A DNA stretch of 64,000 nucleotides, taken from positions 479 through 64,478 of the forward strand of contig JAAFHW010000004.1 of the NCBI GenBank assembly GCA_013298525.1. Direction: 5' to 3'. The notes under the pieces were generated by a model. That model did not search any database. It saw nothing but the letters and a program-made list of their open reading frames with translations, and had not been told where the DNA came from. Source of the stretch: Flavobacteriia bacterium (GTDB lineage Bacteria; Bacteroidota; Bacteroidia; Flavobacteriales; Flavobacteriaceae). Below are positions 1-64,000 of the stretch, piece by piece (position 1 is the first letter of the stretch; each line of letters begins with the position of its first letter). The translations under genes and the position numbers were made by a program.

Positions 1-515
1 AAGTAAATATGATTGCCGCAGCAGAAATTGCACGTCAGTTGAGACTTCGCGACATGGGCGGAATTATTGTAGTCGATTTTATCGATATGCAAAATCCTGA
101 AAATCGTCAAGTTCTATACAATTTCTTGAAAGAAGAAATGGAAGATGACAAAGCCAAACACAAGATCTTACCACCAAGTAAATTTGGATTAGTTCAAATT
201 ACTAGACAAAGAGTAAGACCAGAAGTAAATATTGAAACAAGGGAAGAAAATCCTAATAATCTGAGTAGCGATGTCGATGCGCCAATCCAAATTATAGACA
301 AGATTACTTTTTCACTTGAAAAAATTATGAAAGACCACAAGAAAGTAAAACTTAATGTTCATCCTTTCGTGGCAGCATACCTTAAAAAAGGTTTTCCATC
401 AATACGTTCAAAGTGGTTCTTTGAACATAAAAAATGGGTGAAAATCATACCTCGTGACGCTTACACGTACCTAGAATATCATTTTTTTGATAATCAAGGA
501 AAAGAAATTAAATAA
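1..515 (+). CDS. Rne/Rng-family ribonuclease (RNase G/E), C-terminal part; 5' end outside window
   Basis: Frame is open from the window edge. The translation AAAEIARQLRLRDMGGIIVVDFIDM is the conserved end of the RNase E/G catalytic core. A hairpin plus T-run follows. Confidence 0.8.
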   Translation, partial: VNMIAAAEIARQLRLRDMGGIIVVDFIDMQNPENRQVLYNFLKEEMEDDKAKHKILPPSKFGLVQITRQRVRPEVNIETREENPNNLSSDVDAPIQIIDKITFSLEKIMKDHKKVKLNVHPFVAAYLKKGFPSIRSKWFFEHKKWVKIIPRDAYTYLEYHFFDNQGKEIK

Positions 516-516
516 G

Positions 517-550
517 AAAAACCGCCTTTCGTAAGATTGGCGGTTTTTTT
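517..550 (+). terminator. Rho-independent terminator after the ribonuclease gene
   Basis: AACCGCC (520-526), 12-nt loop, GGCGGTT (539-545), then a T-run. Confidence 0.75.
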
Positions 551-560
551 ATGTTTTTTT

Positions 561-660
561 TGAAGCTAATTCCAGCTATCCGTTGCAATCTTTTACTTTG
601 TTGCCTTCGAGAGCCTCAGGCAACAAAGTAAAAGGATTTCCACTACTATCTGGGCTAGGG
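561..660. repeat. Structured intergenic repeat (conserved flanks around a 16-bp perfect hairpin); second copy at 35238-35304
   Basis: CTTTTACTTTGTTGCC (590-605) pairs perfectly with GGCAACAAAGTAAAAG (619-634). The flanks TCCAGCTATCCGTTGCAATCTTTT and AAAAGGATTTCCACTACTATCTGGGCTA recur with few changes at 35238-35304. Confidence 0.6.
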
Positions 661-679
661 CTATTTCTAAAACAAGGAT

Positions 680-3055
680 TTAATCTCTTACAAACTCCAC
701 TTTTCTATTAATCTCATTTCCAAATTCATCTACAACTGTGATGTAATGAAAACCGGTGTTGGCTTCAATTTGCATTTCGTGAAACGTTTGGGTTTCGCCT
801 TTGTAAACGTTGTCAACATACCAAAAAAGTTTGGCTTCTTTGTTGGAATGAGCCACTTTTAGAATTACAGGTTGTACCTTACTTTGAAAGTTTTTGGTAA
901 GGTATATTTTGCTATTCGTTTTAGGATAAATAAAATCCATCGACGCTTGTTGCGTTTGCTGACAATCGTCTCGAAATGGCGGCAAAGGCATGTAATCTAT
1001 ATGCTGACTTTTGTAATACCATTCCATAACTGGCGGCAAAACAAACCATTTTTTAGTGACAATATTATCTACATTTTCGCAACTGCTGTTTACTCGATAT
1101 TGCTGTGAAGCATCCAAATGAACTAATTTATGATACGTACAAATACTGGTTTTTTTGCCATTTTTAGGAATCAACTGATTGGTTTTCGGGCAATCATCTT
1201 GTGCTAAATGACCACTTTTAGTGCAAACATCAGCATATTCTAAATCATTCAATGGCGGACTGAAAAACGCTTTTCGTGGTAATAAATTAAAAACATCAAA
1301 TAATATTGGTGCTGCACTGTCAACTCCTGTCAATTGTGGTCGTCCTTCACCTGAAGCATTTCCAACCCAAACGCCAACGACGTATCTCGAATTGGTTCCA
1401 ATTGCCCAAGCATCACGATTTCCGAAACTTGTTCCAGTTTTCCAAGCAATGTCTAAGGATGAATCGTAAAAACGCCAAGCTTCATCGCCTTCTGGACGAT
1501 TAACTTCTTTCATAGCGTTGTAAGTCAAATAAATGGAACCAGCACCAAGTATGGGTTTTTGATTGGTTTCATCACCATAATCTTGTTCAAATCCGTTAAC
1601 GTAATTCAACTCTGAAAATTCTTTATTTCGGTATTTTCCTTTTGTTTTATTGAAATAATTTACTGTTGAAGAAAGATTGGCATACGTTTTACACAAATCC
1701 CAAAGATTACTTTCGGCACCACCAAGAATTAAAGATAATCCATAATGATCAGGTCTTTTATTGATGTTTTTTAGTTGGAATTTTTGAAGTAATTCATAAA
1801 AATTATTCACGCCGTGTTCTTGCAACATCAAAACGGCTGGAATATTCAACGAACGCGACAAAGCTCGTTGTGCCGGAACTGCACCATCAAAAGTCAGATT
1901 AAAATTCTGTGGTGCATAACCCGAAATTTGAGTAGGAATATCAGCAACCAACGTATTTGGAAGAAGTTCGCCCGAATCTAACATCGATGCATAAAGCAAG
2001 GGTTTTAAAATACTTCCTGTGCTTCGCGGTGCCGAAATAACATCAACATCTTTGTCGTGATCTTTATCTGTTGGAGCATTTCCAACATAACTAATTACGT
2101 TTCGATTTTGAATGTCAATAACCATAATCGCCAAGTTGTGCACTTCGTTTTGTTTGTATTGATTGTAATAATAAGCAGCGATTTGATTCACACGATTTTG
2201 TAGCGAAATATCAACGGTGGTTTTGATACGTTTTCCTTCGTCAGATTTTGCAACTCGCTGCAATAAATGAGGTGCAATTTGCGGAACATTATAAGGTTTT
2301 TGTGGCAACGGTTCTTCAATTGATAATTGATAAGTCATTTTATCAATAACTTTTTCGTTGTATAATTTTAGTAAAAGTGTATTACGTTTTTTTAGTAATT
2401 TCTGTTGGTTCTTACCTGGATAAATTAAACTTGGAGCATTTGGTAAAACCGCTAAAGTAGCCGTTTCTGCCCAAGACAATTGATGCGATTGAACACCAAA
2501 ATATCGCCAAGAAGCCATTTCGAGTCCAACAACATTTCCGCCATAAGGTGCGTGTGCCGCGTATAATTCTAAAATTTTTTCTTTAGAATGACGGAATTCC
2601 AATCGGGTTGCAAGAATAATTTCGATTACTTTTTCAAAATAGGTACGTTTTTTATTTTTGCGAGACAAACGAATCACTTGTTGTGTTAAAGTACTTCCAC
2701 CACGAACTACTTTTCCTGCGCTTCGATTTTGTTGAATAGCTTTAACCATTGCAACAGGATTAAAACCCCAATGGTAATTGAAATGTTCGTCTTCAAAATA
2801 GACAATACATTTTTTAAATTTATCTGGAATACTATCCTTGGCAGGAAAACGCCATTGTCCATCGCGAGCAATTTTGGCTGCTAATAATTCGCCATCGTTA
2901 CTTTCAATTACAGTGGAATAAGGTTCTTCAAAAAGTGTTCTTGGCAATGAAAAATAGTAAACCACAAGAAGAATAAATGCAATTGCAGATTTCTTTTTGT
3001 TTGCTTTTATATATTTTAAAATGCGTTGAAGAAACGCTTGGAGTTTTTGTTTCAT
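680..3055 (-). CDS. pbpC: Penicillin-binding protein 1C (GT51 transglycosylase plus transpeptidase)
   Basis: GT51 motifs FEDEHFNYHWG and RGGSTLTQQ. Transpeptidase motifs SILK (SxxK), SLN (SxN) and KTGT. Long PBP1C-type C-terminal domain. ATG at 3055 is preferred over the GTG at 3082, which lies inside a repeat. Confidence 0.9.
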   Translation of the reverse strand: MKQKLQAFLQRILKYIKANKKKSAIAFILLVVYYFSLPRTLFEEPYSTVIESNDGELLAAKIARDGQWRFPAKDSIPDKFKKCIVYFEDEHFNYHWGFNPVAMVKAIQQNRSAGKVVRGGSTLTQQVIRLSRKNKKRTYFEKVIEIILATRLEFRHSKEKILELYAAHAPYGGNVVGLEMASWRYFGVQSHQLSWAETATLAVLPNAPSLIYPGKNQQKLLKKRNTLLLKLYNEKVIDKMTYQLSIEEPLPQKPYNVPQIAPHLLQRVAKSDEGKRIKTTVDISLQNRVNQIAAYYYNQYKQNEVHNLAIMVIDIQNRNVISYVGNAPTDKDHDKDVDVISAPRSTGSILKPLLYASMLDSGELLPNTLVADIPTQISGYAPQNFNLTFDGAVPAQRALSRSLNIPAVLMLQEHGVNNFYELLQKFQLKNINKRPDHYGLSLILGGAESNLWDLCKTYANLSSTVNYFNKTKGKYRNKEFSELNYVNGFEQDYGDETNQKPILGAGSIYLTYNAMKEVNRPEGDEAWRFYDSSLDIAWKTGTSFGNRDAWAIGTNSRYVVGVWVGNASGEGRPQLTGVDSAAPILFDVFNLLPRKAFFSPPLNDLEYADVCTKSGHLAQDDCPKTNQLIPKNGKKTSICTYHKLVHLDASQQYRVNSSCENVDNIVTKKWFVLPPVMEWYYKSQHIDYMPLPPFRDDCQQTQQASMDFIYPKTNSKIYLTKNFQSKVQPVILKVAHSNKEAKLFWYVDNVYKGETQTFHEMQIEANTGFHYITVVDEFGNEINRKVEFVRD

Positions 3056-3060
3056 TGTAA

Positions 3061-3231
3061 TTATTTTAACCACAAAGGGCACAAAGTGGGCACAAAGTTC
3101 GCTAAGATTTTTTTCTTGTTCTCTTTATGGTTAGTCTTATATTAACACTAGGTTCACAAAGTAGGCACCAAGTTCACTAAGATATTTTCCTTGTGTTCTT
3201 TGTGCCTACTTTGTGTGCTTAGTGGTTAGTT
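3061..3231. repeat. GGCACAAAG-type tandem and inverted repeats between the a2M and pbpC genes
   Basis: CACAAAG-GGCACAAAG-TGGGCACAAAG at 3071-3097. Perfect 14-bp inverted repeat CACAAAGTAGGCAC (3155-3168) / GTGCCTACTTTGTG (3202-3215). ...TTC(G/A)CTAAGAT... occurs in both halves. Confidence 0.6.
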
Positions 3232-6200
3232 TTACTTCACCACTTCAACCCATTGACCTTTAGTTCGAGCCAAGAATTCATTGTCATACATCGCTTCACA
3301 TTGTAATCCTGGTAAATAATATTTACCTAAATACGAAGCATTTAATAAGATTTTGAACGTTCTTGTTTCGCCACCACGAAGACCGAAATAATAATTAGCT
3401 CTATCATCGCGAATGTCTATATAATCAGCAACATTGGATGTTGATTCACCAAATTCAGTGTATCTTGTATTTACAATTTCGAATCCAGAAGGTAGAATTT
3501 GCGAAAGCGCAATGTTATCTACTCGTTCATTTTTACGATTGGTTAGCGTAACCTCTGCAATGAATTCAGTTCCTTGAGCTATTTTGGTTACTGAGATTGC
3601 TTTTCCTTTTCGGTCTTTGAAAACTACATTTGCTGATAAGTTGTTTTGAACTACATTTTCTTTTCCAACAGGAAGAATTCCGCTGTTCAAGACACGAACG
3701 AATATCGTATTATTCTTGTTGTTCTTAATAGTAACAGAGTTAGTACCTGAAACTAAAGATAAATTTCGTTGAGCTACCGTTTTATTGGTGTTAATTACAA
3801 CCGATTTTCCACCATTAGTATATTGAACAGAAACGCCTTTACTACCATTACTTTGTGCAAATTTTGACATTGCGTATAATCCGTAAGCTGTTGTTTGTGT
3901 GCTCATCCATTCATTACTTGAAAGATTTTTAGCCAATTTGGTTGCCATTGCAAAAGCTTTTTGTTTTTGACCTAACAACACTAAAGTTTCTAAAGCCATC
4001 GCACGATTTCTTTCGTTTGAACCATAATAATAGTAGTAACCGTCTTCGTTTTGTTCGTCAATCATTGATTTGCTCAACAAGGCTAAACCTGCCGAGTTTT
4101 GTTTGATAATAGCATAGGTTGCAGCCAAACGCAATTTACTTTCGTTAGAAATTCCAACCGTTTCACGAAGTCTGTTCATCGAAGCTAAATCGGCCGAACC
4201 TGCAATAGCTAAGGTGTAAAGACGATACGCTTGTGCAAAATCGTTACCATATTGTTTTTCAAAACGCCATTGTTTTGCCATTTTTTTCTGGTAAGAAATC
4301 CATTTATTTTTGAAAGAAATTGGTAAAACATAGCCTTTTTTCTCTGCTTCAATTAAGAAATGTCCTGCGTAAGAAGTTCCCCAATCGTCTGCTTCGGCAT
4401 TTCCTGGCCAATAAGCAAATCCGCCATTTGCCACTTGGAAATTTCCTAATTTTTGAATTCCTGCAGTTACATTTTTCTGAATTCGTTGTTTGTAAGTCGC
4501 GTCTAAATCCATCACATCATTCAAATACAATTGTGGAAAAACAGACGATGTAGTTTGTTCCACACAACCATGTGGATATTGAATCAAATAATCCAATCTT
4601 CGGCTGAAATCAACCGTTGGAACCGATGAAACTTCCATTTTAGATTTATTGCTTCCGGTTACTCCAAATAAATCCCAAGATATTTTTTTAGAACTATTTG
4701 GTTCAATAATAATATCAGTGTATGTTGTGGTTATTGGATTTGGATTCATCACATCAATTTCAACATCATAAGTAGATTTCTCTTTTCCTGATGTGGCGAT
4801 GATTTGCACTTTTCCAATTCCTGTAATATTTCCAACACTTAAATTGAAATACGCCATTTTTTCGTCTGGCTCTGTGAATTTTACAATTTGACTTGCTTTT
4901 CCAAGAACTCTAACAGCATTATTTGTTTTAATTTGAAGTGTTACATTTTTGATATTTTTCTCTGTTGCAAAAAGTGTCACAGGAATCGTAACATTTTCTG
5001 AAGGAGAAATTTTTCGTGGCAACGAAGCCAAAACCATCAACGGACTTTTTACTTGTGTAGCTTTTTCAGCCATTCCGTATGCACTATTTTCTTTATTGGC
5101 AGCCACAACCATCGTACGAACCGAACCAATGTATTTTGGAAGTTTAATTTGATGCGTTTTAGAATCACCTTTTCCTAATTCAAATGGACCGAAATACATC
5201 ACAACCGGTTTGAAACGATTCGCTTTTTTAGCTTTTCCGCCACCTAAATCGGCATCACCACCAATGGCGAAAACCTGATTTACTTTTCCGCCATAAGCAC
5301 CAATTACATCGTCATAAATATCCCAAGTTCTAACGCCTAATGCTTCACGAGTGTAGAAATTATCCCAAGCATTTGGAGTTTTGAAACGAGTTAAATCCAA
5401 CAAACCTTCATCAACAACAGCAATGGTATAAGTCATTGATTTTCCTTGTTTTTCAGATACTTTTACATTCACTGTTTGCTCAGGACGAAGTACATCTGGC
5501 ATTGAAATTTGAGGTTCCAAAACCGTGTTTTTATCGACAACTTCAATTGGAACAATTCCGTACATTCTTATAGGCGAATCGTTTTTAGTTGATGCATGTG
5601 GTTGCAAAAGCGTTACATTGATGTAAACATTTGGCGCCATTTCACCAGTAATTGGTAATTCGACAGTGGTTTCACCTTTTTTGGTTTTTGCCCAAAGCGT
5701 TTTCACCACTTTAGTTCCGTTTTCTACAGAAATTAATGCTCTTCCGCCTTCACTTGATGGGAAGAATATTTTAGCAGTTTCACCAACAGCATATTTCTCT
5801 TTATCGGTTGAAAAACGTAACATTGTCGCGGCTTTTCCATCTTCGTTTTTAGAACGAGCTGACCAATATGGAGAGTCAATATAAACTCTTGTTCCTGTGG
5901 CGTGACCATCATTTGGATCGGAAACACGAACTAAATAATTACCCCAATCGTTTTCTGGAACCACAAATGAAATACTTGCTTTTCCTGAATAATCAGTTGA
6001 AACTCTAAAGTTTTTGTAAGCAATTGTTGAAGTAGACGAACTATAATTCGACAAATTATCGTTAGAAGCATCCCACCACCAACGCGATTCTAATTTGTAA
6101 ATACGAACATCCAAATTCTGAACTGATTTTGGTTTTCCGTTTTCCGAAACTGCTACAATATCAAATCGGTTGGCTTTTCCTGTTTCTAATAAGCCAAATT

Positions 6201-8925
6201 TGTTTGGTTCAGGAGCTTTTACACCAATATAGGTTTGGTATGGAGAATACGTAGTCGAAGCCACATCAGTTGAAACATCGCCACCTTGTTCGTATACTTT
6301 AGTTATGAATGCAGCTTTCAACATTCCTGGCGCTTGACCTTGCAATGTTGGTTTTATTGGAATAGATGCACGACCATTTCCATCAACTTTTCCTGAAAAA
6401 ATATTGATTTCTTCAGTTGAAAAACTTCTTGTTGGATCGTCAAAAACGTATTTGTCAAATCCTTTAAACGTTGTAACTTGTTGTGAGAATTTGGCTTGAA
6501 CTTCCGTTTTTAAATCTTTTGCTACAGCACCGTGAAGCCATAAAACTTGAATATTATTGACATTGTTTTTGCTTGTAGAAAGAACTGCATCGTTGAAACT
6601 ATTTTTGATTTTTAAACGATTAGGTTTGATGGTTTCAATTTTCAAACTTTTGTAAAAACGAGCACCACCAACACTTACAACGGCTTCCCAATTTCCTGTT
6701 GGAGCACTGGATTGCGTTGGAACTATGAATTTATAATGACTGAAAGCCGTTCCTTTTTGAACCGATTGATACACGGTTTTTCCACTTGGATCGTTTACTC
6801 TAATTTTTATCGGATGATTTTCTGGTAATTTATTGGCGTTATCATTTAAAATAAACGACAAATACAATGTATCACCTGGACGCCAAACGCCTCTTTCTCC
6901 ATATAAATATCCTTTTAAACCTTTTTGCAAAGTCTCGCCTGAAACATCAAAATCACTTACAGATAAAGACAATTCGTCGTCCAATTTCACGTAAGTGCTT
7001 TGGTCGCCTTTGGTAACAATTGCGAAATAGGCAATTTTTTCTAATTGGAACGATGCCATTCCATCGCCATCAGTACTTGAATCGGCAATTTTTTGTTGTT
7101 GGTAATTGTATAAAGTTACAGTTGCACCCGAAACAGGATCAGTAGAAACGATATCACTAACTGCAATTGTCACTGATTTATCTGTTCCACGTTTCGCAAT
7201 TACACCTAAATCGGTTGCTAAAATATTGGTTCCAATGGTTGTGTTGTTGTAATAATAATAGTCGGTGCAAGGATCAAGACTTTCTCTGTAATCATAATCT
7301 TCATCATAGTAATAATAATCGTAATTGTTGCCGCTATAATTGACGTCGTCTTCGTTTTCTTCTTCAGAATCTTGATTTTCTTCTTCGTTATTTGGCGTTT
7401 CATTTCCACATTTGTAAAGTGAATAATTTTTCTTAAATGAAAATTCAACACGATAAATCGCACCTGGTTCTGGAGTTACAATTTTAGAAATATCTAAAGC
7501 ATAGGTATTCCATTTGGTATAATCGAGCAGGTTATTTTGTTTTAATTCGATGGTTTTTTTGGCGACTGATTGTCCAACTTGTTTTAGATTTCGAGTTCCG
7601 TTAAGTTCATTATTTTGCAAGAATTGCATGATGTTGTTTTTGTAAATTTTGTACACTTTTACATCAACAGCATTCAAATTGGCAGCTTGAAAATTAATTT
7701 TTAAATTATTAGAACTTGGTAAAATTGTACCGCTTTTAACTAATCGTACGGCTGGTTTTATTTGTTCAAATTGTAGTTTTTCAGAATAATTTTGCTTCAT
7801 TTTGTAGCCGTATTCGCTTTCAATTCCTTGAAAAACTTCGACTAGTTTTGTTCCGGCAAAAGATTGAATATTAGATTCTTCTTCAACAGCTTCAACTACT
7901 GGTGCAACATAAGCTACAGCCGAATCAACCGCAACAGCAGCAGTGTCAACAGCAACGGCTACCGAATCAACAATAGCAGTTACACTTTCGGTGATAGTTT
8001 CAGTTGAATTTCCTTTATCTACTTCAGAATTTTTGGCCTCATTACTGAAAAACACTTTCAAAACGTTGCCCATTGTGGCAAATTTCAAATTGTTAGTATT
8101 TTCAATTGCGATTAATCCTTTAAAATCTTGATCTCTTTTTAATGGATCGGAGAAGTTTATCAATAAAGATTGGTTGTTTTCGTCACCAATTTTAATATCT
8201 AAAACTTTGAATTGATTTTTGCCTGGAATTGGATATTTTACTTCACCTTCTTGCTCAATATCTGCATCATCGCCATCCCAAGCAATGGTGATTTCGCTGT
8301 CATCATCGAAGCGTTTTATTTTATCAATAGTGAATTTGAATTCCGTTGAAGTACTTGTTGCTTTATCAAAAATTATTTTTAAATCATCACCATTTTGAGT
8401 TGATTTCAACAATTTTTGAGCATCTTCAAAAGATAAATTATCAGCGGTTTTAATAGTTCCGTTTAAATAATAAGTGTCTCTATCATAGGATTGTAAGTCT
8501 AAAGTATTGACAATGAAATCTTGCTTGATGGTTTTTATGGAAAAATTAAAATTCTCCAATTCTTTTGGTGTCTTATCATTGATTTGTGAAAGGTGAAGTG
8601 TAATTTGATATAACGTATTTTGTTCCAATTTGTCTTTTGGAATAAAAGCAATGGTATTATTAGAAAGTGCCACTACTTTTCCAGAAACACTTGGAGAAAT
8701 GTCGAACAAATCTTCGTCTAATTCTTGGTTGGGTTTCCAATCATTTTTATTGAAAGCCAATTGCACACGAATATCGGAACTGACCGATACAAAACCAGAA
8801 GAAAAACTCGATATATAATCCTTGTATAAAGTGAAGTCGGAATCAAAATCGGCAGCCGATTTTTTAGAACAAGAATGCAATACAAAGATTGCAAGAAACA
8901 AACCGATTAACTTGCTGGTTTTCAT
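3232..8925 (-). CDS. Bacterial alpha-2-macroglobulin family lipoprotein (YfhM/ECAM-like), thioester type
   Basis: About 1897 aa. Lipoprotein signal MKTSKLIGLFLAIFVLHSC. Thioester motif YPHGCVEQ (CVEQ codons at 4555-4566). Length and C-terminal domain typical of the family. Sits directly upstream of pbpC. Confidence 0.9.
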   Translation of the reverse strand: MKTSKLIGLFLAIFVLHSCSKKSAADFDSDFTLYKDYISSFSSGFVSVSSDIRVQLAFNKNDWKPNQELDEDLFDISPSVSGKVVALSNNTIAFIPKDKLEQNTLYQITLHLSQINDKTPKELENFNFSIKTIKQDFIVNTLDLQSYDRDTYYLNGTIKTADNLSFEDAQKLLKSTQNGDDLKIIFDKATSTSTEFKFTIDKIKRFDDDSEITIAWDGDDADIEQEGEVKYPIPGKNQFKVLDIKIGDENNQSLLINFSDPLKRDQDFKGLIAIENTNNLKFATMGNVLKVFFSNEAKNSEVDKGNSTETITESVTAIVDSVAVAVDTAAVAVDSAVAYVAPVVEAVEEESNIQSFAGTKLVEVFQGIESEYGYKMKQNYSEKLQFEQIKPAVRLVKSGTILPSSNNLKINFQAANLNAVDVKVYKIYKNNIMQFLQNNELNGTRNLKQVGQSVAKKTIELKQNNLLDYTKWNTYALDISKIVTPEPGAIYRVEFSFKKNYSLYKCGNETPNNEEENQDSEEENEDDVNYSGNNYDYYYYDEDYDYRESLDPCTDYYYYNNTTIGTNILATDLGVIAKRGTDKSVTIAVSDIVSTDPVSGATVTLYNYQQQKIADSSTDGDGMASFQLEKIAYFAIVTKGDQSTYVKLDDELSLSVSDFDVSGETLQKGLKGYLYGERGVWRPGDTLYLSFILNDNANKLPENHPIKIRVNDPSGKTVYQSVQKGTAFSHYKFIVPTQSSAPTGNWEAVVSVGGARFYKSLKIETIKPNRLKIKNSFNDAVLSTSKNNVNNIQVLWLHGAVAKDLKTEVQAKFSQQVTTFKGFDKYVFDDPTRSFSTEEINIFSGKVDGNGRASIPIKPTLQGQAPGMLKAAFITKVYEQGGDVSTDVASTTYSPYQTYIGVKAPEPNKFGLLETGKANRFDIVAVSENGKPKSVQNLDVRIYKLESRWWWDASNDNLSNYSSSTSTIAYKNFRVSTDYSGKASISFVVPENDWGNYLVRVSDPNDGHATGTRVYIDSPYWSARSKNEDGKAATMLRFSTDKEKYAVGETAKIFFPSSEGGRALISVENGTKVVKTLWAKTKKGETTVELPITGEMAPNVYINVTLLQPHASTKNDSPIRMYGIVPIEVVDKNTVLEPQISMPDVLRPEQTVNVKVSEKQGKSMTYTIAVVDEGLLDLTRFKTPNAWDNFYTREALGVRTWDIYDDVIGAYGGKVNQVFAIGGDADLGGGKAKKANRFKPVVMYFGPFELGKGDSKTHQIKLPKYIGSVRTMVVAANKENSAYGMAEKATQVKSPLMVLASLPRKISPSENVTIPVTLFATEKNIKNVTLQIKTNNAVRVLGKASQIVKFTEPDEKMAYFNLSVGNITGIGKVQIIATSGKEKSTYDVEIDVMNPNPITTTYTDIIIEPNSSKKISWDLFGVTGSNKSKMEVSSVPTVDFSRRLDYLIQYPHGCVEQTTSSVFPQLYLNDVMDLDATYKQRIQKNVTAGIQKLGNFQVANGGFAYWPGNAEADDWGTSYAGHFLIEAEKKGYVLPISFKNKWISYQKKMAKQWRFEKQYGNDFAQAYRLYTLAIAGSADLASMNRLRETVGISNESKLRLAATYAIIKQNSAGLALLSKSMIDEQNEDGYYYYYGSNERNRAMALETLVLLGQKQKAFAMATKLAKNLSSNEWMSTQTTAYGLYAMSKFAQSNGSKGVSVQYTNGGKSVVINTNKTVAQRNLSLVSGTNSVTIKNNKNNTIFVRVLNSGILPVGKENVVQNNLSANVVFKDRKGKAISVTKIAQGTEFIAEVTLTNRKNERVDNIALSQILPSGFEIVNTRYTEFGESTSNVADYIDIRDDRANYYFGLRGGETRTFKILLNASYLGKYYLPGLQCEAMYDNEFLARTKGQWVEVVK

Positions 8926-9077
8926 GTGTTTTTTGGAATTATTGGTTAGAACTTTTTGACTTGAAAATATGATTTTTAACACTTTCAATTAATGCTATAA
9001 CAGAAATAAATTTTAAATATTGTAGTAAATGTAAAATAAATTTTTGGACTATTTTTCTTGTAAAAAAAGGAATTTAT

Positions 9078-9521
9078 CTACTTTCGTTTTTCAGCAAAAA
9101 AACGTTTCATTAAGTCGCCACATTCTTGAGCTAAAATGCCTTGATTTACTTGAGTTTTTGGATGTAATTTGGTTCCTAAAGTTTGAAATCCGCGTTGTTC
9201 GTCTCGAGCACCAAAAACAATTTTGGAAATCTGACTCCAATACAAAGCACCAGCGCACATTTGACATGGTTCAAGCGTAACATATAAAGTGCAATCTTTC
9301 AAGTATTTTCCTCCAAGGAAATTGGCAGCGGCAGTTATCGATTGCATTTCGGCGTGTGCTGTTACATCGTTTAATAATTCCGTAAGATTATGACTTCTTG
9401 CAATGACTTTATTGTCAATTACAATGATGGCGCCAACAGGAATTTCACCTTTTTCAAAAGCAGTTTCGGCTTCTTGCAAAGCTTTTTTCATGAAGTATTC
9501 GTCGGTGAAAATGTTTTCCAT
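9078..9521 (-). CDS. tadA: tRNA-specific adenosine deaminase
   Basis: CDA-fold zinc motifs HAEMQ and PCQMCAGAL, about 147 aa. ATG at 9521 preferred over the upstream TTG. Confidence 0.9.
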   Translation of the reverse strand: MENIFTDEYFMKKALQEAETAFEKGEIPVGAIIVIDNKVIARSHNLTELLNDVTAHAEMQSITAAANFLGGKYLKDCTLYVTLEPCQMCAGALYWSQISKIVFGARDEQRGFQTLGTKLHPKTQVNQGILAQECGDLMKRFFAEKRK

Positions 9522-9581
9522 AGAACAAAAATACAATTTTGATGCAATTTTTCGTTATAATTGTATAGTCAACATTTTATT

Positions 9582-10076
9582 ATGGAAAATAAATTTAAAG
9601 TTACAGTTCCAAAACCATGTCATGAAAATTGGAACTTAATGAATCCTACAGAAAAAGGAAGATTTTGTGATGTGTGTACGAAAAGTGTGGTGGATTTTAC
9701 GGACAAATCTTCAACAGAAATTCAAGAATATTTTTTAATAAATAAAAATCAACGAGTTTGTGGAAGATTTAGGAATGAACAAATAAGTAAGTTTGATATT
9801 AAAATCCCAATAACCGTATTAATTAAACAAAAAACATTTCAAAAAGCATTTTTATTAGCTTTATTTATTGCGATGGGAAGCTCACTTTTTAGTTGTAAAA
9901 ACCACAATGATGAAACATTAGGAGAAGTTTCAGTGGTTGACTCTACCAAACAAATTAAAGAAGAACCACAGAGAACGATGGGAATAATACTTCCACCAAA
10001 GGAAAAAGAAACACTTATAGGTGATACTATATATATTTCAACTGATTCAACAAAAATAAAGAAAATTGAAAAATAG
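9582..10076 (+). CDS. Hypothetical membrane-anchored protein with Cys-rich N-terminus
   Basis: N-terminal CHENW...CDVC cluster (zinc-ribbon-like), then one hydrophobic segment AFLLALFIAMGSSLFSC. No family recognised. Confidence 0.55.
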   Translation: MENKFKVTVPKPCHENWNLMNPTEKGRFCDVCTKSVVDFTDKSSTEIQEYFLINKNQRVCGRFRNEQISKFDIKIPITVLIKQKTFQKAFLLALFIAMGSSLFSCKNHNDETLGEVSVVDSTKQIKEEPQRTMGIILPPKEKETLIGDTIYISTDSTKIKKIEK

Positions 10077-10108
10077 AAATTTTCATTTTCATGTTGTACA
10101 TTTGCTAC

Positions 10109-11890
10109 ATGTCAGAAAATTTACTTCAAAACATCAATAATCCATCCGATTTAAAAAAATTGGAACCACCGCAATTGCCTCAATTGGCTAAAGAATTGCG
10201 TGATTTTATTATTGATGTGGTTTCAGTAAAGGAAGGTCATCTTGGCGCAAGTCTTGGTGTGATTGAATTGACAATTGCTTTGCATTATGTTTTTGATACA
10301 CCTAATGATTTATTGGTTTGGGATGTAGGTCATCAAGCTTATGGGCATAAAATCCTAACTGAACGAAAAGAAAATTTTCATACCAATCGGCAACTTGGTG
10401 GCATTTCTGGATTTCCTAAACGTAGTGAAAGTGTTTACGATACTTTTGGCGTTGGACATTCATCAACTTCTATTTCTGCCGCTTTAGGAATGGCGATTGC
10501 TTCTCAATTGAAAGTTGAAGATAAACATCATATTGCTGTTATTGGTGACGCATCAATTGCAAGCGGAATGGCATTTGAAGGATTAAATCATGCTGGAGTT
10601 ACGGATGCTAATTTATTGGTGATTTTGAATGATAACGCTATCGGAATTGACCCAAGTGTTGGCGCTTTGAAAAACTACTTAACTTCTGTAAAAGAAGGTA
10701 AAAATCCGAAGCAGAATAATATGATTAAATCGTTGAATTTTGATTATTGTGGACCAATTGACGGACATGATTTTGAAGTTTTAATTTCCGAATTAGAAAG
10801 ACTAAAGAAAGTAAAAGGTCCAAAATTTCTGCATATAATCACAACAAAAGGTAAAGGTTTACTGCAAGCGGAAGAAGATCAAGTAAAATATCACGCACCT
10901 GGAAAATTTGACAAAACTACTGGTGAAATCCATCCAAAATCGGAAGAACATTTGCCTCCAAAATTTCAAGATGTTTTTGGGTTGACTTTGGTCGAATTGG
11001 CAACAAATAATCCAAAAATTATTGGGATTACACCTGCAATGCCAAGTGGAAGTTCGTTAAAATTCATGATGAATGCTTTTCCTAAAAGAGCTTTTGACGT
11101 TGGAATTGCAGAACAACATGCTGTAACTTTAGCAGCAGGAATGGCAACGCAAGGAATGGTAGTTTTTTGCAATATCTATTCTACATTTTTGCAACGCGCT
11201 TATGACCAAGTGATTCATGATGTGGCTTTGCAGAATTTACCTGTAATTTTTTGTTTGGATAGAGCAGGATTGGTTGGTGAAGATGGCGCAACGCATCACG
11301 GAGTTTTTGATTTGGCGTATTTGCGATGCATTCCAAATATGATAATTTATGCTCCTAAAGATGAAATCGATTTGCGAAACATATTGTATACTGCTTCATT
11401 AGGATTGAATCATCCGATTGCTATTCGATATCCGCGCGGAAGAGGAAAATATTCAAATTACGAATTAAAAATTACGAATTACGGATTTCAGAATATTGAA
11501 ATTGGGAAGGCACATTTGCTGAAAAGCGGAACTAAAATTACAGTTTTATCAACAGGATTTATCGGTAACAATGTAAGTTTGGCTTTAGATAAAATTGCAA
11601 ATGCTAATGAAATTGCTCACTATGATTTTGGATTTGTAAAACCATTGGACGAAAAGTTGTTGCATGAAATTTTCAATTCATTTGACATCATAATAACTAT
11701 TGAAGATGGAGCAATCAAAGGTGGATTTGGTTCTGGAATTATCGAATTTGCATCTGAAAATAATTATAAAAATACCATAAAAACGCTCGGAATTCCTGAT
11801 GATTTTATCGAACATGGAACAGTAGAAGAGTTGCAACAAATCTGTAAAATTGACGTTAAAAGTTTAAAAAAGCTTTTTTCTACTATTTGA
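10109..11890 (+). CDS. dxs: 1-deoxy-D-xylulose-5-phosphate synthase
   Basis: Full-length match to Dxs signatures: GHLGASLG, WDVGHQAYGHKILT, thiamine-diphosphate motif GDASIASGMAFEGLNHAG, and the transketolase C-terminal part. Confidence 0.93.
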   Translation: MSENLLQNINNPSDLKKLEPPQLPQLAKELRDFIIDVVSVKEGHLGASLGVIELTIALHYVFDTPNDLLVWDVGHQAYGHKILTERKENFHTNRQLGGISGFPKRSESVYDTFGVGHSSTSISAALGMAIASQLKVEDKHHIAVIGDASIASGMAFEGLNHAGVTDANLLVILNDNAIGIDPSVGALKNYLTSVKEGKNPKQNNMIKSLNFDYCGPIDGHDFEVLISELERLKKVKGPKFLHIITTKGKGLLQAEEDQVKYHAPGKFDKTTGEIHPKSEEHLPPKFQDVFGLTLVELATNNPKIIGITPAMPSGSSLKFMMNAFPKRAFDVGIAEQHAVTLAAGMATQGMVVFCNIYSTFLQRAYDQVIHDVALQNLPVIFCLDRAGLVGEDGATHHGVFDLAYLRCIPNMIIYAPKDEIDLRNILYTASLGLNHPIAIRYPRGRGKYSNYELKITNYGFQNIEIGKAHLLKSGTKITVLSTGFIGNNVSLALDKIANANEIAHYDFGFVKPLDEKLLHEIFNSFDIIITIEDGAIKGGFGSGIIEFASENNYKNTIKTLGIPDDFIEHGTVEELQQICKIDVKSLKKLFSTI

Positions 11891-11927
11891 TTTTACGATT
11901 TTTGCGCAACTTTAACTTTTTTATATC

Positions 11928-12878
11928 ATGAGATTCTTCTTCAAATCTTCTGTTGTTTTACTTTTGCTACTTACACAAATCACTTTTTCTCAGGAAATTC
12001 AAACTAAGTTACCAGATACTATTTCTCATTGGGAAAAGAAGAATATGGTTGGTTTAGATATAAGTCAAATAGCATTTATGAATTGGAATGCCGGAGGAAA
12101 TAGTTCGGTTTCTGGTTTATTGAAAGGAAATTTTGTTAGAAAATACACTACAGATAATGTTAGATGGGTTAATGAGATGATATTTAAGTATGGTGTAAAT
12201 AAACAAGATGGTGTTGAACTTAGAAAAACGGATGACGCTTTTCAATTAAACTCCACTTTTGGATATAGACAAGACACTATTTCAAATTGGTATCATTCAG
12301 CTAAACTAAATTTTAACACACAGTTTACCAATGGATATTCTTATCCTAATACTGATAAAGCTATTTCAAAACCTTTTGCGCCTGCTTATATTTTTCTAGG
12401 AATTGGAGCTGAGTATTCCAATAAAGAAAAAAAGATTAATGTATATATTTCCCCATTAACTCAAAAAACGACTTTAGTTTTAGCTCAAGAATTGGCCGAT
12501 CAAGGTGCTTTTGGAGTAAACAAAGCTATTTATGATGAAAATGGAAATCTGATTAGTCAAGGGAAAAAATCTAGAACAGAACTAGGCTTTTTAGTTTCAA
12601 GCGGTTACAAAAAAGAAGTTTTTAAGAATATAGTTGTTGAAAACCGATTGAATTTATATTCAGATTATATAAACAAGTTTGGGAATGTTGATGTGGATTG
12701 GCAAATGCAATTTGATTTAGTTGTAAATAAGTATGTCAGAGCTAATATTGGAGCACATTTAATATATGATGATGACATTAAGGCAAAAGAGGAAATAAAT
12801 AATGTTCAAGTAACTGTTGGTCCAAAAGTTCAATTAAAACAAATGTTGGGAATAGGAATAATTTATAATTTTATATAA
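11928..12878 (+). CDS. Outer-membrane beta-barrel protein, DUF3078-like
   Basis: Signal peptide, alternating beta-strand pattern, motif ISQIAFMNWNAGGNSS as I recall for DUF3078, C-terminal aromatic residues. Confidence 0.65.
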   Translation: MRFFFKSSVVLLLLLTQITFSQEIQTKLPDTISHWEKKNMVGLDISQIAFMNWNAGGNSSVSGLLKGNFVRKYTTDNVRWVNEMIFKYGVNKQDGVELRKTDDAFQLNSTFGYRQDTISNWYHSAKLNFNTQFTNGYSYPNTDKAISKPFAPAYIFLGIGAEYSNKEKKINVYISPLTQKTTLVLAQELADQGAFGVNKAIYDENGNLISQGKKSRTELGFLVSSGYKKEVFKNIVVENRLNLYSDYINKFGNVDVDWQMQFDLVVNKYVRANIGAHLIYDDDIKAKEEINNVQVTVGPKVQLKQMLGIGIIYNFI

Positions 12879-12880
12879 AT

Positions 12881-12917
12881 AAAAAAGGCTTTCAAATTAA
12901 TGAAAGCCTTTTTTTTA
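12881..12917. terminator. Bidirectional terminator between convergent genes
   Basis: A-run, AGGCTTTCA, loop, TGAAAGCCT, T-run. Confidence 0.7.
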
Positions 12918-12931
12918 TTTATAACTATTAT

Positions 12932-15604
12932 TTAGTTTTTAATAATTTTTTGAGTGAAGTTAACATTGTCACCATTCACTTTTAAAATGTACATTCCAGA
13001 TTGTAAGTTGTTTAAGTTTAATGATTTCTCAGTATTGAAATCTTCATTTTTATATTCACTTACTATTCTACCATTGATATCAATAACCTGAATGTTTACT
13101 TTTCCAACGTAGTTGTTGATTCTTACATTAAGTAATCCATTTGTTGGATTTGGATAAATTCTGAATAACTCATTATTTTCAAAATAGTCAACGCTTAATG
13201 TACAGTTTGGACCTGGAGCGAAAGCAGTAAAGCTTTCAACTTGATCATCACAATCTTGATTACTTCCAGCTGATGCATTTAAACCAACACCTCTTCTTCT
13301 GAAAACTTCTGCAATCAAACAATAATCTTGTCCACCTGTTGTAGCTTGATCTGCTGCAAATAAAGCATCTCTAGCCGAAATAACAGTTGGACTACATGGT
13401 TGTAATTTAAGTCCGTCAAGAACTAATCTCATTACTTTATTGTTACCACCTGTTCCAGTATATTTATTATCATCATATCCATATTTTTGAATATAAGCCC
13501 AATTTAAATCCCAAAGAACTGTCGCCCAAAAATCACCATTTACATATCTATAAGATGTATCAGCAGGATCTGATGGTAGTGGAGAATTAGAATCTGCGTA
13601 CGTTAAAGGGTTTACCGACATATCAGTTGAATAAGGGTATGATCTTAAACCGCTTCCAGTAGTTGGTTCACTTAATACGAAAGTTGCAAGTCCTTTTGGA
13701 GTAGCACCTACATCACCTGGTTTAATCTGCATCATCATAGCAAACCAATCTGACCAACCTTCTCCCATTTGGTCATAATTTTGAAGACAACTTGAGTTTA
13801 ATCTACCACCAGCTAACCTAGTAGAAATACCATGACCAAATTCATGACTAATAATACCATTATCTAAATCTCCATCAGAGTTTACGAAAGGTTGTTTTTG
13901 TAATTTAACTGTAACTGGTCCATTTTGCATTTCAGCAATAATAGCTTCGCCAACTTCTTGTGTTACAAAAACAGCTGGAATTGTAATAGTAGCATCTGCA
14001 CCACTCATTGTAACAAGTTGATTAGCAACGTTATTTACAACAATTACTGCAATTGCACCAGCATTCTGTGCATTAATTACTTTTGAAACAAAAGTGCAAT
14101 CTCCTCTTCTTAAAATAACAATTTTTCCATTTAATGCTGCTGCATTCGATGCAGGAGTACAAGCTATAGATGTAGAAGGATCTGTATCTAAATATAATGC
14201 TAATTGTGTTTCAATTGAACCTGGAGCAGATGGAACAGGAACATTTCCTGGGTCGAAACCATTTTCAGCTGAATAATATTCTCCAGCGATTGAAGATGGA
14301 GATAGTACAAATAAAGATTTAGGACCATAGTTCCATAAATACATTTGCATTCTAGGTTTTGAACCATCAACAGGCGTCGAAAAGTTTGCGTTATTTGAAG
14401 TTGGTGTTGCAGCTTGTGAACCGTCTTGTGCGTCACCCCAAAGAGCATCTGCACCTGTACCACCACCAACATAGTTTGTTTGTTGGAAGTTTCCATTAGG
14501 TTCATTAAATCCATATTGATACCAAATATCATGTAAAACATTTGTCATGTAAAACAAGTTAGTAGTTGCAGCACTAATATATGTATCTGCATTTACTGTT
14601 GTGCCTGGGTAAGGAAAATCAAAATTTAATGCCGCACCACCATCTGGAGCGAAACCACTAGTGGCAGCATTTGTATTATGAGTTGTTGGGTTTACACTTG
14701 TATAATCAGCCCTTGCCCAAGTATTGTTACCTCTTGTGTAAGTATATTTTAAACTTGCAGTGTTTCCAGCAATTGTATTTGTATCATGCCATCCTTTTGG
14801 AGATGCAGTTGCATTTTCTGGATTTGTAACTAATTGTCTTGAAGTATGGTTTGGACTTTCAAAGTTGAAAGGAATAACTCTGTAAGAACCACCTTGTACT
14901 TGAAGAGGAGAAGCTAAACTTTCATCTTTAAATAAACTTTTGTAAAATGAAAAATCTGAAGAACCATGTTTGTGTCCTTTGTGGTTTTCAAAATTACATG
15001 AAATTACTAAGTCGTTTTTTTGAAGAATAGTTCCTGTAACAGCATCAACTCTCATGCTCCAAAGATGTTTGTAGTCTTGAGTGTAGAATGAATAATCCCA
15101 AGCCAATCTTAGAGTTTCACCCATTGGTTGATAAACAAGTTCAGCAGTAATAGGATCTTCTGTCAAGTTACCATTAGAAATTTTGAATTCATTATTGCTG
15201 ATAGTTTCAATAATTTGGTTGTTTGAACTTGTTTGGTTTACAGATTCAAATCCTTTATTAAGGGCATTTAAAACAGATAATGTTGGTGAAGTTGTGTTAA
15301 CTTTCTGAGCAACATTTGAAATAAACACTCCAGTAGAGTTGATTACTTCATCATTCTTCATCCAAATGTTTGAAACAGAATTAAAGATTTCAATTCCTTG
15401 ATGTCTTTGTTTAATCCAATAAGTATCAATTTTTGTTGATTCTGAATTACCTGTACTTTCAATTGTCCAATCACTTATATCTTGTGATGTAAGATTAAAT
15501 TTGGCTTTGTTTCTGTCTAAATAGCTTTGAATTTTCACTCTATTTTCTTGTGAAAAACTCAAAATTGTAAACAAAATCATCAATAGAGATGTAATTTTTT
15601 TCAT
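12932..15604 (-). CDS. Secreted M36 (fungalysin-like) zinc metalloprotease with PA domain and T9SS C-terminal sorting domain
   Basis: Signal peptide. HEFGH at 13832-13846 followed by GEGWSD (the M36 pattern). Internal PA-like insert (KIVILRRGDCTF). C-terminal ~80 aa FRIYPNPTNGLLNV...MYILKV typical of T9SS type A CTDs. Confidence 0.85.
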   Translation of the reverse strand: MKKITSLLMILFTILSFSQENRVKIQSYLDRNKAKFNLTSQDISDWTIESTGNSESTKIDTYWIKQRHQGIEIFNSVSNIWMKNDEVINSTGVFISNVAQKVNTTSPTLSVLNALNKGFESVNQTSSNNQIIETISNNEFKISNGNLTEDPITAELVYQPMGETLRLAWDYSFYTQDYKHLWSMRVDAVTGTILQKNDLVISCNFENHKGHKHGSSDFSFYKSLFKDESLASPLQVQGGSYRVIPFNFESPNHTSRQLVTNPENATASPKGWHDTNTIAGNTASLKYTYTRGNNTWARADYTSVNPTTHNTNAATSGFAPDGGAALNFDFPYPGTTVNADTYISAATTNLFYMTNVLHDIWYQYGFNEPNGNFQQTNYVGGGTGADALWGDAQDGSQAATPTSNNANFSTPVDGSKPRMQMYLWNYGPKSLFVLSPSSIAGEYYSAENGFDPGNVPVPSAPGSIETQLALYLDTDPSTSIACTPASNAAALNGKIVILRRGDCTFVSKVINAQNAGAIAVIVVNNVANQLVTMSGADATITIPAVFVTQEVGEAIIAEMQNGPVTVKLQKQPFVNSDGDLDNGIISHEFGHGISTRLAGGRLNSSCLQNYDQMGEGWSDWFAMMMQIKPGDVGATPKGLATFVLSEPTTGSGLRSYPYSTDMSVNPLTYADSNSPLPSDPADTSYRYVNGDFWATVLWDLNWAYIQKYGYDDNKYTGTGGNNKVMRLVLDGLKLQPCSPTVISARDALFAADQATTGGQDYCLIAEVFRRRGVGLNASAGSNQDCDDQVESFTAFAPGPNCTLSVDYFENNELFRIYPNPTNGLLNVRINNYVGKVNIQVIDINGRIVSEYKNEDFNTEKSLNLNNLQSGMYILKVNGDNVNFTQKIIKN

Positions 15605-15700
15605 AATTAAAGTTTGTAGTTTTTTTATAGGGTAACAAATCTAAATTAATTTTCATCTAAAAGCAACTATTTTGCTTGAAAATCATAATTTTAACAAATT

Positions 15701-17038
15701 TTATGCAGTAATTATTTTATTATATAACAAAGCTTTACCATCTGTTAGCATCGAAATGAAATGGCAAATGTGTAATAATCGTTCGTATAATGATTCTTTT
15801 TCAATATGATGTTTTTCGGGTAAAATCTTTAATAATAGCTTATCATAATTGGTAGCTTTTCCTTCATAATTATTATTGTAAGCCGTTATGAATTTATCTA
15901 ACAAATTATTAATCATCTGATAACCTGATAGTTCTTTCTCAATTACTTCACGACTTTGGTAGATATTTTTTACACTTAATTTGATAATATCATCAATTTG
16001 TGCTTTGTATTTACTTTTATCTGTTAATGCATATGGGAATTCACCTTTAAGAATTGCTTCTTCATTTTCTATAAATATAAGAACGGCATTGTTAATTAGA
16101 TTTCCAATGGCTAAAGCACGTAAATAACTTATTCTATCTTCTTTTGTAGTTAGTGTTTGATATTTATTAGTATCAATAGTATCTTTTACCAATTTGATTA
16201 AATATTCTAATGCATAATCTTCCGACACTAATCCGAGATTTATTCCATCTTCAAAATCAATTATAGTATAACAAATATCATCTGCGGCTTCCACTAGATA
16301 GGCGAGAGGATGTCTTTCATAACCAATATCATTTCCCGATTTGTTTGGAATTAATCCTAATTCATCGGCCACTTCTTTGAAAAATTCTTTGTCAGTTTGA
16401 AAGAAACCATATTTTTTATCCGCAATATTGGAAGTTGGTTTTTTAGGTAAACTTTCCTTGGGATATTTCATAAATGCTCCAAGAACAGCATAAGTCAATC
16501 GGATGCTTCCTTCTATTCCTGGTCGTGAGCTTGTTAAAACAGAAAACCCGTTAGCATTTCCTTCAAAATCGATTAAATCTTGCCATTCTTTATCGGTAAG
16601 TTGTTCTTTGTATTTTTGTCCTTTTCCGATAGAGAAATATTCACCGATAGCTTTTTCACCTGAATGCCCAAAAGGTGGATTTCCAATATCATGTGCTAAG
16701 GAAGCTGCAGCAACAATGGCTCCAAAATCATTAGCTTGATAACCATGAATTTCTTGTAAATGTGGATATTTTTCAATGATTTTCTTTCCAACTAATCGTC
16801 CAATTGAACGTCCAACTACTGAAACTTCTAAACTGTGCGTCAAGCGTGTATGAACGAAATCGGTTTTAGAAAGCGGAATGACTTGCGTTTTATCTTGTAA
16901 ACTTCTAAAAGCTGATGAAAAGATAATTCTATCGTAGTCAACTTCAAAGCCTAAGCGTGTATCGTCTTGTTCTATTCGTAGTCGTTTTCCTTTGTCGCCT
17001 TGACGTTTTAATGATAAAAGTTGTTCCCAGTTCATCAT
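15701..17038 (-). CDS. dgt: dGTP triphosphohydrolase-like HD-domain protein
   Basis: HD-domain motifs RLTHSLEVS and AHDIGNPPFGH, 445 aa, typical dGTPase architecture. Confidence 0.88.
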   Translation of the reverse strand: MMNWEQLLSLKRQGDKGKRLRIEQDDTRLGFEVDYDRIIFSSAFRSLQDKTQVIPLSKTDFVHTRLTHSLEVSVVGRSIGRLVGKKIIEKYPHLQEIHGYQANDFGAIVAAASLAHDIGNPPFGHSGEKAIGEYFSIGKGQKYKEQLTDKEWQDLIDFEGNANGFSVLTSSRPGIEGSIRLTYAVLGAFMKYPKESLPKKPTSNIADKKYGFFQTDKEFFKEVADELGLIPNKSGNDIGYERHPLAYLVEAADDICYTIIDFEDGINLGLVSEDYALEYLIKLVKDTIDTNKYQTLTTKEDRISYLRALAIGNLINNAVLIFIENEEAILKGEFPYALTDKSKYKAQIDDIIKLSVKNIYQSREVIEKELSGYQMINNLLDKFITAYNNNYEGKATNYDKLLLKILPEKHHIEKESLYERLLHICHFISMLTDGKALLYNKIITA

Positions 17039-17041
17039 ATA

Positions 17042-17071
17042 ATATTAGATTTATGATTTTAGATATTAGAT
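17042..17071. repeat. Two copies of the ATATTAGAT nonamer just upstream of the dgt start
   Basis: ATATTAGAT at 17042-17050 and 17063-17071. The same nonamer occurs three times at 47335-47364. Confidence 0.8.
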
Positions 17072-17515
17072 ATTTTTTTTCATGCAAATGCTAGTCTCAA
17101 CACCTTGATATTGCCCAAAGTTTTCTATGATTTTATATCCTAATTTTTGATATAAATAGATGGCATCTTTTTGCAAATGACCCGTTTCTAACAAAGCAGT
17201 TTTGTAATTTTCTTCTTTTGCCCAAGATTCTAATTCTGTTAAAACTTTAGTTGCAATTCCTTTTCCGCGGTGTTCAGGTAATGTAAACATTCGTTTCATT
17301 TCGGCAGTTTCAGCATCATATTCTTTGTAAGCACCAATTGCAATTGGAATTTCATTTTCATAGACAATCAAGGCATTTTTCAATAAACTTGATTTATTAA
17401 ATTGCGAATAAAAGGCATGATCTTCACCATCAAGAATTGCCAAATAAGCATCCAATTGGACTACGAGTTTTTCAAAATTGGGATTATCAGAGGTTGTTCT
17501 TTTGATGGTAAGCAT
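17066..17515 (-). CDS. GNAT family N-acetyltransferase
   Basis: Acetyl-CoA binding motif RGKGIATKVL and a GNAT-like fold pattern, 149 aa. Confidence 0.85.
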   Translation of the reverse strand: MLTIKRTTSDNPNFEKLVVQLDAYLAILDGEDHAFYSQFNKSSLLKNALIVYENEIPIAIGAYKEYDAETAEMKRMFTLPEHRGKGIATKVLTELESWAKEENYKTALLETGHLQKDAIYLYQKLGYKIIENFGQYQGVETSICMKKNI

Positions 17516-17520
17516 TGCAA

Positions 17521-17742
17521 TTATTTTTTATCATTTGCCAAAAAGAAATGGCGCGATTTTTTTGGATATTGATTGTAACTTTTATCACTCGGATTAGCAA
17601 TAACCGATTTGATATTGATTTCGTCACCCAATTTAAAATCCTTAGCAACCATCTGATAATCTAATAAATATTCGCCACAGAAGTAGTTTCCGTTTTCGTC
17701 TTTTTCTATAATTCCTGTGTAAACTCCTTTTTCTTTTGACAT
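17521..17742 (-). CDS. Hypothetical small protein (73 aa)
   Basis: ORF with ATG at 17742, 5 nt upstream of the GNAT gene. No recognisable motif. Confidence 0.45.
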   Translation of the reverse strand: MSKEKGVYTGIIEKDENGNYFCGEYLLDYQMVAKDFKLGDEINIKSVIANPSDKSYNQYPKKSRHFFLANDKK

Positions 17743-17767
17743 GGTATTTTTATTTGATTTCAAAGAT

Positions 17768-17806
17768 AATTAAAAAATAAAACAGCCATCGAATTGATGA
17801 CTGTTT
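17768..17806 (-). terminator. Rho-independent terminator after the thioredoxin-like gene
   Basis: Minus strand reads AAACAGTCATC-AATTC-GATGGCTGTTT followed by TATTTTTT. Confidence 0.55.
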
Positions 17807-17823
17807 AAGGTGATTAATTATAA

Positions 17824-18318
17824 TTATTTTTTATATTTAGCTATAATTTCTTTAATTACTTCGCTTGTTAACTCGTATCCTTTTTGTTGTGGCCAACCTT
17901 CCCATCTAACAATTCCATCTGGATCAATTAATACACAATGAGGAATTCCTTTTACAACATAACTATCGTTTAATCTTTTACTTGTGTCAATTGCGCTGTA
18001 ATATTCAATTTTAGGATTGATTTGTGTTAAAACCTTTTCTTTAGTTTCGTCACTTATTCCTATCACAATTAAATCTTTTTCAAATTCTTTTTGAAATGAA
18101 TTTAATTCAGGTATGGCTCTTTTACATGGTCCGCACCAAGTTGCCCAAAAATCTATTAATACAAATTTTCCTTTCAATTCAGGTTTGTCAGAAATCCACT
18201 CTTCAACAACAAAAGCAGGTGCTTCTTTATCTTGAAATGATTTTGCCCAAAGTCTTTTTTCTTGAGCTTCTGAAATCAGACTGAAAAACAAGAATAATAT
18301 AATTGTGATTTTTTTCAT
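17824..18318 (-). CDS. Secreted TlpA-like thiol:disulfide oxidoreductase (thioredoxin fold)
   Basis: Signal peptide MKKITIILFLFFSLISEAQ and active site WATWCGPC. Confidence 0.85.
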   Translation of the reverse strand: MKKITIILFLFFSLISEAQEKRLWAKSFQDKEAPAFVVEEWISDKPELKGKFVLIDFWATWCGPCKRAIPELNSFQKEFEKDLIVIGISDETKEKVLTQINPKIEYYSAIDTSKRLNDSYVVKGIPHCVLIDPDGIVRWEGWPQQKGYELTSEVIKEIIAKYKK

Positions 18319-18329
18319 TTACTTGTTTT

Positions 18330-20780
18330 TTACGAACCACACATTTCACAGTCGTCCGGACCAGCATTTTTTGCCATTTCAATCATTGCTCTGTATTCTT
18401 CGGCTGTCATTTCTACCGGTTCGTTTAGTACTGCAATTGGTTGTAATGGTTCAGTGATAGCATTTATTTCTGCTGCAGGTTGCTCTTGAACTTCAATTGG
18501 TTCGGCTTTTTTATCATTATTTAAAGTAAACTTGATGGCATCAACCGCAGCTTTTGTTCTTAAGTAATACATTCCTGTTTTTAAACCTGATTTCCATGCG
18601 TAGAAATGCATCGAAGTCAATTTAGCATAATTAGCATCTTGCATAAACAAGTTCAACGATTGCGATTGGTCAATAAAGTAACCTCTTTGACGACTCATAT
18701 CGATGATGTCTTTCATAGACATTTCCCAAACTGTTTTGTAAAGTTCTTTCAAATCTTGTGGTACTGATTCTATATTTTGAACCGAACCATTGTGACGCAT
18801 AATTTCTTGCTTCAAGGTTTCGTTCCACAATCCTCTTTCTACTAAATCATTTAGTAAATGTTTGTTAACTACGATGAATTCTCCTGAAAGTACTCTTCTT
18901 GTGTAAATATTAGAAGTGTAAGGTTCAAAAGCTTCGTTGTTTCCAAGAATTTGTGATGTTGAAGCCGTTGGCATTGGCGCTACTAACAATGAATTTCTAA
19001 CACCATTTGCTAAAACTTCTTTTCTCAAACCTGCCCAATCCCATCTTCCAGAAAGTTCTTCGTCTTTAATATTCCATAAATTATGTTGGAATTCACCTTT
19101 AGAAATCGGCGAACCTTCATAAGAAGAATAAGGTCCTTCTTGTTTAGCCAATTCCATAGAAGCAGTTACTGCTGCAAAGTATAATGTTTCAAAAATATCT
19201 TGATTCAATTGTTTTGCTTCGTCACTTGTAAATGGCATTCTCATCATGATAAAAGCATCTGCCAAACCTTGAACACCAAGACCAACAGGACGATGACGCA
19301 TGTTAGAATTTTCAGCTTCTTTTACTGGATAGTAATTTCTGTCGATTACTTTATTTAAGTTTCTTGTTACACGTTTAGTTACATTGAAAAGTAACTCGTG
19401 ATTGAATTTTCCGTTTTCAACAAACATTGGTAATGAAATAGAAGCCAAGTTACAAACTGCAACTTCATCTGCAGAAGTATATTCCATAATTTCAGTACAC
19501 AAGTTAGACGAACGAATAGTTCCCAAATTCTTTTGGTTTGATTTTCTGTTCGCTGCATCTTTATACAACATATATGGTGTTCCAGTTTCAATTTGTGATT
19601 CTAGAATTTTCTCCCAAAGTTCACGTGCTTTTACTGTTTTTCTTCCTTTTCCTTGTGCTTCATACGAAGTATATAATGCTTCAAATTCATCACCATAAAC
19701 ATTGTCTAATCCTGGACATTCGTTTGGACACATTAAAGTCCAAGTTGAATCTGCTTCTACACGTTTCATGAACAAATCTGATGTCCACATTGCGAAGAAT
19801 AAATCTCTAGCACGCATTTCTTCTTTTCCTGTATTTTTTTTCAAATCCAAGAAATCGAAAATATCGGCATGCCAAGTTTCTAGGTAAATCGCAAAACTTC
19901 CTTTACGTTTTCCTCCACCTTGATCTACATAACGTGCAGTATCATTGAATACTCTCAACATCGGAACAATTCCGTTTGAAGTTCCATTTGTACCACGAAT
20001 ATAAGAACCAGTTGCACGAACATTGTGAATAGCTAATCCAATTCCACCAGCTGATTGCGAAATTTTTGCCGTTTGTTTCAACGTATCGTAAATTCCATCA
20101 ATGCTATCATCTTTCATAGTTAATAAAAAACAAGATGACATTTGAGGTTTTGGAGTTCCTGCGTTGAACAATGTTGGCGTTGCGTGCGTAAAGAATTTTT
20201 TCGACATTAAATCGTAAGTTTCAATAACTGATTCAAGGTCGTTTAAGTGAATTCCAACAGAAACACGCATTAACATATGTTGTGGTCTTTCAACAATTTT
20301 ACCGTTGATTTTTAATAAATACGAACGCTCTAAGGTTTTGAAACCAAAATAATCGTAGTTAAAATCACGGTTATATATAATGTGAGAATTTAAAAATTCT
20401 GCATTTTCTTGAATTACATTGTGAACTTCTTCCGAAAGCAATGGCGCTTCTTGATTGGTTCTTGGATTTACATAATGATACATTTCATTCATCGTTTCAG
20501 AGAATGATTTGTTGGTGTTTTTATGTAAATTTGATATAGCGATTCTTGCTGCTAATTGAGCGTAATCAGGATGCGAAATCGTCATTGACGCTGCTGTTTC
20601 TGCTGCAAGATTATCTAATTCTGACGTAGTTACTCCATCATACAATCCTTCAATCACACGCATGGCTACTTTTACAGCATCTACTCTGTCATTTAAACCA
20701 TAACATAGTTTTTTAATTCTATCGGTGATTTTGTCAAACATTACCGGCTCTTTGTGGCCGTCTCTTTTTACTACGTACAT
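18330..20780 (-). CDS. nrdA: Ribonucleoside-diphosphate reductase, alpha subunit (class Ia)
   Basis: ATP-cone N-terminus ([16 protein letters not shown]), catalytic NLCTEI, C-terminal CEMCGS tail. Confidence 0.95.
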
Positions 20781-20840
20781 AAGTTTTAAGTTTTTGTGAA
20801 ATAGAAAATCCCTTCGCTATTTCGGGTTATTTGTAATATG

Positions 20841-20859
20841 TGCTGAACTAGTTTCAGCA
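20841..20859. repeat. Short palindromic hairpin, inverted variant of the CTGAAACAAGTTCAG element
   Basis: TGCTGAA-CTAGT-TTCAGCA. One mismatch from the reverse complement of the 15-mer found at 20901 and 35385. Confidence 0.7.
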
Positions 20860-20897
20860 TCTGTTTTTTGGAAAATATTATTCTTAGATTTTAAAAG

Positions 20898-20918
20898 AAT
20901 CTGAAACAAGTTCAGATT
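20898..20918. repeat. Palindromic hairpin AATCTGAA-ACAAG-TTCAGATT overlapping the nrdB stop codon
   Basis: 8-bp stem. The core 15-mer CTGAAACAAGTTCAG (20901-20915) is identical to 35385-35399. Confidence 0.75.
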
Positions 20919-21894
20919 AAAAATCAGCGTCGAAACTAATTTTGCTTGCTTCAGAATCAGAATTCATTACACCAGCTTTTTGGTATTCTGCTACACGTTT
21001 TTCAAAGAAATTAGTTTTTCCTTGTAGCGAAATCATATCCATAAAATCGAAAGGATTTGAAGAGTTATATACTCTTTCGCAGCCTAATTCTACTAATAAT
21101 CTATCGGTAACAAATTCTAAATATTGTGTCATCAAAGTTGCGTTCATTCCTATAAGACTTGCAGGAAGTGATTCAGTGATGAATTTTCTTTCTATGTTTA
21201 AAGCGTCAGTTAAAATATCTGTGATTCTTGCTTTAGGAACTTTATTTACTAAATGGTGGTTGTGTAAATGCACAGCAAAATCACAATGCATTCCTTCGTC
21301 ACGAGAAATTAATTCGTTTGAAAAAGTTAAACCTGGCATTAAACCACGTTTTTTCAACCAGAAAATTGAACAAAATGAACCTGAGAAGAAAATTCCTTCT
21401 ACAGCTGCAAAAGCAATCAATCTTTCTGCAAAAGAATCTGATTCTATCCATTTTAAAGCCCATTCTGCTTTGTCTTTAATGGCAGGAAAAGTTTCGATGG
21501 CATGAAAAAGTTCGTGTTTTTCTGCTTCGTCTTTTACATAAGTATCTATCAATAACGAATAAGTTTCGCTATGAATGTTTTCCATCATGATTTGAAATCC
21601 GTAGAAAAACTTTGCTTCTGGATATTGTACTTCGCTTACAAAATTTTCTGCAAGGTTTTCGTTTACAATTCCATCAGATGCTGCGAAGAACGCAAGAATG
21701 TGTTTGATGAAGTATTTTTCATCAGCATTCAACTTATTATTCCAATCATTCAAATCGGTGTGTAAGTCAATTTCTTCAGCAGTCCAAATGCAAGCTTCTT
21801 GTTTTTTATACCATTCCCAAATATCTTGATGCTTAATTGGGAAAATTACAAAGCGATCTTTATTTTCTTGAAGGATTGGTTCTACGAAAGACAT
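20917..21894 (-). CDS. nrdB: Ribonucleoside-diphosphate reductase, beta subunit
   Basis: Di-iron/tyrosyl radical protein pattern ([25 protein letters not shown]), 325 aa. Confidence 0.95.
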
Positions 21895-22170
21895 AATTAT
21901 GGTTTTTATTAAGGTTTTTTTAACTTATTTCAACTGTTACAAAGATTGATAATTTTAAACGAAAAAGAAAGTCAAAGTTATTGACAATCGGCTTTAGTTT
22001 TTAACAATGTGTAGGAATACTACTAATTTTTACTTTTTCATAACTATTTGTTTAACAATAGTTTACAAACGTCAAAAAATGAAAAAACCCCTAAAAACAA
22101 GGGATTTATAAATTTTTACGATAAGTTTTCGTAATGTTTTTGAAAGGAAATTTTAAGTAAAAAATTAAAC

Positions 22171-22210
22171 AAAAAATGCAACTTTCGATAGGTTGAAAGT
22201 TGCATTTTTA
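22171..22210. terminator. Bidirectional terminator downstream of the lysine-rich protein gene
   Basis: A-run, ATGCAACTTTC (22176-22186), loop, GAAAGTTGCAT (22195-22205), T-run. Confidence 0.7.
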
Positions 22211-22232
22211 AATTTTCTAAGAATAGAAAGAT

Positions 22233-22889
22233 TTACTCTTCTTGCTCAGCATCAATATACGTTTTGTTTCCGTTTTTATTGATGTAATATTTTCCACCTC
22301 TTGGTCCAGTGAATACTTTTTTACCTTTATATTTTCCAGTTACTTTATCAGCAACTTTTTTCTCTGCAGTTTTAGAAGCTGCAGTTTCTTTCATATCTTC
22401 TTTTTCTTCAGCTGCAGTTTTTTTAACTTTAGCTGCAGTTTTATTTGCAGTAGCTTTTGCTTTTCCTTCAGTAGCTTTCGCTTTTCCAGTTGCAGAAGCT
22501 TTAGTTTCTTTAGCTTTTGACTCAGCATCTTTGAAACGTTTGTCTACAGTTCCGTCTTTTTTAAGTTTTGAAGCTTTTTCTTCTGTTTCTTTTTTAGCTT
22601 TTGAAGTTTTAGCTTTTGCGTCTTTTGTAGTTTTAGTTGCTTTTTCTTCTACTTCTTTTTTAGCTTTAGAAGTTTTTGCTTTAGCATCTTTTTCTGTTTT
22701 TTTAGCTGCTTTTTCTGCATCTTTCTTAGCTTTAGCTTTCTCTTCTTTTAGTTTGTCAGCTTTTTCTTTTTTAGCTTTTACTGCTTTTTCAGTTTTAGCT
22801 TTAGTTTTTGATGCTTTTTCTTTTACATCTTGTGCAAAAGTTGTGTTTGAGAAAATAAACACTAAGCATAATAAAATTAGTTTTTTCAT
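22233..22889 (-). CDS. Secreted lysine/alanine/glutamate-rich repeat protein with a basic GPRGGKYY C-terminal motif
   Basis: Signal peptide MKKLILLCLVFIFSNTTFAQ. Repeats KDAKAKTSKAKKE(V/T)EEKA(T/S)K with 66-nt DNA periodicity (about 22572-22692). C-terminus KGKKVFTGPRGGKYYINKNGNKTYI. Confidence 0.7.
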   Translation of the reverse strand: MKKLILLCLVFIFSNTTFAQDVKEKASKTKAKTEKAVKAKKEKADKLKEEKAKAKKDAEKAAKKTEKDAKAKTSKAKKEVEEKATKTTKDAKAKTSKAKKETEEKASKLKKDGTVDKRFKDAESKAKETKASATGKAKATEGKAKATANKTAAKVKKTAAEEKEDMKETAASKTAEKKVADKVTGKYKGKKVFTGPRGGKYYINKNGNKTYIDAEQEE

Positions 22890-22989
22890 TGTGAATTCTT
22901 AATTAGGTTATTAAAGTTTAAAATTAACGAATTAATTCTAAACAACAATTATTCCAATATTATTTTTTTTATGTAGAACTATGTTTACA

Positions 22990-25900
22990 CTAAAAGAATG
23001 CTCTCAATTGAACATTTCCTGTATGAATAGCATTGCTAGTATCAGATTTTCGTCCTTGATAGTTAATGTTGATGTCCAAATATTGGGTTAGATTTTTCTG
23101 CAAAAGTAAGCGCCAAGTACTATTTTTTCCGGGTTGCAAACCTTCAAGCATTTGAAAAGCAACAGGTGAAAGTGCGTTTCCAATGAACTCATTGTTATAA
23201 AGCGAGAATTCTCCATTGGCTGTGAATTTATTGTCGCTTGAATAATTAAACGAAATTCCGAAGCGTTGTTGTTTTAAAGATTCAAGTAAGTTTATGATGT
23301 TTTCTTTGTTTTTGTATTCATAAAAAAGCGACAAACTTTTATTGTTCGAAAATAAATAGGAGATTTTGGGTTCTACAGCATAAGAATTCAATTCAAAGTT
23401 TCGTGTGGCATAATTATCTGAAATACTTTCGGAGTTTGAAACAGAAGAATCCAAATTAAATAACCAACTTTTTTTCACTAAATGTGCATATTGCAACTGA
23501 TTGGATTGTGTTGTGTTTTCTTGTGAACCGATAGACAACAACGTTTTTACTCGTCCATTTAAATGAGTGTATGTTAATGAGTGACGTTGCTTGCCTCGAT
23601 TATAAAACAAACTATTTCTAAAATTGGTATTGAGTCCAAGTAAATTATCTTCGCTAGTTGAAAACGGATTTAGATTAAAATTATCGGTATCTCGTTGAAT
23701 TTTTCTGTCTAATGAAAATGAAGTTTGGTTATAAAAATAGGAGAGTAGTTTCTTGAAACCTTTATTGTTAATCCATTTAGATGGACTTAAAGTTACCGAC
23801 TGTGAAAATTTATTTTGATGTGTTTTTACAAAAATTTGATTTGGAAGAAAAACACGAACGTACTTGGCTTGATCTGGAAAAGCAGCGATTTCAAACTCTT
23901 GAAGTTCTTGAATTCCGTTGTTGTTGTAATCATTCCACATGTAAACTCCTTGTCCGGGATTGACCTCTAAATAAGTGAATTCTTGTTGAGCAATGGTTCC
24001 TGAAGCAGTTTCGTATGCAACAGTGGTTTGAATTAACTGATTGAAAAAATTATCATTGTAAAGCAATCTAGAATTCAATGATGGTTCTGTTGGAATCGTT
24101 GCATCGGTATATTTTAATCTTCGATAATTTACAAAAAGCGATAAGTTAGTTTTCTTATTTTGAATTAATTTTGATTTCAAATAATAAGAATCAGATGAGT
24201 TTACACGTTGTAGCATTCCCGATTGTAAACTGTCGTTTTTTCGATTTAAATAGCCAATTTCAGTGTAAACTTTTGTACTATCACCACGACCAATAAACGC
24301 TCCATATTCAGAAAAACGTTGACTTAAAGTGGAGAATTGATTTGTGGCAACCAATTGTTCCTGATTGTCTTCAAGGTTAAAACTTCCTCCAATCCAATTC
24401 TTTTTAAAATGTAATTTTGCTCTTGTTTGATTTCGGACAAAGTCAGTATTTGAAATAGTCCCGGAGCTTTTCATGAAACTAGAATTTTGCTGAACAACTA
24501 ATTTTTTATGTTTGAAACTTCCTTGAACAATATGTCGTGTTCCTGAAAAATTATTGGTAAAATTTAGTTTTTCTAGTTGATATTTAGCAAATCCTTTGGT
24601 TTTAAAATCAAAATTTAAACCTGAAACCAACAAACTTTGATTGCCTGAAATGGTTGTTAAATTCCAATCACGATTGAATTCTATATTGAATAATCGTTCA
24701 ATAGTCTTGAAATTTTGTTGCACTAACTGATAATTAGCAAAAGCATCAAGATTATATTTTCCTGAATAAAGTCTCTGTTTTCCATTGATTTTTGTTGCAA
24801 TTCCTCTGTTGTTATTGTCGTCAATGGTTGAATAAAGATTCAAATCGTTGTTGCTAACTCCTAGTTCAAAATCAATTGCGGTTTTTTCATTTGGTTTATA
24901 ACTTCCTAAAATTGTAGCGATTTGAATTTTTGTTGGAGCAATCAATCGTGTTATTGGTTCATAATTTCCTTGTGGAATTCCGGCAATTGGAGCAACATAT
25001 TCGTAGATTTTCCCAACGGCATTGTTGTTTGCTAAAACGTAATTTCCTAAGTTATTTCCAACCAATGAAAATCGTACATTATATAAGGTATCATTTGCAT
25101 CATTTGCATATTGAAAAACTTCAACACCACCAATAATGACTTTTTCATACAAAACTTTATTTTCAGAATAAGAATCTTCATAAGCTGATGGAGCAGTCAT
25201 TAAATTGGAATCATCTCCAGCATTTTTGAGAACTTCAACTTGTTCACCAGATAAATTTTGTTGCAATGGTTGATTTTTTACATCATTTTCAGAATATAAA
25301 AATCCGCCAATAGACCATTTTTTTGTTTGATGATTTGCACCACCATAGGTTACAAATCGAGTAAAATTTCTATCAGAATATTGGTATTCAATCACAATTC
25401 GCATTTCGGAAGTAATAGGAAATAGAGAAGTAAAGATGATTTCTCCTGCATTATAATCGATTATGTAATCGTTGTTTTCACCTCTTTTTAATAAAATTCC
25501 ATTTACAAAAACGCGTTCTGAACCCGAAATTACTAATACAAATAATTCTCCATTAGCACCACGCAATTTATATGGACCTTGATTTCCTTCTTGTCCAGTG
25601 AAATTGCTTTTTGCATATTGACCACGAACAACAGCGCCAGAGGCAAAGACTTCAGTTTTATTTTGAGGTGTTCCAAAAGTGAATTTTGAAGATAATCCTT
25701 GAACTTTTTTGTTAAAATTTAAAAACTTAGATTGTCTGTTTTCAAGAAATAAATCACCAGCGCGAATACTCCATTTGTCTGAAAATAATTCGATAAATAT
25801 TTGGTCAAATTCGTCTAAGGTTTGCGAATAGCCACCTGCTTGCAAAGGAATATTACTATCTTGAATAGAAGCACGAAGCGAAACTTTATTGGAAATTTTA

Positions 25901-26391
25901 CCTGTAATTTGCAAATCAAGATTAGAATTTACTGTCGAGTTTTGATTGTTTCCAACCGTAATTCCACGAGTTATACTTCCCGAAGTATTTAATCCGTCGA
26001 AGGGTTTGAAAGTTTTTAGATTGTCTCTTTTTACAGTGTATAAATTTCCAGCTTCGTTTGAAACCACTCGTTTTTCATCATAAATAGAATAGGTTTTGGT
26101 AAGAAATTCAGGAAACTTTAAATAACGAATGGTCAATGAATCTTGAGAAACGTAATTGTTTTTGAAAATCAATTTTGAGTTTTGAAAATCTACTTTATAA
26201 TAGGAAGAGTCGATTTCGATTCCTTGTTTATTAATGATTTTGAAGAATGATTTATTGATGCTAACGTTATCAATAGTGATGGTATCTTTAGAAAAAACTA
26301 TTTTTTTGTTTTTATATGGGGTTTCTATTTCCTGAGCAAAAATGCCCGAAAAACATAACAATAACATCCATAAAAAACTATTTTTTAACAT
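22990..26391 (-). CDS. Large uncharacterised outer-membrane protein (1133 aa), probable beta-barrel
   Basis: Signal peptide, pervasive alternating hydrophobic/polar strands rich in N/S/Y/F, C-terminal ...VQLRAFF. No family recognised. Confidence 0.7.
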   Translation of the reverse strand: MLKNSFLWMLLLCFSGIFAQEIETPYKNKKIVFSKDTITIDNVSINKSFFKIINKQGIEIDSSYYKVDFQNSKLIFKNNYVSQDSLTIRYLKFPEFLTKTYSIYDEKRVVSNEAGNLYTVKRDNLKTFKPFDGLNTSGSITRGITVGNNQNSTVNSNLDLQITGKISNKVSLRASIQDSNIPLQAGGYSQTLDEFDQIFIELFSDKWSIRAGDLFLENRQSKFLNFNKKVQGLSSKFTFGTPQNKTEVFASGAVVRGQYAKSNFTGQEGNQGPYKLRGANGELFVLVISGSERVFVNGILLKRGENNDYIIDYNAGEIIFTSLFPITSEMRIVIEYQYSDRNFTRFVTYGGANHQTKKWSIGGFLYSENDVKNQPLQQNLSGEQVEVLKNAGDDSNLMTAPSAYEDSYSENKVLYEKVIIGGVEVFQYANDANDTLYNVRFSLVGNNLGNYVLANNNAVGKIYEYVAPIAGIPQGNYEPITRLIAPTKIQIATILGSYKPNEKTAIDFELGVSNNDLNLYSTIDDNNNRGIATKINGKQRLYSGKYNLDAFANYQLVQQNFKTIERLFNIEFNRDWNLTTISGNQSLLVSGLNFDFKTKGFAKYQLEKLNFTNNFSGTRHIVQGSFKHKKLVVQQNSSFMKSSGTISNTDFVRNQTRAKLHFKKNWIGGSFNLEDNQEQLVATNQFSTLSQRFSEYGAFIGRGDSTKVYTEIGYLNRKNDSLQSGMLQRVNSSDSYYLKSKLIQNKKTNLSLFVNYRRLKYTDATIPTEPSLNSRLLYNDNFFNQLIQTTVAYETASGTIAQQEFTYLEVNPGQGVYMWNDYNNNGIQELQEFEIAAFPDQAKYVRVFLPNQIFVKTHQNKFSQSVTLSPSKWINNKGFKKLLSYFYNQTSFSLDRKIQRDTDNFNLNPFSTSEDNLLGLNTNFRNSLFYNRGKQRHSLTYTHLNGRVKTLLSIGSQENTTQSNQLQYAHLVKKSWLFNLDSSVSNSESISDNYATRNFELNSYAVEPKISYLFSNNKSLSLFYEYKNKENIINLLESLKQQRFGISFNYSSDNKFTANGEFSLYNNEFIGNALSPVAFQMLEGLQPGKNSTWRLLLQKNLTQYLDININYQGRKSDTSNAIHTGNVQLRAFF

Positions 26392-26464
26392 AAATAAGAT
26401 AACTCATAAATGTCAAAAGTAGTATTTATTATTGGAAAAATTTGGAGTGTAAGATAGATAAAGG

Positions 26465-26833
26465 TTACTGCTTTTTTTGGATGTAAAATTTTTCGACTTG
26501 AAAAAAGGCAATTATAAAAAGACTTGTTGCAATTATGTGATATAAAAAATCAAAAAATGAGTTTGAAGGAATAAAAACAGCAAGAAAATAACTAATTACA
26601 CCAGAAAATATCCCAATAATAAAACCAATTGCTAAGTTGAAAATTCTATTTTTTCTTGTAATAAAAAAGAAAAATAAAGCACTTGAAATGACGATTACTT
26701 GAAATCTAGCAAAAATACCGTCGTCTTTTCCTTGATAAAAAGGTTTGTCAAAAAGCTTGTATAAATCACGTAAAAAAATCACAACCAATGAAAGTAGAAC
26801 TAGAAAGACTATTATTTTTATTTTTCTTGACAT
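26465..26833 (-). CDS. Hypothetical small integral membrane protein
   Basis: Four hydrophobic segments. Its ATG overlaps the lysC stop (TAATG). Confidence 0.55.
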   Translation of the reverse strand: MSRKIKIIVFLVLLSLVVIFLRDLYKLFDKPFYQGKDDGIFARFQVIVISSALFFFFITRKNRIFNLAIGFIIGIFSGVISYFLAVFIPSNSFFDFLYHIIATSLFIIAFFQVEKFYIQKKQ

Positions 26834-28086
26834 TACTCTTTAGTAACAATCTGCATGGTTTCTCTGGAAATTTGTTTTACCAAAACGGTTTTGTCTTTTT
26901 CTACCATTTCTGCTGCTTCTTTAGAGAAATGACGAATGGTGTAAAGCGAAACATTTTCGTTATATGAAACTTTAAATTTCTTTGAAAGAATAGTTTTCAA
27001 TTCATTGAAATTCCCAAATTTATCTTCAATACAAATAGAAAAACTGATGGCTGTATTTTGAATTAAACTTACTTTGATTTTATATTTATGTAAAAGCGCA
27101 AAAATTTCACTGATATTTTCTTCCATAATAAAAGAGAAATCTATGGAGGAAAGAGAAATTAATAATTGGTTTTTCTTTACAATGAAACAAGAAGTTTTTG
27201 GCTCCAAATCAGCACCTTTAGATACCGAAGTTCCAGGTAACAAAGGGTTTATAAAGGATTTTACAAAAAGCGGAATTTCTTTTTTCTGTAAAGGTTGCAA
27301 CGTTTTTGGATGAATTACAGAAGCTCCATAAAATGCTAATTCTATTGCTTCACGATAAGAAATTTGATTCAACAAAATAGCATTTTCAAAATATCTTGGA
27401 TCGGCATTCATTACTCCAGGAACGTCTTTCCAAATAGTTACGCTTTCCGCACTCAAGCAATAAGCAAAAATTGCAGCTGTATAATCGGAACCTTCACGAC
27501 CTAAAGTTGTAGTGAAATTATTTTCGTCAGAACCTAAAAACCCTTGTGTAATGTTTAATGCTTTTTTCTTGATTCCTTTAGAAATCAATTTTTGAGTTTG
27601 TTCCCAATCTACATTGGCATCGCGGTAAGTGGCATCGGTTTTAATGAAATTTCTAACATCAATCCAGTTGTTTTTTAAACCTTGATGATTGAAAAAATAG
27701 CTAACAATTGTTGTAGAAACAATTTCTCCATAACTAATTACTTGGTCGTAAACGAAGTTGTAATTTGGAGATTTATTACTTCTCAAGAAATATTCTAAAT
27801 CGGCAAAATGACTATTTACAGCAAAGAAAACATCATGTTCTTCATCATCAAATAAGTCTAACAAAATTTGGTTGTGGTATTTTCTAACTTCTTGTAAGGA
27901 TGCATGAAATTCGTTAGATTTTTCAAAATAATTTTTGATTACAATTTCCAAAGCATTGGTTGTTTTTCCCATTGCGGAAATTACAATTAATACATCTTCA
28001 TGACCTACTTTTTGTAAAACATCAAAAACATTTTTTACACCATCGGCATCTTTCACTGATGCACCACCAAATTTAAATATTCTCAT
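26833..28086 (-). CDS. lysC: Aspartate kinase
   Basis: N-terminal KFGGASV, amino-acid kinase fold, C-terminal ACT-like region, 417 aa. Confidence 0.92.
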   Translation of the reverse strand: MRIFKFGGASVKDADGVKNVFDVLQKVGHEDVLIVISAMGKTTNALEIVIKNYFEKSNEFHASLQEVRKYHNQILLDLFDDEEHDVFFAVNSHFADLEYFLRSNKSPNYNFVYDQVISYGEIVSTTIVSYFFNHQGLKNNWIDVRNFIKTDATYRDANVDWEQTQKLISKGIKKKALNITQGFLGSDENNFTTTLGREGSDYTAAIFAYCLSAESVTIWKDVPGVMNADPRYFENAILLNQISYREAIELAFYGASVIHPKTLQPLQKKEIPLFVKSFINPLLPGTSVSKGADLEPKTSCFIVKKNQLLISLSSIDFSFIMEENISEIFALLHKYKIKVSLIQNTAISFSICIEDKFGNFNELKTILSKKFKVSYNENVSLYTIRHFSKEAAEMVEKDKTVLVKQISRETMQIVTKE

Positions 28087-28090
28087 TTTA

Positions 28091-28125
28091 ATTTCAGATT
28101 TCAGATTTCAGATTTCAGATTTTTA
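28091..28125. repeat. Heptamer tandem repeat (ATTTCAG) x4 plus one degenerate copy, directly upstream of the lysC start
   Basis: Read directly: ATTTCAG at 28091, 28098, 28105 and 28112, then ATTTTAG at 28119. Confidence 0.9.
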
Positions 28126-28153
28126 GTCTAAATAGAAATCAATTCTATGTTAT

Positions 28154-28624
28154 TTATTTTTTTAGAAATTCATTAATTCCATTTTCATCCATTTGAACAA
28201 CATCCCAATCATCAAGAATTTTTGCTCCACTTTTTTTATAAAATTCAATTGCAGGAGTGTTCCAATCTAGAACATTCCATTCAATTCTTCTCACGTTATC
28301 ACGTTTTCCTTGAGCTATGATTTCGCTGTAAAGCGCAAATCCTGCTCCGGTTCCGCGTTTGTTTTCTTTTACAATTAAATCTTCAAGGTGAATTGTTTTA
28401 CCTTTCCAAGTAGAATATCTGTAATAATAAAGTGCAATTCCGATGATTTGGCCATCGACTTCAGCTACAAAAGTATGAAACAAAGGGTTTTCTGCAAAAC
28501 CATCACGAATTAAATCGTCGACAGTTATAACAACGGCATCAGGTTCTTTTTCAAAAACGGCTAATTCTTTTATCAACTCTAAAACCGATGGCATGTCGTT
28601 AGGAGTTCCTTTTCTAATTATCAT
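28154..28624 (-). CDS. GNAT family N-acetyltransferase (diamine acetyltransferase-like)
   Basis: Motif RGTGAGFALY and a GNAT pattern. ATG at 28624 preferred over the upstream TTG. Confidence 0.85.
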   Translation of the reverse strand: MIIRKGTPNDMPSVLELIKELAVFEKEPDAVVITVDDLIRDGFAENPLFHTFVAEVDGQIIGIALYYYRYSTWKGKTIHLEDLIVKENKRGTGAGFALYSEIIAQGKRDNVRRIEWNVLDWNTPAIEFYKKSGAKILDDWDVVQMDENGINEFLKK

Positions 28625-28714
28625 AGTAAAAATAGTATTGCCCAAAAATACAAATTCCAAACTCCAACTGCAATAGTGGAATTTGGAATTTTTAAAAATA
28701 TCAGTTTTAAGAAG

Positions 28715-29578
28715 TTATTTCTTTTTCTTCTTAGTAGTAGCTTTTTTAGTAGTAGTTTTTGTTACAACCACTTTATTATTTATTGGTTTTTGAACGTATG
28801 CTTTGTATAGCCCTTCAGCAATTGCTCTCTGTTTAGCAGTTTCAGCTCTGTCTTTTGGGTCTGGATGTGAACTCATCATTCTTGATAAAAAATCGGATGA
28901 TGCACCACCACTTTGAGAAGCTAATAAGTTAAAAGCAGATTCAACTGCGTTTACATCATAACCATGTTTCTTCATAAAATCATATGAAAAAGTATCTGCT
29001 TCAGATTCTTGTTTTCTGCTGTGTTTGCTGTCTAACATTGCGTTTCCAATTTGACCTAATTGGCTGTCTGTTAGTTTGGCAACTTTATCAGATTGCGATG
29101 AAACAGCATCAATCAATGCAGCTTTTCTTAACGCAGCTTTCATAGCGTCTTTCGTGTCTTCATTAGCAACGTGACCAATTTCGTGACCAATAACGGCAAG
29201 CAATTGATTGTCATCCATAATATCCATTAAACCTGAATAAACACGAACACTACCATCTGCAGTTGCAAATGCATTTACATCTTTTGTTAGATATACTTTG
29301 TAGTTTAATGCTAATCCGTTTTCGCTTGCATGTTTCCCAAAAATTCTGTTTAGTCTAAGTGTATAACCATCTTTTGGTCCAGCTACAACATTAGTTGAAT
29401 CCATTTTTTTAACAGCTTCTTTAGATAATTTTGCTGCATCTTCATTAGAAAATGTAAAGCTTGCAACTCCATTTTGTAAAGCACCAAGAGCTTTTTCTCC
29501 CAAGTTAATTTGAGCATTTGCTTTAGAAATATTTAAAATAACTAATAAAGCAATTGTTAAAAATGATTTGATTTTCAT
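28715..29578 (-). CDS. Secreted M48 family zinc metallopeptidase
   Basis: Signal peptide, HEIGH motif in AVIGHEIGHVANED, lysine/threonine-rich C-terminal tail. Confidence 0.85.
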   Translation of the reverse strand: MKIKSFLTIALLVILNISKANAQINLGEKALGALQNGVASFTFSNEDAAKLSKEAVKKMDSTNVVAGPKDGYTLRLNRIFGKHASENGLALNYKVYLTKDVNAFATADGSVRVYSGLMDIMDDNQLLAVIGHEIGHVANEDTKDAMKAALRKAALIDAVSSQSDKVAKLTDSQLGQIGNAMLDSKHSRKQESEADTFSYDFMKKHGYDVNAVESAFNLLASQSGGASSDFLSRMMSSHPDPKDRAETAKQRAIAEGLYKAYVQKPINNKVVVTKTTTKKATTKKKKK

Positions 29579-29713
29579 TGTATTATAATTTAATAAATTA
29601 AAGAGCAAAGATAAAATAAGTTTGATAATAAATTTGTAGTATTAATTTGTTTAATTGATTTGAAATTTAATAAAATAAACGATATTTGCACAAATAACTA
29701 CAACGATTTCGTA

Positions 29714-30724
29714 ATGGAAGAACGCAATAAAACCTTAGGTGAATTTATCATTGAAAATCAAAATGCTTTTCAGTATTCCTCAGGAGAATTATCAAGAATT
29801 ATAAACTCAATTCGACTGGCAGCAAAAGTTGTTAACTACAAAGTAAATAAAGCTGGATTGGTTGATATTGTTGGAGCTGCAGGAGAACAAAATGTTCAAG
29901 GTGAAGACCAACAAAAATTGGATGTTTATGCCAATGAAGTTTTTATTCAAACGTTGATCAATCGTGAAATTGTGTGTGGAATCGCTTCAGAAGAAAATGA
30001 CGATTTTATTACTGTTGCAGGTTCAGATAATTCTCATAGTAATAAATATGTGGTTTTAATGGATCCTTTAGATGGTTCATCTAATATTGATGTCAATGTT
30101 TCTGTTGGAACAATTTTTTCTGTTTTTAGAAGAAAAACTCCTGTTGGAACTCCAGTAACAAGTGAAGATTTTTTACAACCAGGAACACAACAAGTAGCTG
30201 CAGGATATGTAATTTATGGAACTTCAACCATGTTGGTTTATACAACTGGTCATGGTGTAAATGGTTTTACTTTAAATCCAGCTATTGGAACTTTTTATCT
30301 TTCACATCCAAATATGCAGTATCCAAAAGATGGAACTATTTATTCGATAAATGAAGGAAATTATGTGCATTTTCCTCAAGGAGTGAAAGATTATATAAAA
30401 TATTGTCAGTTAGAAGAAGGAGACAGACCTTATACTTCAAGATATATTGGAAGTCTAGTTTCCGATATGCATCGAAACATGATTAAAGGTGGAATTTATA
30501 TTTATCCAACAAGTTCAAAAGCTCCAAATGGTAAACTTAGATTGTTGTATGAATGTAATCCAATGGCTTTTATTGCTGAGCAAGCTGGCGGAAAAGCAAT
30601 TGATGGTTATAGAAGAATTATGGAAATTCAACCAACAGAATTGCACCAAAGAGTACCTTTTTTCTGTGGAAGTTACAATATGGTTAGTAAGGCAGAAGAA
30701 TTTATGAAAGCATCTGATTTGTAG
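29714..30724 (+). CDS. fbp: Fructose-1,6-bisphosphatase, class 1
   Basis: Motifs [21 protein letters not shown] and [12 protein letters not shown] at 29714 preferred over the TTG at 29660. Confidence 0.93.
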
Positions 30725-30782
30725 AACAAATTCTACAAATACATAAAATACTGAAAAGTAGCTTAGTTGAAAGAAAAATTAC

Positions 30783-30790
30783 TAAATTTG
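30783..30790 (+). promoter_or_regulatory. Candidate Bacteroidota -7 promoter box (TAnnTTTG) for the GTPase module
   Basis: TAAATTTG lies 35 nt upstream of the ATG at 30825. No convincing -33 element at ideal spacing. Confidence 0.3.
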
Positions 30791-30824
30791 CAAACATTTT
30801 TTTCAACAAAAACTACTTACTTAT

Positions 30825-31187
30825 ATGTCTAAAAATCAATCAAAAGAAACAGAAGCTCCAGCAGTAAACCCACTAGAATCTGCTCAAAGATTGGAAGCTA
30901 TCAAAAACCTGATTTTTGGTGAAAACATTCAGCAAATTGATCAGGAATTTCAAGATATTAAAAATCACATTGAAAAAAGAAAAGAGGAATTAGAAGACTT
31001 TATTGCTGAAACTCGTAAGGAGTTGAACAGTACTATCGATAATTTAGCTACCGATTTAAACATCAGAATTACTGATTTAGAGAACAGTATGAATGATAAA
31101 ACGGATGAATTAAACCACAAAAAAGTCGATAGAAACTTACTTGGAACGCTTCTAGTTTCTATGGGTGAAAAAATAATGAAGGACTAA
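30825..31187 (+). CDS. Hypothetical cytoplasmic coiled-coil protein (120 aa), first gene of the GTPase module
   Basis: Heptad-rich acidic sequence, no signal peptide or TM segment. N-terminal motif LEAIKNLIFGEN resembles the N-terminus of the next ORF. Confidence 0.6.
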   Translation: MSKNQSKETEAPAVNPLESAQRLEAIKNLIFGENIQQIDQEFQDIKNHIEKRKEELEDFIAETRKELNSTIDNLATDLNIRITDLENSMNDKTDELNHKKVDRNLLGTLLVSMGEKIMKD

Positions 31188-31196
31188 TTCATTATT

Positions 31197-31988
31197 ATGA
31201 CAGATTCAGAGAAATTAATTAAGCTCAAAGAACTTCTTCTTAGTGAGGACAGAGATTTTGCGCAAAATATTTTACAAAAATTAGATTCTCTTGAAGATAC
31301 GGTTAACACGCACGAAAAACTTTCTGAAAAAGTAAACCCAATTATTGATAAAAAAATAGACACTTTTGTGGAAGAAATTCCAACAAAATTAGGTCCAGTT
31401 ATTGCCGATGCTTTAACTAAATCGCAAGATAAAGTGGTGGAAGCTCTTTTTCCAATCATTGGTAAAATGATAAAGAAATACATTCAGCAAGAAATAAAAG
31501 CGCTTTCAGATTCTATTAATAGCCAAGTTCAAACTACTTTTTCAATTAAAACCTGGCAACGAAAAGTTAAAGCGATTTTCACAGGAGTTTCCGAAAAAGA
31601 AATCATTTTGAGCGAAATGAATCAAGCGTCTGTCGAACAAGTTTTCGTTATAGAAAAAGGTTCAGGTTTGATTATTTCAAGTGCATCCAAACAAGAAAGT
31701 ATCGATGAAGATATGATTGCTGGTATGTTAACAGCGATTAAAAGTTTCGTTGAAGATGCCTTCAAAAAAGACCAACAAAGCTTAGAATCAATTCAATATG
31801 AATTATTTGAAATTCACATTCAAAATTTTACTTCCTATTATTTTGCAGTTGTAATTTCAGGAGGATTTGATGCTTTTTTCAAAAATAAATTAGAAAATAA
31901 ATTATTCGATATTGCTTCTCATATTAAAACAGATGCTATCGATAAAGAATATATAACCATTAAGTTAACAGAATTCATCCATGAATAG
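31197..31988 (+). CDS. Hypothetical protein with helical N-terminal half and Roadblock/LC7 (MglB)-like C-terminal domain
   Basis: Residues ~143-245 (VEQVFVIEKGSGLIISS...DEDMIAGMLTAIKSFVEDAF...YELFEIHIQNFTSYYFAVVISGG) have the strand-helix-strand pattern of Roadblock/LC7 domains. Inference only. The stop overlaps the GTPase start by 8 nt. Confidence 0.6.
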   Translation: MTDSEKLIKLKELLLSEDRDFAQNILQKLDSLEDTVNTHEKLSEKVNPIIDKKIDTFVEEIPTKLGPVIADALTKSQDKVVEALFPIIGKMIKKYIQQEIKALSDSINSQVQTTFSIKTWQRKVKAIFTGVSEKEIILSEMNQASVEQVFVIEKGSGLIISSASKQESIDEDMIAGMLTAIKSFVEDAFKKDQQSLESIQYELFEIHIQNFTSYYFAVVISGGFDAFFKNKLENKLFDIASHIKTDAIDKEYITIKLTEFIHE

Positions 31989-32475
31989 TTCGAAAAAAGT
32001 TGTTTTAGTAGGACATTTTGGTGTTGGAAAATCTTCTTTGATGAGGCGATTTGTTCAAAACACATTTTCTGATAATTATATTGTTACTATTGGTGTTCAT
32101 ATTCTCAAAAAAGAAATTAAAATTGAAGAACTAAATCTAACTTTAGTAATTTGGGATATTGAAGGAAAAGACGATATTCAAAAAGTACGTTCGTCTTATC
32201 TTTTAGGTACTTCAGGATTTATTTATGTTATCGATCCAACGCGTTCACAAACCTATGAACGATTTAATGAAGAGATTGATTTTTTAAAAACAACCTATCC
32301 AACTTCAAAAATTGTTTCTGTTGCCAATAAATCAGATTTAATTGATATTGAGGAATTTAAAAAATTACTAGAGCAAGAAAACATTTCAATTGACTATTTT
32401 GCAAGTGCCAAAGAAGGAATTGAAGTTGAAAATTTATTTCAAACAATTGGACTGAAAATGGTAAAAAATGTTTGA
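31981..32475 (+). CDS. Ras/Rab-like small GTPase (prokaryotic Ras superfamily)
   Basis: G1 GHFGVGKS, switch I T in VTIGV, G3 WDIEG, G4 NKSD, G5 SAK. 164 aa, no lipidation tail. Confidence 0.85.
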   Translation: MNSSKKVVLVGHFGVGKSSLMRRFVQNTFSDNYIVTIGVHILKKEIKIEELNLTLVIWDIEGKDDIQKVRSSYLLGTSGFIYVIDPTRSQTYERFNEEIDFLKTTYPTSKIVSVANKSDLIDIEEFKKLLEQENISIDYFASAKEGIEVENLFQTIGLKMVKNV

Positions 32476-33985
32476 GCAAATTAGAAATAAATATCTCTAT
32501 AATAAAACTCAAATTGTAGTTTTAGACAAGCAAGGAATTGTTTTGCATTCCGATGATTTGCTTTATAAAATTCAGAAACAAACTTCAATTTCTGATTTTC
32601 ATCCTTTTTTTGAGACCATTATTTCTTTAATTGATTTAGAATACAACGAGTTTACATTTAGCTGTATTCATATTGATTATGAAGGAATTAAAAAAACTAT
32701 TGACGTCATTTTCAATTCAGGTTCAAATAATGAAAATCCGTTTCTAATTTTTATTGACTTTACAGAACACTACAATAATTTTCAAAGCATAGCCCAAGAA
32801 AAAAATGAATCTGTTCTTAGTTTTCATTTGGCAGAAATAAAAAACCAGCAATTACAATCGGAGAAGAATTTTAAAAACAAATTCTTAGCCAATGTAAGTC
32901 ATGATTTGAAAACACCATTAAGCGCTTCGTTATGGTTTTTGGGAATGTTAGAAAAATCTGAAATCACTTCTTCTCAAAAAGAAATGATTGCATTAATGAA
33001 GGAAACAACAAATCATATAAAAGAGCTAGTAGATGATATTTTAGATTTATCAAAAATAGAAATGGGGCAAATAAAACTTCAAACTGCTCCATTCGATTTT
33101 ATTGAAATGCTTTACCATATTGAAAAAATTATAGCTCCAAAAGCAAGAACAAAAAAGCTTGATTTTCAAATTGTAAAAGATAAAAACCTGCCAAAATTAG
33201 TGGTTGGTGATAAAACTAGAATTGTGCAAATCATTATCAATTTGCTAGATAATGCTATAAAATTTACCAAAAAAGGCAGTGTTGTTCTTTCAGTTGTTGT
33301 AAAAGAAATTGAAAGTAATAATGCTACAATTTTGATAAAAGTTGCCGATACAGGAACAGGAATAAAAGCTAATGAAAAAGGCGAAGTTTTTCAAAGTTTC
33401 AAAAAACTTCACGATTCCAAAAAAATTGATGGTTCTGGTTTAGGACTTTCTATTGTTTCAAATCTATTAGAATTAATGGGAGGTAAAATAGATTATCAAA
33501 CAGAATTAAATGTCGGTACCACTTTTGAGATTGAAATTCCTTTAGAAATTAAAGAAAGTGAAGTTGGTACTAAACCATTTGAATTTATTGAAATCATCAA
33601 TAAACTTAATGTACTTATTGTAGAAGACGATGAAATTAATCAACTTTTATTGATGAAATTGTTATTAAATCATGGTGGATTTAATATTAATATTGCTAAT
33701 AATGGTTTGCAAGCTATTGAAATGGTAGAACAAAATCCATATGATTTAATTTTTATGGATAAAGAAATGCCCCAAATGGATGGCTATCAAACTACAGTTG
33801 TTTTGAGGGAAAATATAAAAAAAGAAATTAATTCTATTCCAATTATTGGCGTTTCAGGCCATCCTGTTGCTAATCAAAAGGAGATTTTTGACGCAATGGG
33901 TTTTAATGGGTATATAACAAAGCCATACAAGAAAGAAGAAATTTATGAAATGGTTTATGAAGTATTAAAACTAAAAAAGTCCTAA
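32468..33985 (+). CDS. Soluble hybrid sensor histidine kinase/response regulator
   Basis: H box SHDLKTP (His codon 32900-32902), N box LLDNAIKFT, DTGTGI, GSGLGLSI. C-terminal receiver (VEDDE, FMDKEMPQMDG, ITKP). No TM segment. The first ~130 aa are unassigned. Confidence 0.9.
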   Translation: MFEQIRNKYLYNKTQIVVLDKQGIVLHSDDLLYKIQKQTSISDFHPFFETIISLIDLEYNEFTFSCIHIDYEGIKKTIDVIFNSGSNNENPFLIFIDFTEHYNNFQSIAQEKNESVLSFHLAEIKNQQLQSEKNFKNKFLANVSHDLKTPLSASLWFLGMLEKSEITSSQKEMIALMKETTNHIKELVDDILDLSKIEMGQIKLQTAPFDFIEMLYHIEKIIAPKARTKKLDFQIVKDKNLPKLVVGDKTRIVQIIINLLDNAIKFTKKGSVVLSVVVKEIESNNATILIKVADTGTGIKANEKGEVFQSFKKLHDSKKIDGSGLGLSIVSNLLELMGGKIDYQTELNVGTTFEIEIPLEIKESEVGTKPFEFIEIINKLNVLIVEDDEINQLLLMKLLLNHGGFNINIANNGLQAIEMVEQNPYDLIFMDKEMPQMDGYQTTVVLRENIKKEINSIPIIGVSGHPVANQKEIFDAMGFNGYITKPYKKEEIYEMVYEVLKLKKS

Positions 33986-34003
33986 GAAATTAGGACTTTT
34001 TTA
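33975..34003. terminator. Bidirectional terminator overlapping the kinase stop codon
   Basis: AAAAAGTCCTAA-GAAA-TTAGGACTTTTTT. Confidence 0.65.
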
Positions 34004-34023
34004 TATTTTAAAGAATAATTATA

Positions 34024-34455
34024 TTACTTATTCATGTGAGTCATTTCAAAAGTAAATGTGTCTAAATCAACACCCATTACTAATAAAGACAATGCTTTGT
34101 CAACTATGTAATTTACATTTCCTGGAGTAAAACCTAATGCCAAAGCAAAACGAGTTAAAATTTCTTTTTGCTTAGGTCCAAGAATGTGATCTGCATAAAC
34201 CATTCTTGATAAATCATACAAACGCTCCAATCTGTGCGCATAAGAATACGGCGGATTGATTGGGTATTTCAATGGATTTTCAAGAATTTCTTCATATTCA
34301 GCTGCCGAAATTTCTAATCTTACAGCTAGCTTATCCAAAAATTCTTTTTCTTCTTTGCTCAAATCTCCGTCAGAAGTGGCAACACGAACAATAGCCGAAA
34401 AATGACCTTTATTTCTCGTTTTAAATTCGCTATCAAATAAATCTGAAAATGACAT
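34024..34455 (-). CDS. TerB-like (tellurite-resistance TerB / DjlA N-domain-like) protein
   Basis: Pattern AIVRVATSDGDLSKEEKEFLDKLAVRLEIS is typical of the TerB fold. ATG at 34455 preferred over the TTG. Confidence 0.55.
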   Translation of the reverse strand: MSFSDLFDSEFKTRNKGHFSAIVRVATSDGDLSKEEKEFLDKLAVRLEISAAEYEEILENPLKYPINPPYSYAHRLERLYDLSRMVYADHILGPKQKEILTRFALALGFTPGNVNYIVDKALSLLVMGVDLDTFTFEMTHMNK

Positions 34456-34599
34456 AATTATAATGGTTTTATTATGCAAATATAATTCAAATTCCTCAAA
34501 AACCGAAAATGTTTTTCATCGAATTTAAGATAATCTTTTCTGCCAAATTCAAAATAAATTGTAAGTTTACATTCCTAAAAATTGCTAAAAACTCAACCT

Positions 34600-35193
34600 A
34601 TGTCAGATTTTTGGATTTATTTCAAAATTGGTCTCAACCACGTTTTAGACATCAATGGCTATGACCACGTTTTATTTTTAATTGCATTAACCGTTCCTTA
34701 CGCTTTTAAGGATTGGAAAAGAGTACTTTTATTAGTAACCATTTTCACCATCGGACACACACTAGCTTTGATGCTTTCTGTTTTTAATATCGTAACTGTT
34801 CAAGCTAATATTGTCGAATTTCTGATTCCAATTACGATTCTAATAACGGCATTTTTTAACCTTTTTACCGCCGGAAAATCATCCAAACAAGAAAGCATAA
34901 CCTTTATTGGAGCCATAACTTTATTCTTCGGAATCATTCACGGATTAGGGTTTTCTAACTATTTTAAAGAAATCCTTCCAGGAAAACCAACTGACAAATT
35001 GTGGCCATTACTAGAATTCGCAATCGGAATTGAAGCCGCGCAAATTATTGTAGTTTTAGTAGTTTTAATTTTATCATTCATTGTTCAAACCTTATTCCGA
35101 TTCAGCAAACGCGATTTTACATTAACCATGTCAGCATTTGTCATTGGAGTTGTAATTCCGTTAATTATTGAAAGTCCAATTTGGAAACGATAA
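34600..35193 (+). CDS. HupE/UreJ family membrane protein
   Basis: N-terminal GLNHVLDINGYDHVLFLIAL and six hydrophobic segments. Confidence 0.8.
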   Translation: MSDFWIYFKIGLNHVLDINGYDHVLFLIALTVPYAFKDWKRVLLLVTIFTIGHTLALMLSVFNIVTVQANIVEFLIPITILITAFFNLFTAGKSSKQESITFIGAITLFFGIIHGLGFSNYFKEILPGKPTDKLWPLLEFAIGIEAAQIIVVLVVLILSFIVQTLFRFSKRDFTLTMSAFVIGVVIPLIIESPIWKR

Positions 35194-35237
35194 TCTTGGA
35201 TTAGAAGCAAATCAGTAGTTATATTTGTAAACCATTT

Positions 35238-35304
35238 TCCTGCTTTTCGTTGCAATCTTTTCTTTAAAAAAAGAAAAGTATTTCCTCTACAATCAGGGCT
35301 AAAG
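35238..35304. repeat. Second copy of the conserved-flank stem-loop repeat seen at 561-660
   Basis: TCCTGCTTTTCGTTGCAATCTTTTC-TTTAAAAAAA-GAAAAGTATTTCCTCTACAATCAGGGCTAA. The flanks align with copy 1 but the central hairpin differs. Confidence 0.55.
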
Positions 35305-35345
35305 GAGATACCATTTGAATAGAGTTCAGAAATAAATAAAATAAA

Positions 35346-35364
35346 CTTTGTGCCTTCGTGCCTT
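35346..35364. repeat. GTGCC-type short repeat related to 3061-3231
   Basis: CTTTGTGCCTTCGTGCCTT. Confidence 0.5.
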
Positions 35365-35384
35365 AAATAAATAATGAAGAGATA

Positions 35385-35399
35385 CTGAAACAAGTTCAG
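35385..35399. repeat. CTGAAACAAGTTCAG palindromic element
   Basis: Identical 15-mer to 20901-20915. Confidence 0.75.
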
Positions 35400-35406
35400 C
35401 ATTAAT

Positions 35407-35835
35407 ATGAAAGACAAAAAACAAAATAAATACGATAAAGCCTATTTAAGAATCGCTTCCGAATGGAGCAAACTTTCTTATTGTAAGCGCAAGCAAGTAG
35501 GCGCAATAATTGTTCGCGACCGAATGATAATTTCCGATGGTTACAACGGAACACCATCAGGATTTGAAAACTGCTGTGAAGATAATGAAGGACTAACACA
35601 ATGGTATGTGCTTCATGCTGAGGCAAATGCTATTTTAAAAGTGGCACGTTCTACACAATCTTGCGATAACGCTACTTTATATATTACACTTTCTCCTTGT
35701 AAAGAATGTAGTAAACTAATTCACCAATCAGGAATAAAACGAGTGGTTTATCAAAACGGTTATCGCGACACCTCAGGAATTGATTTCCTTGAAAAAGCTG
35801 GAATCGAAGTTTCTCAAATTGAAGAGTTAGATTAA
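35407..35835 (+). CDS. dCMP deaminase (ComEB-like)
   Basis: Zinc motifs HAEANAI and PCKECSKLI, 142 aa. Confidence 0.9.
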   Translation: MKDKKQNKYDKAYLRIASEWSKLSYCKRKQVGAIIVRDRMIISDGYNGTPSGFENCCEDNEGLTQWYVLHAEANAILKVARSTQSCDNATLYITLSPCKECSKLIHQSGIKRVVYQNGYRDTSGIDFLEKAGIEVSQIEELD

Positions 35836-35926
35836 GTTTTATAAAGTTTTAGGAAATAATAGGATATGTTTAACGTTCCTATACTATAAACCTTTGTAAT
35901 TTTGACAAGCTAATTAATTGTTTTTC

Positions 35927-37507
35927 ATGAAAATTAATAAAATCTATTTACCATTACTTTTTTTCTCGTGCGTGGCGCTTGGCATTGTCATTGGTGGTTT
36001 GATTAATTATCCTGTAGCAAAACCTTCTTTGTCTAAAAATGATTACAAAACAAAACTCAATAAATTAATCAATTTTATTGATAATGAGTATGTTGATGAT
36101 GTAAAAACCGACTCCATTGTAGATTTAACGGTTAATAACATTCTTGCTAATCTTGATCCTCATTCGGTTTATGTTCCGCCAAGTGAGCAAACTGCTGTTG
36201 CTGAAAACATGAAAGGCGATTTCGTTGGAATTGGTGTAAATTTCTACAATTATAATGATACAATTGCCGTTATAAAACCAATAGAAAATGGTCCAGCAGA
36301 AAAAGCCGGAATCAAATCAGGTGACAGAATTTTGTATGCTGATAATTTCAAGCTTTTTGGTAAAAAACTAAAGAATGAAGTGCTTTACAGCAAATTAAAA
36401 GGCGAAAAAGAATCGGAAGTTACCTTGACAATTTACAGAAAATCTGAAAATAAAAATCTGAAAATTAAAGTAATACGCGATATCATACCTATAAAAAGTG
36501 TTGACATTGCTATCCTTTTGAATAAAACCACAGGTTACATAAAAATCAATCGTTTTGCTGAAACTACAGCCGATGAATTTCATACAGCTTTACTGAAATT
36601 GAAGAAAAGTGGCATCAATTCACTTGTAATTGATTTACGTGAAAATGGCGGCGGATTTATGGAAATGGCAGTAGAAATAGCTGACGAGTTATTGAAAGAT
36701 AAAGAATTAATAGTTTTTACTAAAAACAAAAAAGGGAGTATAGATAAAACTTTTGCAACCGATGAAGGTAATTTTGAAACTGGAAAAGTTGCTGTTTTAA
36801 TAGATGAAAACTCAGCGTCTGCAAGCGAGATTTTAGCTGGAGCCATTCAAGATAACGATAGAGGTTTGGTTTACGGAAGACGTTCTTTTGGAAAAGGATT
36901 GGTGCAACGCGAGATGGGTTTTGATGACGGTTCAGCTGTGCGATTGACCATTGCAAGATATTACACACCAAGTGGAAGAAGTATTCAAAAACCTTATGTA
37001 AAAGGTCATACTGAAGAATATTACAAAGAATCTGAAACGCGTTTTGAAAGTGGCGAATTGTATGATAAAGGCAAAATAAAAATTGCTGATTCGTTAAAAT
37101 TCAAAACCAAAAAAGGAAGAACAGTTTATGGTGGTGGCGGAATTGTTCCAGATGTTTTTGTTCCTTTAGAAGTAGAACACGGGCAAGAAAGTTTGGAATA
37201 CATACTTCAAACAGGTATCGTTGGACATTTTGTTTTTGAACAATTAGATCAAAATAGGAGTGCATTTAAAGGTGACGATTTTCAAAGGTTTCAAGCTAAG
37301 ATGCAAAACAATGAAACCTACATTAGTTTGTTTGAAAAATACCTTTCTAAAGCTGGTTTAGACATTAGTTTGAACAAAAGTAGAGCATTAGTTAATCGTT
37401 ACATCACTGCAGAATTTGCTCGTCAATTGTTTGGAGAAAATCAATATTATCAGATTATTTTGAAAGAAGATAAAATGGTGAAAACGGTTTTGAATGGTAA
37501 AAATTAA
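35927..37507 (+). CDS. ctp: S41 family C-terminal processing peptidase
   Basis: N-terminal anchor, PDZ segment (PAEKAGIKSGDRIL), LRENGGG, and SASASEI with catalytic Ser. Confidence 0.9.
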   Translation: MKINKIYLPLLFFSCVALGIVIGGLINYPVAKPSLSKNDYKTKLNKLINFIDNEYVDDVKTDSIVDLTVNNILANLDPHSVYVPPSEQTAVAENMKGDFVGIGVNFYNYNDTIAVIKPIENGPAEKAGIKSGDRILYADNFKLFGKKLKNEVLYSKLKGEKESEVTLTIYRKSENKNLKIKVIRDIIPIKSVDIAILLNKTTGYIKINRFAETTADEFHTALLKLKKSGINSLVIDLRENGGGFMEMAVEIADELLKDKELIVFTKNKKGSIDKTFATDEGNFETGKVAVLIDENSASASEILAGAIQDNDRGLVYGRRSFGKGLVQREMGFDDGSAVRLTIARYYTPSGRSIQKPYVKGHTEEYYKESETRFESGELYDKGKIKIADSLKFKTKKGRTVYGGGGIVPDVFVPLEVEHGQESLEYILQTGIVGHFVFEQLDQNRSAFKGDDFQRFQAKMQNNETYISLFEKYLSKAGLDISLNKSRALVNRYITAEFARQLFGENQYYQIILKEDKMVKTVLNGKN

Positions 37508-37536
37508 CTTTTTTTACACTTAAAGTGTAAATTAAA

Positions 37537-38145
37537 CTACTTCCTTATAGAATCGTGCGCTTGACTCGAAATCCCATCATTCCACAACGTTAGAATATCG
37601 GTTGCTACTGCAGCGCCACTTCCTGCAGCGATTGCTAATTGACTTCTGTGTCCGGCAAGAGTTCCGGCTACATAAATTCCTTCAGTAACTTTCTGGTCAT
37701 CGTTTTTTAATTGGATGCGTTGTTTTTCAGCAATTGCTTTTTTGTGTGGTTCCACAAAGTGCATTAAACCTTCAATTGCAAACGTATTTGCTGAGCCAAT
37801 TCCAACAACAATATTTTTAGTTTTGTAGGAGTTTTTGTTTGTGATTACATTGAAATTTGGAGAATCACCTTCAATTTTTAAAACTTTTTCACCTTCAATT
37901 TGAGTAACATGAGGATATAAATCTTGAAGTTGTTCCAAACTTTCAGTTAAAAGTTCTGAGCCTAATTTTCCAGCAGGAATTCCGTAAGCATTATTGAATA
38001 AAGCTTCTTGTAAAGAAGATGTTTTTTGATGTGTAATAATTCCGATTTTTTTATCTTGAGCAAAGGCTTTTTTATGAGCCGAACCTAATAATAGTGCACA
38101 AGAAACTCCAGAAACGCCACCGCCAATTATTAAAACATCAAACAT
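37537..38145 (-). CDS. Small NAD(P)/FAD-dependent oxidoreductase
   Basis: N-terminal dinucleotide motif VLIIGGGVSGVSCA, 202 aa. Confidence 0.75.
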   Translation of the reverse strand: MFDVLIIGGGVSGVSCALLLGSAHKKAFAQDKKIGIITHQKTSSLQEALFNNAYGIPAGKLGSELLTESLEQLQDLYPHVTQIEGEKVLKIEGDSPNFNVITNKNSYKTKNIVVGIGSANTFAIEGLMHFVEPHKKAIAEKQRIQLKNDDQKVTEGIYVAGTLAGHRSQLAIAAGSGAAVATDILTLWNDGISSQAHDSIRK

Positions 38146-38149
38146 GAGT

Positions 38150-38350
38150 TTATTGATTTTTTAATTTTTCTTCAATTTTTTTAGACATTTTGAAGATAAG
38201 TAAAATTAAAACAGCGCAAAAAGCAGCAGCAATTCCAACTAAAGCAATCAAGCTATCTCCTTCAAATGGATTTTGAAAATCAAGCAAAGTAATGTTGAAA
38301 CCGATTAATCCAATTGCAACTAAAATCAATATAGTAGTAAAAATTTTCAT
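38150..38350 (-). CDS. Hypothetical small membrane protein (66 aa)
   Basis: Two hydrophobic segments, 4 nt from the downstream gene. Confidence 0.45.
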   Translation of the reverse strand: MKIFTTILILVAIGLIGFNITLLDFQNPFEGDSLIALVGIAAAFCAVLILLIFKMSKKIEEKLKNQ

Positions 38351-38386
38351 TGATAAATATTTGATACAAAAATAATAAAAATCAGA

Positions 38387-38965
38387 TTAAATGAATAATC
38401 CTTTAACATTAGCTGCAAATAATTTAACAGCAATAGCAAGAAGCACCACACCAAAGGTTTTTCTAATGACACCAAGTCCATTTTTACCCAATAATTTTTC
38501 AATTTTAGCAGAAGATTTTAAAACAGCATAAACCAAAATAATGTTTAATACTATTGCAATTATGATATTTATGGTTGCAAATTGTGAACGTAATGAAAGT
38601 AACGTAGTCATTGTTCCTGCACCAGCAATTAAAGGAAATGCTAATGGAACAATTGATGCAGAAGAATTAGCTTCTTCTTTATAAATTCGAATTCCGAGAA
38701 TCATTTCTAATGCTAAAAAGAACAATACAAACGAACCTGCAACAGCAAAAGAGTGAACATCAATTCCAATTAATTTTAATAATTCTTCTCCAACAAAAAG
38801 GAAGACAATCATTATGACGCCAGCAACAACCGAAGCTTTTTCTGATTCAATGTGACCAAATTTTTGACGTAATTCTACAATAATAGGAATCGTTCCTACA
38901 ATATCAATTACTGCAAAAAGCACCATTCCAATAGTTACAATCTCTTTAAAATCTAATCCAAACAT
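38387..38965 (-). CDS. MarC family (UPF0056) integral membrane protein
   Basis: Six TM segments and the N-terminal AVIDIVGTIPII pattern typical of MarC. Confidence 0.8.
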   Translation of the reverse strand: MFGLDFKEIVTIGMVLFAVIDIVGTIPIIVELRQKFGHIESEKASVVAGVIMIVFLFVGEELLKLIGIDVHSFAVAGSFVLFFLALEMILGIRIYKEEANSSASIVPLAFPLIAGAGTMTTLLSLRSQFATINIIIAIVLNIILVYAVLKSSAKIEKLLGKNGLGVIRKTFGVVLLAIAVKLFAANVKGLFI

Positions 38966-39137
38966 AATTCCTCATTTTTCAAAGTGCAAAACTACTGCTT
39001 TCCAAATTGTTAAAATCAAAACGATACGTTAATTTTAGGATATTTATTAAAACCATAAAATCATTTGTACCTTTGCCCAAAATTTTAGATAAGAGAAAAC
39101 ATCTAATACCTAAAATTTAATATCAAATATTTGACAT

Positions 39138-39710
39138 ATGTTTCAGTTAGGAAAAACGATAGTTTCGGAAGATATTTTAGAAAAGGATTTTGTTTGTAAT
39201 CTTTCTGCGTGCCATGGTGCATGTTGTGTAGATGGAGACGCAGGTGCGCCATTGAGTGAAGATGAAACTAAAATTTTAGAGGAAATTTATCCAAAAGTAA
39301 AACCATTTTTACGTAAAGAAGGAATTGAAGCTATTGAGAGACTGGGAACTTGGGTAAAAGGAACGGAGCAAGATTTAGAAACACCTTTAATTGATAATAA
39401 AGATTGTGCCTACGTAATTTTTGACGGTAAAACTGCTTTGTGTGGAATAGAACAAGCCTACAATCAAGGTGTTATTTCTTGGAAAAAACCTGTGTCGTGT
39501 CATTTATATCCAATTCGTGTAAAAGATTTTACTGAATTTGCAGCTGTAAATTATGATCGTTGGGATATTTGCGATGATGCTTGTTCGCTTGGAAAAGAAC
39601 TTCAAGTGCCCATTTACAAGTTTGTAAAAGAAGCTTTGATTAGAAAATTTGGAGAAGATTGGTACCAAGAACTAGAAAAAGTAGCCGAAGATTTAAAAAA
39701 TGGAAAATAA
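39138..39710 (+). CDS. Cys-rich protein, DUF3109-like
   Basis: [20 protein letters not shown] plus further conserved Cys residues. Family name is from memory. Confidence 0.65.
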
Positions 39711-39713
39711 AAC

Positions 39714-39747
39714 AAAAATGCCTTGATATCAAGGCATTTTTGTTTTT
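39714..39747. terminator. Bidirectional terminator (serves the DUF3109-like gene and the tRNA)
   Basis: AAAATGCCTTGA-TA-TCAAGGCATTTT (39715-39740) followed by TGTTTTT; a short A-run continues upstream of the stem. Confidence 0.75.
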
Positions 39748-39751
39748 AAAG

Positions 39752-39825
39752 TGGAGAATACCGGAGTCGAACCGGTTACCTCTTGCCTGCCAGGCAAGCG
39801 CTCTAGCCAAATGAGCTAATCCCCC
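39752..39825 (-). tRNA. tRNA-Ala (anticodon GGC)
   Basis: I folded it by hand: acceptor GGGGGAT/ATTCTCC with the G3:U70 alanine identity pair, D arm GCTC/GAGC, anticodon stem CTTGC/GCAAG with loop CTGGCAG, T arm ACCGG-TTCGACT-CCGGT, discriminator A. No encoded CCA. Confidence 0.9.
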
Positions 39826-39830
39826 AAAAA

Positions 39831-40643
39831 TTAAAATGAAGTTGATAAAGATAAAGTAACTCCTGTACTTTGTGGCACAAATCTACAAACACCACCTGCA
39901 CAAACTAAGCCTCCTCTTTGACGTCCGTAGTTTAGAGCAATTCTTGTGCTCCCTTTTTTATATGAGCCACCAAGATTATAAAAATGAATCTTAAAAGCAT
40001 CAACACCTCTAGAAATCTGTTCTTCATTTATATCATAGCCATAATTGTACATATCATTTAAGTATACAGACCAATTAGCATTGTGATTGTATTCTATAGA
40101 TGATGAAAACCAATTTTTTCTATCAGTATCAGCCCACATATGTTCTAAACCAAAAGTTATAGATTTAGATTTACCAAATTTAACTGTTGATTCTGCTGCT
40201 ATAATATTGGTTTTAATCAGTAAATTAGCTGCTCCAGTAATGTATCTATTGTTATAGTATTGGTTAATGTACGAAAGACTTCCATTGACTTTAGAACTAA
40301 ACTTTTTAGAAATTTCGATATTATAATCAGAATAATATTTTTGTTTCGATGAGAAAAAATCTGTTTTGTAATTTGGTGCGTAGTTTCCAAATTGATCTTC
40401 AAAAGTGTAGGTACCACCTAAATTATACCAGTTTGAAAAATTCAAAGCGATTTTAGTACCATATTTTCCTCCAAATAAAGACCCTTTTTTGAAATCATAG
40501 AAAAAATCAACTTGACCTCCAATTTCTCCTGCTTTTGCAATACCATTAGTTGGGTCGATATTAACACCGCCTTGTGCTTGGTATACGTAAATATTTGATA
40601 GGTTAGAGTGATTTTGTTTTGTTAAACTAGGTAAAAAATTCAT
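39831..40643 (-). CDS. C-terminal part of an outer-membrane beta-barrel protein (DUF6029-like); no signal peptide
   Basis: Beta-strand-rich sequence ending ...LSLSTSF, with no N-terminal hydrophobic segment. Its ATG overlaps the stop of the upstream ORF (TAATG). See the frameshift finding. Confidence 0.6.
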   Translation of the reverse strand: MNFLPSLTKQNHSNLSNIYVYQAQGGVNIDPTNGIAKAGEIGGQVDFFYDFKKGSLFGGKYGTKIALNFSNWYNLGGTYTFEDQFGNYAPNYKTDFFSSKQKYYSDYNIEISKKFSSKVNGSLSYINQYYNNRYITGAANLLIKTNIIAAESTVKFGKSKSITFGLEHMWADTDRKNWFSSSIEYNHNANWSVYLNDMYNYGYDINEEQISRGVDAFKIHFYNLGGSYKKGSTRIALNYGRQRGGLVCAGGVCRFVPQSTGVTLSLSTSF

Positions 40644-41578
40644 TATTCTGTCGTTAAAAATAAACTAGTTCTTTCAATTCCAATAAATTGAGGTTCTCTT
40701 TCCGACAGAAAAGTAATGTTTTCTAATCTTCTTAAAGTGGTATCAAAGCCCAATCCTTTTTTAGAATAACCAAAATTTATTAAAGCAGCTGAACCTGGCT
40801 TTATGACGTCATTAGTGATTTTATTAGTTGCAACGATTAATAAGGCATCTTTTGATTTAATGTTGTATTCACCATTAATGTAAAAATTACTTTTGCTGAA
40901 ATTTATTCTACCAGAGTAAGCATTAGTTAATTCTGAGAAATTTGGTTTTGCAAAATAACTTTCTTCATATCTTCCAACATAACTTAAGCCAAAAGATAAC
41001 TCATATTTGGTGTTTTTTAACAATGAGCTTACATTAACATTTGAATCAAATCCAAAAACACTTCCTTTACTAACATCAAAACCAGTTCTTTGTTTTCCAT
41101 ACAATGCAGTTAGCGAAATATTATCATTTGGTCTAAAATTGATTTTCCCACCTCTAAGAGCATTATTTATTCCTAATGAACGATCTTCAAAACTTCTCAA
41201 TAATAATCCACTACCAAATTGCTCATAAAAGTGACCTAAAGTAGCATCAATTTTTTTCGTTTTATAATTTAAAAAATAAATTCCTAAATTGGTTTTGGTA
41301 AATTTAGGGTTATAATTCAATAATGCTTCTGAAGTATATGATTCTGCTTGAACTCCTGCTGTAAAGCTACCATAGTTATAATTTAAAGAAAGATAACTAT
41401 TAGAACGTAATGGTATAGAATCTTGTTCCAAATCCCTTTCTTTATCATTTAAGTACCATTGACCTGTAGATTCAAAAGAACCAGATAATAGACCTTTAAC
41501 AGGTGCTTTTTCTTTTTCTTGTGCTTGAAGTAGTGTTGAGAGAAATAAAGAAAATACGACTAATAAATAGTTTTTCAT
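40643..41578 (-). CDS. N-terminal part of the same outer-membrane beta-barrel protein (DUF6029-like), with signal peptide
   Basis: Signal peptide MKNYLLVVFSLFLSTLLQAQ and beta-strand pattern. The ORF ends 10 nt after a T5 run. Confidence 0.6.
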   Translation of the reverse strand: MKNYLLVVFSLFLSTLLQAQEKEKAPVKGLLSGSFESTGQWYLNDKERDLEQDSIPLRSNSYLSLNYNYGSFTAGVQAESYTSEALLNYNPKFTKTNLGIYFLNYKTKKIDATLGHFYEQFGSGLLLRSFEDRSLGINNALRGGKINFRPNDNISLTALYGKQRTGFDVSKGSVFGFDSNVNVSSLLKNTKYELSFGLSYVGRYEESYFAKPNFSELTNAYSGRINFSKSNFYINGEYNIKSKDALLIVATNKITNDVIKPGSAALINFGYSKKGLGFDTTLRRLENITFLSEREPQFIGIERTSLFLTTE

Positions 41579-41580
41579 GA

Positions 41581-42057
41581 CTATAAGCTTTTTAATTTTT
41601 CAAATAATTTGTCCTCATTTCCTGGAGTATGACCATTCTCAGTAAAGACAATTTTACCGTTTTTAATTACAATTAAATAAGGAATATTTGAAATACCTAA
41701 ACTTCTTTTAAACTCTTGATTTGTGTCTAGTAAAATAGTATAGTTCCAACCTTTTCCGTTTACCAAAGGCTTTACTCTTTTTTGAGTTCTAGAATCATCA
41801 GTCGAAACTGCAATTAATTCAACATTTAGATTTTTTTTCCAATCTTCATAGACCTCATTTATTGCATCTAATTCTTGAATACAAGGTGAACACCAAGTTG
41901 CCCAAAAAGAAAAAATGTATAATTTATCTTTTTCTAAAAAATCTGTTTGAATTGAAATGGTTTTACCATCAATACTTGTGGTCTTAATATTTGGAACATT
42001 TTGTTGGGAATAGCTCAAGAAGCCAAATAATAAAAGTAGTAAATGTAGTTTTCTCAT
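41581..42057 (-). CDS. Secreted TlpA-like thiol:disulfide oxidoreductase
   Basis: Signal peptide and active site WATWCSPC. Confidence 0.85.
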   Translation of the reverse strand: MRKLHLLLLLFGFLSYSQQNVPNIKTTSIDGKTISIQTDFLEKDKLYIFSFWATWCSPCIQELDAINEVYEDWKKNLNVELIAVSTDDSRTQKRVKPLVNGKGWNYTILLDTNQEFKRSLGISNIPYLIVIKNGKIVFTENGHTPGNEDKLFEKLKSL

Positions 42058-42159
42058 TTTTTCTTAATTTGTTGTGCAAATAAATAAAAATTAATGTATT
42101 GTTTTGTGTTTTTTTTTATTTATTTGCATATCTATTAAACAAACCAACAATTTTTATTT

Positions 42160-43002
42160 ATGAAGAATTTTAAATTTTTAAGTTTTCTTTTAGCTGCAAG
42201 TTTTTTTATTTCTTGTAGTAAAGATGATTCATCTGGCTCAGGATCTTCTCAACCACCTGCAGTAGATAATACACCAATTTCTGGTCAATTTCAAAAAAGA
42301 GTTTTGGTTGAGGATTATACAGGAGCATGGTGCGGATATTGCCCAAGAGTTGCTTATGGTATTGAGAAAGTATTAGAGCAATCTACAAAAGTTGTTCCTG
42401 TGGCTATTCATCAACAATCTGGTAGCGGATATGATCCTTATCATTTTGCAGGAGCTACCCCATTAAAAACACTAATCGATTTGCAAGGTTATCCAACAGG
42501 TAAATTAAACAGAATGCTAACTTGGAGTTATCCAGAAAATTCAAATATCAATCAAGTTAAGAATTTAGCTCTAAACAATGTTGGACTTGGACTTGCTTTG
42601 AATTCAACAGTTTCAGGAGGAAATATTAACCTTGATGTTAAAATTAAATTTGCTAAAGACTATACTAATTTAAAATTAGTAGTTTATGTTCTTGAAAATA
42701 ATTTGATTTACGATCAAGTAAATTACACAAGTTTTTATGGTGGAGGAAGTGTTATTTCTAATTTTGAGCATGACAATGTATTGAGATCTTGTTTAACAAA
42801 TATATTAGGTGATGCAATTACAGAGAGCACTACTAATGGACAAACTATAACTAAAAACTTTACGTTACCAATTCCTTCAAGTGTTTCTAATGCTGCAAAT
42901 TTAAGTTTTGTTGCTTTTGTAGTGGATGGAGCAGATAGTAAAGCTATCAATGTAAGAGGTGCTTTGCCAAACGAAAACCAATCATTTGAGGTTAATCCAT
43001 AA
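42160..43002 (+). CDS. Omp28-related lipoprotein with a CxxC motif
   Basis: Lipobox FFISCS. EDYTGAWCGYCPRV motif. Family name is from memory. Confidence 0.65.
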   Translation: MKNFKFLSFLLAASFFISCSKDDSSGSGSSQPPAVDNTPISGQFQKRVLVEDYTGAWCGYCPRVAYGIEKVLEQSTKVVPVAIHQQSGSGYDPYHFAGATPLKTLIDLQGYPTGKLNRMLTWSYPENSNINQVKNLALNNVGLGLALNSTVSGGNINLDVKIKFAKDYTNLKLVVYVLENNLIYDQVNYTSFYGGGSVISNFEHDNVLRSCLTNILGDAITESTTNGQTITKNFTLPIPSSVSNAANLSFVAFVVDGADSKAINVRGALPNENQSFEVNP

Positions 43003-43029
43003 AAAGGGAAATAATTATTAAATTTATAT

Positions 43030-43059
43030 AGGTCGCTCGAAAGGCGACCTTATTTTTTT
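43030..43059 (+). terminator. Rho-independent terminator
   Basis: AGGTCGC-TCGAAAG-GCGACCT followed by TATTTTTTT. Confidence 0.75.
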
Positions 43060-43093
43060 CAGTAAATTTGTGTAATAATTTAAAACATTTGAA

Positions 43094-43267
43094 ATGAAAT
43101 TTATTTCCTTAATTCAGCAAGTCAATATTGATGATAAAATCAAAAATGCACCAGATAATGGTTATTTAATTGGTGTATGGATTGGATATGTTTTACCATT
43201 CGTAGTGCTGATAGGACTTGCTTATTACATGTATTATCGTGCAAAAAACAGAAAAGACTTAGAGTAA
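43094..43267 (+). CDS. Possible small membrane protein (57 aa), not in the supplied ORF track
   Basis: ATG at 43094 to TAA at 43265-43267. Translation MKFISLIQQVNIDDKIKNAPDNGYLIGVWIGYVLPFVVLIGLAYYMYYRAKNRKDLE has one TM segment followed by basic residues. Confidence 0.35.
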   Translation: MKFISLIQQVNIDDKIKNAPDNGYLIGVWIGYVLPFVVLIGLAYYMYYRAKNRKDLE

Positions 43268-43274
43268 AATTCCT

Positions 43275-43282
43275 TAAATTTG
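43275..43282 (+). promoter_or_regulatory. Candidate -7 promoter box upstream of queD
   Basis: TAAATTTG lies 16 nt before the ATG at 43298. Confidence 0.3.
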
Positions 43283-43297
43283 CATTCTAAAATCTAA

Positions 43298-43753
43298 ATG
43301 ATGAGTAAAATCAGAATTACCAAACAGTTTTCTTTTGAAACAGGTCATGCGCTTTATGGCTACGATGGAAAATGTAAAAATGTTCATGGACACAGTTACA
43401 AACTTTCTGTAACCGTAATTGGAACACCAATATCCGATTCGAATAATGTAAAATTCGGAATGGTAATTGATTTTTCTGATTTAAAAAAAATTGTACGAGA
43501 AGAAATAGTTGATGTTTTTGATCATGCTACAGTTTTTAACAAGAATACACCACATGTTGAGTTAGCTGAAGAATTGAAAAATCGCGGTCATCATGTAATT
43601 TTAGTAAATTATCAACCTACAAGTGAAAATATGGTAATTGATTTTGCTAAGAAAATTCAAGACAGATTGCCAAATAATATTCAATTACATTCTTTAAAAT
43701 TACAAGAAACAGAAAGTTCGTTTGCCGAATGGTATGCTTCTGATAATATGTAA
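43298..43753 (+). CDS. queD: 6-carboxy-5,6,7,8-tetrahydropterin synthase
   Basis: Motif CKNVHGHSY and PTPS fold length (151 aa). Confidence 0.9.
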   Translation: MMSKIRITKQFSFETGHALYGYDGKCKNVHGHSYKLSVTVIGTPISDSNNVKFGMVIDFSDLKKIVREEIVDVFDHATVFNKNTPHVELAEELKNRGHHVILVNYQPTSENMVIDFAKKIQDRLPNNIQLHSLKLQETESSFAEWYASDNM

Positions 43754-43770
43754 TTTACTATTTTTACAAA

Positions 43771-44520
43771 ATGTCAAACAAAAAAATCTATTTCGCATCC
43801 GACCAACATTTTGGAGCTCCAACGCCCGAAGCTAGTTTTCCGCGTGAGCAAAAATTTGTAGCTTGGTTGGATGAAGTTAAAAAAGATGCCGAAGCTATTT
43901 TCTTACTTGGCGATTTGTTTGATTTTTGGTTTGAATATAAAACCGTTGTACCAAAAGGATTTATAAGAGTTCTTGGAAAATTAGCCGAAATTCGAGACAG
44001 TGGAATTCCGATTTACTTCTTCGTTGGAAATCACGATTTGTGGATGAATGATTATTTCCAAAAAGAACTAAATATTCCTGTTTATCACGATAATAAAGAG
44101 TTTACTTTCAACAATAAAACGTTTCTTATTGGTCATGGCGACGGAAAAGGTCCTGGAGATAAAGGTTACAAACGAATGAAGAAAGTATTTGTTCATCCAT
44201 TTTCAAAATGGTTGTACCGTTGGCTTCACCCAGATATCGGAATGAAATTAGCACAATATCTTTCTGTAAAAAACAAATTGATTTCAGGAGTTGAAGACGT
44301 AAAATACCTCGGAGAAGACAACGAATGGCTAATTTTATATGCTAAGAAAAAATTAGAAACCAAGCACTATAATTATCTAATTTTTGGTCACAGACATTTA
44401 CCAATGACTTTAAAAATTGGAGAAAATTCAGAATACGTAAATCTTGGCGATTGGATTGGTTACTTTACCTATGGAGTTTTTGACGGAGAAAATTTTGAAC
44501 TTAAGACTTATGGAAACTAA
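43771..44520 (+). CDS. lpxH: UDP-2,3-diacylglucosamine diphosphatase
   Basis: Metallophosphoesterase motifs SDQHFG, GDLFDFWFEY, GNHD and GHGD. Confidence 0.88.
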   Translation: MSNKKIYFASDQHFGAPTPEASFPREQKFVAWLDEVKKDAEAIFLLGDLFDFWFEYKTVVPKGFIRVLGKLAEIRDSGIPIYFFVGNHDLWMNDYFQKELNIPVYHDNKEFTFNNKTFLIGHGDGKGPGDKGYKRMKKVFVHPFSKWLYRWLHPDIGMKLAQYLSVKNKLISGVEDVKYLGEDNEWLILYAKKKLETKHYNYLIFGHRHLPMTLKIGENSEYVNLGDWIGYFTYGVFDGENFELKTYGN

Positions 44521-44902
44521 TAATCATAACTATAAGATTATTTTTATATTATTAGTTCAGATAGTAGTAATTTCATGTGCGAAAAATTATACTCAATTAG
44601 GTGTTGAGGGAAAATCACCTCAAAATAAAATTCATTACGAGAACTTTTTTGTCACATTTCATGTCAGAGATTCACATACTTTTTTAAATCTTGTTGATGT
44701 AACTATTATTCTAAATAAAAATAAAGAATTTATTTCGAATAAAAATGGTGAGTTCAAATATTACGCAAAAAAAGGTGATATTTTGGTTTTTAAAATGAAA
44801 GGATATGAAACTCATGAAGTAACTATTGAAAATGATCAATATATAAATTATCTGATAGTTATAGACCTAAAAAAAATTCCAACAATTAGAAACGTTCCAT
44901 AA
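44510..44902 (+). CDS. Hypothetical lipoprotein with a carboxypeptidase-regulatory-like fold
   Basis: ATG at 44510 gives METNNHNYKIIFILLVQIVVISC (lipobox). It overlaps the lpxH end by 11 nt. Confidence 0.5.
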   Translation: METNNHNYKIIFILLVQIVVISCAKNYTQLGVEGKSPQNKIHYENFFVTFHVRDSHTFLNLVDVTIILNKNKEFISNKNGEFKYYAKKGDILVFKMKGYETHEVTIENDQYINYLIVIDLKKIPTIRNVP

Positions 44903-44919
44903 AATGTATTTTGAAAAAT

Positions 44920-45579
44920 TTACCTAAGTAAATAATCTAAAGTTACAGCATCTAGTTTTCCATCTGGGAATAAACCATTTTTTTGTTCAAATGCACCTAA
45001 TGCTTCAATAGTAGTTTGTTTAAAAAGTCCATCAACAGGAATGTTATAACCTTTTTTAACCAAAATCTTTTGCAATTCATATACGAAAGAACTGAAATCG
45101 CCAACCTTCAAACTATACTTTTCTGGATTGCTTTTAAAAGTTTCCATCAAGAATTTTCTTTTGATGAATTCATTGTAATCTTTTGCTTTATAGCCACTTT
45201 CTTCAAAGGCAATTACGTCTTTATCATTCAATCCTTCACTTTTCATTTTGGCCGATTGTACTAACTTTTCTTCATATAATTTAACGATTCCCAACTTTTT
45301 AGTGTAACCAGAAACAACCGCTTTTGTATCGTCATCGTTATCTTCTGGATTTCTAACATCTACATCATCATTTGCCCAAGCCATTCTTACATAACTGTTG
45401 GCTTCTTCTATAGCTTGATAATAGTTTTGCAAAGTAGTAGCGTCATAATAGTTTAAATCAATCTTTTGGTTACTAACATAATCGCTTCCTGGCGAATGAA
45501 AACGTTGGTAATTACTATATAAATTATAGCCCAAAATTAATACGATTACTGCTAAAAGTACGATGATAATCTGTTTCAT
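44920..45579 (-). CDS. Membrane-anchored protein with a C-terminal peptidoglycan-binding domain
   Basis: N-terminal TM segment. C-terminus LQKILVKKGYNIPVDGLFKQTTIEALGAFEQKNGLFPDGKLD fits the PG_binding_1 pattern. Confidence 0.65.
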   Translation of the reverse strand: MKQIIIVLLAVIVLILGYNLYSNYQRFHSPGSDYVSNQKIDLNYYDATTLQNYYQAIEEANSYVRMAWANDDVDVRNPEDNDDDTKAVVSGYTKKLGIVKLYEEKLVQSAKMKSEGLNDKDVIAFEESGYKAKDYNEFIKRKFLMETFKSNPEKYSLKVGDFSSFVYELQKILVKKGYNIPVDGLFKQTTIEALGAFEQKNGLFPDGKLDAVTLDYLLR

Positions 45580-45639
45580 AATAAGTAGAGGTTATTTTGT
45601 AGACAAAAATAGACAAAATTCACGATACAATTTATAGTA

Positions 45640-47331
45640 TTAATTTTTCAAATCTTTTAAACGCAATTGAACCGTCACAGTTCCATTAAATTCATTTTCA
45701 TCAATGCAATAAACGACATCAAATGGTTTTCGATTTTTAGTAGATTCTAGTTTATTTCCTAATCCAAAACCAATAGCGCCAAATCTCTCCGAATTGTTTT
45801 GTTTTACAAATAACTTCAAATGTTCGTTGTCTTTTCCTAATGGCTTGGCATAACCTGTATCTTTTACATTTTTAGTCATAAAAACAGGTGTCATATTTTG
45901 TGGACCAAAAGGTTCAAATTGACTTAATAATCGAATCAACTTCGGATTTATATCTGAAAAATTGATTTCCAAATCCACTGAAATTTCTGGAATTAGTAAA
46001 TCTGGGTGAATAGTTTTTTGAACTTCTTTTTCAAAAGCATCTTTAAATTTTTGGTAATTCTCTTCTTTCAAAGTCATTCCAGCAGCGTACATGTGTCCAC
46101 CGAATTGTTCCAGATGTTCTGCGCAAGCTTCTAACGCATTATATACATCAAAATCTTTCACAGAACGTGCCGAAGCTGCTAATTTATCGCCACTTTTTGT
46201 AAAAACAATTGTTGGTCGATAATAAGTTTCTGTCAATCGTGATGCTACAATTCCGATAACGCCTTTGTGCCAATTTTCCTGATAAAGTACCGTTGTAAAG
46301 TTCTTTTTTTCGTTATTGTTTTCAATTTGAGCCAACGCTTCAACAGTAATTTGTTTGTCTAAATCTTTTCGGTCTGCATTGTGTTGTTCAATCTCTGAAG
46401 CAAAAATTTCGGCTTGTTCTAAATTAAATTCGGTCAATAAAGCAACCGCTTCGTTTCCGTGTTTGATTCTTCCGGCAGCGTTAATTCTTGGCGCGATGAT
46501 GAAAACAACATCCGTTATGGTAAGCACTTTTTTCTTCACATTTTGAACCAATGCCTTAATTCCAGGACGCGGATTTGAATTAATCACTTCCAAACCAAAT
46601 TTAGCCAAAACTCGATTTTCACCAGTTATTGGAACAATATCTGCGGCAATGGCTGTGGCTACCAAATCTAAATAAGGAATTAAATCAAAAATAGATTGAC
46701 TTCTGTTTTCTGCCAATGCTTGAATGAGTTTGAAACCAACTCCGCAACCGCAAAGTTCGTCATAAGGATAAGTGCAATCTTCACGTTTTGGATCTAAAAC
46801 TGCAATTGCATTGGGCAATTCGTTTCCTGGTCGATGGTGATCACAAATGATAAAATCGATGTTTTTTGTATTCGCATAAGCGACGTGATCGATGGATTTT
46901 ATACCGCAATCAAGTGCAATAATTAACGAAATTCCGTTGTCATCGGCATAGTCAATTCCTTTATAGGAAATTCCGTAACCTTCGTCATAACGGTCTGGAA
47001 TGTATGTAGCAATATTAGAATAATAACTTTTTAGATAGGAGGAAACTAACGAAACAGCAGTTGTTCCATCGACGTCATAATCGCCAAAAACTAGAATATT
47101 TTCTCCATTTGCAATAGCTTTTTCAATACGAGAAACCGCTTTGTCCATATCTTTCATCAGATATGGATTGTGCAAATCGTCTAAAGTTGGTCTGAAAAAT
47201 GTTTTGGCTTGGTCGAAGGTTGTAATACCTCTTTGTACTAATAAAGTCGCAATGATTTCATCGACTTGAAGTTCGTTTTGTAGTTTTTGAACTTGTTCTT
47301 TTTCTGGCTTCGATTGTAATGTCCAACGCAT
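45640..47331 (-). CDS. recJ: Single-stranded-DNA-specific exonuclease RecJ
   Basis: DHH motifs (GDYDVDG, DCG, DHH in ICDHHRP) and DHHA1 (GGHMYAAG). Confidence 0.93.
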   Translation of the reverse strand: MRWTLQSKPEKEQVQKLQNELQVDEIIATLLVQRGITTFDQAKTFFRPTLDDLHNPYLMKDMDKAVSRIEKAIANGENILVFGDYDVDGTTAVSLVSSYLKSYYSNIATYIPDRYDEGYGISYKGIDYADDNGISLIIALDCGIKSIDHVAYANTKNIDFIICDHHRPGNELPNAIAVLDPKREDCTYPYDELCGCGVGFKLIQALAENRSQSIFDLIPYLDLVATAIAADIVPITGENRVLAKFGLEVINSNPRPGIKALVQNVKKKVLTITDVVFIIAPRINAAGRIKHGNEAVALLTEFNLEQAEIFASEIEQHNADRKDLDKQITVEALAQIENNNEKKNFTTVLYQENWHKGVIGIVASRLTETYYRPTIVFTKSGDKLAASARSVKDFDVYNALEACAEHLEQFGGHMYAAGMTLKEENYQKFKDAFEKEVQKTIHPDLLIPEISVDLEINFSDINPKLIRLLSQFEPFGPQNMTPVFMTKNVKDTGYAKPLGKDNEHLKLFVKQNNSERFGAIGFGLGNKLESTKNRKPFDVVYCIDENEFNGTVTVQLRLKDLKN

Positions 47332-47333
47332 AG

Positions 47334-47364
47334 GATATTAGATATTAGATTTTTAATATTAGAT
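47334..47364. repeat. Three copies of the ATATTAGAT nonamer immediately upstream of the recJ start
   Basis: ATATTAGAT at 47335-47343, 47342-47350 and 47356-47364. Confidence 0.85.
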
Positions 47365-47373
47365 TTTGGCGTG

Positions 47374-47488
47374 TAAATGTTTTGCAAATATATGAAAAAA
47401 TATTTTTTATTTTAAAATTTTATATACTGAAAATCAGCGCATTGTAATTTAATGTAAAAAAACATTAAAATATTTTGCAAAACATTTA
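47374..47488. repeat. Perfect 15-bp inverted repeat separated by 85 nt
   Basis: TAAATGTTTTGCAAA (47374-47388) and TTTGCAAAACATTTA (47474-47488). Confidence 0.85.
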
Positions 47489-47533
47489 TTGCTTTTCGTT
47501 ATATAATTGTAGATAAATTTTTAAAACAGAAAT

Positions 47534-47716
47534 ATGGAATATTTGTACTTAATAATCATAATTGGTTTGCCTTCAATATTTTTAATTATTAAGGCTTTCG
47601 TCTTAAAAAAGATTTTTCCTGAAATGAAAATAAAAGATTTTATAGAATATGTTAAACATTCAAAGAAAGTTAACATAAATGTATCCGTATTTCCAGAAAA
47701 GAAAAGTAATGAATGA
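47534..47716 (+). CDS. Possible small membrane protein (60 aa)
   Basis: One TM segment. No other support. Confidence 0.3.
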   Translation: MEYLYLIIIIGLPSIFLIIKAFVLKKIFPEMKIKDFIEYVKHSKKVNINVSVFPEKKSNE

Positions 47717-47786
47717 TAACTACTTTAAATTGTTTCCATAAAAAAAAGCATAAAAAATAATTTTTTAACTTTTAATCTATAGTGTA

Positions 47787-48137
47787 CTAGTACTTCAACT
47801 CCAAAGCTTCACCATCAAATGAAATTCCATCCCAACCAAATGTCATAAAATTTCTAATATTTTGATGGTCAATTCTGTCAGGATTTTTTAAAACATCATC
47901 AAAATAATAACTTCCAAAAAGCGATAAGGTTGCGTCCTTTTCTAAATTATTTATTTTGGCGAAAGCGAAAATTTTGCAAGAACCGTTATTTTCACCGGCA
48001 TTATTTAGTTGATTTCCGTTTTTGAAAGCAGTAGTAGTGAAGTTATAATTTGAATCAATTACTTCAATTGTTTCTTGAAAAGTTATTAATTCTGGATTTT
48101 GTTTTACTTTATTTAAAAAGTTATCAATGTTACTCAT
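47787..48137 (-). CDS. HopJ type III effector family-like protein
   Basis: Length and pattern (GENNGSCKIFAFAK, HQNIRNF) as I recall for the HopJ family. Confidence 0.65.
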   Translation of the reverse strand: MSNIDNFLNKVKQNPELITFQETIEVIDSNYNFTTTAFKNGNQLNNAGENNGSCKIFAFAKINNLEKDATLSLFGSYYFDDVLKNPDRIDHQNIRNFMTFGWDGISFDGEALELKY

Positions 48138-48834
48138 TGTCGTCTTTTCTTTTGTCTTTTACTGAAATTTTTCCGCTAACAACCGCCACAATTTCACCTT
48201 TAGGAGCTCTGGCTTCAAAGTGTTTTAAAACTTCTTCAGCTGTTCCGCGAATCGTTTCTTCGTGTAGTTTTGATAATTCTCTTGAAATAGAAACTTGGCG
48301 TTCGGCTCCAAAATACTGTACAAATTCGGCTAAGGTTTTTACCAATTTATGTGGCGAAACATAGAAAATCATGGTGCGAGTTTCTTCTGCTAAAGCTAAA
48401 TATCTTGTTTGTCTTCCTTTTTTTTCTGGTAGAAATCCTTCAAATATAAATCTATCGTTAGGCAAACCGCTGTTTACTAATGCTGGCACAAAAGCAGTTG
48501 CGCCTGGCAAACAATCAACTTCAATATTATTTTCAACGCAAGCGCGAGTCAATAAAAATCCTGGATCAGAAATAGCTGGCGTTCCTGCATCAGAAATTAA
48601 AGCAATCGTTTCGCCACCTTTTAAACGAGCAATCAAATTGTCAACGGTTTTGTGTTCGTTGTGCATGTGATGACTGTGCATGTGTGTGGAAATTTCGAAA
48701 TGCTTCAATAGTTTTCCACTGGTGCGCGTGTCTTCAGCTAGAATTAAATCGGCTTCTTTTAAAACTTTTATAGCTCTAAAAGTCATGTCTTCAAGATTGC
48801 CAATAGGCGTTGGAACGATATAAAGTTTAGACAT
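48130..48834 (-). CDS. rsmI: 16S rRNA (cytidine1402-2'-O)-methyltransferase
   Basis: LYIVPTPIGNLEDMT, AEDTR and SDAGTPAISDPG. Confidence 0.92.
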   Translation of the reverse strand: MSKLYIVPTPIGNLEDMTFRAIKVLKEADLILAEDTRTSGKLLKHFEISTHMHSHHMHNEHKTVDNLIARLKGGETIALISDAGTPAISDPGFLLTRACVENNIEVDCLPGATAFVPALVNSGLPNDRFIFEGFLPEKKGRQTRYLALAEETRTMIFYVSPHKLVKTLAEFVQYFGAERQVSISRELSKLHEETIRGTAEEVLKHFEARAPKGEIVAVVSGKISVKDKRKDDNE

Positions 48835-49806
48835 TTATAAAAACTTTTTCTCAACCAATTCAATAAATCTATCAGCATAATCGTCTGCGCCAACCCAATT
48901 GTTGTAATCTGGCTTGATGATTTCGTCAATAAAATCTTTTGCTTCTCTAAAAGTGCTAAACGTATTTAATTGTGATAAAACACGATTGTAATCTTCATTA
49001 CTATCTGCAAAAAGGAATTTTACAAATCCCATTCTGTCGTTCAATCCGATATTGATGGTTTTAGAAAGTTTATCATTCAAAGAAGGTGTTTTTCCTTCAA
49101 ATCTATCTACAATAATATCATCCGATTTTTCAAAAACCTCTTTTTTAGAAGTTGGAAGCGTTACATCATTTGGTTTTACAAAAACAGGTTCGGTATAATT
49201 TTGACCTAATAAATCTTCAAAAGAAATTTGTTGTGCTTTAGTCTGAACTTGATTCAGACTCTCGTCTTCTTCTACTTTAGGTTCTTCAATTTCTTCAGTT
49301 TCAACTGGAGTTTCTGCAGCTAATTCAAATATGGGTTCAAAATCTAAGTCGCTTTTAGCTTCACCAACAGGAACTTCTTCCTCTTCAATTTCATCTTCTT
49401 CCTCAAGTGTGATTTCGCCAACAATAACTGGTTCTTCTTCAACATCTTCTTCTTGAACTTCTGTTTCTTCAGATGCGGCAACAATTTCTTGTTCAACAAC
49501 TTCTTCAACTTCTGCTACAATTTCTTCCTTTTGTTCTTCAACTTCAGTAGCAATTTCTTCAACAACTACTTTTGGAGTTGCAACAACTGTTTTATTTTCA
49601 ACAAAACTTTCGATTTTTTCTTCAATATCTTCGTTAGAAATATCCGATTTTACTTGCTCATAGTTGTCGCCATAAAACTTCAAAACCGTTAATGCTTCGT
49701 ATAATTTTTGGGTTTCATGATACAATTGATCGATTTCCGATTTGTTTTTTAGCTTCAAAACTCGGTGTGCAATGCTGATTAATTCGGCTTCCAATCTTTT
49801 TTTCAT
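48835..49806 (-). CDS. Hypothetical acidic protein with a Glu-rich central linker
   Basis: Helical N-domain, ~110-aa E/V/I-rich low-complexity linker, globular C-domain. No family recognised. Confidence 0.6.
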   Translation of the reverse strand: MKKRLEAELISIAHRVLKLKNKSEIDQLYHETQKLYEALTVLKFYGDNYEQVKSDISNEDIEEKIESFVENKTVVATPKVVVEEIATEVEEQKEEIVAEVEEVVEQEIVAASEETEVQEEDVEEEPVIVGEITLEEEDEIEEEEVPVGEAKSDLDFEPIFELAAETPVETEEIEEPKVEEDESLNQVQTKAQQISFEDLLGQNYTEPVFVKPNDVTLPTSKKEVFEKSDDIIVDRFEGKTPSLNDKLSKTINIGLNDRMGFVKFLFADSNEDYNRVLSQLNTFSTFREAKDFIDEIIKPDYNNWVGADDYADRFIELVEKKFL

Positions 49807-49909
49807 AACTTTTTGAAATTATAGTGACTAGCTTATCTTATTTTATAATAAATTTGTTTCGATACAAAGTAATAAAAACAATTCCTTTTTTAAGGTCTAA
49901 AAATACAAA

Positions 49910-50536
49910 ATGTTTCTCGAAAATACAGTAAATCATAAAGAACAATTTGGTTGGATTGAAGTAATCTGCGGTTCGATGTTCTCCGGAAAGACCGAAGAAC
50001 TCATCAGAAGACTCAAAAGAGCGCAATTTGCAAAGCAAAAAGTGGAGATTTTCAAACCTGCCATCGATACTCGATATGATGAAGAGATGGTGGTTTCTCA
50101 TAATAAAAACGAAATTCGCTCAACACCAGTTCCTGCTGCAGCTAATATTGCTATTTTGGCGCAAGGTTGCGATGTGGTTGGGATTGATGAAGCACAGTTT
50201 TTTGATGATGAAATTGTAAAAATTTGTAACGATTTAGCCAATTCAGGAATTCGTGTTATCGTTGCCGGTTTGGATATGGATTTTAAAGGAAATCCTTTCG
50301 GACCAATGCCTGCGCTAATGGCAACTGCCGAATATGTTACTAAAGTTCATGCTGTGTGCACGCGTACAGGAAACTTAGCACATTATAGTTTTAGAAAAGC
50401 AGATAGTGATAATCTAGTTTTGCTTGGTGAAACGGAAGAATACGAACCATTAAGTAGAGCTGCTTACTACAAAGCGATACGCGAAAATATGGAAGTAAAA
50501 GATGCTGAACATTTGTCGGAAGACACAAAACCATAG
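49910..50536 (+). CDS. tdk: Thymidine kinase
   Basis: P-loop [17 protein letters not shown], and a zinc-ribbon-like C-terminal part. Confidence 0.93.
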
Positions 50537-50542
50537 TCTAAA

Positions 50543-52987
50543 TTGACACTTTCCATAAGAAATATCATCCCAATCATTAAAGCACAATTTGTTGGCGTTA
50601 ATGAAATTGCTGTAATCGATTCGGTTTCTATTGATAGTCGTTCGCTTCAAAATTCTGAAAGCACTTTATTTTTCGCGATTGTTGGTCCAAATCACGACGG
50701 ACATAATTATATTTCTAATTTAATTTCAATTGGTGTTTCCAATTTTGTGGTGAATCATGTTCCAAAAGAATTTGAAAACGAAGCAAATTTTTTGGTGGTA
50801 GAAAATACGGTTGAAGCTTTACAAAATTTTGCATCAGCTTACAGAAGTAATTTTGACTTTCCAATAATAGGAATCACCGGAAGTAATGGAAAAACCATCA
50901 TCAAAGAATGGTTGAACTTTTTGTTAAGTCCGGATTATAATATTATTCGTTCTCCAAAAAGTTATAATTCTCAAGTTGGAGTACCACTTTCGGTTTTAGG
51001 AATCAATGAAAAACACAATCTCGGAATTTTTGAAGCTGGAATTTCTACCATAAATGAGATGGAAAATCTTCAGAAAATTATCCAACCAACCATCGGAATT
51101 TTATCTAATATTGGTTCGGCTCACGATGAAGGTTTTCATGATATTGGGGAAAAAATTAAAGAGAAATTAAAACTTTTTACCTCAGTTGAAGTCTTAATAA
51201 TGAATACGAACAAAACGATTGAAGCTTTTTTAAATCCAAAAATAAACCGATTTACTTGGAGTTCTGAGGATGGAAAAGCCGATGTTTTTGTAATCGCAAA
51301 AGAATATTCAGATCAAACGGAACTCAAAATAACTTATCACAAACTTTGTTTTAAAATTACAATTCCGTTCAACGATCAAGCGTCTATTGAAAATGCTATT
51401 CAATGTTTGATGGTGCTTTTGTATTTCAAATACGATCAAGATACTATTCAAAATCGTATGCAGTTGCTTTATCCAGTTGAAATGCGTTTGAAAGTTAAAA
51501 ACGGTATCAACAATACAACACTAATCGATGATAGTTATAGTTCAGATTATCAGTCGTTAAAAATAGCATTAGATTTTCTTGAAAGTCAGAAACAGTACAA
51601 AAAGAAAACCCTAATTCTGTCGGATATTTTTCAATCAGGATTGGTTTTGGAAGAGTTATATTCTAATGTTTCACATTTAATTGTTTCCAATAAAATAAAT
51701 CGTGTAATTGCTATTGGAGCAACAATTTCAACTTTTAAAAATAAGTTTCCAAATTGCATCGCATTTGAATCAACCGAAAAATTCCTTCAAAATATTGATA
51801 CTATTTCCTTTGAAAATGAGACTGTTTTGATAAAAGGTGCGCGCCATTTTCACTTCGAAGAAATCGTTTCATTATTGGAAGAGAAAACACATGAAACTGT
51901 TTTAGAAATCAATCTGAATGCTATAAGTCATAACTTGAATTATTTTAAATCCAAATTAAATCCAAAGACCAAATTGATGGTTATGGTAAAAGCTTTTGGA
52001 TATGGAAATGGCGGTTATGAAATTGCCAAATTGCTTTCGCATCATAAAGTAGATTATCTTGGAGTAGCTTTCGCCGATGAAGGAATTTCGTTAAAAAATG
52101 CTGGAATTGATTTGCCAATTATGGTTTTAAATCCCGAAAACACAAGTTTTTCCGCAATTATTCAACATCAATTAGAACCCGAAATTTATTCGATAAAAGG
52201 ATTAACGGCTTTCTTGAAAATTGCCGAACAAAAAAAATTAAAGCATTTCCCAATTCATATAAAATTGGACACTGGAATGCATCGATTAGGATTTGAAGAA
52301 GAAACGATTGATGAATTAATTGCCAAACTTAAAGATAACAAAACGGTAGAGGTAAAAAGTATCTTATCACATTTGTCAGCAAGTGATGATATGAAATTTG
52401 TTGATTTTACGCTTTCGCAAATTAAATTATTTGAAAAATTATCTTCCAAATTAATCACTGAATTGCAAATAAATCCGATACGCCATATTTTGAATACTTC
52501 TGGAATTTCTAATTATTCTCAAGCGCAATATGATATGGTTCGACTAGGAATTGGACTTTATGGAGTTTCCAACGATGAAGACGAACAAAAATTATTAGAA
52601 AATGTCGGTACTTTAAAATCTATAATTTCTCAAATCAGAACTATTGAAGAAGGAGAAAGCGTAGGTTACAGCCGAAGATTTATGGCAACCAAAACCACAA
52701 AAGTTGCCACAATTCCAATTGGTTACGCCGATGGAATTTCAAGACATTGGGGAAATGGAGTAGGTTATGTAACCATAAAAAACAAAAAAGCACCTATACT
52801 AGGAAGCGTTTGTATGGATATGCTAATGGTTGACATCACCGAAATTGATTGTAAAGAAGGAACTGAAGTAACCATTTTTGGAGACAATCCAACAGTAAGT
52901 TATATGGCAAAACAACTAGGTACTATTCCTTACGAGATTATGACAAGCATTTCGCAAAGGGTAAAAAGGGTTTTTTATAGAGAGTAG
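50543..52987 (+). CDS. Bifunctional UDP-MurNAc-pentapeptide synthetase (MurF) / alanine racemase (Alr) fusion
   Basis: N-terminal Mur ligase (GITGSNGKT). C-terminal PLP racemase (VMVKAFGYGNG, YGVS, GYADG). The only in-frame start near the 5' end is TTG at 50543. Confidence 0.88.
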   Translation: MTLSIRNIIPIIKAQFVGVNEIAVIDSVSIDSRSLQNSESTLFFAIVGPNHDGHNYISNLISIGVSNFVVNHVPKEFENEANFLVVENTVEALQNFASAYRSNFDFPIIGITGSNGKTIIKEWLNFLLSPDYNIIRSPKSYNSQVGVPLSVLGINEKHNLGIFEAGISTINEMENLQKIIQPTIGILSNIGSAHDEGFHDIGEKIKEKLKLFTSVEVLIMNTNKTIEAFLNPKINRFTWSSEDGKADVFVIAKEYSDQTELKITYHKLCFKITIPFNDQASIENAIQCLMVLLYFKYDQDTIQNRMQLLYPVEMRLKVKNGINNTTLIDDSYSSDYQSLKIALDFLESQKQYKKKTLILSDIFQSGLVLEELYSNVSHLIVSNKINRVIAIGATISTFKNKFPNCIAFESTEKFLQNIDTISFENETVLIKGARHFHFEEIVSLLEEKTHETVLEINLNAISHNLNYFKSKLNPKTKLMVMVKAFGYGNGGYEIAKLLSHHKVDYLGVAFADEGISLKNAGIDLPIMVLNPENTSFSAIIQHQLEPEIYSIKGLTAFLKIAEQKKLKHFPIHIKLDTGMHRLGFEEETIDELIAKLKDNKTVEVKSILSHLSASDDMKFVDFTLSQIKLFEKLSSKLITELQINPIRHILNTSGISNYSQAQYDMVRLGIGLYGVSNDEDEQKLLENVGTLKSIISQIRTIEEGESVGYSRRFMATKTTKVATIPIGYADGISRHWGNGVGYVTIKNKKAPILGSVCMDMLMVDITEIDCKEGTEVTIFGDNPTVSYMAKQLGTIPYEIMTSISQRVKRVFYRE

Positions 52988-53056
52988 TGAAAATTTTACG
53001 CAACCTTTTCTTAATTTTTACATCTAACACAATATAGACTATATAAACTTTATTAC

Positions 53057-55543
53057 ATGAAAAAATATTGCCTTTTAATTTTTCTATTTTTTACTTATTT
53101 CTTTCAAGCTCAAATTATAAATATTCCTGATTCAAATTTTAAGGCGAAGTTGTTGAGTGCGAGTTCTGATAATCCTGTTGCTTCAATTGAATCTCCAGAC
53201 AACTATGGATCTGTTAATTCTTATAACGTAATCGATAACAATAGTGATGGTGAAATTCAGGTGAGTGAAGCATTGTTAATTAAACATTTAAATATAGATT
53301 TGTCTAATATCACAAATTTGGAGGGTATTCAAAGCTTTTTAAATTTAGAGGCTCTGTATTGTAATTCTAATCAATTGACAAGTTTAAATTTAATTAATGG
53401 ATTGACAAGTTTGAAAATATTACATTGTTACAATAATCAAATAACAAGTTTAAATGTGAGTAGTTTGATTAATTTAAGATGGTTGGATTGTTTTAATAAC
53501 CAAATATCAACTTTAAATGTAAATGGTTTAACAAATTTAAGTATTGTAAGATGTTTTTTAAACCAATTGTCAGCTATAAATGTAAATGGTTTGACAAATT
53601 TAGAAACTTTATATTGTAGTGATAATCAACTGCTAAATTTAAATGTAAGTAGTTTGTCAAATTTAAAATATTTGGACTGTAAAAATAATCAATTATCAAG
53701 TTTAAATGTTAGTGGCTCAAACAATATTATTAATTTATATTGTGAAAATAACCAATTGACAACATTGGATGTAAGTGGTCTATATAATTTAATTTCTTTT
53801 ATTTGTAGTAACAATAATATATCAAGTTTAAATGTTGCTGGCACAATCAATTTAGAAAGTTTGTCTTGCAACAACAATCAATTATCTAGTTTGAATTTAA
53901 GTGGCTTGACTAGTTTACTTTTTTTAGCTTGTAACAACAATCTTTTATCAAGCATAGATTTAGATGATTTAGTTAATTTATCTGGTTTGAATTGTTCTTT
54001 TAACCAATTAAATTCTTTGCTTATTCACGACAATAATTTTACTGTCTACAGTAATCTAATCTTTTCAAACAACCCAAATCTTCAATACATTTGTACAAAT
54101 GAAATACTAATATCATCCATACAAGATAAGATTAATCAATATGGTTATACAGGAACATGCCATGTAAACAGTTATTGCTCTTTTACTCCTGGCGGAAATT
54201 TTTATACAATAAACGGATTTAATAAAATAGATACTGATGCTAATGGTTGCGACTCTAATGATCAGATTTATCAAAATTTGAAGTTTTTAATTAACGATGG
54301 GATTATCTCAGGTAGTATTATTTCTGACTCATCTGGAAATTATTCTATTCCAGTTCAAGCCGGTACTCATACTGTCACACCACAACTTGGCAATTCAAGC
54401 TACTTTTTAGTTTCTCCAACAAGCGCAACTGTAACTTTTCCAGCAACTGCAAGCCCTTTTGTTCAGGATTTTTGTATTGTACCAAATGGAGTTCATCATG
54501 ATTTAGAAGTAGTTATTATTCCACTAGTTCCTGCTCGTCCTGGATTTGATGCTACTTATAAAATAAAATACAAAAACAAAGGAAATCAAAATGAAACTGC
54601 AACTTTAGTTTTTAATTATAGTGATTCTGTTTTAGATTATGTTTCGTCAACATTAGCTCCAACCTCTGCAGGTACAGGTTTGCTTTCTTGGAATATTGGA
54701 ACAATTATTCCGTTTCAAAGTGGTGAATTTGTAGTAAAATTAAATGTAAATTCTCCAATGGAAACACCTGCTGTAAATGGAGGTGATATTTTGAGTTACA
54801 CTGCAACAATAAATGGATTAAATACAGACGAAACACAACTCGATAATACTTTTCCATTGCGTCAAATTGTTGTAAATTCTTATGACCCAAATGATAAAAC
54901 GTGTTTAGAAGGAACAACAATAAATCCTACTATGATTGGTGAATACGTACATTACCAAATTCGTTTTGAAAACACAGGAACATTTCCGGCGCAAAACGTT
55001 GTGATTAAAGACATGATTGACACTACAAAATTTGATATTTCAACGTTGCAAATCTCGGACACTTCACACAGTTGCGTTACAAGAATTACAAATCCAAACA
55101 AAGTAGAATTCATTTTTGAAAACATAAATCTTCCGTTTGATGACGCAACAAATGATGGTTATGTAGTGTTCAAAATTAAAACAAATTCAACTTTGTTTGT
55201 TGGAAATACCATAAGTAATTTGGCAAATATTTATTTTGACTACAATTTTCCAATTGTAACAAACACAGCAACAAGTACTTTTCAAGCTTTGTCAAACAGC
55301 ACTTTCAATTTTGAAAATTATGTTAGCTTGTCACCAAATCCAGCAAAAGATGTTTTAAACATCAATGTTCAAGATGAGATAAATATAAAATCAATTGCAA
55401 TTTATAATATGTTAGGTCAATTGGTTCAAATAACAACAAGCCCAACAAATTCGATAAATGTTTCCGATTTAAAAGCAGGGAATTACGTCATTAAATTGCA
55501 TATTGAAAAAGGCGAAATCATTAGAAAGTTTATAAAAGAATAA
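53057..55543 (+). CDS. Secreted leucine-rich-repeat protein with a T9SS C-terminal sorting domain
   Basis: Signal peptide. About 11 LRRs of 22 aa (LxxLxCxxNQLxxLNV, 53282-54023). Central beta-rich repeat domains (SYDPNDK). C-terminus LSPNPAKDVLNI...GNYVIKL. Confidence 0.8.
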   Translation: MKKYCLLIFLFFTYFFQAQIINIPDSNFKAKLLSASSDNPVASIESPDNYGSVNSYNVIDNNSDGEIQVSEALLIKHLNIDLSNITNLEGIQSFLNLEALYCNSNQLTSLNLINGLTSLKILHCYNNQITSLNVSSLINLRWLDCFNNQISTLNVNGLTNLSIVRCFLNQLSAINVNGLTNLETLYCSDNQLLNLNVSSLSNLKYLDCKNNQLSSLNVSGSNNIINLYCENNQLTTLDVSGLYNLISFICSNNNISSLNVAGTINLESLSCNNNQLSSLNLSGLTSLLFLACNNNLLSSIDLDDLVNLSGLNCSFNQLNSLLIHDNNFTVYSNLIFSNNPNLQYICTNEILISSIQDKINQYGYTGTCHVNSYCSFTPGGNFYTINGFNKIDTDANGCDSNDQIYQNLKFLINDGIISGSIISDSSGNYSIPVQAGTHTVTPQLGNSSYFLVSPTSATVTFPATASPFVQDFCIVPNGVHHDLEVVIIPLVPARPGFDATYKIKYKNKGNQNETATLVFNYSDSVLDYVSSTLAPTSAGTGLLSWNIGTIIPFQSGEFVVKLNVNSPMETPAVNGGDILSYTATINGLNTDETQLDNTFPLRQIVVNSYDPNDKTCLEGTTINPTMIGEYVHYQIRFENTGTFPAQNVVIKDMIDTTKFDISTLQISDTSHSCVTRITNPNKVEFIFENINLPFDDATNDGYVVFKIKTNSTLFVGNTISNLANIYFDYNFPIVTNTATSTFQALSNSTFNFENYVSLSPNPAKDVLNINVQDEINIKSIAIYNMLGQLVQITTSPTNSINVSDLKAGNYVIKLHIEKGEIIRKFIKE

Positions 55544-55607
55544 GTTTTTTATAATTAAGAGTAGTAATATTTCTACAAAAAATATAATATTATGTTAATA
55601 TTTTAAC

Positions 55608-55615
55608 TAATTTTG
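55608..55615 (+). promoter_or_regulatory. Candidate -7 promoter box upstream of mscL
   Basis: TAATTTTG lies 29 nt before the ATG. Confidence 0.3.
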
Positions 55616-55643
55616 CACCGATAACCAATAAAAACAAAATATC

Positions 55644-56045
55644 ATGTTAAAAGAATTTAAGAATTTTATAATGACAGGAAACGTAATTGAGTTTGCTGTT
55701 GCAGTAATTATGGCAGGTGCAGTTGGTGCAGTTGTTAATGGATTTGTTGCTGATATAGTAATGCCATTAGTAGGAATGTTAACTGGTGGTGTAGATTTTT
55801 CTGCACTTAAGTATGTTTTAGCTCCAGAAGTTAAAGATGCTGCAGGAGCAGTTACTAGCCCAGAAAATGCAGTTCGCTATGGTGCTTGGATTAATTCAAT
55901 TGTGAGTTTAGTTGTAGTTGGATTCGTTATGTTTATGATTATTAAAGCATACGGTAAAATGAAAAAACCAGCAGAAGCTCCAGCTCCAGCAGGTCCAACT
56001 CAAGAAGAATTATTAGCAGAAATTAGAGATTTATTGAAAAAATAA
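55644..56045 (+). CDS. mscL: Large-conductance mechanosensitive channel
   Basis: MLKEFKNFIMTGNVIEFAVAVIMAGA and the two-TM architecture. Confidence 0.93.
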   Translation: MLKEFKNFIMTGNVIEFAVAVIMAGAVGAVVNGFVADIVMPLVGMLTGGVDFSALKYVLAPEVKDAAGAVTSPENAVRYGAWINSIVSLVVVGFVMFMIIKAYGKMKKPAEAPAPAGPTQEELLAEIRDLLKK

Positions 56046-56072
56046 TAAACCGCTACAGTATATATTCTAACT

Positions 56073-56106
56073 AAACCGCTTCTTAATTGAAGCGGTTTTT
56101 CTTTTT
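56073..56106 (+). terminator. Rho-independent terminator after mscL
   Basis: AACCGCTTC-TTAATT-GAAGCGGTT followed by TTTCTTTTT. Confidence 0.75.
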
Positions 56107-56146
56107 CAAAAAAACAACTTCAACTTCAAAAAACAACTTCAACTTT
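56107..56146. repeat. Direct tandem duplication (about 20 bp x2)
   Basis: CAAAAAAACAACTTCAACTT followed by CAAAAAACAACTTCAACTT. Confidence 0.8.
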
Positions 56147-56190
56147 AAAATTTTAATTATTAATTAATAATTTTTAATTTAATTTCTACC

Positions 56191-56198
56191 TACTTTTG
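56191..56198 (+). promoter_or_regulatory. Candidate -7 promoter box upstream of asd
   Basis: TACTTTTG lies 27 nt before the ATG. Confidence 0.3.
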
Positions 56199-56224
56199 TA
56201 CTTCCAAATTTTAAATATATTTAT

Positions 56225-57214
56225 ATGAGAGTTGCTGTAGTTGGTGCAACCGGAATGGTTGGCGAAGTAATGCTTCAAGTTTTAGCAGAGAGAAATTTTC
56301 CTGTAACTGAATTAATTCCTGTAGCCTCAGAGAAATCTGTTGGTAAGGAAATTGAATTTAAAGGAGCAAAATATAAAGTGGTTGGTTTACAAACAGCAGT
56401 CGATATGAAAGCTGATATTGCTTTATTTTCTGCTGGAGGAGAAACTTCTTTAGAATGGGCTCCAAAATTTGCCGAAGTAGGAACAACCGTAATCGACAAC
56501 TCATCAGCTTGGAGAATGGATCCAACAAAAAAATTAATAGTTCCAGAAATCAACGCTTCAGAATTAACTAAAGAAGATAAAATTATTGCTAATCCAAACT
56601 GTTCAACAATTCAAATGGTATTGGTTTTAGCGCCTTTGCATAAAAAATATAAGATTAAACGTGTTATCGTTTCTACTTATCAATCTATTACTGGAACAGG
56701 TGTAAAAGCAGTGCAGCAATTAGAAAATGAGTATGCAGGAATACAAGGTGAAATGGCTTATAAATATCCTATTCACAGAAATGCAATTCCTCAATGTGAC
56801 AGTTTTGAAGAAAATGGTTACACTAAAGAAGAAATGAAATTGGTTCGTGAAACTCAAAAAATTATTGGAGATAGAACAATTGCTGTAACGGCAACAGCTA
56901 TTCGTGTGCCAATTGTTGGTGGACATAGCGAAGCTGTAAATATTGAATTCGCAAACGATTTTAATGTAAGCGAAATCAGAGATATTCTTCATCACACTGA
57001 TGGTGTTGTAGTTCAAGACAATACAGATACTTACACTTATCCAATGCCATTATTTGCACAAGGTAAAGATGAGGTTTTTGTGGGTAGAATTCGTCGTGAT
57101 GAAAGTCAGCCAAATTCCTTAAACATGTGGATTGTAGCTGATAATTTAAGAAAAGGAGCTGCAACAAATACTATTCAAATTGCAGAATATTTAGTTGCTA
57201 ATAAATTAGTTTAA
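56225..57214 (+). CDS. asd: Aspartate-semialdehyde dehydrogenase
   Basis: VAVVGATGMVG, active-site NPNCST, 329 aa. Confidence 0.93.
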   Translation: MRVAVVGATGMVGEVMLQVLAERNFPVTELIPVASEKSVGKEIEFKGAKYKVVGLQTAVDMKADIALFSAGGETSLEWAPKFAEVGTTVIDNSSAWRMDPTKKLIVPEINASELTKEDKIIANPNCSTIQMVLVLAPLHKKYKIKRVIVSTYQSITGTGVKAVQQLENEYAGIQGEMAYKYPIHRNAIPQCDSFEENGYTKEEMKLVRETQKIIGDRTIAVTATAIRVPIVGGHSEAVNIEFANDFNVSEIRDILHHTDGVVVQDNTDTYTYPMPLFAQGKDEVFVGRIRRDESQPNSLNMWIVADNLRKGAATNTIQIAEYLVANKLV

Positions 57215-57231
57215 TTAAATTCAAGTATACT

Positions 57232-57281
57232 AACCATTTGAGTTTACAAATCTTAAAATTTGTTAATTCAAGTGGTTTTTC
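57232..57281 (+). terminator. Long hairpin plus T-run after asd
   Basis: AACCATTTGAGTT pairs with AATTCAAGTGGTT (two G-U pairs). Inner stem ACAAAT/ATTTGT. Then TTTTT. Confidence 0.5.
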
Positions 57282-57307
57282 ATTGTTACTAGTATATATT
57301 TGCCGTA

Positions 57308-57661
57308 ATGAAAGGAAAATACTCTGTAGTTAGTTTGTTTTTTGGTTTGGCAATATTGTTCGCAATATTGTTACAATCGCTGCATTCTTATCACCACATA
57401 GAAGTTGCACTTTCAGAAAAACACTGTAATCATAAATATGCAGTTAACAAAACAGAAATAAGTCATAGTCATCATGATTCTGACCATTGTTTTGTTTGTG
57501 AATTTACTTTTAGTACTTCCATAAAATCAGATTTTTATACTTTTAATTTCAAGAAAGTTGAGATTCCTGTTTCTTATTCTTATTTCTATTCTAGAGAAAT
57601 AACCCAATCCTTTAGAGGAAGTCTTTTTACGCTTCGAGCACCACCGAGTTTTATTGTTTAG
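57308..57661 (+). CDS. Small membrane-anchored His/Cys-rich protein
   Basis: N-terminal TM segment, then HSYHH, HCNH, HSHHDSDHCFVCEF, and C-terminal RAPPSF. Lies 58 nt upstream of a TonB-dependent receptor. Confidence 0.55.
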   Translation: MKGKYSVVSLFFGLAILFAILLQSLHSYHHIEVALSEKHCNHKYAVNKTEISHSHHDSDHCFVCEFTFSTSIKSDFYTFNFKKVEIPVSYSYFYSREITQSFRGSLFTLRAPPSFIV

Positions 57662-57719
57662 CCATTATTTATCCGAAAAACATTCGGATTATATTCTATT
57701 AACAATAAAATCATTTTAA

Positions 57720-59927
57720 ATGAAATCATTTTTTATAGCCCTATTTTTAGGGTGTTCTATATTTGCCAGTGCGCAAAACAAAGTCGTTGGAGTTATATCT
57801 GACAAACAAAACTTACCAATTTCTGCAGTGAACATTTCTATTCCTGAGCTTCACAAGGAAACAATATCTGATGAAAACGGAAAATATTTTTTTAGCAACT
57901 TACCCTCAGGAAATTTCAGGATTGTATTTTCATTTATTGGATATGAAACTCAGTCAAAACCATTTTCTCTCAACCAAAAAGAAATTAGAATAGATGTAAC
58001 TCTTGAGGAAACTATTCACCAAATGGATGAGGTAATTGTTTCTACAGCATTCAACAAATTACAATCTCAGAATGTAATGAAGGTTGAGCACCAATCGGTG
58101 AAATCACTTCAACAAAAAGGAACTTCTACCTTGATTGAAGGTTTGGCAACAATTCCTGGAGTTTCTCAAATCTCTACTGGAACTTCTATCGGAAAACCTG
58201 TAATTCGTGGATTAAGTGGAAATAGAGTTTTGGTTTACTCTCAAGGTGTGCGTATGGAAAACCAACAATTTGGTGAAGAACACGGATTGGGCTTGAACGA
58301 TGCTGGAGTAGAAAGTGTTGAGGTTATCAAAGGACCAGCTTCGTTGTTGTATGGTTCAGATGCTATTGGTGGCGTTTTGTATTTTAATCCAGAAAAATTT
58401 GGAAAATCAAATACCTCACAATTAAATTTTAATCAAAAATATTTTTCAAATACCAACGGAACTAATACTTCGCTTGGATATAAATTATCTGGCGACGATT
58501 TAAAATTTTCTACTCGTGTAAGTAATAATAGACATGGAGATTACAAAATTGCTGATGGTGATAAAGTAACTAATACAAGATACAACGAATTGGATTTTAA
58601 ATCAGGTTTAGGGTATTCCAATTCCAATTTCACAACAACTTTTAGATATAATTACAACAAGTTATCACTTGGAATTCCTGAAGAAGGCATTGCAGAACAA
58701 TCGAATTCAAAAAAACCAGAGTTTCCTAGACAAGGTGTTGTTAGTCAGATATTGAGTTTAAACAATACAATATTTTTCAAAAACTCTAAGTTGGATGCCG
58801 ATTTGGGTTACATCAATAACGACAGAAGTGAATATGAAGATAGTGATGTGGCAATTTTACAAATGAAATTGAAAACGTTGAATTATAATGTAAAATATTA
58901 TTTACCAAAATTCGGAAAATTTGAATCTATAATTGGAACGCAAGGAATGCATCAAACCAACAAAAATTCTGGTGAAGAATTGTTAATTCCGGATGCTTCA
59001 ACTAATGATTTTGGTGTTTTTGGAACTATAAACTATGAATGGAATAAAAATGTAATTCAAGCTGGAGTAAGATTTGACAACCGAAGTGTAGTGTCTGAAA
59101 CTAATGGAACAGAAGGTGATGAAGGTTATTTTGCCGCCATTGATAAGAAGTTTCAAAGTTTTAATTCTTCTTTAGGATTCAAAACTAACTTGAAAGAAAA
59201 CGTTATTTTAAGATTAAATGTTGCTTCTGGATTTAGAGCACCAAATCTAGCTGAATTAACTTCCAATGGTGTTCATGAAGGAAGTAATCGCTACGAAATT
59301 GGAAATTCAGAGCTAAAGAACGAGCAAAATTTTCAAACAGATTTGAATTTAGAATACAGAAATCCGCACTTTGAGTTGTTTGTAAATGGTTTTTATAATC
59401 ATATAAATAATTATATTTTTATTTCACCCAATGGAACTGTAATTGATGGGAACGATGTATATGATTATGTTCAAGCCAATGCTAATTTATTTGGTGGTGA
59501 AGCCGGAATTCATTTTCATCCGCATCCTTTAGATTGGTTGCACGTTACAAGTAGTTTTGAAAGCGTTACTGGGAAAAGACAAAATGGCGATAACTTGCCA
59601 TTGATTCCTGCTAACAGGTGGAATAATGCTTTAAGGACAGAGTTTAAATCATCCAAATATTTTAAAGATGGTTTTGCGGTTTTGAATGTTGAATATACTT
59701 TACGTCAAAATAATCCAAGTCAATTTGAAACAATGACTAATGATTATACATTATTAAATATTGGTTTTGGTGGAAAAGTCACACTAGGTAAAACCGTTTT
59801 TGATATTAATTTGAATGCAAATAATATTTTTGATAGAAATTACGTGTCTCATTTATCAAGACTAAAAACAGATGGAATTCCTAATATTGGAAGAAATATT
59901 GTTTTAGGAATTAATTTTAATATATAG
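57720..59927 (+). CDS. TonB-dependent receptor with an N-terminal carboxypeptidase-regulatory-like domain
   Basis: Signal peptide, CarbopepD_reg-like segment, plug (VEVIKGPASLLYGSDAIGGV), barrel, C-terminal ...GINFNI. Confidence 0.9.
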   Translation: MKSFFIALFLGCSIFASAQNKVVGVISDKQNLPISAVNISIPELHKETISDENGKYFFSNLPSGNFRIVFSFIGYETQSKPFSLNQKEIRIDVTLEETIHQMDEVIVSTAFNKLQSQNVMKVEHQSVKSLQQKGTSTLIEGLATIPGVSQISTGTSIGKPVIRGLSGNRVLVYSQGVRMENQQFGEEHGLGLNDAGVESVEVIKGPASLLYGSDAIGGVLYFNPEKFGKSNTSQLNFNQKYFSNTNGTNTSLGYKLSGDDLKFSTRVSNNRHGDYKIADGDKVTNTRYNELDFKSGLGYSNSNFTTTFRYNYNKLSLGIPEEGIAEQSNSKKPEFPRQGVVSQILSLNNTIFFKNSKLDADLGYINNDRSEYEDSDVAILQMKLKTLNYNVKYYLPKFGKFESIIGTQGMHQTNKNSGEELLIPDASTNDFGVFGTINYEWNKNVIQAGVRFDNRSVVSETNGTEGDEGYFAAIDKKFQSFNSSLGFKTNLKENVILRLNVASGFRAPNLAELTSNGVHEGSNRYEIGNSELKNEQNFQTDLNLEYRNPHFELFVNGFYNHINNYIFISPNGTVIDGNDVYDYVQANANLFGGEAGIHFHPHPLDWLHVTSSFESVTGKRQNGDNLPLIPANRWNNALRTEFKSSKYFKDGFAVLNVEYTLRQNNPSQFETMTNDYTLLNIGFGGKVTLGKTVFDINLNANNIFDRNYVSHLSRLKTDGIPNIGRNIVLGINFNI

Positions 59928-59932
59928 ATTTA

Positions 59933-59972
59933 TAAACCAGACAGACTTGTAAATCTGTCTGGTTTAATTTTT
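59933..59972. terminator. Bidirectional terminator between convergent genes
   Basis: AAACCAGACAGA-loop-TCTGTCTGGTTT followed by AATTTTTTT. Confidence 0.75.
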
Positions 59973-60776
59973 TTAAAATCGATTATCTCCGTCTAATAAT
60001 CTGCCAATTCCACCAAGAAGACTTCCTTCTTCTTTAGAACTTCCGCCAGCTCTAGGCGCAGAAGCGATAATTCTATCGGCAAGACGACTAAAAGGCAATG
60101 ATTGAACATAAACTGTTCCAGGTCCACGAAGTGTTGCATAAAACATTCCTTCTCCTCCGAAAATTGTATTTTTAATTCCGCTAATAAATTCAACATCGTA
60201 ATCAACATCTTTTGTAAATCCTACAATGCAACCTGTATCAACTTTTAAAACTTCTCCAGCAGCTAATTCTCTTTTTGCTAAAGTTCCACCCGAATGTACA
60301 AATGCCATTCCGTCTCCTTCTAGTTTTTGCATAATAAAACCTTCACCACCAAAAAGACCACGACCAAGTTTTTTAGAAAATTCAATTCCAACAGAAACAC
60401 CTTTTGCAGCACACAAAAAAGCATCTTTTTGACAAATGAATTTTCCTTGAAATTGTCGTAAATCTATCGGAATAATTTTTCCGGGATAAGGAGAAGCAAA
60501 ACAAACTTTACTCTTGGTATTATTCTGATTTAAATATGCCGTCATAAAAAGACTTTCGCCAGTCAAAACTCTTTTTCCTGCAGAAAGTAATTTTCCAAAA
60601 ACACCACCTTGATCTTGACCTGAACCATCGCCAAAAATGGTTTCCATCTTGATTCCGTTATCCATCATCATAAAACTTCCAGCTTCTGCAACGACAATTT
60701 CTTGAGGATCAAGTTCTATTTCTACATATTGCATTTCTTCACCAAAAATTTGGTAATCTATTTCGTGAGCTTGCAT
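59973..60776 (-). CDS. TIGR00266 / AIM24-family protein
   Basis: N-terminal HEIDYQIFGEEMQYVEIELDP...AEAGSFMMM pattern, recalled for this family. Confidence 0.75.
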   Translation of the reverse strand: MQAHEIDYQIFGEEMQYVEIELDPQEIVVAEAGSFMMMDNGIKMETIFGDGSGQDQGGVFGKLLSAGKRVLTGESLFMTAYLNQNNTKSKVCFASPYPGKIIPIDLRQFQGKFICQKDAFLCAAKGVSVGIEFSKKLGRGLFGGEGFIMQKLEGDGMAFVHSGGTLAKRELAAGEVLKVDTGCIVGFTKDVDYDVEFISGIKNTIFGGEGMFYATLRGPGTVYVQSLPFSRLADRIIASAPRAGGSSKEEGSLLGGIGRLLDGDNRF

Positions 60777-60951
60777 AATTTCAATTTTTAAGATTATTAC
60801 TATTAGATAATTATTTAAACAAAAAGTTACAATGAAGATACTAAAAACACATCAAATACAGAAATGTTTAAAAAATTAAGTTTTAAAATATTTATTATAT
60901 AAAAAATTAATTATATTTTTACCATATTACTAACCAATAAAATAAATATTT

Positions 60952-61326
60952 ATGAATTCAATGTTTACAAAAATTGTTAGAATACTGTTAGGAATTATAC
61001 TTCTAGTTTTTGGAGCTAATAAGTTTTTTGGCTTTATTCCTTTGCCAGAATTGCCTGAACAAGCAAACAATTTTATGACCTCTTTAGGTGCAACCGGTTA
61101 TGTGCTCAAAATAGTTGGAGTATTAGAAATTGTTATTGGAGCCTTGCTTCTTATGAAAAAGTGGGTTGCTTTTGCGTTAACATTATTAGCGCCAATATCG
61201 ATTAACATTCTGTTATTTCATTTGTTTTTAGATGTAACTGGGATTGGAGGAGCATTATTAGTGGCTGTTTTAAACGGTATTCTCATTTATAAATATTGGA
61301 CACATTATAAATCATTATTTCAATAA
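60952..61326 (+). CDS. DoxX-like small membrane protein
   Basis: Four hydrophobic segments, 124 aa. Confidence 0.6.
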   Translation: MNSMFTKIVRILLGIILLVFGANKFFGFIPLPELPEQANNFMTSLGATGYVLKIVGVLEIVIGALLLMKKWVAFALTLLAPISINILLFHLFLDVTGIGGALLVAVLNGILIYKYWTHYKSLFQ

Positions 61327-61329
61327 AAT

Positions 61330-61361
61330 AAAAAAGCTTCCATTTTTGGAAGCTTTTTTTT
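61330..61361. terminator. Bidirectional terminator
   Basis: AAAAAGCTTCCA-TTTT-TGGAAGCTTTTT. Confidence 0.75.
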
Positions 61362-62082
61362 AGTATTCTAGTTTACCAACATGATTCATAACTCTTACAA
61401 TTTTCCCTTTCCTTTTTTCAATGTAAGATGATGAATTCGTTGCTTTATATTTTCTAGGATTTGGTAAAATGGCTGCAATTCCAGCTGCTTGAATTTTAGT
61501 TAAGTTTTTTGCGTCAGTTCTGTACCAATGTTCGGCTGCAGCTTCTGCACCATAAACACCTTTGCCCATTTCTATTGAGTTGAGGTAAACTTCCATAATG
61601 CGTTCTTTTCCCCAGACAAGTTCAATCAAAAACGTGAAATAAGCTTCCAATCCTTTTCTGATATAACTTCTGCCTTGCCATAGAAATACATTTTTTGCGG
61701 TTTGTTGTGAAATAGTGCTTCCTCCTTTAAGTTTTTTTCCACGATTGTTGTTTTTAAAAGCTTTTTGCATCGCTTTAAAATCAAAGCCATTATGTTTTAG
61801 AAAATTACCATCTTCACTAGCGATAACTGCTTTTTGAAGATTAACAGAAATATCCTCTAAAGGAACCCAATCATGGCTACAAGTCATTTCTTGTCCATCC
61901 ATTTTTTGTTCAATTGCTCTTGTAATCATTAATGGAGTGAAAGGAACAGGAATCCATTTAAAAAGAACAACTAATAAAATGGAAATGCCAAAAAACCAAA
62001 GCATAGACTTCCAGATAAATGTCTTAAGCTTTTGAAAGAAAGTTTTGTTTGTCGATTTTGAAATATTCTTTTTTGTTGCCAT
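61360..62082 (-). CDS. mtgA: Monofunctional biosynthetic peptidoglycan transglycosylase
   Basis: GT51 motifs EDGNFLKHNGFD and GGSTISQQTAKN, single N-terminal TM segment. Confidence 0.9.
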   Translation of the reverse strand: MATKKNISKSTNKTFFQKLKTFIWKSMLWFFGISILLVVLFKWIPVPFTPLMITRAIEQKMDGQEMTCSHDWVPLEDISVNLQKAVIASEDGNFLKHNGFDFKAMQKAFKNNNRGKKLKGGSTISQQTAKNVFLWQGRSYIRKGLEAYFTFLIELVWGKERIMEVYLNSIEMGKGVYGAEAAAEHWYRTDAKNLTKIQAAGIAAILPNPRKYKATNSSSYIEKRKGKIVRVMNHVGKLEY

Positions 62083-63195
62083 TTATATTAATTCTGCTAA
62101 TTCTTGTCCTATTAAACTTCCAATTGCTACACCCATTCCACCAAGTCGAACGCCGCAATAAACATTTTCAGAGATTTGAGAAACAATTGGATTTTTATGT
62201 GAGCCAATTCCCATAATGCCACTCCAGCGATGTGCAATTTGAAATTCTTGATTGGGTAAAATTACATTTTTTAATAACTCTTCCAATCTATTTTGAATTT
62301 TTTCTGTTTGAGATAAATCAGTTGTAGTTTCTACTTCAAAATCTAAATTTCTTCCACCACCAAGTAGTATTCTATCTTCAAAATTTCTAAAATAATAATA
62401 TCCTTTGTCTAAATGAAAAGTACCACGAATGTCTAAATTTGGAATTGGTTCTGTAATTAAAACTTGTGCTCTTGCAGGTTTTACCGCATTATTTGTTAGT
62501 TGAGATGCAAAACCATTAGTAGCAAAAAGCAATTTTTTTGTTTCAAATGAGTAATCGTTTACAATAATTTCAACAGAATTATTTTTTTCAATATGTGAAG
62601 TAACTTCGGCTTGATTTAAAATTAGAATATCTTTAGAAATAGCTTCTTTAAGAAGTGCTTGCATCATATTTCCGGTATCAATCTGACCTTCATAGGGATT
62701 GAAAATAGAATATTCATGGATGTTTTGAAAATTAAATCGATCGAATTCTTTAGAAAAAACGTCTGATTTAAAAAGTGGTTTTATGATATCATTTATAAAA
62801 GGTAATTTTTGTAAACATTCATTATAAGTGTTTTCATCTTCTTTCAAAAATAATTCATAACCTCCATAAGGTTTGAAATCAATCGCTTCATCTCCAAGTC
62901 GTTTTCTTAAAATTTGCAATCCATTCCAACGTTTTTGAATCAATTGAATGACTTCTTCTTCAGAATGAGATTTTAAATCATCAATAATTTCTGACAAACT
63001 TCCAAAACAAGCAAATCCGGCGTTTTTTGTACTTGCGCCTTGAGGAAGAATTCCCTTTTCAAGTATTAAAATTTTACTTTTTGGAAATCGTTCACGAAGA
63101 TTTAAAGCGCAATGTAAACCTACAATTCCACTGCCTACGATAGTAAAATCTACCTTTGAAAACCAATTTTTTATTTCCCAATAACTTAAATGCAT
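62083..63195 (-). CDS. FAD-dependent oxidoreductase (DAO family)
   Basis: Dinucleotide motif DFTIVGSGIVGLHCA. The start is uncertain (ATG at 63195 or 63237). Confidence 0.75.
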   Translation of the reverse strand: MHLSYWEIKNWFSKVDFTIVGSGIVGLHCALNLRERFPKSKILILEKGILPQGASTKNAGFACFGSLSEIIDDLKSHSEEEVIQLIQKRWNGLQILRKRLGDEAIDFKPYGGYELFLKEDENTYNECLQKLPFINDIIKPLFKSDVFSKEFDRFNFQNIHEYSIFNPYEGQIDTGNMMQALLKEAISKDILILNQAEVTSHIEKNNSVEIIVNDYSFETKKLLFATNGFASQLTNNAVKPARAQVLITEPIPNLDIRGTFHLDKGYYYFRNFEDRILLGGGRNLDFEVETTTDLSQTEKIQNRLEELLKNVILPNQEFQIAHRWSGIMGIGSHKNPIVSQISENVYCGVRLGGMGVAIGSLIGQELAELI

Positions 63196-63398
63196 CGAAT
63201 ATTTTTTATAAAAATAATAATTTTTTAGAATTTTCATTTGAATTCGAATAATTTTATAAATTGTAAGAATAGTTGTGAATTTTATAAATTAAGAACATGC
63301 ACTTCATCGATTTGTTAATAACTTTTATAGAAACATGAAAATATGACAAAATTCTTGATAATTTTGATATTCTATTTTTTAACCAAAAACTAAATATT

Positions 63399-64000
63399 AT
63401 GAAGTTAAAGTTACTTCCTGTGGCATTATTAGCGATGACGAGTTTCGCTTTTGCTCAACAAAAAGGTTCATTTTGGAAAGCTTCTACTAACAAGAATGTA
63501 CCACTTCTTGAAAGTAGAATGCAATTACCAGAAAAAAATCTTTTAGATTTAGACGTGGACGCAATGAAAACTACGCTTTCAAGTTCACCAAAAAGAGATT
63601 TATCTTTAAAGTCTGCTGTGATTGTTTCCTTACCAAACGCTGATGGTGAAATGGAACAATTTAGAATTTATGAAAATTCCAACATGGATCCTGCTTTAGC
63701 AGCTAGATATCCAGAAATTAAATCTTACATTGGTGTTGGAATTAACAATCCTACTTTGACTGCTTATTTCAGTATGTCACCACTTGGATTTAAATCTATG
63801 GTTCTTGGAGCGGATAGATCTGCTGTTTTTATTGAGCCATTTTCTCAGGATTTAAAAACATATTCTATTTATAAGAAATTAGATAAAGCACAATCATTTT
63901 CACCTTTTGAATGTAGCGTTGTGGAAGAAGCATCTTCAAGTATTGATGGTTTAGCTTTACGTCCAAATGCAGATGATTCAACTTTAAGAACATTTCGTTT
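63399..64000 (+). CDS. Secreted protein, probably the N-terminal propeptide region of a reprolysin-like zinc metalloprotease; 3' end outside window
   Basis: ATG at 63399, signal peptide MKLKLLPVALLAMTSFAFAQ, frame open to the window end. FRIYENSNMDPALAARYPEIKSYIGVG resembles Flavobacteriia metalloprotease N-termini from memory. No catalytic motif lies in the window. Confidence 0.5.
   Translation, partial: MKLKLLPVALLAMTSFAFAQQKGSFWKASTNKNVPLLESRMQLPEKNLLDLDVDAMKTTLSSSPKRDLSLKSAVIVSLPNADGEMEQFRIYENSNMDPALAARYPEIKSYIGVGINNPTLTAYFSMSPLGFKSMVLGADRSAVFIEPFSQDLKTYSIYKKLDKAQSFSPFECSVVEEASSSIDGLALRPNADDSTLRTFR

Follow-up and report, generated by a model that had tools for sequence, protein, structure and literature searches.

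The Rup1 locus of Flavobacterium consists of four ORFs, all on the + strand, which span positions 30825-33985 of the window (the whole stretch of 64,000 nucleotides that was analysed). The features discussed below are:

30783-30790, + strand: putative Bacteroidota -7 promoter box TAAATTTG (TAnnTTTG), read from the sequence, promoter role presumed
30825-31187, + strand: ORF1, 120 aa, cytoplasmic coiled-coil protein, the 'DUFY' of the Group 1 Rup system
31197-31988, + strand: ORF2, 263 aa, soluble 'DUFX' with a helical N-terminal half and a Roadblock/longin-like C-terminal domain
31593-31919, + strand: Roadblock/longin-like domain, ORF2 residues 133-241 (AF2 model, Foldseek)
31981-32475, + strand: ORF3, 164 aa, Rup1 (Group 1 Rup) Ras/Rab-like small GTPase
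32468-33985, + strand: ORF4, 505 aa, soluble hybrid histidine kinase (N-domain + HisKA + HATPase_c + REC)
32468-32851, + strand: PAS-like N-domain, ORF4 residues 1-128 (AF2), proposed GTPase-coupling input module
32918-34022, + strand: exchangeable output segment (DHp-CA-REC), replaced in F. chungnamense
33972-34003, both strands: terminator-like hairpin with a 14-pair stem, a 4-nt loop and T-runs, overlapping the ORF4 stop codon
34024-34479, convergent to the operon: TerB-like gene sharing the hairpin

The gene coordinates and junctions of the initial annotation were verified. ORF1 and ORF2 are separated by a 9-nt gap, and both ORF2/ORF3 and ORF3/ORF4 share 8-nt start/stop overlaps (ATGAATAG at 31981-31988 and ATGTTTGA at 32468-32475, respectively). 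The Bacteroidota -7 promoter consensus is TAnnTTTG, and the TAAATTTG box lies 35 nt from the ATG of ORF1. Of 79 related loci, 49 have a TAnnTTTG box 20-50 nt 5' of their ORF1 homologue, compared with 9% of shuffled upstream sequences, and the hairpin, which is common to ORF4 and the convergent TerB-like gene, scores as terminator-like on either strand; the promoter box and closing hairpin proposed earlier are thus both upheld. None of the four proteins reached TM-grade hydropathy in a crude test (maximum Kyte-Doolittle value of 1.25 over 19-residue windows), in agreement with their annotation as proteins lacking TM segments.

A neighbourhood survey of related loci (Flavobacteriaceae and Sphingobacteriales MAGs) bore out the expectation that the genes co-occur: order and strand are kept in 77/80 loci, down to 48% ORF2 identity. 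The ORF2/ORF3 overlap is 8 or 14 nt in 58 of these 77 loci, and the ORF3/ORF4 distance falls between -8 and +23 nt in 76 of the 77. Because the overlapping stop/start codons, the order and the strand are kept and the genes lie between a promoter box and a terminator, the four ORFs are, as read from sequence, one expression unit of soluble proteins. The housekeeping flanks are also conserved (FBPase in 63, aspartokinase in 58 and GNAT in 61 of the 80 loci), and the same gene set is present in Nostoc. That the genes are functionally unrelated and adjacent by chance, or form a mobile or defence island, is hardly conceivable given the conserved order, strand, overlapping junctions and flanks and the matching Nostoc set; PADLOC returned only coiled-coil or P-loop noise at the locus. 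Chance adjacency is effectively refuted by the synteny data.

This neighbourhood was defined by genome comparison as the "Group 1 Rup" ('Rup1') system, composed of DUFY, DUFX, a Rup GTPase and a signalling output with a conserved N-terminal region (Wuichet and Søgaard-Andersen, 2014; PMC4316618). That study drew the analogy with conservons, included GGDEF/EAL among the outputs and listed Flavobacteriia members in its Table S2 (e.g. F. branchiophilum FBFL15_2718, 163 aa); it stated that no cooperation of Rup GTPases with MglB homologues is predicted, and gave no folds for DUFX and the N-terminal region. The Flavobacterium branchiophilum locus is syntenic with the window (same four genes, same flanks, 163-aa GTPase), and each of the four proteins has its homologue in the Nostoc locus (DUFY / DUFX:OmpA / Rab-like GTPase / N-domain-kinase). 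On the strength of this synteny and homology we assign the locus to the Group 1 Rup system as its Flavobacterium member, and the kind of system is not new. The initial annotation knew of no earlier description, a claim that has to be withdrawn since the same four components and the conservon analogy were named in 2014 (PMC4316618). Its reservation that the cluster might belong to an already characterised named system applies as far as name and description go (PMC4316618); our literature search on Rup1 systems found no experimental study and no interaction, nucleotide-binding or phosphorylation data.

ORF3 matches Pfam Ras (1.3e-28) and, as had been noted, carries all five Ras-superfamily G boxes (G1 GHFGVGKS, G2 Thr36, G3 WDIEGK, G4 NKSD, G5 SAK), near-invariant over 80 orthologues, with G1, G2, G4 and G5 invariant. 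The nearest solved structures are all Rabs (Rab35, 1e-19), and ORF3 shares 38% identity with its Group 1 Rup counterpart from Nostoc, a 'Rab family GTPase'. The description of its G3 motif as Rab-like holds for the W-D-x-x-G frame but not for the catalytic Gln, which is replaced: the Ras-Q61 position is Lys63 in ORF3 and N in 35, K in 30 and Q in 10 of the 80 orthologues. The Ras Gly12 position is an invariant Phe across the same set. With G1, G2, G4 and G5 unchanged across the orthologues, no fixed residue at Ras-Q61 and an invariant Phe at Ras-G12, ORF3 is predicted to be a competent but GAP-dependent GTPase.

ORF2 matches no Pfam family. Its homologues form more than 1,500 clusters and occur in at least 521 species genomes, and its family profile matches the Nostoc DUFX:TM:OmpA protein (E = 4e-49). 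In the AF2 model, which is weak overall (mean pLDDT 60; 70-86 within the C-terminal domain), the C-terminal domain has an alpha-beta-beta-alpha-beta-beta-beta-alpha topology, and its top 50 Foldseek matches are longin or Roadblock proteins throughout, including zeta-COP (4.6e-4), AP sigma subunits, RagA/C C-terminal domains, Mon1-Ccz1, LC7 and LAMTOR, at modest E-values of about 5e-4. Pfam and PDB sequence comparison gave no sequence-level support for this domain. The proposed Roadblock-like C-terminus is what the model returns, with the last ~110 residues adopting a Roadblock/longin fold. Roadblock/longin proteins such as MglB, CvnB, Ragulator and Mon1-Ccz1 act as GAPs, GEFs or platforms for small GTPases, and ORF2 may therefore be a GTPase regulator. 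This predicted fold is a new detail beyond the 2014 description. ORF1 has only sub-threshold Pfam matches of the coiled-coil type; a homologue lies 5' of ORF2 in 77/80 loci, and the family profile matches a 215-aa Nostoc protein at the same position (E = 7.5e-10). The helical motif said to be shared by ORF1 and ORF2 exists as a short pattern (LEAIKNLI at ORF1 23-30, LIKLKELL at ORF2 7-14), conserved within each family and with similar segments in the Nostoc counterparts, but profile-profile comparison detected no homology between the two proteins (probability 0.7%).

The assignment of ORF4 as a complete HisKA/HATPase kinase plus receiver is confirmed by its Pfam domains (HisKA 136-200, HATPase_c 247-360, Response_reg 382-496) and catalytic residues. 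His145, Asn258 and the D294-x-G-x-G and G322-x-G-x-G boxes are invariant in the orthologues, as is receiver Asp431 in every orthologue having a receiver; judged by these residues, the kinase and receiver active sites are intact. The AF2 model (pLDDT 82.5) has the hybrid kinase ShkA as its best Foldseek match (2.6e-23), and the long alignments are with LOV/PAS kinases.

The N-terminal stretch of about 130 residues was left without a family before, and indeed Pfam gives no match for residues 1-130, PAS subfamilies included. Its AF2 model (pLDDT about 90) shows a cap helix, beta-beta, two short helices and beta-beta-beta, joined to DHp by one continuous helix. D97-F-T99-E100 (D-x-T-E) matches the PAS 'DIT' motif, and Q15, G23, P46, D79, Y102, Q110 and N113 are near-invariant. 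The model suggests a divergent PAS-like domain, which again adds to the 2014 description; for this domain as for that of ORF2, AlphaFold models are the sole basis of the fold assignment. Usual PAS ligands are small molecules, so the N-domain could have a ligand of its own. As an ordinary small-molecule PAS sensor it would make the kinase respond to that ligand and leave GTPase, ORF1 and ORF2 to localise or scaffold the kinase or to work in parallel, with no gating through the N-domain, and the PAS-like topology, the D-x-T-E motif and a conserved H45-P-F-F-E49 and Cys66 at the usual PAS pocket site (as placed by topology) fit such a role. However, only 59-71% of representatives keep His45 and Cys66, too few to fit a cofactor ligand well, and the lack of any Pfam PAS subfamily match also counts against it. 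The domain is, moreover, extremely rare: 1.84 billion representatives contained no more than 322 clusters of it, all with the domain beginning at residue 1. It adjoins a Rup GTPase in every genomic context seen, and wherever a locus encodes an N-domain protein, its gene lies directly 3' of the Rup gene. Six loci have a second GTPase, each arriving with its own stand-alone N-domain protein; by this gene arrangement, GTPase and N-domain duplicate as a joint 1:1 cassette. We consider an ordinary PAS sensor improbable.

The DNA of F. chungnamense, a close relative, matches the window at 93% identity over 29600-32917 and at 92% over 34023-35230, with no similarity between 32917 and 34023. The counterpart kinase has 363 aa and lacks a receiver; the swap point lies exactly after the H-box, so that the N-domain stays with the GTPase. 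N-domain divergence also tracks GTPase divergence best (r 0.905 vs 0.861 for the kinase core), both distance-matrix correlations being confounded by shared phylogeny. Elsewhere the N-domain is fused to HK, HK-REC, HK-REC-HPt or SpoIIE outputs and occurs in stand-alone form. A constant N-domain beside the GTPase, varied C-terminal modules and the core swap together make a pattern of one input with interchangeable outputs. We propose that the N-domain is the GTPase-coupled input of ORF4, because it holds the sensor position with one helix into DHp, is rare, always N-terminal and joined to varied outputs, duplicates in a cassette with the GTPase, was retained in the core swap and shows the higher correlation.

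Our favoured explanation, which we hold to be reasonably probable, is a cytoplasmic four-protein Rup1 module in which ORF2 and ORF1 set the GTPase and the GTPase gates the kinase by acting on its N-domain. The switch would be the Rab-like ORF3, its nucleotide state set by the Roadblock/longin-like domain of ORF2, with coiled-coil ORF1 and the helical N-terminal half of ORF2 as scaffold or input. In one nucleotide state ORF3 would bind the PAS-like N-domain, and binding would be relayed via the continuous linker helix to DHp, altering His145 autophosphorylation and transfer to the protein's own receiver Asp431. An HPt protein or response regulator encoded elsewhere might pass the phosphoryl group on; no gene for either lies within the locus, which counts against this explanation. 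Gene content, operon structure, conservation, homology to published Group 1 Rup loci, the fold predictions, the modular N-domain and the intact catalytic residues are shown, whereas the physical contacts, the signalling direction and the GAP and GEF roles in the module are all what we infer. The earlier idea of a GTPase-gated phosphorelay analogous to a conservon thus remains reasonable and is strengthened by the GTPase/N-domain cassettes and the core swap, although the analogy itself is not new.

Signalling could also run in reverse, as in a conservon: the kinase would be the sensor and GTPase, ORF1 and ORF2 the output, with the state of ORF4 (ATP-bound or phosphorylated) controlling assembly or nucleotide state of the GTPase complex, which would then act on a further target. 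The actinobacterial G-protein system, the best-studied analogue, is modelled in this direction, which counts against the favoured one; the 2014 study posits the GTPase as output in that system and likens Group 1 Rup to it (PMC4316618). The absence of a response-regulator gene from the locus would suit the reverse direction, and the ORF4 receiver might serve as a phosphate sink instead of a relay. Yet the constant partner of the GTPase is the input-position N-domain while the C-terminal HK, HK-REC, HK-REC-HPt, SpoIIE and GGDEF/EAL modules vary, close relatives differ by a swapped kinase core, and stand-alone N-domain proteins with no kinase part adjoin extra GTPases. The reverse scheme therefore seems unlikely to us.

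Within the favoured gating of the kinase by ORF3, the N-domain may also complete the Gln-less active site, as proposed in 2014. It would then be the GAP, giving a conserved Gln in trans, and ORF2 a GEF or anchor (PMC4316618 for the N-domain GAP). The unconserved Ras-Q61 position, the near-invariant Gln15 (94%) and Gln110 (95%) of the N-domain family and the gap-free alignment of Gln106, Gln110, Asn113 and Glu114 with the Nostoc counterpart agree with this. On the other hand, Gln110 sits in the modelled long linker helix to DHp, where conserved polar residues are commonly involved in passing on signals, the Nostoc protein has Glu in place of Gln15 (manual alignment), 10/80 ORF3 orthologues have Gln at the Ras-Q61 position, weakening the in-trans idea, and GAP activity is known from Roadblock proteins such as MglB. 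We regard this variant as possible if doubtful; it is compatible with the favoured explanation and does not exclude it.

Among known systems, Group 1 Rup shares with the window its components, order, Gln-less G3 and conserved Gln in the output N-terminal region. DUFX in the window and in other Bacteroidetes entries lacks the TM helix and OmpA that cyanobacterial and proteobacterial DUFX both have, and the output is HK-REC rather than GGDEF/EAL. Recent phylogenies group Rup1 with Rab/Ras/Rho/Ran and Asgard RasL. The closest solved relatives of ORF3 are Rabs, and the ORF2 domain matches best to Mon1-Ccz1, Ragulator/LAMTOR, RagA/C and adaptor sigma/zeta. Unlike in eukaryotic Rab/Rag systems, ORF2 has no detectable sequence homology to longin/Roadblock regulators, the output is a two-component kinase and the context lacks membrane trafficking. 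MglA-MglB of Myxococcus and Thermus also places a small GTPase beside the gene for a Roadblock-fold regulator, MglB acting as GAP and possibly GEF. In contrast, ORF3 has the canonical Asp in G3, Rab-like best matches and Rup rather than MglA family membership; the Roadblock-like domain makes up the C-terminal third of ORF2 (263 aa), which gave no Robl_LC7 match at the sequence level, and the output is a kinase rather than motility machinery. In the conservon (CvnA-CvnD), too, one four-gene operon combines a histidine kinase with a Roadblock-fold protein and a small GTPase of the Ras superfamily. The conservon is restricted to Actinomycetota, whereas the window operon is in a Flavobacterium; CvnD is of the MglA family, not Rup/Rab-like, and neither the stand-alone Pfam Robl_LC7 protein CvnB nor CvnC (DUF742) has a like in the window operon. 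CvnA, a membrane kinase, carries HAMP and a C-terminal LPxR motif and has no receiver, none of which applies to ORF4, and it is thought to act upstream of its GTPase, opposite to the direction proposed for ORF3 and ORF4. The two operons probably work alike, each coupling a G-protein switch to a kinase.

We analyzed the four-gene unit at 30825-33985, which encodes a coiled-coil protein (ORF1), a 263-aa protein (ORF2), a Ras/Rab-like GTPase (ORF3) and a soluble hybrid histidine kinase (ORF4).

Features of the four-gene unit and its 3' neighbour
30783-30790, putative -7 promoter box TAAATTTG, fits the Bacteroidota consensus TAnnTTTG
30825-31187, + strand, ORF1, 120 aa
31197-31988, + strand, ORF2, 263 aa
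31981-32475, + strand, ORF3, 164 aa
32468-33985, + strand, ORF4, 505 aa
33972-34003, hairpin, 14-pair stem with T-runs on both sides, overlapping the ORF4 stop codon
34024-34479, - strand, TerB-like gene in convergent orientation, 151 aa, its end lying 38 nt from the stop codon of ORF4

A spacing of 9 nt separates ORF1 from ORF2, and start/stop overlaps of 8 nt each join the remaining genes (ATGAATAG at 31981, ATGTTTGA at 32468). Coordinates, strand, gap and overlaps agree with the initial annotation, which had also placed a box 5' of ORF1 and a hairpin over the last stop codon; both are present. TAnnTTTG is the -7 promoter consensus of Bacteroidota, and 49 of 79 related loci have such a box 20-50 nt 5' of their ORF1 homologue, versus 9% in shuffled upstream sequence. 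A scan for sigma-70 promoters, a model not relevant to Bacteroidota promoters, found sites no more commonly than in shuffles. The hairpin is bidirectional and common to ORF4 and the convergent TerB-like gene. As had been claimed, a crude hydropathy test detected no TM-grade hydrophobic segment in any of the four proteins. Pfam returned no family match for ORF1, ORF2 or residues 1-130 of ORF4. The first account of the operon architecture is accurate, its guess of a Roadblock domain in ORF2 included.

Co-occurrence of the four genes holds in related genomes. We compared 80 loci from Flavobacterium, Lacinutrix, Algibacter, Tamlana, Nonlabens, Ulvibacter, Kordia and Sphingobacteriales MAGs, and the order ORF1>ORF2>ORF3>ORF4 on a single strand was kept in 77, the three exceptions being two contig ends and one missed start. 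ORF2 and ORF3 overlap by 8 or 14 nt in 58/77 loci, and the spacing between ORF3 and ORF4 ranges from -8 to +23 nt in 76/77. Conserved housekeeping genes flank the unit, namely FBPase (63 of 80 loci), GNAT (61) and aspartokinase (58). Because order, strand, junctions and housekeeping flanks are all conserved, the four genes represent a stable chromosomal locus and no island. The reading as a defence island was ruled out by these flanks and by a PADLOC screen, which matched no system and returned coiled-coil and P-loop noise only. The TerB-like neighbour, found in 54 of the 80 loci, may reflect plain synteny or a functional link. Homologues of ORF2 form more than 1,500 clusters, and genomes of at least 521 species encode a relative.

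Prokaryotic small GTPases have been divided into the MglA and Rup families, with the Flavobacteriia homologues classed in Rup (Wuichet & Søgaard-Andersen, Genome Biol Evol 2014, PMC4316618). Four conserved genes make up the neighbourhood of Group 1 Rup (Rup1): a GTPase lacking the catalytic Gln of G3, the coiled-coil cytoplasmic protein DUFY, a protein with the conserved domain of unknown function DUFX, to which a TM helix and an OmpA domain are often appended, and a histidine kinase or GGDEF/EAL output whose N-terminal region bears an invariant Gln proposed to be supplied in trans to the GTPase (PMC4316618). Six Bacteroidetes members, none of them with OmpA, appear in Table S2 of that study in the order DUFY>DUFX>Rup; Lacinutrix and Flavobacterium branchiophilum (FBFL15_2718, 163 aa) are among them (PMC4316618).

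The window locus has this composition. ORF3 is a small single-domain GTPase with eukaryote-like G1-G5 and no conserved Gln after the G3 DxxG (Lys63 in the window), the adjacent ORF1 is the coiled-coil DUFY (present in 77/80 loci), the adjacent ORF2 is the DUFX protein, and ORF4 is an HK-REC output with Gln15 and Gln110 as candidates for the N-terminal invariant Gln. The TM helix and OmpA domain, frequent after DUFX and not obligatory, are lacking: ORF2 stops after the DUFX domain, with no OmpA Pfam match and no hydrophobic segment. F. branchiophilum provides orthology to a listed member. Its locus encoding the ORF4 orthologue holds the same four genes, with a Ras-family gene of 163 aa as in Table S2, and shares the flanks of the window (FBPase upstream; TerB-like, HupE/UreJ, dCMP deaminase and S41 peptidase downstream).

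With ORF2 as query, tblastn led to a more distant locus on the Nostoc flagelliforme megaplasmid pNFSY07 (E about 1e-25). The genes there are arranged as hypothetical (215 aa) > OmpA family protein (731 aa) > Rab family GTPase (174 aa) > hypothetical (176 aa) > ATP-binding protein. The ORF1 profile matched the 215-aa protein in the DUFY position (E 7.5e-10), and the ORF2 profile (residues 41-238) matched residues 203-404 of the OmpA protein (4e-49), which continues after residue 404 with a hydrophobic stretch and then the OmpA part. The GTPase is 38% identical to ORF3 and carries the motifs GDFGVGKT, WDIEGS, NKSD and SAK. The profile of the ORF4 N-domain (residues 1-128, a PAS-like region before the kinase core) matched the 176-aa protein weakly, with a gap-free alignment over D-x-T-E...Q-S-x-x-Q-x-x-N-E. 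The genes for the 176-aa protein and the 622-aa ATP-binding protein (Nostoc locus L083, 9180-11560) share 19 nt, and a PAS-like segment seems to cross their junction; a frameshift or the annotation may have split a single gene.

Owing to the synteny with F. branchiophilum and the homology of the Nostoc components, membership of the window locus in Rup1 is solid. The locus is a member of a published system and no discovery of a new kind. The initial annotation knew of no functional description of the gene set; as a claim of novelty this does not stand, since the system was described and named in 2014 (PMC4316618). No experimental work on any Rup1 system was found in the literature; searches by Rup GTPase name and by 12 published Group 1 locus tags gave nothing beyond PMC4316618, and later papers treat Rup1 only as a phylogenetic group beside eukaryotic Rab/Ras/Rho/Ran and Asgard RasL.

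ORF3 matches Pfam Ras at 1.3e-28, and its closest solved sequences are all Rabs (Rab35, Rab5, Rab1 and Rab7; about 1e-19). All five G boxes initially ascribed to it proved (near-)invariant in 80 orthologues: G1 G-H-F-G-V-G-K-[ST], G2 Thr36, G3 W-D-x-E-G, G4 N-K-x-D and G5 S-A-K. The position of Ras-Gln61 varies: of the 80 orthologues, 35 have N there, 30 have K and 10 have Q, and the Nostoc homologue has Ser. An invariant Phe occupies the position of Ras-Gly12 and a His that of Ras-Ala11. An arginine-finger GAP is hindered in Ras when residue 12 bears a side chain. Judged from the sequence, a RasGAP-like mechanism is unlikely for ORF3, because the Phe would obstruct the arginine finger.

The guess that the C-terminus of ORF2 is Roadblock-like stands at the level of fold (AF2/Foldseek) but not at that of sequence. 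An AlphaFold (AF2) model of ORF2 from 59 homologues is weak overall (pLDDT 60). Its residues 133-241 reach pLDDT 70-86 and are arranged alpha-beta-beta-alpha-beta-beta-beta-alpha, with DSSP assigning H133-141, E145-153, E159-164, H171-190, E198-201, E204-210, E214-221 and H226-241. The domain is modelled as an alpha/beta sandwich of five antiparallel strands, and its elements follow the order that defines the Roadblock/LC7-longin fold. In a Foldseek search of the PDB, every one of the best 50 matches belonged to the longin or Roadblock superfamily, among them zeta-COP (4.6e-4), AP sigma subunits, the RagA/C C-terminal domains, Mon1-Ccz1, Ykt6 longin, dynein LC7/Roadblock, LAMTOR/MP1-p14 and Ego3. 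At the sequence level, the ORF2 family profile retrieved nothing from PDB sequences at E up to 10, per-member Pfam scans of the 59 homologues found no Robl_LC7, and Fuz_longin_1 matched marginally in 3/59 (best E 0.047), leaving ORF2 with no sequence-profile match to the Robl_LC7 or longin families. The modelled structure supports, at fold level, a Roadblock/longin-like domain at residues 133-241, which would be an addition to the 2014 account of DUFX (PMC4316618).

In its N-terminal half, which is helical and modelled poorly, ORF2 has three P-[IV]-I-x3-[IL] motifs (window 31335-31472, residues 47-92: NPIIDKKI, GPVIADAL, FPIIGKMI) whose prolines are exactly 19 residues apart (Pro48, Pro67, Pro86); four or five similar units occur in the Nostoc DUFX. 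Pfam DUF6120 scores below threshold at residues 81-114 in 53/59 homologues. The idea that the N-terminal motif common to ORF1 and ORF2 indicates homology was rejected, as hhalign of the two families gave a probability of 0.7%. Databases name ORF2 and its homologues P0004, P0026, P0036 and P0071 (263-270 aa) 'cell envelope biogenesis protein OmpA' (NCBI, UniRef), and JGI calls some 'hemerythrin'. We rejected both names, as no OmpA or hemerythrin domain matched in these proteins (NCBIfam hemerythrin E only 0.09-0.18). The OmpA name probably came by annotation transfer from DUFX homologues that are fused to OmpA, the 731-aa protein of Nostoc being one.

ORF4 is the complete kinase with receiver that it had been taken for: Pfam matched HisKA (136-200), HATPase_c (247-360) and Response_reg (382-496). 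Invariance extends to the catalytic residues of the kinase and to Asp431 of the receiver. The full-length AF2 model has a pLDDT of 82.5, and of about 90 over residues 1-98. Its N-domain consists of a cap helix, two strands, two short helices, three strands and a continuous helix into the DHp (H2-11, E14-19, E24-28, H41-44, H46-54, E61-71, E74-83, E92-97, H99-163). The model thus has the five-stranded antiparallel sheet with N-cap helix and C-terminal helix to the effector that defines PAS domains. A 'DIT'-type motif at the strand/helix junction is a PAS hallmark, and D97-F-T99-E100, of the D-[IV]-T-[ED] type, is placed at the junction of last strand and linker helix, with Asp97 84% and Thr/Ser99 96% conserved among 144 N-domain representatives. 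Foldseek with the full-length kinase model, a query that does not isolate the N-domain, gave the hybrid kinase ShkA as best match and 380-400-column alignments with the LOV/PAS kinases YF1, SB2F1, VicK and WalK (4gcz, 8a3u, 4i5s). Thirteen diverse N-domains were scanned with Pfam PAS-clan models, and none matched at E up to 10. Because Pfam found neither Robl_LC7 in ORF2 nor PAS in the N-domain, it is on models that both folds rest. The long LOV/PAS kinase alignments, the topology and the D-x-T-E motif suggest that the N-domain is PAS-like.

The N-domain is rare and modular. An exhaustive profile search found it in only 322 clusters among 1.84 billion representatives, superseding a word-indexed search with the 130-aa N-domain alone that had returned 6 fragments, and in every case the match begins at residue 1. 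It is fused to HK, HK-REC, HK-REC-HPt (e.g. Flexithrix dorotheae) or SpoIIE phosphatase modules and stands alone in 56 of the best 150 matches. Gln15 (94%), Gly23, Pro46, Asp79 (97%), Tyr102, Gln110 (95%) and Asn113 are near-invariant among the 144 representatives; Gln15 and Gln110 are invariant in 68 orthologues, and Gln110 aligns with a Gln of the Nostoc protein. In protein P0309 (414 aa) the N-domain is fused directly to a SpoIIE phosphatase, and in Nostoc the Rup locus is followed by a partner-switching set of anti-sigma regulatory factor, SpoIIE phosphatase and STAS protein (L083, 11589-13715). Together these hint at a link of Rup systems to partner-switching outputs.

An N-domain protein lies directly 3' of the Rup gene in every locus that has a Rup gene.

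Additional Rup and N-domain genes in related loci
L050, 6807-8437, second Rup gene plus N-domain cassette
L052, L066, L070, L071 and L075, at about 6795-7893, second Rup gene plus N-domain cassette
L048, 6871-7221, stand-alone 116-aa N-domain only, between the ORF2 and ORF3 homologues
L059, 6883-7233, stand-alone 116-aa N-domain only, between the ORF2 and ORF3 homologues
L036, 7423-10549, two tandem N-domain hybrid kinases
L038, L041, L045, L054, L058, L061 and L078, two tandem N-domain hybrid kinases (eight loci with L036)

In six loci a second Rup gene is paired with a stand-alone N-domain protein of ~200 aa, which has a helical tail and lacks an ATPase domain, the cassette sitting between the ORF2 and ORF3 homologues; L050 has an additional 127-aa N-domain. 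In Lacinutrix/Bizionia-type loci, tandem kinases of ~507 and ~508 aa follow a single GTPase, for which reason one switch may feed two kinases.

Close relatives also exchange the output. Window positions 29600-32917 are 93% identical to F. chungnamense DNA. The similarity is lost over 32918-34022 and regained at 34023, with flanks 92-93% identical. The exchanged DHp-CA-REC segment (window 32918-34022 versus L002 7722-8414) begins after the left breakpoint at 32917, which corresponds to ORF4 residue ~150, just after the H-box His145, and F. chungnamense has instead an unrelated kinase core without receiver. The exchange thus concerns the output and leaves the N-domain and linker in place beside the GTPase. 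Both alleles, ~505 aa with and ~362 aa without receiver, occur among close Flavobacterium relatives. Divergence of the N-domain correlates with that of the GTPase at r = 0.905 versus 0.861 for the kinase core (0.88 versus 0.70 among close pairs), a co-divergence that is confounded by shared phylogeny and suggestive only. The natural cassette duplications and the output swap support the wiring that we propose.

In this proposal, which we consider the most likely mechanism, ORF3 would be the switch. By analogy with MglB, CvnB, Ragulator and Mon1-Ccz1, the Roadblock/longin domain of ORF2 would set its nucleotide state as GAP, GEF or platform, and ORF1 with the helical half of ORF2 would serve as scaffold or input. 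The envelope anchor (TM helix and OmpA domain) is absent from the Flavobacteriia version. One nucleotide state of the GTPase would bind the PAS-like N-domain and act via the linker helix on autophosphorylation and transfer to the attached receiver, from which onward signalling would need a further downstream partner. The N-domain may also supply the catalytic Gln, as hypothesised in 2014 (PMC4316618). Contacts and signalling direction are what we infer here. As to direction, the input domain is constant and the outputs vary, a pattern that favours action of the GTPase on the kinase over the opposite. Taken jointly, that the ORF2 C-terminal domain is a genuine Roadblock/longin-type Rup1 regulator and the N-domain a dedicated GTPase-effector module is a reading we hold tentatively, as possible rather than probable.

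This analysis adds fold assignments for two domains, finds the N-domain to be rare and modular, and documents duplicated cassettes of GTPase and N-domain as well as a natural swap of the output. In current phylogenies, Rup1 is the bacterial group placed together with Asgard RasL and eukaryotic Rab/Ras/Rho/Ran, and its Flavobacteriia version is the simplest form, with four small soluble proteins, intact kinase and receiver sites and no membrane or peptidoglycan anchor; it is therefore well suited to reconstitution. The predicted folds yield concrete hypotheses on which protein touches which. The combination of a Ras/Rab-lineage GTPase with a longin/Roadblock platform is known from eukaryotic Rab GEFs and Rag-Ragulator; if our joint reading is true, it would already exist in bacteria outside the MglA lineage, the N-domain effector module would turn the GTP state into interchangeable outputs (phosphorelay, PP2C phosphatase, c-di-GMP), and with the locus a Rab-like switch could be studied in a bacterial model of four proteins, all of them soluble. 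Rup GTPases were predicted not to pair with MglB homologues, and the statement that they work without MglB-like partners would then be revised (PMC4316618).

Group 1 Rup has been explicitly compared to the actinobacterial conservon CvnA-D (PMC4316618), and membership of the window locus in the conservon or in the GTPase/Roadblock pair MglA/MglB is ruled out on defining features. CvnD is an MglA-family GTPase, whereas ORF3 belongs to the Rup class, has Rabs as solved relatives and carries the canonical G3 Asp. Conservons include a stand-alone Robl_LC7 Roadblock protein and CvnC (DUF742); here neither Robl_LC7 nor DUF742 matched any of the four proteins or the 59 ORF2 homologues, and the likeness is one of fold only. 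The conservon kinase is membrane-anchored with HAMP, a C-terminal LPxR and no receiver, in contrast to ORF4, which has a receiver and no TM or HAMP match. The current conservon model runs from kinase to GTPase, opposite to the direction proposed for Rup1. If confirmed, Rup1 would represent, beside the conservon, a second and independent bacterial way to wire a G-protein to two-component signalling.
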